A model generated the notes under the pieces. That model was not told the origin of the DNA, did no database searches, and saw only the letters and a program-made list of their open reading frames with translations. From a virus (lineage: Duplodnaviria; Caudoviricetes), in the IMG/VR virus record IMGVR_UViG_3300032307_000764, positions 128,001 through 192,000 of that record: a stretch of DNA of 64,000 nt; one strand, given 5' to 3'. The translations under genes were made by a program, and so were the position numbers. Below, piece by piece: positions 1 to 64,000 of this stretch (position 1 is the stretch's first letter; the number at the start of each line of letters is the position of its first letter).

Positions 1-1
1 G

Positions 2-1192
2 GCCCAGGCAATATCTAAATTAGCTAGACCTTTTTCTTGTTCAGATCAGATACTATTAGGTGATGGATTTTTCGGGACACCAGTAAATCCCGTTCCGTCA
101 GCGCCTCGATACACCCAGGTAAAAATATCACCTAAGTATAAGGACATTATAGAAAAATATAAGGATCTCAACATTCCTAACGAGGAGGGGGGATTTGATT
201 GGATACATGTTGATTATCCGGTTGGAATTTCAACACATATCGTCGGTATTGCAGTAGGGTACAAATCTAATATACTTCCAAGAAAGCCCGAGGAGATAGT
301 TTCTTATCTTGAAGGTAATAAAACTAAAAAACTAAAACCATACTTTAGAGGATTCAAAGGAAAGATCACAAAGATGGATTCTTTAAGATCTGCCTGGTTA
401 ATAGAAGGTGATGTAGAGATGGACGTGTCAACTAGAACATTTAAAATCAATTCTATTTCCCCATTACAAAGATATGAGTCTTTCTTTATACGTCTAAATA
501 GCTTATTAGAAAGAAGCGGTGTTAATTATAAGATGGATAATTTCTCTACTGAGGAGGTTAAAATATCTATCAAATTTAGATGTACTGACCAAGAATTTAA
601 GGACATATGTTTTCTGGTAGCAAAGGAAACAAAACAGATTGTCACTGAGAATATCGTATTTGTTAGAGATGGCAGTGTTCTAGAGTATGAATGTATAGAA
701 GACTATTTCGAGGATTTTATTGTTCATAGGGAACTAACAATATTAAAAAGATTTGAAAGGGATCTATTGTATTTACAGAATGACTTAGAATTTTTAGAAG
801 CTAAACTAAAATTCCTGATATTCATGTCTGATAAGAAAAGATCTGCTGAAGAAGTTAACGAATTTCTTTCGAATTATAAAAGAGAGATATCAAGGAGACT
901 TGAATCAATACCTTTAACTAAATTGACAAAAGAGGAAATAATTAAGACTTCAGAAGAAATTAAATCGATAAAAGAATCTATAAAGAATAAGATACAGGAG
1001 ATAAAAGCTCAAAAAGCTAGATCTAAAGGGGCAGAGAAATATCACGCTTCTTTAGGTAGAAGAAATTCAAAAACAACTTCCTTATTAGGAGACAGTAAAG
1101 ATGAATTTCACAATGGTATTAGAATTTTTGATCCTGAAGAAATAGAAGAAGAAACAGAAGAAACAATTGAATTAAACACAGAAAATGAGTAA
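2..1192 (+). CDS. DNA topoisomerase II subunit A (T4 gp52/GyrA-like), 5'-truncated by window edge
   Basis: Frame is open from base 2, upstream of the tracked Met at 374: GDGFFG..SAPRYT (catalytic RY at 107-112), GIAVGYKSNILP, PYFRGFKGKI. Confidence 0.9.
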   Translation, partial: AQAISKLARPFSCSDQILLGDGFFGTPVNPVPSAPRYTQVKISPKYKDIIEKYKDLNIPNEEGGFDWIHVDYPVGISTHIVGIAVGYKSNILPRKPEEIVSYLEGNKTKKLKPYFRGFKGKITKMDSLRSAWLIEGDVEMDVSTRTFKINSISPLQRYESFFIRLNSLLERSGVNYKMDNFSTEEVKISIKFRCTDQEFKDICFLVAKETKQIVTENIVFVRDGSVLEYECIEDYFEDFIVHRELTILKRFERDLLYLQNDLEFLEAKLKFLIFMSDKKRSAEEVNEFLSNYKREISRRLESIPLTKLTKEEIIKTSEEIKSIKESIKNKIQEIKAQKARSKGAEKYHASLGRRNSKTTSLLGDSKDEFHNGIRIFDPEEIEEETEETIELNTENE

Positions 1193-1952
1193 GAAAAACC
1201 CAACTTGGAATTTTAAAATTACGAACCCTAACAATTTTATAGCATTTCTTAAAAAGCTAAAACTTGTTGATAAGAGTGTTCCTCTAGAGATCGAAGGTAG
1301 TAATTTATTTGCTAAAGTTAGAACCCCGGATAAATCAGTAATCAAATATGTCAACGTAGACATCAATGAGATACTTGAAGGAGAATTCCCTCCTAATAGA
1401 TTGAAGATAGGAGTTCTAGAGATTAGTAAATTAATTGATGTATTCAAATACTTTGGACCTGAGGAAGAACTTAATCTTATCGTTGAATCACAACCTTATG
1501 AGGGATATTTAATTGCAACAAGTCTTAAGTTCTCTTCGTCTTCATTAAACATCTTTGTTAAATGTGCAGACATTAGTTTATTAGCATACATAGATGATAA
1601 CATTCAAAGATCCATTCACTCAACAGAAGGATCAGAAGTTAATTTTGAAATATCTAAGGAGAGCTTCCAGAAGATGTCTTCATTAACAGGAATCGAATCA
1701 AATCACGAGGAATTACTAAACTTTGATATTGAGGAAAATGGAGTAACTATTAGAGGTAACTCTTTCCAGTATCAGATCATTAAGGGCAAAACCCCTAATG
1801 GATTTACTTCTCCTAGCGTATACACAATCTATAAAAATCAATTCTCATATATCGATCAAGAAAGCTCTGAAATTCATTTTCACGAGAATAGAATTCTTGT
1901 TAAGTCGACAGAGTCTGATTCAATGATTGCAATAGGTTTAGTGGAGGTATAA
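1185..1952 (+). CDS. Putative DNA sliding clamp (gp45/PCNA-like)
   Basis: 255 aa, two-domain alpha/beta pattern (IGVLEISKLIDVFKY resembles gp45 AIYDLNGFL), between topoisomerase and polymerase. Confidence 0.55.
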   Translation: MSKKNPTWNFKITNPNNFIAFLKKLKLVDKSVPLEIEGSNLFAKVRTPDKSVIKYVNVDINEILEGEFPPNRLKIGVLEISKLIDVFKYFGPEEELNLIVESQPYEGYLIATSLKFSSSSLNIFVKCADISLLAYIDDNIQRSIHSTEGSEVNFEISKESFQKMSSLTGIESNHEELLNFDIEENGVTIRGNSFQYQIIKGKTPNGFTSPSVYTIYKNQFSYIDQESSEIHFHENRILVKSTESDSMIAIGLVEV

Positions 1953-1953
1953 T

Positions 1954-3123
1954 ATGGAAGAATTAGATTATTCATCAATGAGTCTTGATGAGTTAAAAGA
2001 AAGACTCGCAGTTTTACAACAACAATCTTCGGATTTCTATAATACTGAACAAGGGATTAAATTAACTCTTAACAGTATATACGGAGCGACCGGGAATCAG
2101 TACTTTGCTATGTTCAACCCTGATGTTGCAGAAAGTGTAACATTACAAGGACAGGATATTTGGAAATTTGCTGAGAAGATAGTTAACAGATATTTTAATG
2201 ACATGTGGCATCTAGATACAGAGCTACATGAAAAGATGGAAGTTAAGAATGTAAGGAAGCTTAATCTGGATTTTATTATCTACGGAGATACTGATTCCAA
2301 TTATATCAACCTTGGTGCAGTAATGGATTCTTGTGAGTTTAATTACGATCCTTTTGAATTCGTTAAAAGACTTAATGAATTCAGATTAAAAGAATACATC
2401 AAGAAATGCTATGACATCTATGCTACTAAATGGAATACCGATAACTATCAGGATTTCGAGCTTGAAAGTTTATCTTATGCAGGTATTTTCTTAGGTAAGA
2501 AGAAATATGTACTTCACATCGCATGGCAAGATCCTAATAAGGATTTATTCCCAAGACTTTCTAAAATTAAATCAACAGGTATCGAATTAGCACAGGGAGG
2601 TACTGCTCCGTTTGCTAGAGAGAAGCTTACGTTCCTTTTAAGACACATTTTTGAGAAAGGTAAGGATTTTGATATAAGGGAGTTCGTTAAGATCTTAAAA
2701 GAGATTAAAAACGAGTTTAAGATACAAAAGCCGGATCAGATCTCAATCGGTACTTCTGTTAACAACATAGAAAAGTTCATCGTTAACGATACTACTAATT
2801 TCGAAGTAGCAAAAGGATGTCCGATGCACGTAAGAGCTGCAGGATACCACAATTATATTCTGAATAATTCTAAACATAAAGCTAAGTACAGTTTAATTAG
2901 ATCATCAGAGAAGATTAAATTCTACTACGTTAAGGTTAATAATGAAAGGGAGAATAATGTATTTGGATATCTTAATGGATCATACCCTTATGAATTAGCA
3001 CCTCCCGTAGATTTTGACGAACAATTTAACAGAGTTATTCTAGATCCTATCAATCGATTTATCGAAGCAATGGGATATACTCCTCTTTCTCCTAATCTAC
3101 TTCTAGTAAGAGCCTTATTTTAA
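1954..3123 (+). CDS. Family-B DNA polymerase, C-terminal half (split gp43-like)
   Basis: Motif B KLTLNSIYG near residue 36, motif C YGDTDS, KKKY, KSTGIE; no exonuclease domain or motif A. Confidence 0.9.
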   Translation: MEELDYSSMSLDELKERLAVLQQQSSDFYNTEQGIKLTLNSIYGATGNQYFAMFNPDVAESVTLQGQDIWKFAEKIVNRYFNDMWHLDTELHEKMEVKNVRKLNLDFIIYGDTDSNYINLGAVMDSCEFNYDPFEFVKRLNEFRLKEYIKKCYDIYATKWNTDNYQDFELESLSYAGIFLGKKKYVLHIAWQDPNKDLFPRLSKIKSTGIELAQGGTAPFAREKLTFLLRHIFEKGKDFDIREFVKILKEIKNEFKIQKPDQISIGTSVNNIEKFIVNDTTNFEVAKGCPMHVRAAGYHNYILNNSKHKAKYSLIRSSEKIKFYYVKVNNERENNVFGYLNGSYPYELAPPVDFDEQFNRVILDPINRFIEAMGYTPLSPNLLLVRALF

Positions 3124-3153
3124 TTTAAGTGATATATAGAAGAAAAGATTAAA

Positions 3154-3591
3154 ATGACTTTTGACGAATATAAAGAAACTGGAGGAATGATTCCTAACGA
3201 GCTAGAGGTTAATGTTAAGACCTTAGGAGCTAGCAATGATATAAATGATCACTTTATAAATTTATTAGTTTTCCAAGCACAACTTAAAATTATGCACTGG
3301 GGAACAGAATCATATGCTCAGCATAATGCTTACGGATCTACTTATGAATCTATAGACGAAGGATTAGATGCTTTAGTTGAATCGTATCAGGGATATTACC
3401 CAAGAATAAACTTTGGTGGTACATTCGAATTCGGAAGCTTTGGATCTGTTGATCCTATTCAATGGTTAAAAACAATTCTCGATTGTTTAAATGCTATGAG
3501 AGAGATGTTTGATAAATCAGATCTTCAGAATTTAGCAGATGAACTAATAGCATCCGTTTCTAAATTAATGTATCTTCTTTCCCTTAAATAA
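3154..3591 (+). CDS. DUF5856-like ferritin-fold protein
   Basis: MHW..SYAQHNAYG..YE..DALVESYQG pattern; GATATATA at 3131. Confidence 0.6.
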   Translation: MTFDEYKETGGMIPNELEVNVKTLGASNDINDHFINLLVFQAQLKIMHWGTESYAQHNAYGSTYESIDEGLDALVESYQGYYPRINFGGTFEFGSFGSVDPIQWLKTILDCLNAMREMFDKSDLQNLADELIASVSKLMYLLSLK

Positions 3592-3651
3592 TCTATTATC
3601 GAAACTTACCTTTTTTGGTTTAATATAAATCTAAAGGTAAACCGATAAAAA

Positions 3652-4008
3652 ATGTCATTTAACAAAAGATTCTTCGATTGGGAGAAAATTAAAAACTTTG
3701 CAGAACCGCCTAGAGATTTTAAATCTTTTGACGATTGGATCCTAAATCCTGATGCCTATATTATGAGGGATAAGGAGTCTTCTGATTTTTTAAAAGCTTA
3801 TTCACCATTAAAAGAGGATCTTAGAAATCTAATGTTTGAAGCTTTTCGCGAGGAGGATGATTTTATAGTTCATCTTATTAAATTCATGAGGGTTTCTAGT
3901 AATAAACAAAATGACGATGCTCATATAGAGCCAATCAAAAAATACACATCTCTATTTGCAGAAAAATGGGGTATCAGATATGAAAAATATAAAAATCTAA
4001 TTCAATAA
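3652..4008 (+). CDS. Hypothetical protein
   Basis: 118-aa ORF with GAAACT-N17-TATAAA upstream. Confidence 0.7.
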   Translation: MSFNKRFFDWEKIKNFAEPPRDFKSFDDWILNPDAYIMRDKESSDFLKAYSPLKEDLRNLMFEAFREEDDFIVHLIKFMRVSSNKQNDDAHIEPIKKYTSLFAEKWGIRYEKYKNLIQ

Positions 4009-4011
4009 AAA

Positions 4012-4287
4012 ATGCAAGAAAATCAACAACAAGTAAAAGTAGATATGTCAGATACTCCTTGGATTAAATGCGAAGGTGGAAACATGCTATGGGAATCTTC
4101 AATGTTATTTAAAAGACTATCTCCCCTAATGAGTCCATCAGGTAAGGAAGAATTATTACCTGCGGAAATTATCACTTGTAAACAATGTGGAAAGGTTCCT
4201 AAGTTCTTTTTTGATATGGCTAAAGGAATTCCTGAAGATCTAAAATCTGATTGCCATACAAAACCTAAAATCGATCTAGGAGTATAA
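4012..4287 (+). CDS. Small protein with CxxC, possible Zn ribbon
   Basis: WIKCEG...TCKQCG; operon-packed. Confidence 0.7.
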   Translation: MQENQQQVKVDMSDTPWIKCEGGNMLWESSMLFKRLSPLMSPSGKEELLPAEIITCKQCGKVPKFFFDMAKGIPEDLKSDCHTKPKIDLGV

Positions 4288-4354
4288 TTTTAGGAAATCA
4301 TTTTTTTATACTAGATTTTTCTATTATCTTTGTTTAAATTTAAAAACCGAGATT

Positions 4355-4678
4355 ATGGAAAAGAGGGAAATTTTAGTAAAGGCTTCTAAAGTCTTAAAAG
4401 AAACATTAAGGATCCTTGGATTTGTTTGTTTAGTAGCACTAGGCTACATTTTGTCGGAGCTGTACCACTATAGTACAATGGAAAGAGATAAAGTTAATTG
4501 TGCGTCTCCTAAGGTGACTAAAACAATAAAAGAAATCTCAGTAGCGATAAACGAGCGTAGCGAGCTTATGATTATCGATCGTACCACTGGGGAATATGAA
4601 ATTTATCAGGATTCAATTGGACAATCAATATTTAACTTGTATGCAACCAGAATTCAATCAGAGTACCAGAACCCTTAG
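4355..4678 (+). CDS. Single-TM membrane protein
   Basis: ILGFVCLVALGYIL hydrophobic segment; promoter AATCATTTTTTT..TATCTTTG at 4296-4332. Confidence 0.7.
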   Translation: MEKREILVKASKVLKETLRILGFVCLVALGYILSELYHYSTMERDKVNCASPKVTKTIKEISVAINERSELMIIDRTTGEYEIYQDSIGQSIFNLYATRIQSEYQNP

Positions 4679-5210
4679 TCTTAAGACTAGGGTTTCTTTT
4701 TTTGCAGCCCTTGTTTTTATAGGGCTGCTTACTATTCCTCTTAGACGTTTTTTGAGTGTAGATCAAATAGTACAAGAGGAAATTTCATATTACGAAGAAG
4801 GATCAATCTATGAGGGGCAACCGATTGCAGTCAGAATGTTTTCCTCAATAGAAAAGTATGCTGCAAAATATGATATCCCTCTTAGGTATGCTTTAGGAAT
4901 AGCCTATACTGAAACTAGATACGAAGGACCTTTTCATTGGAGATATAATCCTAAACAGAAATCTTCTGCAGGTGCTTTGGGGCCTATGCAAATTATGCCC
5001 AGTACTGCTAATATGATATGGGGAAGATCTATATCAAGAGATGAACTGATATCCAATATCGATCTTAATGTAGAGACCTCTATGAAATTACTGAGAAAGC
5101 TATATGATAAGTACGGTAACTGGAAAATAGTATTTGGATGTTATAATACAGGAAGACCCTGTGTTAACGGATATGCTGAAAAAGTTTTTAATTTTAATCC
5201 CAAAAAATAA
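4596..5210 (+). CDS. Lytic transglycosylase (SLT domain) with N-terminal TM; start uncertain
   Basis: Catalytic YTETRY, GALGPMQIMPSTA, YNTG motifs; hydrophobic FFAALVFIGLLTIPL. Confidence 0.9.
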   Translation: MKFIRIQLDNQYLTCMQPEFNQSTRTLSLKTRVSFFAALVFIGLLTIPLRRFLSVDQIVQEEISYYEEGSIYEGQPIAVRMFSSIEKYAAKYDIPLRYALGIAYTETRYEGPFHWRYNPKQKSSAGALGPMQIMPSTANMIWGRSISRDELISNIDLNVETSMKLLRKLYDKYGNWKIVFGCYNTGRPCVNGYAEKVFNFNPKK

Positions 5211-5885
5211 ATGAAGTACATTTCAATCGACATAGAAACAACAGGATTAGATCCAGTGAATGATCAGGTCCTATCAGTAGGTGCTATTATAGAGGACACA
5301 AACAATCCTTTACCTTTTGACGAAATCCCTAAATTCCATGTGGCTATCAAAAGAGAAAATATATCTGGAAGTCTATTTGCAATTAATTTGAATCGTGAAT
5401 TGATCCAAACGATAGTTCATTATCAAACAGCAGAGGATCAAGACGAGAAGAATGATATTGTTCAAATGACCGGTATACAATTCATGGATGAAGAAGAAGT
5501 TGTTGAAGCACTATTCCAATTTTGTTATAGAAACGGATTGGCTCCAAAAAATACAGATTTATTAAACCAGCGAATAAAATTAGTTGATGGCGTTACATAT
5601 CCAATGCTAACTTCGAATATGCCGAAAGTTCATATCTCGTGTGCTGGTAAGAACTTTGCTACATTTGATAAGTTATTCTTGGAAAGACTACCAAGATGGA
5701 AACAGGTTTTTAGAATAAGACAAAGAGTTATTGATCCTTCGATTTTATTTGTTGATTGGAAGAATGATGATTCTTTACCTGGACTATCCGAGTGTAAGAA
5801 AAGAGCTGGCCTTTCAGAAGTAGTTACTCATAATGCGCTGGAAGATGCTTGGGACGTGATTGAATTACTTAGAAAAAATTATTAA
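5211..5885 (+). CDS. DEDDh (DnaQ-like) 3'-5' exonuclease
   Basis: SIDIETTGLD, NFATFD, HNALEDA. Confidence 0.9.
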   Translation: MKYISIDIETTGLDPVNDQVLSVGAIIEDTNNPLPFDEIPKFHVAIKRENISGSLFAINLNRELIQTIVHYQTAEDQDEKNDIVQMTGIQFMDEEEVVEALFQFCYRNGLAPKNTDLLNQRIKLVDGVTYPMLTSNMPKVHISCAGKNFATFDKLFLERLPRWKQVFRIRQRVIDPSILFVDWKNDDSLPGLSECKKRAGLSEVVTHNALEDAWDVIELLRKNY

Positions 5886-5886
5886 A

Positions 5887-6078
5887 ATGGAAGAAAGAGT
5901 AAAACAAAGAGTTGAAGAATTACAGGAAGAATTACACGAAACAGCGGAAGCTGTTTTCGGACAGTCTGATACGGTAGAATATCAGGACGTGGCTGTTATT
6001 TTCCTATTACATAAAATTGCATCACTGCAATGCGGAATGGAAGATATACTAAGAGAACTAAAAAAAGATGTCAAATAG
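5887..6078 (+). CDS. Hypothetical protein
   Basis: ORF; start moved to ATG 5887 to avoid overlap. Confidence 0.6.
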   Translation: MEERVKQRVEELQEELHETAEAVFGQSDTVEYQDVAVIFLLHKIASLQCGMEDILRELKKDVK

Positions 6079-6322
6079 GAAGTTCTCTGTAATAGTAATA
6101 ATCTTTCTGACTATTTTAACATCATTTATTTTTGTTGTTAGAGAATTACAAGAAAAGAAATCTTGTACATATTCGATCTCTCTTAAAAATGGTAGTAAAA
6201 TAGAAGCCACTAGGATAAATTTTTATCCATCGGGATTTTACGATGTTCATGATTGCGAGGGAGAGAGGATAGTAATACCGGAATCATCAATAGATGTGAT
6301 TAAAAATATAGAGAGAAGATAA
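6068..6322 (+). CDS. Single-TM membrane protein
   Basis: N-terminal hydrophobic segment. Confidence 0.65.
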   Translation: MSNRKFSVIVIIFLTILTSFIFVVRELQEKKSCTYSISLKNGSKIEATRINFYPSGFYDVHDCEGERIVIPESSIDVIKNIERR

Positions 6323-6325
6323 ATT

Positions 6326-6676
6326 ATGATAGACTGGGTAAAATTATTGGTTGGAATCTTATTAGGTACTTTTGCTCAGGTCCTAACTTTTTTTCAACTC
6401 CAGGGTCCGATTAAATATGAATCGTTTAAAAATAACTATTGGATAGTTGTACTAATGGGAATTCCTATATCTATGTTATACATGTATTCTGTTAAGAATA
6501 TGGTAATGGCTTACAATGGACAGATGTGGCCTTCTAGATTAATAGGATTTTCAATAGGAGCGGTTGTATTCACTTATTTAAGCTGGTATTTATTTAGCGA
6601 GCCTTTAACAGCTAAGACAATTATTTGTTTGATACTTGCTATTTCTATATTGTTAGTTCAGATATTCTTTAAATAA
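6326..6676 (+). CDS. 4-TM small membrane protein, DMT/SMR-like
   Basis: Four hydrophobic segments; C-terminal LSWYLFSEPLT motif typical of DMT superfamily. Confidence 0.6.
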   Translation: MIDWVKLLVGILLGTFAQVLTFFQLQGPIKYESFKNNYWIVVLMGIPISMLYMYSVKNMVMAYNGQMWPSRLIGFSIGAVVFTYLSWYLFSEPLTAKTIICLILAISILLVQIFFK

Positions 6677-6687
6677 AAAATAAAAAG

Positions 6688-6936
6688 ATGAGTAAAATAG
6701 ACTTCCTCGGAATTCACAAAGAAGCTATGGATATTAATGGATTCTGGAATGAATCTTATAAATCTGTTGTTATTAAATCTATTGAGTTAACTTACAAAAG
6801 TGAAGTTATCAGAGAATGGTGCATATCCGACATTTTGATGAATGGTGATAAGTTTTTAATCAAATGGGAAAAAAGAATTATCCCACTTACTGACGAACAA
6901 TTGAAAGAAAAATATGGAAGGGAACAGGAATCATAA
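6688..6936 (+). CDS. Hypothetical protein
   Basis: ORF in packed operon. Confidence 0.65.
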   Translation: MSKIDFLGIHKEAMDINGFWNESYKSVVIKSIELTYKSEVIREWCISDILMNGDKFLIKWEKRIIPLTDEQLKEKYGREQES

Positions 6937-7192
6937 AAGATATCAAGATTGCAATTTTTTAGAAAAACTTTGGAGGTGGAGACACTATTTAAAAATTCCT
7001 TTTAAATGGATCCGGTGGAAGATCTTAAGTAATAAGGATTTCACTAATACAGGGTATTGGAAAATTCTTGTTGGATCAGCTCAGATTGATATGAGATGGT
7101 ATTATACTCAAGAGGAGGTTATAAAATTTTTCGATACAAAATTTACAAGAAATAACAAAATAGAAAGAGATGAAGACACTTTACATAGTTAG
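6914..7192 (+). CDS. Hypothetical Trp-rich protein
   Basis: ORF in packed operon. Confidence 0.6.
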   Translation: MEGNRNHKRYQDCNFLEKLWRWRHYLKIPFKWIRWKILSNKDFTNTGYWKILVGSAQIDMRWYYTQEEVIKFFDTKFTRNNKIERDEDTLHS

Positions 7193-7586
7193 AGGAATAC
7201 CAGGATCTGGTAAATCAACATTTGCAAAAAAATTAGTGGGTGAGGACTTTTTAGTGTGTGAAGCAGACAAATACTTCATAGATAAAGAGACTGGTGAATA
7301 TAATTTTGATTTTACTAAGATCAAGGAAGCCCACAAATTCTGTCAAGACACAGTTGAGACATACATGAAGGACTCATTAGTCAATGACCAATTTTATAGA
7401 GAGATCGCAGTTTCTAACACATTCACACAAGAATGGGAAATGGAGCATTATATCGAGCTTGCAAAAAAATACGGGTACATGGTATTTACTATAATAGTAG
7501 AAAATAGACATGGCGGTAAAAATGTCCACGGGGTTCCTGATGATACATTAGAAAAAATGAAAGGCCGATTTGAAATCTCCTTATAG
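7170..7586 (+). CDS. P-loop kinase (AAA_33/polynucleotide-kinase-like)
   Basis: IVRGIPGSGKSTFA, EADKYF, VSNTF, HGVP. Confidence 0.85.
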   Translation: MKTLYIVRGIPGSGKSTFAKKLVGEDFLVCEADKYFIDKETGEYNFDFTKIKEAHKFCQDTVETYMKDSLVNDQFYREIAVSNTFTQEWEMEHYIELAKKYGYMVFTIIVENRHGGKNVHGVPDDTLEKMKGRFEISL

Positions 7587-7623
7587 TAGAAACTTAGAGA
7601 CGTAAAGGGGGTATAAGTAGCAT

Positions 7624-8190
7624 ATGTCAATTGATTCAAAAAAGAAGTACGATCGTTTAAAAAATAGGAACCTCTATTTAGTAGACGAGATAGATCCAGA
7701 TTCTGCTAATGATGTTATAGAGGATATCATAGAAATTAATTCTTTGGATGAAGAAGACGAAGAAGAACTTAAAGATTTCGAACGTAGGCCTATAAATCTT
7801 TACATCAATAGTCCAGGCGGATGTGTTTACAGTACTTTAGCTTTGATCAATGCTATAGAATATTCTAAAACACCTATTATTACACATGCTTTAGGTATGG
7901 TAATGTCAGGAGCTTTATATGTTATGGCTTCTGGGCATATAAGAAAAGCTCACAAGTATTCTTCTTTTATGTTCCATGAGATCATAGTTAGTCATCCTTA
8001 TTCATCTTTAACTTGGATCAAGAATGATGTTAAAGAATGTGAGAGATTACAAAAAGCACTAGAAGGTATTTTAACTTCCAGAAGTAAATTCCCACAGGCT
8101 AAAATAGAAGAGGTCGTAGAGAGATCTAAGGATTTCTACTTTGATGCAAATGTTGCTTTAAAGTACAAAATAATAGACGAGATCTTGTGA
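7624..8190 (+). CDS. clpP: ClpP-family serine protease subunit
   Basis: INLYINSPGG, Ser in VMSGA, His in MFHE, Asp in KDFY. Confidence 0.9.
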   Translation: MSIDSKKKYDRLKNRNLYLVDEIDPDSANDVIEDIIEINSLDEEDEEELKDFERRPINLYINSPGGCVYSTLALINAIEYSKTPIITHALGMVMSGALYVMASGHIRKAHKYSSFMFHEIIVSHPYSSLTWIKNDVKECERLQKALEGILTSRSKFPQAKIEEVVERSKDFYFDANVALKYKIIDEIL

Positions 8191-8212
8191 AAAAATTACC
8201 ACAAATAAATTT

Positions 8213-8617
8213 ATGAGTGCAGAAAGGGAAGATTTAATTAGCAAATTAATTGATATAAGAGAGCAAGAAAAAACTCTAAGAAAGCAATTAGATGATTTAG
8301 ATCAGGAAGATAGATTTGCTAGAGCTAAAAAATATGAGGGAAGATATTTCATGGAAAAGAATGAAAGGACACCTGAATATATTAGATGTGTATTTGTTCA
8401 TAATACAAATACCGAATCTTGTAATCCTATGTGTATTCTTGTTAGTTACTGGGTACCTAATATAGATGAATACTTTCAGATCGAATCTTACCATCATTTC
8501 TACCCAGAAAAATGGGACGAAGAAGAAAAATGGGATGAGATTGGAGCGGAAGAATTTATAAATCATTATAATGAGGTACAAAGAAGAATTGAATTAGCAG
8601 TTTCGATAAAAAAATGA
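8213..8617 (+). CDS. Hypothetical protein
   Basis: 134-aa ORF. Confidence 0.7.
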   Translation: MSAEREDLISKLIDIREQEKTLRKQLDDLDQEDRFARAKKYEGRYFMEKNERTPEYIRCVFVHNTNTESCNPMCILVSYWVPNIDEYFQIESYHHFYPEKWDEEEKWDEIGAEEFINHYNEVQRRIELAVSIKK

Positions 8618-8862
8618 CTAAATCTCAAATACTTAAATTACGTCCGGAGTTTAAATTTGGAGGTATGACAATGATAGATTGGTTTCAGATCACTGAAGGT
8701 TCAGGTTTTTTCTGTATTAGAAGTGGTCTAAGACATGCAGACGGAGAAACAAGATCACCTTATTATTATGAAGATTGTATAGGGGGTAAGGGAGCAAAGA
8801 AAAAGGCTTTAGATAAGTTTAACAATTGGTGGTTACTTGTAGAAAGAGCAGAGAAACAATGA
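8614..8862 (+). CDS. Hypothetical protein
   Basis: ATGA overlap with upstream stop. Confidence 0.65.
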   Translation: MTKSQILKLRPEFKFGGMTMIDWFQITEGSGFFCIRSGLRHADGETRSPYYYEDCIGGKGAKKKALDKFNNWWLLVERAEKQ

Positions 8863-8908
8863 TTGTTCAGAAACTTTTCGGAAGTTTTTTTATATATATT
8901 AAAATAAT

Positions 8909-9397
8909 GGGCCCGCTTTGGATTTGACAGGCGGAGGTAGTTCTTTGAAATGATTCAGGCAGGGTTAGATTGGAAATCCTTAATTACCTATCAAACAATA
9001 AACGCAAACGTTTACAACACAGAGGATATCATGAGTATCCCAACTTCTCTTACTCGCGTAGCGGTAGCAGAAGAGGCTGAGATGCTATTAGCAGCTTAAC
9101 CGTCGGGCCGGATCGGCCTAGGAACAGAAAGATCCAAAACCGGCAAGAAAAAAGGTTCGTAGTATTGCCAATTTAACATTGAGTGGAGCCTTGAGGATTC
9201 GTCCAATACCCATTTAGATCGTCACTATCAATGTTAGGGAAACCTGGTTAATACCAGGGAGTAACCCAGACTGAGCATTAAGTCTGAAAGAAAAAAGAAA
9301 TGCACCAAAGTTTGTCCGTGTCGAATAACGGAATAAGCCTGTGAATGAGTTTCTCGAGCATTCGAGCTGGACGAGGGTTCGACTCCCTCCGGGTCCA
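8909..9397 (+). ncRNA. ssrA: tmRNA (489 nt), tag ANVYNTEDIMSIPTSLTRVAVAEEAEMLLAA
   Basis: Acceptor GGGCCCG/CGGGTCC-A with G3:U70, GATTTGAC D-loop analogue, T-arm GAGGG-TTCGACT-CCCTC, resume context ATAAAC|GCA at 9004, stop 9097-9099. Confidence 0.95.
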
Positions 9398-9400
9398 CAC

Positions 9401-9425
9401 TCCCCGAATCTTTTTGATTCGGGGA
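9401..9425 (+). terminator. Hairpin after tmRNA, probable terminator
   Basis: TCCCCGAATC-TTTTT-GATTCGGGGA perfect 10-bp stem. Confidence 0.7.
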
Positions 9426-9445
9426 TTTATTCTTATTTTTACATC

Positions 9446-9727
9446 ATGGAGATTTCACAAAAACAATTAAAAGAAGCAATCACTAAAGTTTCTGTCTACA
9501 TAAGAGAAGATAGAGCATACGAAGAACTATTAAAAATAGAAAGCTTTCCTGAGATCTGTAAGAAAATGGCTTACGACCTTTTCGTTAGAGGAATAACCGA
9601 ATCTAATGCTATGCACGATGCTGATGTGTTTACTTCTATAGTGATGATAAGAAAGTACTGTCAGGCATTAGCTAGGGATGGTTTTTTTGAGTTTAAATCG
9701 GATATTTCTGGATATGCAGGACTTTGA
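9446..9727 (+). CDS. Hypothetical protein (start corrected to 9446)
   Basis: Tracked start 9341 lies inside the tmRNA. Confidence 0.65.
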   Translation: MEISQKQLKEAITKVSVYIREDRAYEELLKIESFPEICKKMAYDLFVRGITESNAMHDADVFTSIVMIRKYCQALARDGFFEFKSDISGYAGL

Positions 9728-10064
9728 TAAGGAAGAAGGCAAAACGTACGCTGTACACTTTAAAACACACAAACACGATGTGTATATAGGAAGACCAAGT
9801 AAGTGGGCTAATCCATATACTCATAAAGATCTAGATAAGACTCAAGCTAAGTATCAAGTAGCCACAAGACAGGAAGCTATAAATGGATATGTACACTATC
9901 TTAACGAAAGCGGGTTAATAAAAGAACTTGAAGAATTAAGAGGTAAAGTTTTAGGATGCTGGTGTTGTAAATCCCCTTCTGACGGATCTGAAAAAACATT
10001 AGTGTGTCATGGACAAGTTATAGCTAAGATACTTAATACACCTTCACAGAATAAATTAATATAA
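9714..10064 (+). CDS. DUF4326-family protein
   Basis: DVYIGRPSKWANPY...LRGKVLGCWC; start probably MQDF. Confidence 0.85.
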   Translation: MQDFDKEEGKTYAVHFKTHKHDVYIGRPSKWANPYTHKDLDKTQAKYQVATRQEAINGYVHYLNESGLIKELEELRGKVLGCWCCKSPSDGSEKTLVCHGQVIAKILNTPSQNKLI

Positions 10065-10065
10065 A

Positions 10066-10308
10066 ATGAGTAGATACTTAGTAGAACTAGGAGAAAATAA
10101 AGAATTCGTTTATGGATGGGACCATGCACTTGGTTACTTTTATGAATTATGGGACAACTCACTTGGCGAAGAAGATTATGAAAAAATAGTAGAAGATAAA
10201 TCTTACTTTCTTAGTAAACTAAGTAGAGAGGATATGTTAGAAGCTATGACAAAATATAAGGCCGACGAATTTCATATCATGAAAATGTCTTTAGACTTAC
10301 CATTTTAG
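10066..10308 (+). CDS. Hypothetical protein
   Basis: YGWDHALGYF motif; operon-packed. Confidence 0.7.
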   Translation: MSRYLVELGENKEFVYGWDHALGYFYELWDNSLGEEDYEKIVEDKSYFLSKLSREDMLEAMTKYKADEFHIMKMSLDLPF

Positions 10309-10309
10309 G

Positions 10310-10714
10310 TTACTCCCTTGTTATTTTAAATGATATATTAAGAGTATCGTTGCTTTGCATAAATTCATCGCTTGTTTGTTTACAAAAATAATCAACGATT
10401 TTTATTGCATTGACATTTTTCTGGTCTTCTGATAAAAAAGGTCTAAGATCTAATCCGTAATTAAGATTTGTTTTTAATTTGTATAGGTATTCCTGATATT
10501 TATAAGCATCTAAATAATCCTGTGAATCTTTATTTAGATTACCGAATAGGATATTCAATATAATAGCTTCTAAATCTTGTTCCTCTATTACAAAATCCCC
10601 ATATTGTGTCCATTCGTTATCCAATATATTTTTTAATACATCGATCCTTGATTCTCCTTCTATTTCTAGAGTCATTATTAAATCTCCGGATTCGTAAAAT
10701 TCACATTTATACAT
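10310..10714 (-). CDS. Hypothetical protein
   Basis: 134-aa ORF at end of minus-strand operon. Confidence 0.7.
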   Translation of the reverse strand: MYKCEFYESGDLIMTLEIEGESRIDVLKNILDNEWTQYGDFVIEEQDLEAIILNILFGNLNKDSQDYLDAYKYQEYLYKLKTNLNYGLDLRPFLSEDQKNVNAIKIVDYFCKQTSDEFMQSNDTLNISFKITRE

Positions 10715-10716
10715 GT

Positions 10717-11328
10717 TTATTTTCTTATAAGATATCCTGATAGATTGGAAACTAATTCAGAAACTTCATCTTCTAGATCTTCAGATATGTCTATCTTATG
10801 CTTAACTGTATGAAGCTGTACAAACCCTATTAACTGTCCAGATAATGTTCTTATGGGTGCAGATATTATTTGTAGTATACCTTCCTCCGTTACTTTACCT
10901 CTAATGTAATCTAAAACTGGATCCTCTGCATTTACGTAGAAGAATTCTTGCTCGCTTAAATTTTTCATCAAGGAAGTATGTTCAGTAACAAATACATTTT
11001 GATTGTGTTCCTTAGCTTTAGAAACACCTGGTGAAACTGATTCGAAAGTTTGAGAATATTTTTTCATAGGAACTCCATGAAAGAATTTTCCGCCATTATG
11101 AAATTGGAATATACCAACCCTGTCTAATTTCCACACCTCTCTGAATTGATCTAGAAATTCTTGAACCTCTAGCATCGAATCGACGTCTTGCTGTGATATT
11201 ATTTCGTAATTTTCTTCGTCTTGGGACTTTTTCTTTGAATCCAAATAATGCTTCAACCAAATAGAGCCAAGTGCTACAATTACGGAAAAAATACCAGTTA
11301 TTAAAATCTGTAAAATTTCCAAGTTCAC
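10717..11328 (-). CDS. Single-TM + GAF-like domain protein (T4 T holin-like architecture)
   Basis: N-terminal TM, then RVGIFQFHNGG..., IISAPI..LIGFVQL GAF-like pattern. Confidence 0.45.
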   Translation of the reverse strand: MNLEILQILITGIFSVIVALGSIWLKHYLDSKKKSQDEENYEIISQQDVDSMLEVQEFLDQFREVWKLDRVGIFQFHNGGKFFHGVPMKKYSQTFESVSPGVSKAKEHNQNVFVTEHTSLMKNLSEQEFFYVNAEDPVLDYIRGKVTEEGILQIISAPIRTLSGQLIGFVQLHTVKHKIDISEDLEDEVSELVSNLSGYLIRK

Positions 11329-11340
11329 TTTTTTATGTTT

Positions 11341-11943
11341 TTAATCGTCGAAGCCTCCGAATCGTTTTAATATATTAGCACCTTTACCTAGGTCTTCACC
11401 TTTTAAACTAGGTGGGATCTCAAATTTCTTAACAATCTCTGGATCCTCTTCCATTTTCCTTCTAAGAACATCTTTATAAGTTTCGTTTCCTAAAAGTTCT
11501 TCTTCTGACATAGGAACTCCTTGCTGTCTTAAGATATACTTAATCAAGAATCCCATTTTAAAAAGATAATCTTCAGTAGTCATACAAGCTCTTCTAAGAT
11601 CAGTATTTAATCTAGGGAATTCCGAAGATTTAGAAGGTCCTACAACCACTCTAATACTTCCGTTGTGCATGATGTTATATTGAGGATATCCAGGTTTAGG
11701 AGATTTCATAGATTCGTGTTTAAATGCTATGTTACCTAAACGATCTTTAAAGTATCTTTGTTCTTCAGTACCTTGTGTTTCGATACCGATTGGGTTTTCT
11801 GCGATCATCTCTGTCCAACCCATTGCAACCATATCTTTATAAGCTTCTGATTCTCTGATTGGCTTAAAGCTAAGAACCGGGCATTTTTTAGCTCTTCTAA
11901 CTTCTTGTATTTTTTTGAACTCTGGATAGTTTTTAATACTCAT
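11341..11943 (-). CDS. Hypothetical protein with leader MSIKNYPEF and C-terminal GANILKRFGGF motif
   Basis: Start corrected to 11943; AATATATA motif at 11961-11971. Confidence 0.75.
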   Translation of the reverse strand: MSIKNYPEFKKIQEVRRAKKCPVLSFKPIRESEAYKDMVAMGWTEMIAENPIGIETQGTEEQRYFKDRLGNIAFKHESMKSPKPGYPQYNIMHNGSIRVVVGPSKSSEFPRLNTDLRRACMTTEDYLFKMGFLIKYILRQQGVPMSEEELLGNETYKDVLRRKMEEDPEIVKKFEIPPSLKGEDLGKGANILKRFGGFDD

Positions 11944-12156
11944 TTTTCCTTTGTTTTTCTTATATATATTCTTTCTACTCGCGGACTCCGAGAATTTTTC
12001 AATAGATCGTGAAATTTTTTGGTATCTTGACAGTATATTTAGAGTCCTCAGCAAAAAAACAGTTTTTATGAATTGTTTTTTTGTTCCCTATATATAGAAA
12101 AAGCCGGTTCCTAGGAATCGGTTTTTTTATTTGAGTTTTTTCTATAATATTGCGAT

Positions 12157-12708
12157 ATGTTAAAAGTACACTTTGAAAATTTTAATCACTTCTTGGAGAT
12201 AACTAATCCTCCTTCTAGTGTAACTGATCGTCTAGAGAAGCTTAAGACTCTCAGAGAAAGACCGGATTATCATCCAGAGCCCAATACTTTTGAGCACATC
12301 CGAATAGTGACTGAGAGATTAATGCTCACTGATGACATCGATCTTATATTCGCAGGATGTATGCACGATCTATTTAAGCTTGATACGCTGAGATTAAATC
12401 CTAAAACCGGATTTCCTACTTGTCCTGGACACGATACGCAAGTAGCGAGCTTTATACGAAGTAATAAAGAGGTTCAGGAATGGATGATTAGATATGGAGC
12501 TGATGTTGAAACAGTTGCAGATCTTTGTAAAGACCATATGAGATTTCATCAGTTCGATAGAATGAAAAAATCTAAGCAAGACGAGTTTCAAACAAGACCT
12601 CACTGGGGTAAATTAATATACTTAGGTGCTGCAGATAATATGATAGTTGAATTCGACATAGACAATTTAGAAAAAAGCTGGAAATGGAAAGAAAGAAGTA
12701 CGCTATAA
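12157..12708 (+). CDS. HD-domain phosphohydrolase
   Basis: YHPE..FEH, MHDLFK, GHD, HMRFH, ADN. Confidence 0.8.
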   Translation: MLKVHFENFNHFLEITNPPSSVTDRLEKLKTLRERPDYHPEPNTFEHIRIVTERLMLTDDIDLIFAGCMHDLFKLDTLRLNPKTGFPTCPGHDTQVASFIRSNKEVQEWMIRYGADVETVADLCKDHMRFHQFDRMKKSKQDEFQTRPHWGKLIYLGAADNMIVEFDIDNLEKSWKWKERSTL

Positions 12709-13802
12709 GAACCCTTAACAAGTATGTTAATGAGGGAAAGATAGAGAGAAATCCACATCCAACACTTCCTATCGCTATTTATAACTATACAAGGGAAACT
12801 CAATTTAATAATGATTGGGATGAAATAACCTTGGATATGAGAGGAACAATAATAGACGATAAAGGATATGTTGTTGCTTCTGCTTTCCGTAAGTTTTTTA
12901 ATTATGAGGAAGTAACTGATCAGGTTCCAACTAAAGGGGATTATGTTTATGTTCAAGAAAAAGTCGACGGATCTTTAGGTATACTTTTTTATTACCAGGA
13001 TGAATGGCATCTTGCAACTAAAGGATCTTTTACTTCAGATCAGGCGAAAAAAGGAATGGAAATACTAAGAAAAAACTATCCAGTTTTTGATCGGGTATTT
13101 CATCGACACGTAACTTACATAGTTGAGATCATTTATCCAGATAACAGAATAGTGGTTGACTATAAAAACGAGGAGAAAATAGTTTTCCTGAGCACTTCTG
13201 TTAATGGAGAAGAACAACACTGGACAACATCTTTATCCATATTTAGTAGTAGTGGTATAAAAGAAGAGGATATAGTTAAATGCGAGCAGCACTTCTCTTT
13301 CGGTGAAGATCTGTATAAATCTTTAAAGGGTAAAAATACAAAAAACGAGGAGGGATTTATTCTTAGATTCCAGCCTGGTAATTTCCGAATGAAAATAAAA
13401 TTCGAAGAATATGTTAGATTACATAGGCTTCTTACTAATTTCTCTAATGTTGATATCTGGGAAGCATTAAAGGATGGAAGGGATATAAATGTTCTTCTTG
13501 AAAGAGTTCCTGATGAATTCGATGCATGGGTTAGAAAAACTATATCTGATCTAGAATATCACAAATATAGAATAGAAGAAAGAGCAGGAAAGATCCACGA
13601 GTATTTTAGGTATGGAAAATATGGAGATCGCGAGATCGAGCCTACTAAGAAAGAATTTGCACAGCACTTAGAATTATGTAAAACCGAACCTTCTATAAAA
13701 GCAATATGCTTTTCTATATGGGATGGAAGAAATTACGATAGGATAGTTTGGAGAATGATAAGACCAAAGTATCAGAAGCCTTTCTGGAACAGGGAGGAGT
13801 AG
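12684..13802 (+). CDS. T4 Rnl1/RnlA-type RNA ligase
   Basis: IYNYT, RGTII, RKFFNY, motif I EKVDGSLG, VEII, EEGFIL, RMKIK. Confidence 0.9.
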   Translation: MERKKYAIRTLNKYVNEGKIERNPHPTLPIAIYNYTRETQFNNDWDEITLDMRGTIIDDKGYVVASAFRKFFNYEEVTDQVPTKGDYVYVQEKVDGSLGILFYYQDEWHLATKGSFTSDQAKKGMEILRKNYPVFDRVFHRHVTYIVEIIYPDNRIVVDYKNEEKIVFLSTSVNGEEQHWTTSLSIFSSSGIKEEDIVKCEQHFSFGEDLYKSLKGKNTKNEEGFILRFQPGNFRMKIKFEEYVRLHRLLTNFSNVDIWEALKDGRDINVLLERVPDEFDAWVRKTISDLEYHKYRIEERAGKIHEYFRYGKYGDREIEPTKKEFAQHLELCKTEPSIKAICFSIWDGRNYDRIVWRMIRPKYQKPFWNREE

Positions 13803-13842
13803 TATTTGTAACTTCTTGGAACCCAATGTCTATAATATATGA

Positions 13843-14868
13843 ATGAGAAGAAAGATTATAGACATCTATTGGGAAGAATTCGAAGCTTATTTCAGAAGTA
13901 AATCTGTTAGCCCTGCTATAACTAAGAAATTTATCTCTTCTTTACAATCTCACTCGAAGGATAATGAGGCATCCTTTAAAAAATTCTGGGAATTTATAAA
14001 GATTAACAGATCACTTCCTATAGAAGATTCACTATTAAATCTAAACAAGGAATTACTTTCAAATAAGAAGTACAACAAGACCATGATTTTTGTTTCTGAA
14101 TGGACTCATTCATATCTGGGAGCTGGAGAAATTATGTGTTTGCTCATATCTGAAGATTCTTTCTCCGGAGGTAAAAGAAAACCTGATATACTCTTTAACG
14201 GATCTGATCGAAAAATAGAGGTTAAATCTTACGCAGATAATTTTAGATTGACTGAAGCGACATCCTTCTTTACTGATCTTGGTACTATCATACAAGCTCT
14301 TGTACAAGGAGGATTTCTAGGTAGCTTAACTGATTCCAATAACAATGATCTAAGAAAAGGATTTAGACATTTTTGTGAGTCTTTTCTTTGTCCCCGTGGT
14401 TTTATAGAATTGAACGGTAAGATATGGAAGCTTGAATCTAAAGATGATGAAACGATAGTATTTAAAGCTAGTCCAGAAACCCCACGAGAGGTTGTCAATT
14501 ATTCAATAGTTAGGAATTCACTCAGGAACTGGTTAGGAAGAGGTATGTTAAGTCTCAAACTTGCTGAGATAATTGATCCTACAAGAACATCAAGAATACA
14601 AAAGAGCGAGGTTTATAATTACGTAAACCATATTATAGGAACTGGGGATATACCTCCGATACCTTTAGAGCAATACTTTATTCTTTGCGGATTGGAATCT
14701 ATGATAATATATGAGAGGAAGAATAAAAACCATCCATTTCAGATAGTTAAGTTCAACGAATTAAATCAATTCACATTGGATAGGATAGGACAGGGTAAAG
14801 TTTCTTATAAGAGGAACTTAGGAATCAAACCTAGAAAGAAGGGAAGACCCTCGATCAGTACCATCTAG
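13843..14868 (+). CDS. Putative PD-(D/E)xK nuclease
   Basis: GAGE...KPDIL...KIEVKS. Confidence 0.55.
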   Translation: MRRKIIDIYWEEFEAYFRSKSVSPAITKKFISSLQSHSKDNEASFKKFWEFIKINRSLPIEDSLLNLNKELLSNKKYNKTMIFVSEWTHSYLGAGEIMCLLISEDSFSGGKRKPDILFNGSDRKIEVKSYADNFRLTEATSFFTDLGTIIQALVQGGFLGSLTDSNNNDLRKGFRHFCESFLCPRGFIELNGKIWKLESKDDETIVFKASPETPREVVNYSIVRNSLRNWLGRGMLSLKLAEIIDPTRTSRIQKSEVYNYVNHIIGTGDIPPIPLEQYFILCGLESMIIYERKNKNHPFQIVKFNELNQFTLDRIGQGKVSYKRNLGIKPRKKGRPSISTI

Positions 14869-15663
14869 TTTAATACCTGCTTCTTTTATAGCTTCTTTTA
14901 CTTCATTTACTATGGTATCATAATCTAGATAATATCTAGATTTTTCTATTTTTATTCTTTTTCCTTTTGGATCATTGAAGAAATTAACATATGCTTCCTG
15001 TACGTCTTCAGGATCAGCATTTTTCATCCATTCTACAAAAGCATTTTCAAAAAGTAAACTTGACGATTCCCAATCGTCACCTTTAAATATTAAATTTTCT
15101 ATCCACCAATTTAGGAATCTTGATTGATACGTCCCTTCTTCCGTTAATTCTTCAAAACATAGTCTTATAAGATCCTTTACTGTATCTGAGATCTTCCTTT
15201 TATCACCTTTATAAGATAATGGTATTTTAGCTATCATTTTTAAATGTGAAGGAGATGATACTTTTTCTTTTAAATGATATTCCCCTAATGTTGGCTCTAT
15301 TACAATACCAGTATAAGATGCTTTAGGAGGTTCGGGCTCCAGGAATATTATAAATCTAATTATATTGGGATATGAATTTGATGATCCTAGATTTATTCGA
15401 AGCTGGCTATCGAGAAGATCAGTTACGGTTACTTCCTTAGTAATTCCTATATTAGATCCGGTGAATTTAAAAAATCTTTTAAATGGTGTAGAATCTGTTA
15501 TTTCATTAAACAAACCCATTACATCGTACTTAGTAATTTGTGTATCATCTAAGCTTTCTGAAAAAAATCCAAGATAAGTTGGTTTCGTAGATATCCTAGA
15601 CGCAGAATCTCTTGCGAGTAACCAGTTTTTAAAAGTTTTTATGCGTCTTTTATTCTTTTTCAT
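14818..15663 (-). CDS. Hypothetical protein with C-terminal GSSLLSRF motif
   Basis: GATATATA at 15671-15678. Confidence 0.75.
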   Translation of the reverse strand: MKKNKRRIKTFKNWLLARDSASRISTKPTYLGFFSESLDDTQITKYDVMGLFNEITDSTPFKRFFKFTGSNIGITKEVTVTDLLDSQLRINLGSSNSYPNIIRFIIFLEPEPPKASYTGIVIEPTLGEYHLKEKVSSPSHLKMIAKIPLSYKGDKRKISDTVKDLIRLCFEELTEEGTYQSRFLNWWIENLIFKGDDWESSSLLFENAFVEWMKNADPEDVQEAYVNFFNDPKGKRIKIEKSRYYLDYDTIVNEVKEAIKEAGIKLDGTDRGSSLLSRFDS

Positions 15664-15754
15664 CCTAACCTATATATCTCTACTGTAAAACCTTTTAAAA
15701 CGAAACTTTTGAGCCGGTTTTGAGTATAATTAGTATAATTAAAATTAATAAATT

Positions 15755-15997
15755 ATGAGTACAAAAACAAAAGCAACTCCTAAAGCTACTATGAAAGCTA
15801 AGGTAGTTAAAAAAGCAAAAGCTTCTACTAAAAACACGGTAGCAGTAATCCAATTTACACCACGCGGTCGTAGAATCCGTAAGTATAATTCTATGTCAGA
15901 TGCTATGAGAGCTACTGGTGTTAACACTGGTTCAATCTCTAAAGCAGTTAGAGGTATCTGTCAAACAGCTGGTGGTTTCCGTTGGGCTAACGCTTAA
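15755..15997 (+). CDS. Stand-alone NUMOD1-type HTH with Lys/Ala-rich N-terminal tail
   Basis: VIQFT..G..IRKYNSMSDAMRATGV..GSISKAVRG..TAGGFRW. Confidence 0.8.
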   Translation: MSTKTKATPKATMKAKVVKKAKASTKNTVAVIQFTPRGRRIRKYNSMSDAMRATGVNTGSISKAVRGICQTAGGFRWANA

Positions 15998-16099
15998 TTA
16001 AAAACACTATCTAACTAAAAGGCCCTTAGGGGTCTTTTTTTGTGGAATCATTTTTTTAATCGAATGGATTGTTCTACTTTTGGAAAATAAACAAAAACT

Positions 16100-16573
16100 A
16101 TGGAAGGAAATACTTATTATTTAGAGAGATTAAGAACAAATACAAGGACTGGATATTTATTTGGCAGATTTCAGATCCCTGAGGGTATACCTTTTATATT
16201 TACTGCTTCTACAATTTTCATCTCTGCATTATTGGAATTTATATTTCCTTCATTCTTTATTATCCCAATTATAGCGATCGTAGTTTGCTGGGAGCATTAC
16301 ACTAAAATATATTTTCGTAGTTTCATCTTCGAAGAATGTATTGTGGAAGAGATAATGTTCAAGAATGATCTAGTAAGAAATGGTGTGGATCCTAACTTTC
16401 CTGATGATCCTTTGTATGTAACTGAGGATGATCGTAAAGCTATATTCGAGGAGTGCTTGTATGTTAATCCAGAAGAAAAATTCCTTACTAAAATAAAAAA
16501 CCACTACCGATTTTTAATTTCAGTAGTGGCTCTATTTATTGGATTTTATTTTTTGATTAAAGTCCTTTACTAA
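16100..16573 (+). CDS. Membrane protein
   Basis: Three hydrophobic segments; array-type promoter at 16046. Confidence 0.7.
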   Translation: MEGNTYYLERLRTNTRTGYLFGRFQIPEGIPFIFTASTIFISALLEFIFPSFFIIPIIAIVVCWEHYTKIYFRSFIFEECIVEEIMFKNDLVRNGVDPNFPDDPLYVTEDDRKAIFEECLYVNPEEKFLTKIKNHYRFLISVVALFIGFYFLIKVLY

Positions 16574-17360
16574 CTTTGAACTTATCGTAAGCCATTTTTA
16601 CTTTCATTGGATCCATTGAAAGTTCTCCAGCGATTTTATTAACTGCGATTCTTTCAGCTTTATTGATATCACTAAATACTGGGTTTCTTCTAAGATCCTT
16701 GAATAATAGGAAAACCATTTCTCCTATTCTCATATTGCTTTTCATTTTTTCTGCCCTTTTATCGGATGCAGTTTCTTTTTCTGCTTCTGCAGCATCTCTA
16801 TTTTTAGTAGACATTGCAGGATCTTGGATAATAGATGAAGCAACAACTGCTAAATTTGTAGGGGTTTCAGTTTTGAAGAATTCAAAAGCTTTAAGAATTT
16901 TAGGGTAAATTGCTTCCCCTGCAGTTTCACCAACTCCACTAATTAAGTTTCTGAATTTGTTTGTTGTTCTAGATACTGTTCTTGAAGACTCTAATCCGAT
17001 AGCATCAGCTAAAGCAGGAATAGTTATAACAAAAGCACCTGTATTTTCATCGATAGCTCCGAAATCTCTTAATCCTCTAATAGACATTAAATATTTACCA
17101 GGATCTCCTTCTTCAGCTCCTAAAGCTCTTAAGTAAAGTACTGCCATTTGTTCTTTGCTTAAAATTTGGAAGTCTCTATCTAAAGCTCTTTTTTCTCCAG
17201 CACTTAAGGTTTCTTCTTCATCCCAGAAATCCTGTTCGAATAGAAATGATAGCATTACTAGGTTATTTTCTTTCCAATTTTCAAAAATCGAATTTGCTAT
17301 TTCTTGTTCGTAGTTTTCTGAGGAAAAGCTCTCGAACATTTTAATGTGTTTAGTCTTCAT
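16557..17360 (-). CDS. Hypothetical protein with MKTKHIKMFESF leader
   Basis: GATATATA at 17384-17391. Confidence 0.75.
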   Translation of the reverse strand: MKTKHIKMFESFSSENYEQEIANSIFENWKENNLVMLSFLFEQDFWDEEETLSAGEKRALDRDFQILSKEQMAVLYLRALGAEEGDPGKYLMSIRGLRDFGAIDENTGAFVITIPALADAIGLESSRTVSRTTNKFRNLISGVGETAGEAIYPKILKAFEFFKTETPTNLAVVASSIIQDPAMSTKNRDAAEAEKETASDKRAEKMKSNMRIGEMVFLLFKDLRRNPVFSDINKAERIAVNKIAGELSMDPMKVKMAYDKFKVSKGL

Positions 17361-17597
17361 GAAACTTCTATTTTGTTTTCCTTTATATATCCAAGTTTAA
17401 CATATTATTTTTTTTAGAAAGTTTTAGAAATCATTTTTTTTCATTGAATAGAATCTTCTATATTTGTCTTGTTAATCTAATAAACAAAAAGATGTCCAAT
17501 GGTAAAAATAAAAAAATTAGAAAAAACCAGAAATCATTTTTTTTATCAAAGGGATTAATCTACATTTGTAACGTCTAACAATTAAAAATTAAAAATT

Positions 17598-18044
17598 ATG
17601 AAAACAACTTTTTCAGCTTTAGTTATCGCTTTAGGATTAGCTTTAACATCTTTCTCATCTATCGGTAGTTCACAAACAAGTACTCCGGTAAACAAGAATC
17701 TAGATAAGGTCACGGATTCTATCGCAATCGTATTAAATCAACGATACGGATACGATCTAAAATTAGATCCGGCTCTTAAAAACGGATGTTTGAATTACTT
17801 AAAAGAAGTAAGATCATCTAAGTCTTTAGATCCAGTAGAGGGACAAGGACACATCCACACATCTGCAATGATCCCTCTCGAATACTACGATCAGATCCCT
17901 TATTCGTTCTTTAATGAATTAGTATATGAGTATATCGAAAGACCAGAATTTGGAGATTACTTTAAATTTTATGTACCGACTAAATTTTGGGTAGAAGAAG
18001 TGGTAGTAGGGGATCAATGTTATTTTATCGTAGCAATTGACTAA
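17598..18044 (+). CDS. Secreted protein with signal peptide
   Basis: MKTTFSALVIALGLALTSFS; two tandem promoters at 17428 and 17531. Confidence 0.75.
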   Translation: MKTTFSALVIALGLALTSFSSIGSSQTSTPVNKNLDKVTDSIAIVLNQRYGYDLKLDPALKNGCLNYLKEVRSSKSLDPVEGQGHIHTSAMIPLEYYDQIPYSFFNELVYEYIERPEFGDYFKFYVPTKFWVEEVVVGDQCYFIVAID

Positions 18045-18059
18045 AAAAATATAATTCAT

Positions 18060-18090
18060 AAAAAAATCCGCTCTAGGGCGGATTTTTTTA
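18060..18090. terminator. Bidirectional intrinsic terminator
   Basis: AAAAAATCCGC-TCTAGG-GCGGATTTTTT between convergent genes. Confidence 0.8.
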
Positions 18091-18108
18091 TTGTGTTATT
18101 TTAAGTGG

Positions 18109-19539
18109 TTAAGATCTTGCAGATCTTCCTTTAACATTACCTTCAGTATCTACTCTCTTTTTAGCTTTATCTGGATCTATAACTACTTTAAAAGTCATAG
18201 TTAATTCATTAATTGTGACTTTATCACATTTAACTTTACCAGTTGTAGGTATGTAAATAGTTTTAGTTGAACTCTCTCCTTTAACAAGCTTAGTACCTTT
18301 AACAGTTAGAGTAACATTTCTAAATGTTTTTCTTACTGCCTCATCTGTTACAGGTGTAGCTGGTTGAATGCTAGGTGTTGTTGATGCAGTAATATTAGCG
18401 GATGTAATACTTTTTAAATAAACTTCCACTGCTGCCGCTCTATCTACACAAAGTTTCTCGTTATTTTTCTTGTCTCCTTCCTGAGAAGCCGATCCTTGTA
18501 TTAATATTTCAGAAACTGATGTAAAGTTTTGTGTTATTGCGTTATATATGTTCTTTTTACCCGCATCAGTTAATGATGCAGTATTTTTAGTGAAAAGAAC
18601 TCCGTTATCTTGTATTACTAGGTCCTGTGTAATATCTGGGGTTTTTACTGGGATCTTTACTTCTTTTATATCTGAAATGGATTTGTCTGCACCCTTATTT
18701 TTACCATCTCTTATCGATTTAGGATCTATCGAATATAAAACATAAGTAAAATTAGCTGATCCAGCTCTTTGTAATTTTTTATCTTTATATCCCCCAAGAT
18801 CTCCTTTATTCTCCTTGTATTTTTCTCCTACGTCCATTGACATCTTAACAGGCTCAACACCACTTGCAGGGGTAACTTTATTTTCATTAGTCCATTTGCC
18901 TATTTCTATTTGGGATTCAATTTTTGTGATATAGTACTGATCTTGTGATCCTGAACCTTTAATTTTTCTTTTCTCTCCCGGCTTACCTATAGTACCCCAT
19001 AACATTGTTTGTTTATCCTCTTTGTTAATATTAGAAAATTCACCCTTTCCTTTTTTTGACGATGTTGGTGAAGTGTTGGAAAGCTTCTTCATATTTTCAA
19101 TGTTGATAAGATTTAATAAATCCTCTAACTTCATTTTTCCATCAGCTTCTTTAAAAGAACCTACGCTTTGTCCACCTAGATTAATATCGGATCCTATTGG
19201 AAATACTTTATTTACAAAAACACTCCCTTGTATGACCTCATCGTATTCTAATTGATTGATCGTTGTATTAACCTCTTCAATATTAGTATATGTTCCATCT
19301 AAATCTTTAGCGATAATTTCAGAAAATGTATTTCCTGCTAGTGCTAAAATATTAGCTTTTACACCAGGTCTAGCATCAGAAGATAATAAATCCTCAACGT
19401 ATGCTAAATTCTTCTTTGTGTCGTCGTCTATATAATCGCTTAACAAAGTCTTAACATCATCCCATGTTCTAGCTTCGTTAACCATCATTGAGTATGCCTC
19501 ATTTATAAACTCTGTAAACGATAGTACTTGTTTTTTCAT
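18109..19539 (-). CDS. Leader-bearing protein with OmpA-like peptidoglycan-binding domain
   Basis: IQGSASQEG..NNEKLCVDRAAAVEVYL...FRNV; leader MKKQVLSFTEFINE. Confidence 0.75.
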   Translation of the reverse strand: MKKQVLSFTEFINEAYSMMVNEARTWDDVKTLLSDYIDDDTKKNLAYVEDLLSSDARPGVKANILALAGNTFSEIIAKDLDGTYTNIEEVNTTINQLEYDEVIQGSVFVNKVFPIGSDINLGGQSVGSFKEADGKMKLEDLLNLINIENMKKLSNTSPTSSKKGKGEFSNINKEDKQTMLWGTIGKPGEKRKIKGSGSQDQYYITKIESQIEIGKWTNENKVTPASGVEPVKMSMDVGEKYKENKGDLGGYKDKKLQRAGSANFTYVLYSIDPKSIRDGKNKGADKSISDIKEVKIPVKTPDITQDLVIQDNGVLFTKNTASLTDAGKKNIYNAITQNFTSVSEILIQGSASQEGDKKNNEKLCVDRAAAVEVYLKSITSANITASTTPSIQPATPVTDEAVRKTFRNVTLTVKGTKLVKGESSTKTIYIPTTGKVKCDKVTINELTMTFKVVIDPDKAKKRVDTEGNVKGRSARS

Positions 19540-19570
19540 TTCCATCTTTTTAATTTTTATATTGTATATA

Positions 19571-21631
19571 TCATTTCCGTACCGGAAAAATATTTTGTGA
19601 TTTTAAATATATTAGCGACTCTTTAACCTCTTTTTTCCATCCTTCTTTTGGCTTTTTGAGATTTACACCTTTATCAGTGCTTTTGAAGTCTCCCTTTTGT
19701 GTTTTGTTAGGACCATCTAATACGTAATATCTTGCATTTTTAAATAGAGTGACATCGCCCCCTGCCATTTTTGACTTATAAGTAAATGTAGATTCCCCAG
19801 TTTTGCTTTGTCCCCAAGTTCCTTTTAATTTAGAAACGCCGGGGAATTTCTTTTTGAATTCGTCCTGGTTCTTCTTCATTTTATCAACAATCTTTTGGCT
19901 TCCCCCTCCTGCTTTAACTATTGTTGCAGTACCTGCTGTACCAATCTTTTTAATGTTTGCCTTGTCTGATGGAGTTATATCCACTTTTTTAACTTCTATT
20001 TTAGGAGGACCTTGTTGTTTAACACCTGCTACTGAAGATTTTAATTTAGGATTTCCTGATATTTTTTTAGATATTTCAGCATTTCTTTTACCTAGTGATG
20101 TCATCCAATTTATTCCTGGAGAAACTTTAGGCTTAATATAAACATCAATGAATTTTTGTGCACACGATGTCATAGGTCTAACAGCAGATGATAGTGCTCC
20201 TGATATTATACCTCCTATAAAAGATCCACCTTGTTCTTTTTTAAATCTATCGATTCCTTTTGTAATTCTTCCTGGTAGTTCTAAAAGTCCGTTAAACACC
20301 TTACCTATTCCTGAGATAGCTCCTATTACCATATCGTAAAGCCACCCAAAGCAAGATCTTCCAACATAGACCATAAAGTTTACTACCAATTCTCCGAATC
20401 CCCATCCTCCTTGATTGTCCTCGTTAATAGTCTGGTCCCATTCTTCAATGTATTCCTCGTGATCTAATACATATTCCTCACCTTTTTCTAATCCTTTGTC
20501 TGCTCCTTTAGCTAATATTTTTTTACCAGTATCTAATACTTTACTGTTTTGACCGAGCTTAGCCATAAAAGGTGCTTTTTCACAAAGAGTTGAAAAGAAT
20601 TCACCTAACCAAGAAGAACATCCTAAAGCTTTACCTATACCAACAGAAGCTACTGATCCGAATGCGGTAGCTGTGAATTTAGTTGACCAAGATACCACTC
20701 CAGTTTTAATAGCAATACCAACTGATCCCATTCCTGGAAGTGCCTCTGATGCAGAAGCTATTAGATCCTTAACACCAAGAAGTAAACTTGCAGAACCGAA
20801 GATAATTTTACCTCCACCTTTTACGATTTCTCCTACAGTTTTAGCACCTCCTGCTTCTTTACTAGCTTTTATTAAGTTTGTAATTCCTTCGTAAACGGTG
20901 ATACCCCCTGCAATCATTGCTAAGATAGGTGATAAAAATTGAACAACCGGTATGAAGGATAAAATAGTACCTATAATCTGTAGTGCAATACCTATAGCAG
21001 TAAGAGGATTTTCTTTTACAAATGTTACTACTGCAGATATGATCTTCTTAGAAAACTCCCATACCTTTTTAGCACCACTTGATAGAGCATCCCATGCTTG
21101 GCTAACTTTTCCTCCTACATATTTTGCTGCTTTTACAACTGGTTCTTTTACGTACTTATTCCATGCACCTTTAACATCCTTAGCCACACCAGATACAAAG
21201 TTTACTGTGGAATCCCACCAACCCTCTAAAAGAAGATCTGCGCTTTCTTGCAATTTACTGAATGTATTATCTGTGATTATGTGAAGCTGATTGTCCTTAA
21301 ATAGAATTACGTGACCCTCTGCAACAGAATCATCTGTTAAATAGATTACATTACCTTTAGTCTCAAACCAATCTTTCTTGTGTTCGTATAAAACACCTAG
21401 CTCGTATGTGTAATAAGCTTTCTCTAAAAGATATTGATTCTCTTCATCCGAATTACTCTCATTTAAAGATGAACCAAAGAAATCTTTAAAATCTGAAAAA
21501 TCCCAAGAAGCCATACAATTTTCTCTTAGCATGGACATTTGGTTTATCTTAGCTTCTAAGACATTGTCAGAATCAAAGTTAAAAGATTCTTCTACCTTAT
21601 CGAAGTCATTAAATAGGGATAAGTGTTTCAT
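19571..21631 (-). CDS. 686-aa leader-bearing protein with central hydrophobic, Gly/Ala-rich helices (candidate ejection protein)
   Basis: MKHLSLFNDF leader; TAIGIALQIIGTILSFIPVVQFLSPILAMIAGG and further hydrophobic segments; basic C-terminus. Confidence 0.7.
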   Translation of the reverse strand: MKHLSLFNDFDKVEESFNFDSDNVLEAKINQMSMLRENCMASWDFSDFKDFFGSSLNESNSDEENQYLLEKAYYTYELGVLYEHKKDWFETKGNVIYLTDDSVAEGHVILFKDNQLHIITDNTFSKLQESADLLLEGWWDSTVNFVSGVAKDVKGAWNKYVKEPVVKAAKYVGGKVSQAWDALSSGAKKVWEFSKKIISAVVTFVKENPLTAIGIALQIIGTILSFIPVVQFLSPILAMIAGGITVYEGITNLIKASKEAGGAKTVGEIVKGGGKIIFGSASLLLGVKDLIASASEALPGMGSVGIAIKTGVVSWSTKFTATAFGSVASVGIGKALGCSSWLGEFFSTLCEKAPFMAKLGQNSKVLDTGKKILAKGADKGLEKGEEYVLDHEEYIEEWDQTINEDNQGGWGFGELVVNFMVYVGRSCFGWLYDMVIGAISGIGKVFNGLLELPGRITKGIDRFKKEQGGSFIGGIISGALSSAVRPMTSCAQKFIDVYIKPKVSPGINWMTSLGKRNAEISKKISGNPKLKSSVAGVKQQGPPKIEVKKVDITPSDKANIKKIGTAGTATIVKAGGGSQKIVDKMKKNQDEFKKKFPGVSKLKGTWGQSKTGESTFTYKSKMAGGDVTLFKNARYYVLDGPNKTQKGDFKSTDKGVNLKKPKEGWKKEVKESLIYLKSQNIFPVRK

Positions 21632-21643
21632 TTTATTATTTTT

Positions 21644-22168
21644 TTAGCAATTCGCTCCATCAGATACCATTCCCTCTACATCTCCTTCTTCTTCAGTATC
21701 GTGATTACTTTGAGAGTCAGCATAAAGAAAATTGTAAACCTCCTCTACATCATCTTTTGATGTTGCTATATGATCTGTTGCCCATCCATGTCCATTCTGA
21801 AGAATAGCATCAACTTGCATTGGATCCATCTCTAAAATAGCTTCACACATTCTGTGGATATTCATAACATTAGCAAAGAACATATAGTTTTCTGTATCAT
21901 TATGACCCTCTTTTAGACCAGTTAATGTCTTAGCTAGATTTAATTGCTTGTAAAGTTTAGCATCTCTTTTACCTAGCTGAGCACCTGGTTTTTCCTTGTC
22001 TTTATCTTTCTTTTTAAGATCACTAATTTCATCCTGGATTTCTCCTTTAGTGATTTTTTCATCACCAGTCTTACCAAAGTGTCTTCTTAAAGATCCTTTG
22101 TTTTTACCAACTGCATCCTGGATCCAGTTTTTTTCTAGAATCTCACTAAACGATTTAAGATTTTTCAT
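21644..22168 (-). CDS. Leader-bearing protein (WIQ..GSLRRH..LNLAKTL and NYMFF..HGWA domains)
   Basis: MKNLKSFSEILE leader. Confidence 0.75.
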   Translation of the reverse strand: MKNLKSFSEILEKNWIQDAVGKNKGSLRRHFGKTGDEKITKGEIQDEISDLKKKDKDKEKPGAQLGKRDAKLYKQLNLAKTLTGLKEGHNDTENYMFFANVMNIHRMCEAILEMDPMQVDAILQNGHGWATDHIATSKDDVEEVYNFLYADSQSNHDTEEEGDVEGMVSDGANC

Positions 22169-22169
22169 A

Positions 22170-22328
22170 TTATTTGTTTGTTAATTTGAAATTAGCTACT
22201 GAAAGGCTGAATAATTTATCGCTCCAGTCAGCTTCGAAATGAAAAACAGTAATTGCACCAACTCTAACGTTGATATCGATCTTATCCCACTGCTTCAATT
22301 TCGCTCCCCATGTACTTTTTAGTTTCAT
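22170..22328 (-). CDS. 52-aa protein missed by the ORF track (MKLKSTWGAKLKQWDKIDINVRVG...)
   Basis: Open frame fills the gap; GATATATA at 22351-22358. Confidence 0.65.
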   Translation of the reverse strand: MKLKSTWGAKLKQWDKIDINVRVGAITVFHFEADWSDKLFSLSVANFKLTNK

Positions 22329-22349
22329 AATAGTTAATTATTTAATGTC

Positions 22350-22910
22350 TTATATATCACCAAATCTATTCAATAGACTACCGCCTTTAAATAGAGTTAG
22401 AGTTTCTTTATTGTCTACACCAGACAGTTCTAGCTTAGTTCTTATTAATTCTTTTGTAGTCTCATCGCATAGCTGATAAATCTTGCTTGCTATGATAGGA
22501 TATTCCTTATGAATTCTTACTATTAACTTAGGAGCATTAAATCTCTTGCTAAGCTCAACGTTTGATATTTCATTATCCCATTCAGCATTCTCGTATGCTC
22601 CTTCCTCTCCTAATCCTCTGCCGTAACCGAAAATCTGATATAAAATACCATATTCGTCTAAGTAATCGCTCCAGAAACTCCAATCTCCTTCTCCAGTATA
22701 TTCATTTTCTGCAGTATCAAATTTAGCAGATATATTTTCACCATATGGCGTAGTAATATTAAATTCTTCATCAGGGAAAAACTGAAATGTAGAATCATCC
22801 TCGTCTGTAAATCTAGAGGTCAGTAGCCAATCCATAATTTGATCATCCTTATTAAGGGAATCTATATAGTCTAAATTTTCAAATAAATGGAAAGATTTTA
22901 GGTTCTTCAT
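22350..22910 (-). CDS. Acidic protein with both leader and C-terminal GGSLLNRFG motif
   Basis: MKNLKSFHLFE...KGGSLLNRFGDI. Confidence 0.75.
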   Translation of the reverse strand: MKNLKSFHLFENLDYIDSLNKDDQIMDWLLTSRFTDEDDSTFQFFPDEEFNITTPYGENISAKFDTAENEYTGEGDWSFWSDYLDEYGILYQIFGYGRGLGEEGAYENAEWDNEISNVELSKRFNAPKLIVRIHKEYPIIASKIYQLCDETTKELIRTKLELSGVDNKETLTLFKGGSLLNRFGDI

Positions 22911-22972
22911 AGGATATATATCGTATGTAATAGATCATAAATCTATACAGGGATATATAAATAAAAAAGAAA

Positions 22973-23521
22973 ATGAAAAATCTTACAGGATACGAAACAT
23001 ACCTAAAATCAGGTAGAGTTAACGAACAAAACATTCAACCTACAACTAAAGACTTTATCCTTGATGTAGCAGCAGAAAATGGCGTTGATGCTATGGAGCT
23101 TTTAAGAATGGTAGAAGATGACCTTAACGCAGAAGGAATGAGCGAATCTTTTCTAGTAAAAGAAGCTAATATATCTGAAAGTTCTGTTGTAACATTAGCA
23201 GATTTCTTTATTATCCTTCCAAGTGTAGTTGCTGGACTTGTTACATTGGCAATGGGTGGAAGTTATCTTGAAGGAACAGCTCAAAATAAAAGATGGATTA
23301 AAGCTGAAGCTGATAAGAGAGTTAGAGAAATGATCAAGAAGGATCCTAGCTTAATCGATCGTCAGTCAGAATTGATCAGTCAAGTAGCTGATGAAATTAA
23401 AAACGATCCAGCTATCCAAAAAATGCTTAGAAGCAAAAGAATGGAAGGTGGAGCACAACACCCAGACATTAAAAAAGACAGATCATCTTACAGAACCCAC
23501 ATCTTTGGAGGTGGTTACTAA
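22973..23521 (+). CDS. Leader-bearing single-TM protein
   Basis: MKNLTGYETY..VNE; GATATATAAATA at 22952. Confidence 0.75.
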   Translation: MKNLTGYETYLKSGRVNEQNIQPTTKDFILDVAAENGVDAMELLRMVEDDLNAEGMSESFLVKEANISESSVVTLADFFIILPSVVAGLVTLAMGGSYLEGTAQNKRWIKAEADKRVREMIKKDPSLIDRQSELISQVADEIKNDPAIQKMLRSKRMEGGAQHPDIKKDRSSYRTHIFGGGY

Positions 23522-23583
23522 TCAATATTAATTTAATAAAAAAGGAGCTTAATGCTCCTTTTTTTATTTTGGATAGATACTGT

Positions 23584-24354
23584 ATGAAAAGAATCAAAGA
23601 CTTTAAAGGCTTTATAAACGAGCAAGAAGAAAAATTGATAGGAAAAATGCTTATTGATTTTCTACACGAAGGAATACAGATGACTTCAAATGAATATTCA
23701 ACATTAAATGAAGGATCTGTAGATAAAGCAGATTATGAATTAGATAGGCTTTTAAGAAGAGCTGAAGAAAAGGGTGAAACCCCAATTATCAAAGAATTTG
23801 TACCTGAGGTTAAAGCAATAGTTAAGAAATTTGCTGAATCTGGACAATCAGGAGGATCAGCCCCTTTTACCACTTCTGTAATTATTCAAGTAATAGAGAA
23901 GTTACTTAAACAGGAACCCTTGGGAGGTATTGAAAACTCTGATGACGAATGGGGCAGTTTATCTTCTTTCGGTGATGATGAATCATATCAGAATAACAGG
24001 CTAAGCTCTGTTTTCAAACAAGGTAAAGAAGGTAAGCCTTATTACTTAAATGCAATAGTATTTAGAAACCCAGAGAAGGACTACACATTTACTTCAGGAT
24101 CAATAGATCTTCCGGATTTAGCTGGTGACGGAAATGGCGGGAAAATAGGATCTTCACACTACATTAAAAGCTTCCCATTCGAACCTAAAACATTTATCAT
24201 AGATGTTGAGGAGAAAGAATACAGAAAACTAAAAGACGGTACTCTCGTAGAAGAAGAAGGTGGAGGCTGGTGGGAATCTTGGGTAAAAGATCCTTCACAG
24301 CTAGATCAAGTTTGGGAGTATTACGATAGAAAATATCCAAATAGAAAAAAATGA
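23584..24354 (+). CDS. Leader-bearing hypothetical protein
   Basis: MKRIKDFKGFINE; start corrected to 23584. Confidence 0.75.
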   Translation: MKRIKDFKGFINEQEEKLIGKMLIDFLHEGIQMTSNEYSTLNEGSVDKADYELDRLLRRAEEKGETPIIKEFVPEVKAIVKKFAESGQSGGSAPFTTSVIIQVIEKLLKQEPLGGIENSDDEWGSLSSFGDDESYQNNRLSSVFKQGKEGKPYYLNAIVFRNPEKDYTFTSGSIDLPDLAGDGNGGKIGSSHYIKSFPFEPKTFIIDVEEKEYRKLKDGTLVEEEGGGWWESWVKDPSQLDQVWEYYDRKYPNRKK

Positions 24355-24860
24355 TACATCTAAGATCATATAGCAACTTTCTTAATGAAAGTAAAATCGA
24401 CATAGCTTCTGAAGTTGATGGAGAGATAGAAACACTAATCTCTGATATGCTAAAAAATAAAGAATGCGAGCAAGTTGATACTGGATATCTAGAAATAGAA
24501 ACTCCATTCATTATAAATCCCGATTCAAAGAATAAGGAATGGGTAAACAAAACGGGGATAGTTTTTTACCCTGAGCTTCTTACTTATGGTAATTCAGACA
24601 AATCAGGTAAGGTTCAAAGAACACCTTGGATCGCATGTAGAGTATCTATTGAAGGGGAAAGGACAGATGGTGAAATGAAGGAGCTCTTAAATTGGTTGGT
24701 TTCTTTGATTAAAAAATCAGGATATACACCTTTCATGGACGAGGATGCAAGATTTAATCACTGGAAAGAGAATAAAGGTAAAGGATTTTCAGAATATACA
24801 TGTTATGTTAATCCTAGCTATCCTAAAGGACACTGGGAAAATCACGCTTTAGGTGATTAA
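24351..24860 (+). CDS. Leader-bearing hypothetical protein
   Basis: MIHLRSYSNFLNES. Confidence 0.75.
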   Translation: MIHLRSYSNFLNESKIDIASEVDGEIETLISDMLKNKECEQVDTGYLEIETPFIINPDSKNKEWVNKTGIVFYPELLTYGNSDKSGKVQRTPWIACRVSIEGERTDGEMKELLNWLVSLIKKSGYTPFMDEDARFNHWKENKGKGFSEYTCYVNPSYPKGHWENHALGD

Positions 24861-24926
24861 ATATTCCTAACTAATCTAACTCTGATTTTTTGATCTTTAG
24901 GTATAACCTTATATCTTTTTATCATT

Positions 24927-25325
24927 TTATTTTATTATAAGGTTCATTGCAGCATTAACGGATTTTATTCCTTTATTCCCGTTAACGGAAAATTCTCCTC
25001 CTCTTTTATTAATTACGTACTCTCCAGATTTAGTTGATAAATGTACCTCTGAACATAAATCACCTCCTCTAAAGAAGTTAGCTATTGATTCTTTTAATCC
25101 TATTCCTTTCTCGTTACCGAAGAAGTTTGAGAATCCCTTTTTGCTAGAATTAAATATGTAAGGTATCCCAACTTTTTTAGCTCCTTCCCTAATTTGTTTA
25201 ATCTCATCCTTAGTAAACCAATTAATAGATCCCTGTGATCTTATTTCAGATGGCGAAACTTTCTTGTCCTTTTTCTTACTATAATAGGAAGATACAAATT
25301 GTTCGAATAGTTTAATGTGTTGCAT
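24927..25325 (-). CDS. Leader-bearing basic protein
   Basis: MQHIKLFEQF; GATATATA at 25346-25353. Confidence 0.75.
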   Translation of the reverse strand: MQHIKLFEQFVSSYYSKKKDKKVSPSEIRSQGSINWFTKDEIKQIREGAKKVGIPYIFNSSKKGFSNFFGNEKGIGLKESIANFFRGGDLCSEVHLSTKSGEYVINKRGGEFSVNGNKGIKSVNAAMNLIIK

Positions 25326-25357
25326 TTTAATTATTTCGTATCTTATATATATCCTAT

Positions 25358-25909
25358 ATGATAATAGACGGAGGTATTAATTATAGATTGATTGATAGAT
25401 TTAATGTAGATTATATTGAATCTAAGATATCAAGTATAAAATCCGATGAGTGGTACAAATATAAGCACAGACAGGAAAGATATAAAGATCATAGTGAAAC
25501 TTTTTCAATACCCTTAATATGGTCTGAAAAGTTTTCTGAAGTTGAACTCCATGAAAATTATCAAACGTTCGAAGACGAGATAAAAGAGATAGAACTATTA
25601 ATAAAGAAAAGGCTGTGCAATTCAGGAGGATTAATGAGCGCAGTTCTTATAAATCTCCCTGCATGTAAATCGATAGGAAGACACAAAGACGCTAATCCGA
25701 TAGGTGATAGATTTAACAGATGTCACAGAATCCATATACCTATAATAACAAATGATCACTGTATATTTGATATAGATGGTGAATCTAAAAACTTAAAAAG
25801 AGGAGAGGTTTGGGAAATAAGCAATGTCAATAAATTCCACAGTGTAGTCAATAGAGGAGATACTGATCGTATACACTTACTCTTGGATTGGGATCCTCTT
25901 CTCTCCTAA
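25358..25909 (+). CDS. Aspartyl/asparaginyl beta-hydroxylase-like 2OG-Fe(II) oxygenase
   Basis: IGRHKD..HRIHIPIITN..GEVWEISN..HSVVNRGDTDRIHL. Confidence 0.85.
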   Translation: MIIDGGINYRLIDRFNVDYIESKISSIKSDEWYKYKHRQERYKDHSETFSIPLIWSEKFSEVELHENYQTFEDEIKEIELLIKKRLCNSGGLMSAVLINLPACKSIGRHKDANPIGDRFNRCHRIHIPIITNDHCIFDIDGESKNLKRGEVWEISNVNKFHSVVNRGDTDRIHLLLDWDPLLS

Positions 25910-26608
25910 TCTTCTTAATAGGCCATATCCCATATCAGTTTGGGATAGTTCCCTGAATTCCTCATCAGTTAGTTCAGATTTTACCCCGTCAATTATAGAT
26001 GGATTTATTTTTTTGATAGAATTAAAGATCTTTACAGCTATCAATGATTTTCCAGATCTGTATTGATTAATTATAATATCTTTGATGGTATCTTCTTTTT
26101 TAGTATCCCCTATATGAATTATATCCTCCCCTTCGATTGCTAATTTGGATGTATCACCTAATGATATGACAAAATTTATATTATCTTCTTTTGATAGATG
26201 TTCCATGAATACATCTTCCATTGATAGATTCTCACCATCAATGATCCATCCGGTTGTCTCATTTATCTTATCTATTAAATCACTTACATCTTCCATTGAC
26301 GAAGAAATAAAATAGACCCTATGAAAAACATCATAATCACCATAATCGTCAAATAAATCCGATGCGACAGATTTCTTAGATTCTTCATATTCCTCCATTG
26401 CAGCTTCGTATTCTTCGTCGGATAAGAAATCGCCAGGTTCAGGTTCTTCTGGTGTATCATCGCTCATTGCATACCCTGAATATCCAGCCTGCATGTAGAT
26501 CTTCAATAGCTCATCCTGACTTAAAGGCTCGAGCATCTCGTCACTAGTAGTTACAACTTCTGGGTATCCGTAATGTCCGTCGGGTTCAAGTATAAAATAT
26601 TTTTCCAT
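25877..26608 (-). CDS. Acidic protein with C-terminal GYGLLRRLG motif
   Basis: 243-aa ORF. Confidence 0.7.
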   Translation of the reverse strand: MEKYFILEPDGHYGYPEVVTTSDEMLEPLSQDELLKIYMQAGYSGYAMSDDTPEEPEPGDFLSDEEYEAAMEEYEESKKSVASDLFDDYGDYDVFHRVYFISSSMEDVSDLIDKINETTGWIIDGENLSMEDVFMEHLSKEDNINFVISLGDTSKLAIEGEDIIHIGDTKKEDTIKDIIINQYRSGKSLIAVKIFNSIKKINPSIIDGVKSELTDEEFRELSQTDMGYGLLRRLGEKRIPIQE

Positions 26609-26615
26609 GTTCTAT

Positions 26616-27167
26616 TTATCTCCTTTTAAAAAATTCGTTGTAGATATCTTCAGGGATATCTAATATTTTATCCCTGTTAAGTTTTCCCTCCATATTAAAC
26701 ATGGGTGTATATTTTTTTTTACCCAAATACGAGGGAAAAGTAAATGCTTTACCCCTGCACAGAACATCAAATTTGATCTTTTTTAGCTCCATAGCGAAGA
26801 TATTTTCTCTTCTTCTGGCCTTATTATACTTGAAGTAAATATGTAGCCCGTCATTAAGCGTTTTTTCAACTAGGAAATTCTCTAACTTGATAGATTTTTT
26901 CTCTAAAAAATTCATAAAATCGTCAACTGAACCAGGATTTCCCTCTATGTCTAAACACACTAGCTCAGAATTTTCTAAATCTATCGCTAAAAAATTATAA
27001 TCCTCTGGTAAAAGAGACGGGTTGCTAATCACATCATCAGTAATCCTAATAGAATTTTTATGTAACTTTCTAATTCCCCACTCCAGATCAACCTTACAAG
27101 CATAGGTGAAAACCCCTATCTCCCTCCATTTAGAGGCTTGTGTTAATATTTGATCGTGTTGTGTCAC
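26616..27167 (-). CDS. Bifunctional primase/polymerase N-terminal (Prim-Pol) domain protein
   Basis: LVCLDIE, VEKT..GLHIYF, FTFPS. Confidence 0.75.
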   Translation of the reverse strand: MTQHDQILTQASKWREIGVFTYACKVDLEWGIRKLHKNSIRITDDVISNPSLLPEDYNFLAIDLENSELVCLDIEGNPGSVDDFMNFLEKKSIKLENFLVEKTLNDGLHIYFKYNKARRRENIFAMELKKIKFDVLCRGKAFTFPSYLGKKKYTPMFNMEGKLNRDKILDIPEDIYNEFFKRR

Positions 27168-27182
27168 CCAAGTAGCTTATTC

Positions 27183-27716
27183 TTATTTGTTTTTAAAACC
27201 CCCGAGTCTTCCTAATAGTCTATATCCAGGTTCTGCTTCTGGATTAATTAAGTGGATATCGCCAAGACCATATTGTTCAATATTAAGAGGTACACTTTGT
27301 ACTATCTCTATAAATTTTCCAGGGGTCATTGATTCATTAGGGATCTTTTCATAGTAATCATCGCTGAAATAATCAACTATATCAGAGTCTTCCATATCTC
27401 TAACATTTGAAAATTCCATTGATTCCATTTCATCCTCAGTAAATTCTTTTGATTTTTCGTAGATGTAAATTCTTCTATATTTCTCGTCTTCCTCAAGATA
27501 CCCATTACTCCAAACCCCCATCTTGATTAGGTCCTGTTCTGTTGGCATAACCCAAACCTCATAGGAGATATCATAAGGTGTATCATAAACACATGCAGAG
27601 GTAGTTTTTAGAGAAACTCCATTAACAACGATCTCACCGGAATTATCGATTATAGAATCCCACCCTGCTTCATTTAACTTATTAAATTGATTGAAAGATT
27701 TGATTCGATTTAGCAT
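27183..27716 (-). CDS. Protein with leader and C-terminal GYRLLGRLGGF motif
   Basis: MLNRIKSFNQFNKLNE; GATATATA 4 nt before ATG. Confidence 0.75.
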   Translation of the reverse strand: MLNRIKSFNQFNKLNEAGWDSIIDNSGEIVVNGVSLKTTSACVYDTPYDISYEVWVMPTEQDLIKMGVWSNGYLEEDEKYRRIYIYEKSKEFTEDEMESMEFSNVRDMEDSDIVDYFSDDYYEKIPNESMTPGKFIEIVQSVPLNIEQYGLGDIHLINPEAEPGYRLLGRLGGFKNK

Positions 27717-27730
27717 GATCTATATATCGA

Positions 27731-28798
27731 TCAAATACCAAATCTATTTAGTATACTAGAACCCTTCTCTATATCCTTGGCTTCTTCACTACCAAATTCT
27801 TCCTCGAATCTAGCTAAAGTTTTTGGGTTAGATTTTCTTAAGTACTTTACTATCTTACCTAGAGCTAAAGGATTTTCCTCTTTAAGCTTTCTTAAAGCAA
27901 TCAACAATTTTTCTACATCCCCTATAGCACCATTTGACAAAATAGCAATATACAAATCCCTAGCAGGAACTAAAATATCAGTTGTTGGAGCATAAGAATT
28001 TTCTCTTCTAATTAGACCATCGTATCTTTTATTTACAACATAAATTATTGCTTTTCTAAAAAATTCATCTAGCTTCTCCATTGACGAAGTTCCAATGCTA
28101 ATTATGGCTCTGTTTCTGTTCATCTCATCTTTAGCTGAATATCCTTCCTTGTTAGTTAACCTTATATTGAGATTTGGCTCAAATGATACCCCAGTTATCT
28201 GATCGCACAAATTAAAAGGATCTACATTTATTTTAATATCTGAGTATTCATATATTTTACCACCGTTAAAAAAAACACCCTCGAATTCTTTATAAGTGGG
28301 AAGAGTATTTAAAACATCATGATCCGTTATCATCGAAGATAATCCACTGTTGTTCTTATACTCTCCTATAATCTCCTTGGCATTATTCATCTTGATAACT
28401 TTACTCCAATTAGATTTTATCCATTTTTCTAAATCCCCCTCGTTTAATCCTCTCTCCTTTCTTAGCAATATAAATCTGGTAATCGAGTATTTTATAAGCT
28501 CCTCTAAAGTATCGAAGCATCCATACCCATAAGTATTTCCAGAAGACTCGCTAATCTGACACCATTGATTATTATATTTGTATAATCTAGTGTTACCAGC
28601 ATAAGCACCCTTGATATAAACTCTACCGGTTTTAACAGCCTTAAATAGATCCTCGATTGGTAAAGACCTTCCGTTAGCAACTAAGGTCTGTAGGAATTTT
28701 CCATCCTCACTATTTCTAATGTAGTCCATTATTACAGGACCTGCTGAAGGATCCTCAGATTCATTAAGATAGCTTTTATATTCTAGTAGATGCTTCAT
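27731..28798 (-). CDS. Protein with leader and C-terminal GSSILNRFGI motif
   Basis: MKHLLEYKSYLNES. Confidence 0.75.
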   Translation of the reverse strand: MKHLLEYKSYLNESEDPSAGPVIMDYIRNSEDGKFLQTLVANGRSLPIEDLFKAVKTGRVYIKGAYAGNTRLYKYNNQWCQISESSGNTYGYGCFDTLEELIKYSITRFILLRKERGLNEGDLEKWIKSNWSKVIKMNNAKEIIGEYKNNSGLSSMITDHDVLNTLPTYKEFEGVFFNGGKIYEYSDIKINVDPFNLCDQITGVSFEPNLNIRLTNKEGYSAKDEMNRNRAIISIGTSSMEKLDEFFRKAIIYVVNKRYDGLIRRENSYAPTTDILVPARDLYIAILSNGAIGDVEKLLIALRKLKEENPLALGKIVKYLRKSNPKTLARFEEEFGSEEAKDIEKGSSILNRFGI

Positions 28799-38668: not shown

Positions 38669-38722
38669 ATCATTTTTTTGTTTGTAGAAAATTCTCTATA
38701 TTAGCTAAGTAAATCAAACGAT

Positions 38723-39016
38723 ATGGCAGACTTAAATTTTGTAGCTATAATTACAGGGCCCGCAGAATATCTCGAGGGTGGTGTAAAGGTTGAGGACTTC
38801 ACTATCACTTGGGATGAGATAGTAGAGGATTGTGATGATTTTGATGATGAAGGAAATCCAACTGAGGAAGGTGTAGTTGGAGCTATCGATTATCTCAAAG
38901 AGGAGTATGCTGCTGAGTGGTCACAGAGATGGTGTAAGGTAACTCTTCTTTCCAAAGAACAGTTCCTAGTTATTAAAAATTTTAGACCGGAAGAAAATTT
39001 GTTTATACCTAATTAA
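38723..39016 (+). CDS. Acidic hypothetical protein
   Basis: Own promoter. Confidence 0.7.
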   Translation: MADLNFVAIITGPAEYLEGGVKVEDFTITWDEIVEDCDDFDDEGNPTEEGVVGAIDYLKEEYAAEWSQRWCKVTLLSKEQFLVIKNFRPEENLFIPN

Positions 39017-39079
39017 ATCATTTTTTTAATTGAAAAGAATTTTCTATATTAGCTAAGTAAACCAATTAAACAAAAAGAG

Positions 39080-39502
39080 ATGGCAACACGATCTAGGATC
39101 GCAATCGAAAAAGAAGACGGTAAAGTAGAATCGATCTACTCTCATTGGGATGGATATCCTGAAGGCAATGGAGCGAAACTTTTCGAACACTACAAAGACC
39201 GTGAAAAAGTTCAAAGCCTAATTGATTTAGGCGACATCAGTTCCTTAGCTCCAGAAGTCGAAGCACCAGAGGGTCACTCATTTAATTCACCAGCAAAAGG
39301 TGTAGTGGTAGCTTACGGAAGGGACAGAGGAGAGAAAAATGTAGGAAAAAGATACCATGCTTCAAAAGATGCTTTTTTTAATTCTGATATTGAAGAATGG
39401 GGATATCTTTTAACCAAGGAAGGCGATTGGGAAGTTAAATCGGCTTACGAAAGAACCAACGGGGTGGAGAAACTCGAAGAAGTCCTGAGTAAATTGGTTT
39501 AG
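39080..39502 (+). CDS. Conserved-looking phage protein (MATRS..IYSHWDGYP)
   Basis: Own promoter and terminator. Confidence 0.8.
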   Translation: MATRSRIAIEKEDGKVESIYSHWDGYPEGNGAKLFEHYKDREKVQSLIDLGDISSLAPEVEAPEGHSFNSPAKGVVVAYGRDRGEKNVGKRYHASKDAFFNSDIEEWGYLLTKEGDWEVKSAYERTNGVEKLEEVLSKLV

Positions 39503-39767
39503 TGTTTAATTGGTTGAAACACGGAGAGGGGGCTCAGATCTTAGGATCTGGCCCTCTTTTTTTGTGGGGTTATGTTATGGAATCTAAAACCTCTGTAGGT
39601 GCTATGCCTGGGGAACCTTCGGGGAGTCCGATAATGCTGTTTAATCTTTTCTGAGAAACGTTAAACGAAAAAAATCAAAAAAAAGCTACTAAATTCTAAG
39701 GAATCATTTTTTATATCAAATGGAAGTTTCTATATTAGCTATGTAAACCAATTAAAAATAAAAAAAA

Positions 39768-40151
39768 ATGGCAAGAGACAAAAGCACAATTTCAGGAGGA
39801 TTAGGAATCTCTGAAGAGTTTTTCACAGAAGCACAAAAGATTGTAGCAGAAAACTACAAGAAGTACGACACCATCTCGGATGCTTTGGAAGCGATCGGTG
39901 AGGAAGTTCGAGTTGAGGCTTTGGGTGAATGTAACGAAGCATTATCCGATTACGAACGTAAGCTATTGTTAGCTGGGTTCTTGGGTGGTGCTAAAGGAAC
40001 AGAAAGCAAGCTCAACGGAATCCTAAACGCTATGAAGGTTATGATGGCGTTGGACGGAGCTCCTGAGGAACTCAAAAAAGCTTTGTTCAGCAAGATCTTG
40101 AATGACTTCGGGATTGGCGAAAAAAATGATGACGGGTCTGACGAAGATTAG
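39768..40151 (+). CDS. Hypothetical protein
   Basis: Own promoter and terminator. Confidence 0.7.
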   Translation: MARDKSTISGGLGISEEFFTEAQKIVAENYKKYDTISDALEAIGEEVRVEALGECNEALSDYERKLLLAGFLGGAKGTESKLNGILNAMKVMMALDGAPEELKKALFSKILNDFGIGEKNDDGSDED

Positions 40152-40248
40152 TCTAAGGGGAGCTTAATTGCTCCCCTCTTTTTCTTGGAATCATTTTTTT
40201 ATTCCAATGGATTTTTCTACATTTGTATCAATCAATTAAACACGAAAT

Positions 40249-40596
40249 ATGAACGCATGCACGCACTGCGGTACCTTACACGATAAAAAAGGTATGTACT
40301 GCTCAAAAAAATGCACTGACGCAGCTTATAGAGCTCGTAAGAAAGCAGCTACAGTTGTTACTGAAACATCGACAACTGACCCGGATGAGATCGTCGAAAA
40401 GTTCACCAAAAGGTTTGGTTTCCCTGTTAGGCTATTTTGGAACAAACGCCTAGAAAGAGAAAACTCTTCATGTGCAAAAGCAGGAACCACTTTGGAGTTC
40501 GAACAAATCTCTAAAAAGGGAGGTCGAGTAATTTATCGGGTTCGAAGAGGTAAAAGAAACTTCTTCACATCGGACAAGGAATTATTAGATTCCTAA
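40249..40596 (+). CDS. Zn-finger (CxxC..CSxxC) + PVRL domain protein
   Basis: N-half matches 43391, C-half matches 60408. Confidence 0.8.
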   Translation: MNACTHCGTLHDKKGMYCSKKCTDAAYRARKKAATVVTETSTTDPDEIVEKFTKRFGFPVRLFWNKRLERENSSCAKAGTTLEFEQISKKGGRVIYRVRRGKRNFFTSDKELLDS

Positions 40597-40699
40597 TTGA
40601 AATCAAAGTAAATAAAAGGCTCAGGTTACTGGGCCTTTTTTGTGGAATCCTTTTTTTATATCTTAGAAAATTCTTATATTAGCTATCTAATCTATCATC

Positions 40700-40960
40700 A
40701 TGAATAATAAAAAAGTTCTCGAAAGATACCCCACTGCAATAGCTGTAGAATACAGAACCAAATTTGATGTTGGCATCGTAGGTAAAGGTGTGAAATTTTA
40801 CATCATTCAGGAGAGCAAGGATTCTGAGTATGCTTTGGGATTTGCCAGATCAGAGAGAGGTGCATGGCAAATGGCAGAATCATGGTTACAAAATGATATG
40901 TCGATGTTTCCTGATTACAAAGGCTATCCAATAGATCAAGCTAAATTAGAGATGGAATAA
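40700..40960 (+). CDS. Hypothetical protein
   Basis: Own promoter. Confidence 0.7.
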   Translation: MNNKKVLERYPTAIAVEYRTKFDVGIVGKGVKFYIIQESKDSEYALGFARSERGAWQMAESWLQNDMSMFPDYKGYPIDQAKLEME

Positions 40961-41030
40961 TCAGGAAATCCTTTTTTTATCTCTTGGAAAATTCTTATAT
41001 TAGCTAAGTTAACCAATTAAAACATAGGAT

Positions 41031-41480
41031 ATGTCAAAAGAAAGAGAAGAAGCAACTGTTACAATCAAAAAAATGGTAGCAGAATCAGGGAACAAAATTT
41101 TCATGGGAATGACACATCATATTTATGGCCCACTAAGAGGACTCAACTACATTTTAGTAAATCCAAACATTGAGGAAATCCTAGATTGTTTGGACGAACA
41201 AGCTGGAGGTGTTGAACTAGATGACCAGATGAAGATCATCGAGAAAGTTAAAACCGCTGAGCCAAAAACCAATATTGAAACTGCAATTAAGATTTGGACG
41301 AAAACAGGAATGGCAGTTCAACTTATGATTCTTCCTTACGAAATGGTCGAACAAGCTGAGAACGCACCAACAGAAGTTAACTCACTTGAAGAAGGAAGAA
41401 AAGAAATCCTAAAAAATCTTTCATTCACAGCACCCCTGCAAGAAAAAGATCCTTTCTTTTTCCGAACAGGAATAGTTTAA
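41031..41480 (+). CDS. Hypothetical protein
   Basis: Own promoter and terminator. Confidence 0.7.
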   Translation: MSKEREEATVTIKKMVAESGNKIFMGMTHHIYGPLRGLNYILVNPNIEEILDCLDEQAGGVELDDQMKIIEKVKTAEPKTNIETAIKIWTKTGMAVQLMILPYEMVEQAENAPTEVNSLEEGRKEILKNLSFTAPLQEKDPFFFRTGIV

Positions 41481-41680
41481 ACTCCTATAAACTAGAAGAA
41501 GAAGAAGCCAGAGAAATCTGGCTTTTTTTGTGTGCGGATGTTTTTTCTGCAGCCGCGGATTATTGCCTGAGGAACCCCCTCATGATGGTATCCGGAAATT
41601 ATCCTTTAGATTTTCTTGGAAATCATTTTTTATATTAAGTAGAAGTTTCTATATTTGTATTAACCAATAAAAATAACACC

Positions 41681-42004
41681 ATGAAATACTTCGGAATCGC
41701 AGATGCACACGGAATAGAAAGCTTCATCAAAGGTGACCCGGCTTCTACAGAAAACTCGACTCAAACTATGATGCTTCATATGAGAGCAGGAGCCAATCGA
41801 CATCGACATGCAGTTGTGTATATCGTTGATATTTCTGAAAGCACAGCTCAGGATATTGATGAATTACTCGGCGAAGGAGATTACACTGGAGCTTTAGTAA
41901 GACTAAAAATGTCTGTTGAAGATCTTCAATTAACTAATCTTCCTGGAGCAGAGAAGAGCTGGAGGTTAATACCAAACTCTGATTTGGATCCTTTTAATGG
42001 ATAA
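41681..42004 (+). CDS. Hypothetical protein
   Basis: YFGIADAHGIESF; own promoter. Confidence 0.7.
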   Translation: MKYFGIADAHGIESFIKGDPASTENSTQTMMLHMRAGANRHRHAVVYIVDISESTAQDIDELLGEGDYTGALVRLKMSVEDLQLTNLPGAEKSWRLIPNSDLDPFNG

Positions 42005-42165
42005 AATATCAGGTTTTTCTGCTGATTATAGAATATTCTAACGTAATTGGATCTAGAATCGTTTTTTATATCGGACATAACACCCTAAATTTGTCATATA
42101 ACTAAAAAGGGAAGATATGAAGAACTTAAGCAGGGAAACACAGCCGAAAGCAAAACCTTACTACT

Positions 42166-42666
42166 ATGGAGTGGCAGGAACAACACGTCCAATCAATCGT
42201 CCGAAGTAATCCAAATCCCGGAACTTCTAGCTACTTCAACGATAATATAACTATGCAGCTAAGAGGAGGAGATTTATACCCTTACATTTTTACTCAAATA
42301 GAAATCGAGAGAGGTAAGGATTACACGGTAGGTGAATTGATTACTAAATTCAGAAATCTTGGTATTGTCATCAAATACGTAGGTAAAACGAAGATGCCAC
42401 CAGGAGATGTCGATTTCTCAATCAGTGAAGAGTTCACATCTGGATTTAGACAAAGGTTTTTAGAAAACGTTCTATTTGAAACCGAAGAAGAAAAAAACAA
42501 CTTTGAATCTATTTTAAAGATTATAGACAAGAAGGTAACAATAGGTCAACATGTATCGATAGATTCAAATGGATTAGAAGATTCATCATCGTATCTAACA
42601 ATTTTCGGATCATATGAAGATTCACATGGTCCGATACAGATATTCGTACTTGAAATACCTTATTAA
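42166..42666 (+). CDS. Hypothetical protein
   Basis: 166-aa ORF. Confidence 0.7.
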   Translation: MEWQEQHVQSIVRSNPNPGTSSYFNDNITMQLRGGDLYPYIFTQIEIERGKDYTVGELITKFRNLGIVIKYVGKTKMPPGDVDFSISEEFTSGFRQRFLENVLFETEEEKNNFESILKIIDKKVTIGQHVSIDSNGLEDSSSYLTIFGSYEDSHGPIQIFVLEIPY

Positions 42667-42753
42667 CAATTGAATGTTAAAAAAGTTAGAAAATATTTTT
42701 TTAATATAGAAAAAGCGCATACATTTGCAATAACTATTAAACGCATTAGATAA

Positions 42754-42987
42754 ATGACTTGGGAACAGTGTAGGGATTACGGATTAATAAGCATCGAGCC
42801 TGGGAACAATACCGTTCGATTGCATTATAATCAATGGGGAACAAGAATTGCTGAAAAGCCTTTATTCCTTCAAGTTGAGTCCGCTTCTTGGCAAGGTAAC
42901 AATATCATACTAAGAGGATACAATCACTACGGAGAACATCTCGTTTATGTAATGACTGATTTCAATAGCTATCAAAGAATCCTATAA
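42754..42987 (+). CDS. Hypothetical protein
   Basis: TACATTTG upstream. Confidence 0.65.
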   Translation: MTWEQCRDYGLISIEPGNNTVRLHYNQWGTRIAEKPLFLQVESASWQGNNIILRGYNHYGEHLVYVMTDFNSYQRIL

Positions 42988-43008
42988 TTTTTTAAACACT
43001 CTCAAAAA

Positions 43009-43224
43009 ATGATGAATCGTAAGATCACAGTAACTCTCGATAAAGCAATCAAATTGTATTCGAGTTTAAAATTTGAAGAAAAAGGAATCACCAGCGTAAA
43101 ACCTGGTACAACTGTTACCTTAGAAGAAACCGGAAAGGTTCTTACTAATTCTGAAGGTAAGGATTGCAAAGTCTTGAGACTTCGCAAAAACACTCGTAAT
43201 TATTATACAATAGACGAGATCTAA
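43009..43224 (+). CDS. Small basic protein
   Basis: ORF followed by terminator. Confidence 0.65.
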   Translation: MMNRKITVTLDKAIKLYSSLKFEEKGITSVKPGTTVTLEETGKVLTNSEGKDCKVLRLRKNTRNYYTIDEI

Positions 43225-43390
43225 TTTTTATATCAGGAAACTGCCTTTTCCTGAATTTTTTTACTGTCAAAACCCGAGATTAACCCCTCGGGTTTTTTTG
43301 TGGGTTTTAAATCTGTCTGCTGGAGATATTTTCTGGGGCACCCCATGTAATTTTACCGTATGTTTGCACTATAAAAGATAAACCAGATTT

Positions 43391-43744
43391 ATGAAATGTA
43401 TACAATGCGGAGATGAACACGAGAGGAAAGGAATGTATTGTTCAAAGAGCTGTACTGATAAAGCATATCGTGAGAGAAAGAAAAATAAGATAGACGTTCC
43501 GGAGGAAAAAGGTGAAAAGCTTAAATGGTGTAACTTCTGTGGTGCATCTATAGATGAATCACCAAAGCTAGCCTTCTGTGACGATGACCACGAGAAAGAC
43601 TATTGGAGAACTATCAGAGACGGAGGAACCCTCAAAATAAAGATCGATGCTAGAACAGAGATTCAAACAAAGAAATATTATAGAGTTCAAGATATTATAG
43701 AAGCAATGGTTAACAGAGGTAAGAACGGTGTAACATACTTTTGA
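43391..43744 (+). CDS. Double Zn-finger protein
   Basis: CIQC..YCSKSC; CNFC..FCDDDH. Confidence 0.75.
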   Translation: MKCIQCGDEHERKGMYCSKSCTDKAYRERKKNKIDVPEEKGEKLKWCNFCGASIDESPKLAFCDDDHEKDYWRTIRDGGTLKIKIDARTEIQTKKYYRVQDIIEAMVNRGKNGVTYF

Positions 43745-43783
43745 AACCTTTACTCCGATTTTTCTATAATAAAAAACCAAACT

Positions 43784-43909
43784 ATGAAGAACAGATTCCT
43801 ATGGATACTTGCTATACTTTGTGCAGTATCAATTCTACTAAGCTGTAAAACATCAAAGACAAACTGTGATGCTTACGGTGAGGTTCCTCAGAAGACATCC
43901 CGAGTTTAA
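43784..43909 (+). CDS. 41-aa putative lipoprotein missed by the ORF track
   Basis: MKNRFLWILAILCAVSILLS-C lipobox; GAAACC-N16-TATAAT upstream. Confidence 0.65.
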   Translation: MKNRFLWILAILCAVSILLSCKTSKTNCDAYGEVPQKTSRV

Positions 43910-43997
43910 AAAACAATTCCATTTTTTTCCAAGAATCATTTTTTCTTTTAAATAGAATTTTCTACATTAGCTATGTAAACCAATTAAAACTAGCAAA

Positions 43998-44264
43998 ATG
44001 TCAGAAAAAGAAAAAAGAGATCAGATATTCAATAAGATCGCAGAACTTGCTAACATGGCAAGTATTCAAGGATTCTTAACCGAGGATACGGAATCAATCT
44101 TAGTTGCTGAATCAATCAAAGTTGTCTTGACTGCTGCTCAAGATGAAAAGCACCTAGAGTTATTACATCAACACATGAGCAACTTCTTAGATGAGGTACA
44201 AGTTTTAATGGGTCAAAGAACTGTAAAAGAGCATTTGCTCGCTAAAGAAAGATGTGTGAATTAA
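43998..44264 (+). CDS. Hypothetical protein
   Basis: Own promoter. Confidence 0.7.
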   Translation: MSEKEKRDQIFNKIAELANMASIQGFLTEDTESILVAESIKVVLTAAQDEKHLELLHQHMSNFLDEVQVLMGQRTVKEHLLAKERCVN

Positions 44265-44334
44265 TTCCAAGAATCCTTTTTTCTTTTAAATAGAATTTTC
44301 TACATTAGCTTCAACCAATTAAAGACTAGAAATC

Positions 44335-44658
44335 ATGAACTGTAACAACTGCGGAACCACAAAAGAATTTAAGTCAGTCCAAACATGCTGCGAAATGACA
44401 GGAGCATTAATCACTATCCAGATGGGATACTGTACCTGTAAAGATGATGACGATGACGACGATGATCTGTCAGGAAGAATGATTGACCATGGTGAAAGAC
44501 CAACGATCACTATTGATCCCACTGATGCAAGCCCGGGATTGCTTCGTAAGGTAGCAGGGCTTAAAAAGCTTCAGAGAGTAGGTAAGGCTATCGGAATCGA
44601 GAACACATTCGAAGTGGAGGTTAAAGAATCTGTTGACTCTAAAAGAAAGGTTATTTAG
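44335..44658 (+). CDS. Cys-rich protein with poly-Asp run
   Basis: CNNC..CC..CTC. Confidence 0.7.
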   Translation: MNCNNCGTTKEFKSVQTCCEMTGALITIQMGYCTCKDDDDDDDDLSGRMIDHGERPTITIDPTDASPGLLRKVAGLKKLQRVGKAIGIENTFEVEVKESVDSKRKVI

Positions 44659-44720
44659 AAAATCATTTTTTTTATTAAGTAGATTTTTCTATATTTGTAA
44701 AGTAACCAATTAAAACTAAC

Positions 44721-46157
44721 ATGTCAAAAGGATTTATAAAGAAAGCTTGGAACTCGGTCTCAGGATGGGAACGATCTCACTTCGGAGGATTCAAAAGAAT
44801 GGTCTATGACTACCCTTACGTTTCGGTAGATCACAAAGCTAACATCGATACCCCGAATGGTTTAGCTAGAAACTTAGGAAGTGTTTTCAATGCAGAGAAG
44901 CTCATCAAGATTTATTTGATGAAAGCTAAAAAGCACGAAGCTGCTATGGCGACTCTTCTTAGAGAGAAGGTAAGTATTACTGAGTCCGTTGATCCTTTTA
45001 CTAGAAGACCGATTAAGACTCAAAGGATGACACTCGATCACGAAGGTGTTTTTGAATATCTTCTTAACCATGAGCCAGAGTTCGCTCCTCTATTTGAAGA
45101 GTATCGTAAAGAAATCTTTTCTAGCTATATCGAGACCGAATTACCTGAGGGGCAAGAAGGAGAAGGCCAGGGCGAAGGTGAAGGCGATGGAGATGGTGAA
45201 GGCCAAGGTGAAGGCCAAGGTGATGCTAAGCCTAAGAATGGAGATGGCGAAGGTGAAGGCGAAGGGCCGACTACGAAAAGCTACGGCGGATGGGGTGCTG
45301 GTAAAAAAAGCTTACAGGAGGTACTTGATGCGATGAAGGAGTTTAAACCTTTCAGTGCATCAAAAATCGGAGAAGAAGTACCTATTAGATGGCTTAGCAA
45401 ACCTAGATATGGTCGATCTGAAGGCTATACTACTGAGCGGGAATTTACCACAGAAGAAAAAATCAATGGTGATCGTCTTGTAAAAATGCTCGATATTAGC
45501 TTTGAACCGAAGAGTGATATTGTGAGAAGCTTAAGAGCGGGAAGATTGGACACATCTAAGATTGCCGAGGTACCTGCAGGAAACACCGCTATCTACCGTC
45601 AGACCCTAGAGGATCAAGACACCAAACCATTTGCGGTCTGTATCTTAGCCGATATGTCAGGAAGTATGGATGGAGCCAAATTACATGCTCAGTATCACGT
45701 TCTCAATTCTCTCTATTACGGTCTTCACCAAATTATTCCGCCTGATGATCTTTACATCTATGCACATACGGGAGATGACGAAGCGGACATCTACACTTTG
45801 TGTTCTCCACACAACCCAGAGTATGAGAAAAACATCGGAATGTATTATGACATCGACACAGAATGTAATTACGACGGAACTGTAATTGAGGAAGTACACA
45901 AGAAGATTCGGAATATAACAGACAACCCTGTAATTATGATTACTCTATCCGATGGTCAACCTTGTGACAGTGAGGAGGCGATGAAGAAAATTCTCGAGAA
46001 GGCTAGGAGAGATCAATTCGTAACAATGGGAGTTGGTATTAAAGCTCCTTACGTTTCGAAACTTTACACCTACCATTGTGTTGTTGAAGAGTTAGATACA
46101 TTCATATCGGACGTATCACAATTAATCAACAAGGTGGTTCGAACGGAATTCAAATAA
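44721..46157 (+). CDS. vWA (CobT-like) protein, paralog A
   Basis: MIDAS LADMSGS, TLSDGQP; Gly/Glu acidic linker. Confidence 0.9.
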   Translation: MSKGFIKKAWNSVSGWERSHFGGFKRMVYDYPYVSVDHKANIDTPNGLARNLGSVFNAEKLIKIYLMKAKKHEAAMATLLREKVSITESVDPFTRRPIKTQRMTLDHEGVFEYLLNHEPEFAPLFEEYRKEIFSSYIETELPEGQEGEGQGEGEGDGDGEGQGEGQGDAKPKNGDGEGEGEGPTTKSYGGWGAGKKSLQEVLDAMKEFKPFSASKIGEEVPIRWLSKPRYGRSEGYTTEREFTTEEKINGDRLVKMLDISFEPKSDIVRSLRAGRLDTSKIAEVPAGNTAIYRQTLEDQDTKPFAVCILADMSGSMDGAKLHAQYHVLNSLYYGLHQIIPPDDLYIYAHTGDDEADIYTLCSPHNPEYEKNIGMYYDIDTECNYDGTVIEEVHKKIRNITDNPVIMITLSDGQPCDSEEAMKKILEKARRDQFVTMGVGIKAPYVSKLYTYHCVVEELDTFISDVSQLINKVVRTEFK

Positions 46158-46175
46158 AGTAACCATGTAAAGGAA

Positions 46176-46202
46176 AGGAGACTTCGGTCTCCTTTTTTTG
46201 TG
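46176..46202 (+). terminator. Representative cUUCGg intrinsic terminator ending TTTTTTTGTG
   Basis: AGGAGACTTCGGTCTCCT identical at ~46176, 49093, 51133, 60743; variants at 50031, 57047, 58862, 62024. Confidence 0.9.
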
Positions 46203-46459
46203 GGCTAAGGTTTCTGAAATCAGCAGCCACATCCAAACGCGGGGGTTCCTCAGTCAACCTCCAGGTAGCGTCGGATAGATTTTTTTAGAAAAAACTCAGG
46301 AATCATTTTTTATATTAAAGAGAAATTTCTATCTTTGCATAGTTCCAAAAGAGGGACAAACACCAAACAAAAAAAATCTAGAAAAATCTCAAAAATCATT
46401 TTTTATATTAAAGAGAATTTTCTACTTTAGCTAAGTAAACCAATTAAATATCTATAATT

Positions 46460-47431
46460 ATGTCAGAGACAACAAAAAAGACAATGTCAGAAGAAGCAAA
46501 AGCAAAAATCGCAGAAGGTGTTCGTAGAGCAGCTCTAGCAAAGAAAGGGATAATCGCGGAGGCTGCGGAATCCATCGAGGGCAGACTCAAAGTTGATCCT
46601 TCAAAGGTTCAAGAGCTTGACGGAATAGTTACCTTAAACGGTTACTTCAAGCTCGAGAAAGGAACATTCGAAGTTATCAAACATAACATCGAGCATGGGG
46701 TCAATACGATGTTGATCGGGGCAACAGGAACTGGTAAGACCGAGGTTATCTCAAATGTCGCTCAGGCATTCAATTTACCTCTTGTCATCTTCGACATGGG
46801 TACGATGACCGATCCTGTAATGGGACTTGTTGGAACTCACGTAATCACAGTCGAGGACGGGGTTACCAAGTCAGAGTTCAAACGCTCTCGCTTCTCTGAA
46901 ATCATCCAACAACCGGGTATCATCCTATTGGACGAAATCTCCCGAGCTGGAGCGATGGCCAACAACTTGCTCTTCCCTTGTTTGGACTTCCGACGTGAGT
47001 TACCTATGGAATACTCATTCCACGATACAGCTCCTGTCAAAATTCACGAACAATGTGTTTTCTTCTCGACTGCCAACATGGGTAGCCAGTACACAGGAAC
47101 GCACAAACTTGACCGTGCATTACTTGACCGCTTCATGCTTATCGAAATGGATCCGATCAAGAAGCAAGATATCATGGACACTCTATCAGCAGAGTTTCCG
47201 AAATTGCCAAAAACAAAAGTTGAAAAACTCGTATCAACATTCTTGAAAATCAACCAAGAACATGACGAGTTCAAAATCAGCTTCAACCTTTCGCTTCGTC
47301 ACCTTAAGACAATTGCGAAATTGGTCTCAAACGGTTTCGAAATCTATGACGGTTACTTCGTCCTTTGTAAAGGACTTGGCGGCAAGGAAGGTCTACAAGG
47401 AATCAAATCGATCTTGGACTCAGCCAAGTAA
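46460..47431 (+). CDS. MoxR/CobS-like AAA+ ATPase
   Basis: Walker A GATGTGKT, Walker B ILLDEISR, TAN..YTGTHKLDRALLDRF. Confidence 0.95.
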   Translation: MSETTKKTMSEEAKAKIAEGVRRAALAKKGIIAEAAESIEGRLKVDPSKVQELDGIVTLNGYFKLEKGTFEVIKHNIEHGVNTMLIGATGTGKTEVISNVAQAFNLPLVIFDMGTMTDPVMGLVGTHVITVEDGVTKSEFKRSRFSEIIQQPGIILLDEISRAGAMANNLLFPCLDFRRELPMEYSFHDTAPVKIHEQCVFFSTANMGSQYTGTHKLDRALLDRFMLIEMDPIKKQDIMDTLSAEFPKLPKTKVEKLVSTFLKINQEHDEFKISFNLSLRHLKTIAKLVSNGFEIYDGYFVLCKGLGGKEGLQGIKSILDSAK

Positions 47432-47556
47432 TTCTCCATCCACAAAAAGAACCCTGGAAATTTCTCCAGGGGTTTTTAGTTTTTTCTTGGAATCATTTTT
47501 TTTATTAAATAGAAATTTCTATATTAGCTAAGTAAACCAATTAAACAAACAAACAA

Positions 47557-49068
47557 ATGAAAAAGACTTTCGGTAACGTATGGAGCTCGGTATCAGGGTG
47601 GGAGAGATCACACTTCGGCGGATTCTCTAGGATGCTATGGGACTACCCATATATCAAAATGGATCTTGATGTTCGTATTGAACCTGGACAAGGTATTAGG
47701 GATTCTCACGGAGCTTACAATGCGGAGAAGCTTGTTAAGATGTATCTATTGAAGGTCAAGGAATTAGGATTAGTAGATCACCTCCGTCAAGAGCGCATCG
47801 AAGAAAAATCTTTCTTTGGTGGTATGAAGAAGTATGACTTACTTCGGTTAGATAATGAAGGTGTTTTCCATAATGTCTTATCAGCAGATAAGGAACTTGC
47901 ACCTCTCTTCGAACACTACCGAGCGGATGTACTAGCTAGCTATATCAAGATGGAAGTTCCTGGAGAGGAGGAAGGAAACAGTAAAGGATCAAAAGGTGAA
48001 GAGGACGAAGAGGGAGAAGGAAAAGGCAATGGTGAAGGAGAGGGAGAAGAGGGAGAAGGTAAAGGCAATGGTGAAGGAGAGGGCGAAGACGAAGGTGAAG
48101 GTGAAGGTCAAGGAAATGGCGACGGTGATGGAGAAGGCGAGGGAGAAGGCGACGGTAAAAGTAACACATCATCCTCTGGAAATTCGGAATCAAATTCTGC
48201 AGGAAATGCGATAAGAGAAGCGGTCAAAGCTATGAGCAAGTACGAGCCATACAAAGGAAAGAACCTTAGTAAGTTCGAAGAGAAAGCTAAGTTCGTTTCT
48301 TTGCCTGCCTCTTTGTCGAAATATAAATACGAATTCACTAGCGAGGAGATCAAGAATTCGGAATTGCTTATCAAGATGTTAGATATCGACTTCGAACCTA
48401 AGGACGATATAGTTAAGAGCTTAAGATTAGGTCGACTTGATACATCTAAGATTGCCGAGGTACCTGCAGGAAATTTGTCCGTGTATCAGCAAGTCTTAGA
48501 GGACCAAGACACTCAGCCATTCTCCGTTTGTATCTTAGCCGATATGTCTGGTAGCATGGGAGGTTATAGAGTTCAAGTACAAAAACAGGTTATGAATTCC
48601 TTATACTTGGCGATGACACAAATCTTACCTGCGGACAAGCTTTATATCTACGGACACTCTGGAGAATACTCACCTGAAATCTTCACCTTCTATAGTCCGT
48701 ATGACACAGACTACGAAAAGAATATTATGTCTTATGAGCGTATCGATCTTTGTCAGAATTACGACGGACCTGTAGTAGAGGAAGTTCACAGAAAGATTAG
48801 AGAGACGAACGAGGACAGAATTATCTTTATCACTTTATCCGACGGCGAACCTTGTGGTAACGGATACGGAAGCCATAACGATATCGTTGACTTAAAAAGA
48901 GTCCTTGAAAGATGCCGAAGAGATAGCTTTGTAACAGTAGGTATCGGTATTCAAAGCTACCATGTTAATAACCTTTACACATACAGTCAAGTCGTTGAGG
49001 ACTTATCTGAAATGTCAAGAGACGTAGCGAACATTATCAACAAAGTAGTTAGAGCCGAATTCAAGTAG
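47557..49068 (+). CDS. vWA (CobT-like) protein, paralog B
   Basis: LADMSGS, TLSDGEP; shares GWERSHFGGF and LGRLDTSKIAEVPAGN with paralog A. Confidence 0.9.
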   Translation: MKKTFGNVWSSVSGWERSHFGGFSRMLWDYPYIKMDLDVRIEPGQGIRDSHGAYNAEKLVKMYLLKVKELGLVDHLRQERIEEKSFFGGMKKYDLLRLDNEGVFHNVLSADKELAPLFEHYRADVLASYIKMEVPGEEEGNSKGSKGEEDEEGEGKGNGEGEGEEGEGKGNGEGEGEDEGEGEGQGNGDGDGEGEGEGDGKSNTSSSGNSESNSAGNAIREAVKAMSKYEPYKGKNLSKFEEKAKFVSLPASLSKYKYEFTSEEIKNSELLIKMLDIDFEPKDDIVKSLRLGRLDTSKIAEVPAGNLSVYQQVLEDQDTQPFSVCILADMSGSMGGYRVQVQKQVMNSLYLAMTQILPADKLYIYGHSGEYSPEIFTFYSPYDTDYEKNIMSYERIDLCQNYDGPVVEEVHRKIRETNEDRIIFITLSDGEPCGNGYGSHNDIVDLKRVLERCRRDSFVTVGIGIQSYHVNNLYTYSQVVEDLSEMSRDVANIINKVVRAEFK

Positions 49069-49311
49069 GTTGGTTTACACGAATAAAAAAGAGAGGAGAC
49101 TTCGGTCTCCTTTTTTTGTGTGTGGAGGTTTTTTCTGCAGCCGCGGATTATTGACTGAGGAACCCCCGTATATGGGATGAGGTCCTCCAGGAGGGGGCTT
49201 GCGTATACGTGCGTGCGAAGTGGGTTTTTCCAACAAAATCTACCAGAATCCTTTTTTTCTTTGGATAGTTTATTCTATATTAGCTCTATCAATCAATTAA
49301 CACACACAACT

Positions 49312-49449
49312 ATGTCAGAAACCTCAGTAAAACAATGGCTAAACCCACACAATGCAACTGAGCAGGAGATAGCAGAACAGGAGTTATTTGATTCTTTGTT
49401 ATTAGCTAAATATAAGTCCATAGAAGAGCTTAAAGATACCAACGAATAG
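49312..49449 (+). CDS. 45-aa protein (start corrected)
   Basis: ATG follows promoter at 49247-49290. Confidence 0.55.
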   Translation: MSETSVKQWLNPHNATEQEIAEQELFDSLLLAKYKSIEELKDTNE

Positions 49450-49760
49450 ATTGATAGGTTTGCACAACAAAAAGCCCTTACAACTAAATATATGAGTGAA
49501 TCATTACACAATCAACACGGTAAAGAAAGTATAGGTTAGCATTATCATTTGTATTCTTTATAAAGCTTGGAGTTACTCCAGGCTTTTTTTGTTTTAGACC
49601 CTGTCCGATCGCACTACGGACTGCGGATCTGTCCGAGTTGTGGAACCCCCGCAGCAGATCAGGACTGTCCAAAAAATTATTTAGAAAATTCCAAGAATCC
49701 TTTTTTTATTTGTAGAGGATTTCTTATATTAGCTATGTTAATCAATTAAACAAATAAGAT

Positions 49761-50009
49761 ATGCCAGCTTTAAAACCAATTACACATGACGATCTAAAGA
49801 ACCAACTACGTTCAGGATCAGTTAAATTTTACTTCCGCAAAACAGGAGGTGATTTAAGAATCGCTTTAGGAACATTAGACCTAAACCGTATCCCAAATGC
49901 CAACCATCCAAAGGGTGGAAAAATATCGGAAGCACAGGTTGCTTATTACGATTTAGAAAAAGGAGCATGGAGATCGGTTTCAAAAACACAAGAGGTTTGG
50001 ATTGATTAA
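49761..50009 (+). CDS. Stand-alone SH3-beta-barrel (DUF2693/WYL_2-like) protein
   Basis: VKFYFRKTGGDLRIALGTL..YYDLEKGAWRS. Confidence 0.85.
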   Translation: MPALKPITHDDLKNQLRSGSVKFYFRKTGGDLRIALGTLDLNRIPNANHPKGGKISEAQVAYYDLEKGAWRSVSKTQEVWID

Positions 50010-50178
50010 CAAAAATTCGCAAACTAAGGAAAGGAGCTTCGGCTCCTTTTTTTGTGGGCTTAGCTTCCGGTTAGCATATGCTAGACCAAACTGAGGAACC
50101 CCCGTCAATCTTACCAGGAATCATTTTTTTATTTGGATAGAAGTTTCTACATTTGGTGAAACCAATAAAACAAAAGCT

Positions 50179-50658
50179 ATGTTAGATGCCATTTATTCAA
50201 TCCTTGTTGCATTACAGCTAAGTGATGTAATTGTAAGTATTCTTACTAAGAAAACGAAGAGAACAGTTTATTTCTCTTTCTTTGTGTGGCATTTGTCATT
50301 GATTGTTGGAGTAATTAATGGTATATCAATCTGGATATCTTTGCTTCAGGTTTTAAATTGTGCTTTCATCTTCTCGAGCTTTAGAAAGGTTAAAGTTGTT
50401 ACTATAATAGGAATAGGTGATGAGATTGAAGATCCTTCCGACCTTTATCTATCAGCTATGGAAAGAATATTAGGTGACTCAATAAGTAACCAATCGGGTG
50501 AAACATTAAAGATATTTAGGCTTACTCTTCTCGAAAAGAAGTTCTTTGGACTAACTAAAGAAACCAAAGAGATGGAAATACCAGTAAAATTAAGGGAAGA
50601 AGATGTAATTGCATTCAGAAAACAAATCATAGGTCACACTTTTGATGTGGTAATCTAA
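50179..50658 (+). CDS. Membrane protein
   Basis: Three N-terminal hydrophobic segments. Confidence 0.7.
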   Translation: MLDAIYSILVALQLSDVIVSILTKKTKRTVYFSFFVWHLSLIVGVINGISIWISLLQVLNCAFIFSSFRKVKVVTIIGIGDEIEDPSDLYLSAMERILGDSISNQSGETLKIFRLTLLEKKFFGLTKETKEMEIPVKLREEDVIAFRKQIIGHTFDVVI

Positions 50659-50709
50659 ATCGTTTTTTTATTCAATTAGTAATATCTACATTTACAAAAA
50701 CAATCTGAT

Positions 50710-51114
50710 ATGACAACAATATTTTTCTTCCTCTGTTTAGCTTATTTCTTATACGAGATAACCGTATTGACCAACCCTCGAAAAAGCATCGAGAAACTTA
50801 AGAAGCTTAGCAACGCTGAATTCATGAAGAATCCAGATACACCAGCTTCAGAAAAAACCATGAGCTGTTCATTTGCTTTATTTGCAAGCACCTATTTAAT
50901 GTGGAGTTTTATAGGATTGGCTTATTCTTATCAGTGGTTGTCATTTGGTATCTTAATAGTTATAGGTTTTGTACATATGGCTATTGCTAAGCTTTATAAA
51001 AAGACAATACTCTCAACATTCATTGATGCTCTATTATCTTCACTGATTATATTAGACATCTTCGTTCAGCATTACCATCCTGAATTACCAGGATTAATAG
51101 AATCATTATTTTAG
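50710..51114 (+). CDS. 4-TM membrane protein
   Basis: Hydrophobic pattern. Confidence 0.7.
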   Translation: MTTIFFFLCLAYFLYEITVLTNPRKSIEKLKKLSNAEFMKNPDTPASEKTMSCSFALFASTYLMWSFIGLAYSYQWLSFGILIVIGFVHMAIAKLYKKTILSTFIDALLSSLIILDIFVQHYHPELPGLIESLF

Positions 51115-51284
51115 TTGGTTAAGTTTAGAGAGAGGAGACTTCGGTCTCCTTTTTTTGTGGGCTAAGATTTTCACGTAGCAGTCGCAGGAATTCTGGGGGA
51201 ACCCCAGCAGTTTAACCAGGAATCATTTTTTTGTTTGGATAGAAGTTTCTACATTTGTTGAAAACAATAGAACAAAAGCTATTT

Positions 51285-51950
51285 ATGAAAGAAAAAACTT
51301 ATACAGTAGACGGAATAGAATTTATTGCATTTGATGTAGATTCTAGTGAAACTCTAAAATTCTTACAGGATGAGTTTGACATGGACATGATGGACATCAA
51401 GACTATGAATCTTCCTGATGATCCTGTAATAGTAGACATTGGAGCAAATGTAGGGATAATTTCATTCTATTTTGCAAAGAGATTCCCGAATGCAAAAATT
51501 TATTCATACGAACCTCATCCCATTAATTACGCAAATTTGATTCGAGGAATTGAAGCCAATGGGCTAACAAATGTATTTCCTTTTAATAAGGCGGTACTCG
51601 ATAATTCAGATTCTGGAATAGAAATTTATCTAAACAGAGAAAATAGCGGAGCTTCTTCTGTTTTCCATCCGACTGAAGATTCTGCATTCGTTGACACTAT
51701 CACATTAGAGGAAATTGTAGCAGAACATCAGATCGAGAAGATAGACTTTTTGAAAATAGACTGTGAAGGTTCAGAATTTGAGATATTAGAAAATAGTGAG
51801 ATTCTGTATACTGGCAATTTACCGATTCAACGTATGTTTGCAGAAATACACGCATTTCGAGAATCAGAAGGAGAAAAGAGTATTTCTCTGTTAATTGCAA
51901 AGATGAATTATATCAAAAATGTCTCAGAATTTAGATTCATAATTATTTGA
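51285..51950 (+). CDS. FkbM-family SAM methyltransferase
   Basis: VDIGANVG, YEPHP, FLKIDCEGSE; start corrected. Confidence 0.9.
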   Translation: MKEKTYTVDGIEFIAFDVDSSETLKFLQDEFDMDMMDIKTMNLPDDPVIVDIGANVGIISFYFAKRFPNAKIYSYEPHPINYANLIRGIEANGLTNVFPFNKAVLDNSDSGIEIYLNRENSGASSVFHPTEDSAFVDTITLEEIVAEHQIEKIDFLKIDCEGSEFEILENSEILYTGNLPIQRMFAEIHAFRESEGEKSISLLIAKMNYIKNVSEFRFIII

Positions 51951-52058
51951 TGTAATATATAAGTTGTCAGAACAAAGGTTAACTCCTCAGTTTAACCAGG
52001 TAATTGTTTTTTAATCAAAAAGAAATTTCTATATTTAAGGTTAGACAAAAAAGCCACT

Positions 52059-52187
52059 ATGAAAAGATACAATTTAATTCTTAGCCTATTAGCAGTTGTC
52101 GGTGTTTCTTTAGTTTTTCAAAACTATCCAGTAGTTGTAGGGATTCTTAGCTTTGGTATAGCAATAGGTTACAAAGAAATACTATAA
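52059..52187 (+). CDS. 42-aa 2-TM micro-protein missed by the ORF track
   Basis: MKRYNLILSLLAVVGVSLVF..; promoter and terminator flank. Confidence 0.6.
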   Translation: MKRYNLILSLLAVVGVSLVFQNYPVVVGILSFGIAIGYKEIL

Positions 52188-52380
52188 CTGATTCAAACTT
52201 TTTAAAAACCCTAAGAGAAATCTTAGGGTTTTTTGTGGGGTAATGTTTTGCCCTGCTGGGCAGAATTCTGGAGGAACCCCCGACGAGCTGATCAAACTAA
52301 ACCTATAGGTTGATTTCTTGGAATCATTTTTTTATTTGTAGAAAAATCTATATATTAGCTCTATCTTAAAACCATACAAC

Positions 52381-52575
52381 ATGACCAAAGAAGAAGCACA
52401 CATCGAAGCACAAAGAATAGCAGAGGATATCTATGAGGAGCACGGAGAGTTTGCACCACACGGACTAATCACGTTGGAGGAAGCAAAAGAAACTGTGTGT
52501 AGCTATGGTTACGAAGGTTCTGATCTGGAAGATATAGCAATGGAGTTAGTTGCAATGATGGAAGGTAACTTCTAG
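52381..52575 (+). CDS. Small acidic protein
   Basis: Own promoter. Confidence 0.65.
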   Translation: MTKEEAHIEAQRIAEDIYEEHGEFAPHGLITLEEAKETVCSYGYEGSDLEDIAMELVAMMEGNF

Positions 52576-52635
52576 AATCATTTTTTTATCTTAGTAGAAT
52601 TTTCTATATTTGTATTAACCAATTAAACAGGAACT

Positions 52636-53274
52636 ATGGGTTATCGTAATTATATAGGATCTTTACCTAAGAAGAAGTATGATGAGATTAAGGAGCTTTC
52701 TTTAAAGGAGCTTTTTATTAAGAGAGGATTGGCATGGAATGAAGAGGATCCTTTCGAAGAAGATTACATCGGACCTTACGATCTTGTTGACCAGACTCAT
52801 CACGAGCTAGGTAAATACGTTGATAGCTTTCCTGATGAATTGCTCAAACCTTTTTTCCTGGACGAAGCAACTCAAAAGACCCTAGGAGATGAGAGTGATC
52901 TATGGGTAGTTGATAAAGATTTCCTACTTGCAGTAATCGAAATGTATCGTGATAAGATTAGGGAATACTATCAGGGTATGCTCGATCCTTTATTTAGTGA
53001 GGATGGAAGACCTAAAGCGGAATTTATGAAAACTGAGGGTGCACCTATTTCTACTGATGATCTTTCCGCTATCTTCAAAGTGATTAATCACGTCAAGGAT
53101 ACGGGATCTGATTGGGGAGTTATGAATCCCTGGACTAAAGGTACTCCTTATAAAATTGAAGGGAGCGAAACAATAGTTGATAGCTGGAAGTTCGAACATG
53201 CTATCTTTCAATTGGTCCATTTGTACAAGACCTTTAATTGGAAGAGAAGAGTAATGGTTTACTACGGTTACTAG
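52636..53274 (+). CDS. Hypothetical protein
   Basis: MGYRNY...VMVYYGY; own promoter. Confidence 0.75.
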   Translation: MGYRNYIGSLPKKKYDEIKELSLKELFIKRGLAWNEEDPFEEDYIGPYDLVDQTHHELGKYVDSFPDELLKPFFLDEATQKTLGDESDLWVVDKDFLLAVIEMYRDKIREYYQGMLDPLFSEDGRPKAEFMKTEGAPISTDDLSAIFKVINHVKDTGSDWGVMNPWTKGTPYKIEGSETIVDSWKFEHAIFQLVHLYKTFNWKRRVMVYYGY

Positions 53275-53332
53275 GAATCATTTTTTTCTTTGTAGAAAAA
53301 TCTATATATTTGTCTTATCTAACCAACCAACC

Positions 53333-53731
53333 ATGGAAAAGAAAATCGAATCATTCAAAGAACTAAAGGTAGGAGACTTAGTTCTTATTGTAAGCCCATT
53401 GACTAAGAAGGATGAGGTAGCTGTTGTATCGTCAATCATATCAACTTACAAATATCCTATATCTAATGTGGGGTCTACACGGAAGTATTACATGAAAGAC
53501 CGTAAGGCTTTTTATGCAGATGAATGCGGAGAGGTGGGAAATGAGATGATTAAAGAGTATGGAATCTCATCATCAGTAGCAGGAGAGTACACCTTCAGGG
53601 AGGACGATGAGCCAATCTGGAACATCCGGTTAATCGACAAGTCCCATCCTAAATGGGATAGCGAATTATCACTATCTGGAAAGATGCAGTCTGGTATTCT
53701 TAATATGTTTGGTTCTTTATTTGGGAAATAA
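53333..53731 (+). CDS. Hypothetical protein
   Basis: Own promoter. Confidence 0.7.
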   Translation: MEKKIESFKELKVGDLVLIVSPLTKKDEVAVVSSIISTYKYPISNVGSTRKYYMKDRKAFYADECGEVGNEMIKEYGISSSVAGEYTFREDDEPIWNIRLIDKSHPKWDSELSLSGKMQSGILNMFGSLFGK

Positions 53732-53796
53732 CAGAAATCATTTTTTTCTCTAGGTAGAATTTTCTATATTTGTCTTAACCAATTAAACATAAGAGC

Positions 53797-54099
53797 ATGT
53801 CAGGAGATGAAGAAATAAGAGCAGAAGTTTCAATCACAATCAAAGGTGAGAAGAAAGATTACGAGATGTTAGTAAAGGATATCTACGAGATTGAAGATTG
53901 TCCAAAGGGTAAGATAGTAATTCTTATCGGTCACGATGAAAGTCAATGGACAGGTACCTTCGTAGACACTGATGATGAGGAAATCATCATTGCTTCACTG
54001 GACAACCCTGATAGCAGAATTGCTTTGAATATCAGCGGTGCTGCTTGTTACCTAGAAGAGATTGAAGAAATTCCTTACGCAGAGGAGATTAAAGACTAA
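53797..54099 (+). CDS. Acidic hypothetical protein
   Basis: Own promoter. Confidence 0.7.
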   Translation: MSGDEEIRAEVSITIKGEKKDYEMLVKDIYEIEDCPKGKIVILIGHDESQWTGTFVDTDDEEIIIASLDNPDSRIALNISGAACYLEEIEEIPYAEEIKD

Positions 54100-54102
54100 G
54101 GT

Positions 54103-54777
54103 ATGAAGACAGCAAGAAAATCATTTGGTGAAGATTACGAATGTAAGCAACCTTGGCCTGAAGAGATATTTGTACAGTGTGGCGAAAGTGGTGTTGTCTT
54201 TTCGAAAGAAGGAAACTACGGTACTGCTTTCTTTGAAGCATTTCCTAAATCACCTTCATGTTTCCTTAGAGGTGAAGGCGCAACAGTTGAGGAGGCTGAG
54301 GAGAAGTGTTGGAACAGTTATCAAAAGGTTATCTCATGTGACCACGAGATGGAGCGTAGAAATCGGACAGATGGTTATGGATACTGTAAGCATTGTTCTT
54401 ACTCTTCAATGGTATTCGAACCGCTCACCAAATGTTGTAAGTGCAATACTCCGACTGCTTACACTCAAGACTATCTTGGTAAAATCTACTGTAAGAAACA
54501 CAAAAGGTTTAAACCGAAAGATCCGAACCCGTCTAAATACTTCGACGATTCTTACCAAAGAACCCCTCGTAAATACAAGAAGCTTTTGAAGAAAGCTGCT
54601 ACCAAAAAATTTAGAGATGGAGGTATCCTAGGTAAGGTTAAATACCAGATCGGAGTAACAGGAAGTAAAAAGTTCTTCTGTGGCGGCAAGGTACTAAACA
54701 TAATGTTCAAAAGACAAGAACTTATGTTGGTTGGTAGATACAAGCCTAAAAGGGAAGGAGATGAATATTCTGATTAA
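54103..54777 (+). CDS. Cys/His-rich protein
   Basis: CDH..YCKHC..CCKC..YCKKH. Confidence 0.75.
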   Translation: MKTARKSFGEDYECKQPWPEEIFVQCGESGVVFSKEGNYGTAFFEAFPKSPSCFLRGEGATVEEAEEKCWNSYQKVISCDHEMERRNRTDGYGYCKHCSYSSMVFEPLTKCCKCNTPTAYTQDYLGKIYCKKHKRFKPKDPNPSKYFDDSYQRTPRKYKKLLKKAATKKFRDGGILGKVKYQIGVTGSKKFFCGGKVLNIMFKRQELMLVGRYKPKREGDEYSD

Positions 54778-54831
54778 ATCATTTTTTTAGTTGTAGAAAA
54801 TTCCCTATATTAGCTAAGTAAAATTTTTGAT

Positions 54832-55185
54832 ATGCCTCCTTTTAACTTAAGTGCAGTTTTTGAATACACTATCATTGATGGATTTCTATTTATAGAAGAC
54901 AAAAATGGTGAGGGTGTACTTTCCGTTACTGGGGATATGGAACATGTACTGGAAACAATAGCAGCTGAAAATAGAGATATTGAAATCGCGAAGCTTAAAA
55001 CTATTTACTTAGACAGCGAAGGAATTTGGGACGGAGTAAAATTTAGCTTCTGCTCTAACGGTGTAAGAATCGATGAATTTATTTTTTTAGATGCTACTGA
55101 TGTTGAAGAAGCAATAATCAGATATCAAAAATATCTAGAAGAAAAAGGAGAGGAACAACAACCTAAATATCTTTTTAGTGTATGA
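54832..55185 (+). CDS. Hypothetical protein
   Basis: SVTGDMEHVL..IYLDSEGIWDGV. Confidence 0.7.
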   Translation: MPPFNLSAVFEYTIIDGFLFIEDKNGEGVLSVTGDMEHVLETIAAENRDIEIAKLKTIYLDSEGIWDGVKFSFCSNGVRIDEFIFLDATDVEEAIIRYQKYLEEKGEEQQPKYLFSV

Positions 55186-55460
55186 GTAGAGGAAGATACA
55201 AAGGATATCGATACGAGATTAAAGGAGACATTATTCTTTTAAGGGAGGACAATCACGAGTTAGGTACAAATCATGCTGATGATCTTTTAAATATCTTAAA
55301 AGATCTTCTACCTTGGGACACATTAAAAGATAAAAGAGTATTCGTTCATATAATTAGAACGGATATGTGCTATGAACTAGTATTTGATTCAAAAACCGGA
55401 AGTGCTATACGATGGAATCAATGTGTTAGAACCCTGAGGGGAACAATATCAATGCGTTAG
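55182..55460 (+). CDS. Hypothetical protein
   Basis: Overlapping start/stop with upstream gene. Confidence 0.6.
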   Translation: MSRGRYKGYRYEIKGDIILLREDNHELGTNHADDLLNILKDLLPWDTLKDKRVFVHIIRTDMCYELVFDSKTGSAIRWNQCVRTLRGTISMR

Positions 55461-55564
55461 AACCCTGAGGAGAACAATATTGGATAACCCACATAATCTG
55501 AAATCATTTTTTTAATTGTAGAAAATTCTCTATATTAGCTAAGTAATCAATTAAACAAAACAGC

Positions 55565-55771
55565 ATGCAAGTTCAAACGGAATTATCATTGACACAATTA
55601 GCACAAATAGCTCAGTCGAAATATCCAGATCTATCTGTTATCTGTAATGGATTCTCAGGTACTGTTTATCGAAAAGGTACCCCGGTGTTTAACACAAGCG
55701 GTCCATCTTCTGAGTCAGTGATCTCGGCTTATCTTTCAGGTTTGATTAATGCAGAGCAATTTTTAAAATAA
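55565..55771 (+). CDS. Hypothetical protein
   Basis: Own promoter. Confidence 0.65.
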   Translation: MQVQTELSLTQLAQIAQSKYPDLSVICNGFSGTVYRKGTPVFNTSGPSSESVISAYLSGLINAEQFLK

Positions 55772-55776
55772 GGGAT

Positions 55777-56004
55777 ATGAATGATTTTATTTACGTTCTA
55801 GTTATTTTGGTTTTATTAGCAGTATCTGTTGTACTTGCTGTATCCTTATTTTCAGAACGATGTGATCACCAATGGACTCTAATAAAGAACGCAGATCTTA
55901 TTAAATATAACCGAGAAGGTAAGGAAGTTCCTTATGGTTACCTTAGAGTTCACGAGTGTGAGAAGTGCAAGAAATTGAAAAAGCAACAAGTCGAAATGGA
56001 TTAG
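55777..56004 (+). CDS. TM + small Zn-binding domain protein
   Basis: TM then CDHQW..CEKC. Confidence 0.7.
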   Translation: MNDFIYVLVILVLLAVSVVLAVSLFSERCDHQWTLIKNADLIKYNREGKEVPYGYLRVHECEKCKKLKKQQVEMD

Positions 56005-56006
56005 TT

Positions 56007-56147
56007 ATGAAGTGGACATTTTTTATATTTGGTACAATTGCGACGATTTTAGGAATTGCATTATCGTCTGACACAGAATGTATTGTAGGTGCTGTATTTC
56101 TTTCAGCTTACGCAGTGATCAATGAAATTCAAAAAGTAAAAAAATAA
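56007..56147 (+). CDS. 2-TM micro-protein (start corrected)
   Basis: MKWTFFIFGTIATILGIAL. Confidence 0.6.
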   Translation: MKWTFFIFGTIATILGIALSSDTECIVGAVFLSAYAVINEIQKVKK

Positions 56148-56152
56148 AAGCC

Positions 56153-56479
56153 ATGGGAGCTACACTAGTTAAGGATATGGAAAGAGTTAACTGTCCAGAT
56201 TGCAGTGCAGCTCCAGGAGAATACCACATGGATGGATGTGACATCGAAAGATGTACTGATTGTGAGGGACAAAGATTATCTTGTAGCTGTCCAGACCACG
56301 GAGATTATCAAAGAGAGAAATGGTCAGGAATAGCTTACGAGAAAGCTAGGTTAATAGCAGAAGAAAATAACCTATATGTTAAATGGAATAAAGGCTGGGT
56401 TAAATGCTCCAAAGATGATGAAGGAGCATCACACGATCTTAATGAAGCTACATTTCTTTTAATGTCTGGCAAAGTTTAG
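56153..56479 (+). CDS. Zn-binding protein
   Basis: CPDC..YH..GCDIERCTDC..LSCSC. Confidence 0.75.
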   Translation: MGATLVKDMERVNCPDCSAAPGEYHMDGCDIERCTDCEGQRLSCSCPDHGDYQREKWSGIAYEKARLIAEENNLYVKWNKGWVKCSKDDEGASHDLNEATFLLMSGKV

Positions 56480-56741
56480 TTTTGTTTGTTTAGTTTGTTT
56501 GGTTTAGAGAGGGACACAATTGTCCCTCTCTTTTTTTGTGCATTCTTTTTCTGTGTAGCTATGCTGCATCATGAGGAGGTTCCCCACACCTGGATACACC
56601 TGAAAACACCATAAACACCCCGGGGACACCCAGGAGGGGACTTGCGTATACGTGCGTACGTACGAGGGTTTTTATAGGTAATCATTTTTTATAATGTAGA
56701 AAATTCCATATATTTGTAATAACAATCTAAAACACAAACAA

Positions 56742-57023
56742 ATGAGTGAAACAAAATCCCCTATTGGTTTAGTAGTTTATAAAGGAGACTGGGAAGGAGC
56801 ACAATGGACTATCACAGGAAATCCTAAGAAAGAACTAACTATTAAAGAGTTTGAATCTGCTTATGACTTCGAAGAGTTTATCCAGCAAAAGGTTGACCAT
56901 GTAGGAATTGAATTTGATTCAGAGTTTTGTCAGTTCTTTGCCTATGCTGAAACAGAAGGAAGAGCAATCAAGTTCCTAAGAGATATTGAAGAATACTTTA
57001 AGAAAGTTCGAGATTTACTTTAG
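56742..57023 (+). CDS. Hypothetical protein
   Basis: Own promoter and terminator. Confidence 0.7.
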   Translation: MSETKSPIGLVVYKGDWEGAQWTITGNPKKELTIKEFESAYDFEEFIQQKVDHVGIEFDSEFCQFFAYAETEGRAIKFLRDIEEYFKKVRDLL

Positions 57024-57194
57024 TAAATCCATCAACATAAAAAAAAGGGTCTTCGGACTCTTTTTTTGTGCGCTAAGGTTTTCCTGTAGCAGCCACAAGA
57101 ATTCGGGAGGAACCCCAGCGAACGAATCTTAGAAATCATTTTTTATTTAGTAGAAAAATCTTTATATTTGTATCAACCAATTAAAACAAATATT

Positions 57195-57386
57195 ATGTCA
57201 TTAAGTCAAGAAGAAAAACAAGAGGTCCTAAAAGGAGTAGACCATGCAATTAACGCTACTGAACAAACAGTGTTGGCGTTGAAGGACACATACGAATTTG
57301 CTCATCTCAAAAGGATCTCAGACATCCTAGTTGCTCAAGAGCTTTCGTTGAAGGAATTAAAAGATTTACGAAACTCAATATCATAA
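57195..57386 (+). CDS. Small helical protein (start corrected)
   Basis: ATG after promoter. Confidence 0.6.
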   Translation: MSLSQEEKQEVLKGVDHAINATEQTVLALKDTYEFAHLKRISDILVAQELSLKELKDLRNSIS

Positions 57387-57389
57387 GAT

Positions 57390-57611
57390 ATGAAAGCATT
57401 GTTAGGCTTAGTAGGATTGGCAATTGGAATTCTATTAATTGCTGCTTACTGTGAAAGCAAAAAGGATCCTTATGAAGAGGGTATGCACATGGACTATTCT
57501 ATTGAATGTGAGAACGGTTTTGTTTACAAATCTCTAAATCATCGAAGGGGAACAATTCAAGTTCTAAACTCTGATGGAACACCTTTAAGATGTGGAGAGA
57601 AAATACATTAA
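57390..57611 (+). CDS. Exported/membrane-anchored small protein
   Basis: MKALLGLVGLAIGILLIAAYC. Confidence 0.65.
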   Translation: MKALLGLVGLAIGILLIAAYCESKKDPYEEGMHMDYSIECENGFVYKSLNHRRGTIQVLNSDGTPLRCGEKIH

Positions 57612-57720
57612 CTCATAAACGGCCAGGTTGGTAGACTGGGGGATATTCAGCGTACTATCCCAAGTCAAGGAATAATGTCTCGCCAGGCATGGAAGGCACC
57701 AAGATATAAACCGATGAGTT
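57610..57720 (+). ncRNA. Candidate structured RNA
   Basis: Closing stem AACTCAT/ATGAGTT, inner TTGGT/ACCAA, GACTGGGGGATA/TATCCCAAGTC hairpin; no ORF; terminator directly follows. Confidence 0.45.
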
Positions 57721-57901
57721 ATTAATCCCAAGAGCAATCTTGGGATTTTTTGTGGACTAAGGTTTTCACGTAGCAGCCGCAGGAATTCTGGAGGAACCCC
57801 CGGCGAGCTGATCAGACTAAACCTATAGGTTGATTTATAGGAATCATTTTTTTATTTGTAGAAAAATCTATATATTAGCTTAGTAACTAAAAACAAGAAC
57901 A

Positions 57902-58357
57902 ATGAATCACGATTTTATTAAAACAGTAAAAGTTATATCTGTTCAAGATTGGGACAGATTAGTTGAAAAAACCTATGGGAAAACTTATTCTTTTCAGCAA
58001 CAAGATGATTGCAAAGATAGAGGTACAGAGTACATAACAGTTCCGTGTGAACCTGAAGATTATGAAAATGATACTATTCCTGAAATAATTAATGGGGAGG
58101 AAATGGGTGTAAGTTTTAAAAGTTGGTTGGAAAGAGATCCAAAAGCTCTTTTAAACCCTTCCGCTAAAGAACTTGAGGGTTCTGATTATTATTGGGGTAA
58201 TACACCAGCTGATGAAAAAGAGTACAAAGAGAACCCAAGTAATATTAGCTTGTTCTGGGAAAGAAATTTTTATCCTCATGTAAGTATGATTGTTAATGAT
58301 CTACATGCTAAAGGTATTCTTGAAGAAGGTGAGTATGGAATTGAAATTGATTGGTAA
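57902..58357 (+). CDS. Hypothetical protein
   Basis: DWDRLVEKTYG..YSFQQQD..WERNFYP. Confidence 0.75.
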   Translation: MNHDFIKTVKVISVQDWDRLVEKTYGKTYSFQQQDDCKDRGTEYITVPCEPEDYENDTIPEIINGEEMGVSFKSWLERDPKALLNPSAKELEGSDYYWGNTPADEKEYKENPSNISLFWERNFYPHVSMIVNDLHAKGILEEGEYGIEIDW

Positions 58358-58373
58358 TTAAACAACAAGAAAG

Positions 58374-58619
58374 ATGAAAACACCAACAGCAGAAGAGTAC
58401 ATCAAAACAAATCTAACTGATTTTTGGGAAGGGGGTAAAGCACAGTATACAGGAGAAGATGTTGCAAAAGCAATGATTGAGTTCGCCAAGCTCCATGTAG
58501 AAGCTGCAATAAAAGCTTGTATAGAAGATGCACCTTCAGGGTCATCTACTGATACTGTAAGCCAAGAAGATGTTGTAGAAGCATTGAAAGACAGTTATCC
58601 ATTAGAAAACATTAAGTAG
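58374..58619 (+). CDS. Hypothetical protein
   Basis: MKTPTAEE..MIEFAKLHVEAA..YPLENIK. Confidence 0.75.
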   Translation: MKTPTAEEYIKTNLTDFWEGGKAQYTGEDVAKAMIEFAKLHVEAAIKACIEDAPSGSSTDTVSQEDVVEALKDSYPLENIK

Positions 58620-58698
58620 CATGGAAATTCCAAGAATCATTTTTTTCTTTAAGTAGAATTTTCTATATTTGTAATGTTAATCAATTAAACAAAAACAA

Positions 58699-58836
58699 AT
58701 GGCAGAAAAAATCGTTTTAAGAGCATTTCAAGTTTGGTCAGCAACTTTAGGTTTGACAGTAGTATTTGGGATTGGTTTTGCAATCTATAGTTTAATCGTT
58801 GGTAACTATACCAGCACCGCAAGTTTTGAGTTTTAG
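58699..58836 (+). CDS. 45-aa TM micro-protein missed by the ORF track
   Basis: MAEKIVLRAFQVWSATLGLTVVFGIGFAIYSLIVG; promoter and terminator flank. Confidence 0.65.
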   Translation: MAEKIVLRAFQVWSATLGLTVVFGIGFAIYSLIVGNYTSTASFEF

Positions 58837-59000
58837 TTTTGTTTGTTTTGTTTTGGTTAAAGAGGAACTTCGGTTCCTCTTTTTTTGTGGGCTAACTTTT
58901 TCCTCCCTGCAGGGTAGGAATCTGGAGGAACCCCCGAACCCCGATTCTAGAATCATTTTTTTCTCCAGATTATAATGATTACATTGTAAGAAAAATAATA

Positions 59001-59285
59001 ATGGCCGATTGCTATAACTGTAAGTACAGAGGAGAAATTCCGGGGAGTGCACACTCATGCTGTGAAATCACAAAACATGTTCCTGCATTAAGTAAGGTTA
59101 AATCAGAATTTCTAGATATAGCTCTTATGATAGGGAAAGCTAAAATAAAAGGTAGCGATGGTACCAATGCAGTTAAACTAAATCCTGAAGGTGTTAAAAA
59201 CGGATGGGCTAGTTGGCCTCTAGACTTTGACCCAGTCTGGATAACATCCTGTGAATTATTCAAAGCCAAACCCAAACGTAAATAG
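59001..59285 (+). CDS. Cys-rich protein
   Basis: CYNCKYR..PGSAHSCC..GWASWPLDFDP. Confidence 0.75.
   Translation: MADCYNCKYRGEIPGSAHSCCEITKHVPALSKVKSEFLDIALMIGKAKIKGSDGTNAVKLNPEGVKNGWASWPLDFDPVWITSCELFKAKPKRK

Positions 59286-64000: not shown

What the first reader, a model, noticed from the sequence alone, without database searches (positions are those of the whole stretch)
8909..9397. Oversized phage tmRNA with a 31-residue tag peptide
Seen: a 489-nt tmRNA with intact alanyl identity (G3:U70, A73) and a good resume context (ATAAAC|GCA), encoding ANVYNTEDIMSIPTSLTRVAVAEEAEMLLAA. Known: most bacterial tmRNAs are about 350-400 nt with tags near 10 aa (E. coli ANDENYALAA). Inference: the extra ~20 aa may bind a phage adaptor or ClpP, redirect stalled host products, or make the tag a functional peptide. 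An internal ATG would give a 22-aa mini-ORF.
Basis: partly seen in the sequence, partly recalled or inferred. Interest (0 to 1): 0.7.

Follow-up and report, generated by a model that had tools for sequence, protein, structure and literature searches.

The report
Phage tmRNA with long conserved tag
A 248-kb freshwater phage carries its own ribosome-rescue RNA (tmRNA), whose tag is 31 residues, about three times the 8-10 of its likely Bacteroidota hosts; dozens of related phages keep the extra part, so it probably does more than mark unfinished proteins for destruction.

Summary
Window 8909-9397 (+) is a complete one-piece tmRNA (Rfam RF00023, 73.4 bits). ARAGORN's 9-residue call (EEAEMLLAA) is an artefact.

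- **Resume site.** Pseudoknot PK1 covaries. It ends 10-13 nt before the resume codon in 26 relatives, whatever their tag length.
- **Coding.** The frame stays open in 48 phage tmRNAs and length changes are whole codons. pN/pS is 0.42-0.47 in frame against about 1.0 in the shifted frames.
- **Shared motif.** T-x-E-D-hydrophobic recurs in three clades with different codons.
- **Host comparison.** Fifty-three sampled Bacteroidota tmRNAs, the likely host phylum, have tags of 8-10 residues.
- **Expression.** Contigs from four metatranscriptome studies lie on the gene.

Not shown: what the extension does. I infer a two-part tag, with a host-type C-terminal degron plus a conserved recognition element. 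ClpP lies next to the tmRNA only here and in one relative. An internal 22-residue mini-ORF is unlikely.

Phage tmRNAs and long tags are each known, but I found no paper on this family. This scan has reported the same kind of thing on other DNA (e1-3279539, e1-5410262, e1-3642262).

The parts
8909..9397 (+). tmRNA gene, from G1 to discriminator A73; CCA not encoded
   Evidence: ARAGORN; Rfam RF00023 at 73.4 bits
8909..8915 (+). 5' strand of the acceptor stem (GGGCCCG), G3 pairing with U70
   Evidence: read from the sequence; pairs with 9390-9396
8961..8992 (+). Pseudoknot PK1: S1 8961-8965 with 8976-8980, S2 8968-8973 with 8987-8992
   Evidence: 10 different S1 pair sets, all 5 of 5 complementary, in 26 family members; the distal part of S2 also covaries
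8993..9003 (+). 11-nt single-stranded spacer and resume context AAACAAUAAAC (U at -5, A at -4)
   Evidence: Rfam aligns it to the consensus resume region at high posterior probability; the spacer is 10-13 nt in 26 relatives
9004..9099 (+). Tag reading frame: 31 codons (9004-9096) plus UAA stop (9097-9099)
   Evidence: translation; open in all 48 family tmRNAs; pN/pS 0.45 against about 1.0 in the shifted frames
9024..9040 (+). Hairpin 1 inside the frame (GGAUAU / GUAUCC), with AUG 9031-9033 in its 5-nt loop; covers the E-D-I-M-S-I core
   Evidence: RNAalifold on 9 relatives; all 6 pairs invariant
9044..9073 (+). Hairpin 2 inside the frame (9044-9054 with 9063-9073)
   Evidence: 10 pairs, 3 of them with changes on both sides; the compensating changes are synonymous (TCU/TCA with GCA/GCU)
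9074..9097 (+). Hairpin 3, spanning the last codons and the first base of the stop
9105..9119 (+). H5-like hairpin just after the stop codon
   Evidence: 4 pairs, 3 of them with compensatory changes
9135..9240 (+). Pseudoknot-region segment holding about 70 nt that the 419-nt relatives L004 and L018 lack; with the 63 extra coding nt it explains the large size
   Evidence: MAFFT alignment; Rfam leaves a 218-nt unaligned insert here
9334..9350 (+). Family-specific word in the 3' strand of helix H2, used to collect relatives independently of the tag
9373..9396 (+). T arm (9373-9389) and 3' strand of the acceptor stem (9390-9396)
   Evidence: sequence; Rfam alignment
9401..9425 (+). Intrinsic terminator hairpin followed by a T run, directly after the gene
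7624..8190 (+). Context: divergent ClpP-family protease gene 700 nt upstream
   Evidence: Pfam PF00574 at 87.8 bits; ClpP chains in the PDB at E 1e-14, active-site Ser aligned; adjacent to the tmRNA in L010 too

Best explanation
This is a working, phage-encoded one-piece tmRNA. It is probably charged with alanine by the host enzyme (G3:U70, A73) and delivered with host SmpB, since the phage record has no smpB. It enters stalled ribosomes, and translation resumes at GCA 9004, 11 nt after pseudoknot PK1. The 31 codons are translated, so rescued proteins receive the charged Ala plus 31 residues. I read the tag as having two parts. Its last residues (…EMLLAA; …[FY]A[VIL]AA in relatives) look like the host-type ssrA degron read by ClpXP-like proteases. 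The preceding 20 or so residues, with the core T-x-E-D-I-M-S-I-P-T-S, are a phage-specific extension kept by selection on the peptide. It most probably serves as a second recognition element, either an adaptor-binding site of the SspB kind or extra protease signals of the Mycoplasma/Lon kind, that changes how, how fast or by which protease rescued proteins are handled during infection. The long frame is also folded into three hairpins, which probably keep the enlarged message compact. Shown here: the gene, the resume site, the open and selected frame, the family, and the host-type C-terminus. Inferred: aminoacylation, use of host SmpB, and above all the role of the extension.
For: Identity: RF00023 at 73.4 bits; ARAGORN; acceptor stem with G3:U70 and A73. 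Resume site: Rfam aligns the consensus resume region onto 8997-9009. The resume codon lies 90-100 nt from the 5' end in 48 phage tmRNAs and 90-103 nt in sampled Bacteroidota tmRNAs. PK1 covaries, with 10 pair sets all complementary, and ends 10-13 nt before the resume codon in 26 sequences with tags of 13 to 32 residues. Short-tag relatives start with the same GCA AAC GUA in the same context. Translation and selection: there is no stop in frame in any member, against 1-4 stops in each shifted frame. Lengths of 29, 31 and 32 codons differ by whole codons. pN/pS is 0.45 overall and 0.42 for codons 6-23, against 0.97 and 0.99 in the shifted frames. Two other clades repeat this: 0.39-0.40 against 2.5-3.7. 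The T-x-E-D-hydrophobic motif is kept with GAG GAU…AGU in one clade and GAA GAC…UCU in another. Host comparison: 53 sampled Bacteroidota tags are 8-10 residues and end in A[LM]AA. The phage has A-rich, SD-free leaders and a Bacteroidia-like tRNA-like domain and resume context. Phage-borne: the gene is mid-record in a 248-kb virus. More than 45 family members lie in viral contigs, many over 200 kb. The family word is at chance level, and never in a tmRNA, in 401 Bacteroidota genomes. Expression: contigs from four metatranscriptome runs of four studies lie on 8902-9401. In two of them contigs run from 9398/9399 straight into adapter sequence, a weak hint of an RNA 3' end. Dependence on the host: no SmpB, no Lon and no ClpX-type AAA_2 domain above the Pfam cut-off in the record.
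Against: No experiment or proteomic datum shows tagging. The host is inferred, not known. The extension is also an RNA structure. Hairpin 1 is invariant even at synonymous sites, and hairpin 2 shows compensatory changes, so part of the conservation is at RNA level. The pN/pS contrast is weak in the GK..VW clade (0.58 against 0.66 and 1.07) and absent in the small clade whose tags end in ATV or SMV. The pairwise counts are not phylogenetically independent. No candidate reader of the extension was found. The conserved upstream neighbour in relatives is a 4-TM membrane protein. ClpP is adjacent only here and in L010. RNA-library contigs can contain DNA. The record is 85% complete, so a phage smpB could lie in the missing part; one relative does carry smpB.
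Confidence: 0.7

Rival explanations
1. The extension exists mainly for RNA reasons. The extra 63 nt form hairpins that are needed for folding, stability or ribosome handling of this large tmRNA. They are translated simply because they lie in frame, and the peptide sequence of residues 1-22 has no reader of its own.
For: There are three hairpins inside the frame. Hairpin 1 is invariant at five synonymous third positions, and hairpin 2 has compensatory synonymous changes. The pN/pS contrast is weak or absent in two of five clades.
Against: RNA structure does not produce a 3-nt periodicity. pN/pS is 0.42 in frame against about 1.0 in the shifted frames on the same columns. The E-D-hydrophobic core is kept across clades with different codons and different local pairing. 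Family members with 13-14-residue tags do without these hairpins.
Confidence: 0.15
2. ARAGORN's reading is right. Translation resumes at GAA 9070 and gives the normal-length tag EEAEMLLAA, and the 66 nt before it are an untranslated structured linker.
For: ARAGORN makes this call here and in four relatives. U and A also stand at -5 and -4 before GAA 9070. The linker is structured.
Against: That site lies 77 nt beyond PK1, behind two hairpins, whereas every family member and every sampled bacterial tmRNA resumes 10-13 nt after PK1, at nt 90-103. Rfam aligns the resume consensus to 8997-9009. Codons 6-23 show in-frame selection and only whole-codon indels. ARAGORN calls the long frame in L004 and L018. 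The -5/-4 context at this second site is not kept in L076 or L094.
Confidence: 0.05
3. The RNA is also, or instead, an mRNA for a free 22-residue peptide that starts at AUG 9031 after the SD-like GAGGA.
For: GAGGA lies 4-5 nt before the AUG. The AUG sits in a hairpin loop and is invariant in the window's clade.
Against: Genes of this phage carry SD-like words less often than background (8.8% against 12.4%) and have A-rich leaders instead. The GGA is paired in hairpin 1. The Met is Leu or Ile in three related tags with the same motif. Selection also covers codons 6-9, upstream of the AUG.
Confidence: 0.03
4. The phage tmRNA acts mainly as a competitor. It soaks up host SmpB, or occupies stalled ribosomes, to blunt the host's own rescue or a defence that depends on it, and the tag is secondary.
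For: No smpB is found in the record, so it must draw on host SmpB. A phage tRNA-like-domain-only tmRNA that inhibits tmRNA is in print (PMC4131195, PMC11915505).
Against: The whole message part, with PK1, resume context, open frame, stop and H5, is kept and under coding selection. A pure decoy would not need any of it.
Confidence: 0.05

Closest known systems
Chromosomal one-piece tmRNA (SsrA, Rfam RF00023) of Bacteroidota, with tags such as GENNYALAA
   Same: Same architecture. The tRNA-like domain is alike (…UUUGACAG…, …CUGGACGAGGGUUCGA…). The resume context CAAUAAAC|G is the same in Cytophagales and Flavobacteriales examples, the resume codon lies at nt 90-103, and the C-terminus ends in hydrophobic-AA.
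   Different: Tag of 31 against 8-10 residues. Gene of 490 against 349-404 nt. Three hairpins inside the frame. The gene is carried by a phage, and its family-specific H2 word was not found in any tmRNA of 401 sampled genomes.
tmRNAs of actinobacteriophages: mycobacteriophage Bxz1 group (PMC4131195); Gordonia phage BlueNGold, annotated tag of 28 residues
   Same: Complete tmRNA genes in lytic phage genomes. The deposited annotation of BlueNGold and Mareelih already shows a long acidic tag ending in a hydrophobic tail.
   Different: A different lineage: only a 32-nt match in the tRNA-like domain. The hosts are Actinobacteria and the tag sequence is different. I found no paper discussing tag length or conservation in them.
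Mycoplasma ssrA tag: 27 residues, read by Lon (Gur and Sauer 2008, PMC2570983, as cited in PMC8403727, which I read)
   Same: An unusually long tag whose extra residues carry additional protease-recognition signals. This is the best precedent for 'longer tag means different reader'.
   Different: No sequence likeness. It is a bacterial chromosomal gene in a lineage without ClpXP. Here the C-terminus still looks ClpXP-type and the phage record has no Lon.
Two-part ssrA tags read by the adaptor SspB plus ClpX (E. coli AANDENYALAA; Caulobacter); from my own knowledge of the literature
   Same: Layout: an upstream adaptor-binding part and a C-terminal LAA-type part.
   Different: Those tags are 11-14 residues. 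I know of no SspB in Bacteroidota, and I found no adaptor candidate next to the phage gene.
Two-piece tmRNA of marine phage Melnitz and pelagimyophages (PMC9004378)
   Same: A tmRNA in T4-like aquatic myoviruses. That paper counts tmRNA genes in 402 of 18,146 phage genomes (2.3%), so phage tmRNA as such is known.
   Different: Those are permuted two-piece genes of alphaproteobacterial type under a glutamine riboswitch. No long tag is reported.

Membership tests
tmRNA (SsrA), Rfam RF00023 | Covariance-model score at or above the curated gathering score | tested here: met
   73.4 bits against 47, E 1.3e-26, full model 1-374
tmRNA (SsrA), Rfam RF00023 | tRNA-like domain: 7-bp acceptor stem with G3:U70, discriminator A73, T arm with a UUCGA-type loop | tested here: met
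   8909-8915 pairs with 9390-9396 and includes G3:U70; A at 9397; T arm 9373-9389
tmRNA (SsrA), Rfam RF00023 | Pseudoknot PK1 a fixed short distance upstream of the resume codon | tested here: met
   S1 covaries (10 pair sets, all 5 of 5); spacer of 10-13 nt in 26 relatives, 11 nt here
tmRNA (SsrA), Rfam RF00023 | Tag frame that opens with a G-starting codon after U(-5)A(-4), ends at a stop beside helix H5, and encodes a hydrophobic or Ala-Ala C-terminus | tested here: met
   AAUAAAC|GCA…GCA GCU UAA, followed by a covarying hairpin at 9105-9119
tmRNA (SsrA), Rfam RF00023 | Pseudoknots PK2-PK4 between H5 and H2 | tested here: inconclusive
   Rfam leaves 218 nt unaligned here. The MFE fold shows several hairpins, but I did not resolve any pseudoknots.
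tmRNA (SsrA), Rfam RF00023 | Made as a stable RNA | tested here: inconclusive
   Contigs from four RNA libraries lie on 8902-9401, and some run into adapter at 9398/9399. Contigs cannot prove transcription or ends.
tmRNA (SsrA), Rfam RF00023 | Alanylation, SmpB binding and trans-translation activity | not testable with these tools
   No smpB in the phage record, so host SmpB is assumed
Lon-directed long ssrA tags (Mycoplasma type) | Tag recognised by Lon in a host without ClpXP | not testable with these tools
   The precedent comes from the literature (PMC8403727). There is no sequence likeness and no Lon in the phage. It serves as a model of how a long tag could work, not as a family to file this under.
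Actinophage tmRNA lineage (Bxz1 / Forzavirus) | Sequence relatedness beyond the universal tRNA-like domain | tested here: not met
   blastn finds only a 32-nt match in the tRNA-like domain for a family member, and nothing for the window's gene

The most novel reading that the evidence does not exclude
Large phages of Bacteroidota reprogramme the output of ribosome rescue. Their own tmRNA appends a long tag whose conserved acidic-hydrophobic core (T-x-E-D-hydrophobic…) is an address read by a specific, so far unidentified, host or phage factor. During infection, truncated proteins are therefore routed differently from those tagged by the host tmRNA: faster recycling into amino acids, delivery to a protease containing phage ClpP, or escape from a host response to stalled ribosomes. 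Similar long acidic tags in unrelated actinophage tmRNAs would then be a convergent phage strategy.
Probability: 0.3. Interest if true: 0.75.

Novelty: new variant of a known kind. Interest (0 to 1): 0.55.

Why it matters
Why phages carry tmRNA is an open question. The papers I read offer only general ideas: keeping the hijacked translation machinery running, recycling host protein, or sensing host state (PMC7162821, PMC9004378). This family gives a concrete handle. The tag is three times the host length, its added part is conserved as a peptide across many uncultured jumbo phages, and the C-terminal degron is kept. That makes a direct question testable, namely who binds the added part and what then happens to the tagged proteins.

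There is also an annotation consequence. ARAGORN truncates these tags to 9 residues or misses the genes altogether; about 20 of the family members collected here were missed. Surveys of phage tmRNAs that rely on it under-report both the genes and the long tags.

Tried and rejected
- **Cultured relatives.** blastn of the window tmRNA and of a short-tag relative against 50,697 GenBank phage records found nothing, so no cultured close relative was identified by this route.
- **Bacterial genomes.** One scan of GTDB genomes with the tag-start pattern gave six hits, none of them a tmRNA.
- **Chance hits.** About ten viral contigs matched the tag-start pattern by chance in an unrelated, non-tmRNA sequence (L003, L006 and others).
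- **Neighbour as adaptor.** The ORF at 6326-6676, which sits directly upstream of the tmRNA in many relatives, is a small 4-TM membrane protein. The two ORFs between ClpP and the tmRNA (8213-8617 and 8614-8862) have no Pfam match and are missing in L010, which has the same tag.
- **ClpP-tmRNA linkage as a family trait.** Rejected. The two genes are adjacent only here and in L010, although 4 of 5 related jumbo records carry a ClpP gene somewhere.
- **Promoter.** No sigma-70-like site was found before the gene. A spaced pattern linking it to the early-cassette promoters was at chance level. The only shared feature is a T run followed by ATAT.
- **RNA runs.** No contig of the four RNA runs lay on the flanks 8600-8895 or 9414-9700. 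The holders are relatives whose flanks differ, so this says nothing.
- **Complex prediction.** No job was sent, because I had no specific partner to test.
- **Protein database searches.** Not used, because the tag is too short for them.

Full report
**What is there.**
ARAGORN finds one tmRNA in the window, at 8909-9398 on the + strand. Rfam's tmRNA model RF00023 matches 8909-9400 over its whole length at 73.4 bits (gathering score 47, E 1.3e-26). The sequence shows the 7-bp acceptor stem GGGCCCG / CGGGUCC with G3:U70, discriminator A at 9397 and a T arm at 9373-9389. CCA is not encoded. An intrinsic terminator follows at 9401-9425. The window is bases 128001-192000 of a 248-kb IMG/VR virus record, 34% G+C and estimated 85% complete, with only one other tRNA-like gene. 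The tmRNA lies deep inside it, among small phage genes. Large ORFs nearby match a T4-type DNA polymerase, an RnlA-type RNA ligase and CobS/CobT. The polymerase is nearest, at 34-38% identity, to the huge phages of Al-Shayeb et al. and to Lak phages.

**Where the tag starts.**
ARAGORN reports only the last nine codons (EEAEMLLAA), so the resume point had to be settled. Four results agree on 9004.

- Rfam aligns the consensus resume region (AAUAAuU GCa AAC) onto 8997-9009 with high posterior probability.
- In 48 related phage tmRNAs, and in 53 sampled Bacteroidota tmRNAs, the resume codon lies 90-103 nt from the 5' end.
- Pseudoknot PK1 can be read directly: S1 is 8961-8965 with 8976-8980, and S2 is 8968-8973 with 8987-8992. 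Across 26 family members S1 takes ten different sequence pairs, all fully complementary. PK1 ends 10-13 nt (mode 11) before the resume codon, whether the tag is 13 or 32 residues long.
- Relatives with ordinary 14-residue tags start with the same GCA AAC GUA in the same context. ARAGORN itself calls the full 31-codon frame in L004 and L018.

ARAGORN's site at 9070 lies 77 nt beyond PK1, behind two hairpins.

**The family.**
Two exact-pattern scans of IMG/VR were run, one with the tag start and one with a tag-independent word from helix H2 (9334-9350). They returned more than 45 tmRNA genes in viral contigs, many of them 200-430 kb. ARAGORN misses about 20 of these, because their 5' tRNA-like part differs. 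Rfam confirms several of the missed ones.

The 48 genes give 35 distinct tags, in these length classes:

| Tag length (residues) | Distinct tags |
|---|---|
| 13-14 | 5 |
| 20 | 1 |
| 23-25 | 16 |
| 29 | 4 |
| 31-32 | 9 |

The window's clade reads A-N-V-Y-N-x-E-D-[IM]-M-S-I-P-T-S-[IL]-T…E-E-A-E-x-L-x-A-A. Other clades read …T-[FY]-E-D-A-[MLI]-[SA]-F-V…[FY]-A-[VI]-A-A, G-K-x-N-V-W-[DE]-x-I-N-x-F-G…, and a 29-residue type that ends in ATV or SMV instead of Ala-Ala.

**Is the long frame translated?**
- No member has an in-frame stop, while the two other frames carry 1-4 stops per sequence.
- Lengths of 29, 31 and 32 codons differ by whole codons.
- In the window's clade (11 distinct sequences) pN/pS is 0.45, and 0.42 for codons 6-23, the part ARAGORN leaves out. 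The same alignment read one or two bases out of frame gives 0.97 and 0.99.
- Two other clades repeat the contrast (0.39 and 0.40 in frame, 2.5-3.7 out of frame). One clade is weak and one small clade shows none.
- The shared T-x-E-D-hydrophobic core is written GAG GAU…AGU in one clade and GAA GAC…UCU in another, so it is conserved as a peptide.

The frame is also an RNA structure. Hairpin 1 (9024-9029 with 9035-9040) is invariant even at synonymous sites. Hairpin 2 (9044-9054 with 9063-9073) shows compensatory changes that are synonymous on both strands. Hairpin 3 and an H5-like hairpin close the frame. Both kinds of constraint act on this stretch, which is why I keep an 'RNA reasons only' rival at 0.15.

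**Host and host tag.**
The host is not known. My own evidence points to Bacteroidota.

- Only 8.8% of 261 ORFs have an SD-like word upstream, against 12.4% in the background, and the leaders are A-rich.
- Several early-cassette promoters carry TAnnTTTG-like -7 boxes (not tested statistically).
- The tRNA-like domain and the resume context match Cytophagales and Flavobacteriales tmRNAs.

Earlier notes of this scan reached the same host reading by other routes. In 53 tmRNAs drawn from 151 sampled Bacteroidota genomes, the tags are 8-10 residues (GENNYALAA and the like) and the genes are 349-404 nt. The family's H2 word occurs at chance level in 401 Bacteroidota genomes (14 hits against 21 for the reversed control), and none of the ten fetched hits is a tmRNA.

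**Expression.**
Six metatranscriptome runs hold part of the stretch. In the four I laid, from four studies, contigs lie on 8902-9401. In two of them, contigs run from 9398/9399 directly into sequencing adapter. One run holds, at depth 227, a relative with another long tag. Contigs cannot prove transcription or RNA ends, so this is supportive only.

**Context and mechanism.**
A divergent ClpP-family gene lies at 7624-8190 (Pfam 87.8 bits; active-site Ser aligned to solved ClpPs) and an AAA_33 kinase at 7170-7586. In the closest relative, L010, ClpP ends 16 nt before the tmRNA. No other relative with flanks shows this. Four of five related jumbo records carry ClpP elsewhere, and one carries SmpB. 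The window's own record has no SmpB, no Lon, and no ClpX-type domain above the cut-off. The phage tmRNA must therefore work with host SmpB and a host unfoldase.

The C-terminus looks like the host degron, and the extension is phage-specific and selected. The best-supported model is therefore a two-part tag, with a host-type degron plus an added recognition element. There are two precedents: SspB-binding tags, which I know from the literature and did not read here, and the 27-residue, Lon-directed Mycoplasma tag (PMC8403727, citing Gur and Sauer 2008). What reads the extension is unknown.

The internal mini-ORF is unlikely. This phage does not use SD sites, the GGA is paired in hairpin 1, and the Met is replaced by Leu or Ile in other clades.

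**Novelty.**
Phage tmRNAs are in print:
- the mycobacteriophage Bxz1 group and Bacillus phage G (PMC4131195);
- huge phages (PMC7162821);
- 402 of 18,146 phage genomes (PMC9004378).

Long tags are known in Mycoplasma. GenBank annotation of Gordonia phages already lists a 28-residue tag. The 2025 tmRNA database paper gives 10 residues as the commonest tag length and does not discuss long phage tags. I found no paper on a conserved extended tag in phage tmRNAs. The held library is incomplete, however.

This scan has itself reported the same kind of family on other genomes (e1-3279539, e1-5410262, e1-3642262). I rate it a new variant of a known kind, of moderate interest.

Noticed in passing
L002:7609-8193 (- strand): A close relative's tmRNA (29-residue tag) is interrupted in its T loop by a group I intron (RF00028, 97.8 bits, directly 3' of a partial RF00023 match). 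ARAGORN does not see this gene. Intron-form tmRNA is known in bacteria (PMC11915505); here it is in a viral contig.
   Followed up: partly
L016:2092-2500 (-) and L028:9601-10019 (+): GOLLD RNA (RF02032, 298 and 280 bits) lies 0.7-1.2 kb from the tmRNA in two family members, next to tRNA genes in L028. None is found in the window.
   Followed up: no
L037, L050, L052, L057, L070, L091 (tmRNAs of about 382 nt): A sub-clade has an odd T arm (…ACGUUGGGCAGUACAACGU…) and 29-residue tags ending in ATV or SMV instead of Ala-Ala. It stays below Rfam's gathering score and is missed by ARAGORN. A tag without the usual degron end suggests a different fate for the tagged proteins.
   Followed up: partly
window 7170-13802: Possible RNA-repair and translation-rescue neighbourhood: AAA_33 kinase (7170-7586), ClpP (7624-8190), tmRNA, DUF4326 (9678-10064) and an RnlA-type RNA ligase (12684-13802). 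Earlier notes add an amber-gated PTH2 and a suppressor tRNA elsewhere in the genome.
   Followed up: no
window 6326-6676: A small 4-TM membrane protein with no Pfam match is the immediate upstream neighbour of the tmRNA in at least ten relatives. In the window, about 2.2 kb of genes, including ClpP, are inserted between the two.
   Followed up: partly
G000:C1:230086-230505 (outside the window): A second ClpP-family gene in the same phage (PF00574, 98 bits, covering only model positions 41-180). A similar short form occurs in the related record G154.
   Followed up: no
G157:C1:1243-1659 (record of L044): One related 218-kb phage record carries its own smpB (PF01668, 151.6 bits) as well as tmRNA and ClpP. 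The window's record and four other relatives searched do not.
   Followed up: no
window 39707-63700, e.g. 41626, 42062, 46306: Early-gene cassettes share GAATCA, a T run, ATAT, and about 17-20 nt later a TAnnTT[TA]G box resembling the Bacteroidota -7 promoter element. The tmRNA's upstream region shares only the T run and ATAT.
   Followed up: partly
L170:231-632 (Gordonia phage BlueNGold, OP297539.1): The deposited annotation gives this actinophage tmRNA a 28-residue acidic tag ending in ALV. Long tags therefore recur in unrelated phage tmRNA lineages.
   Followed up: no
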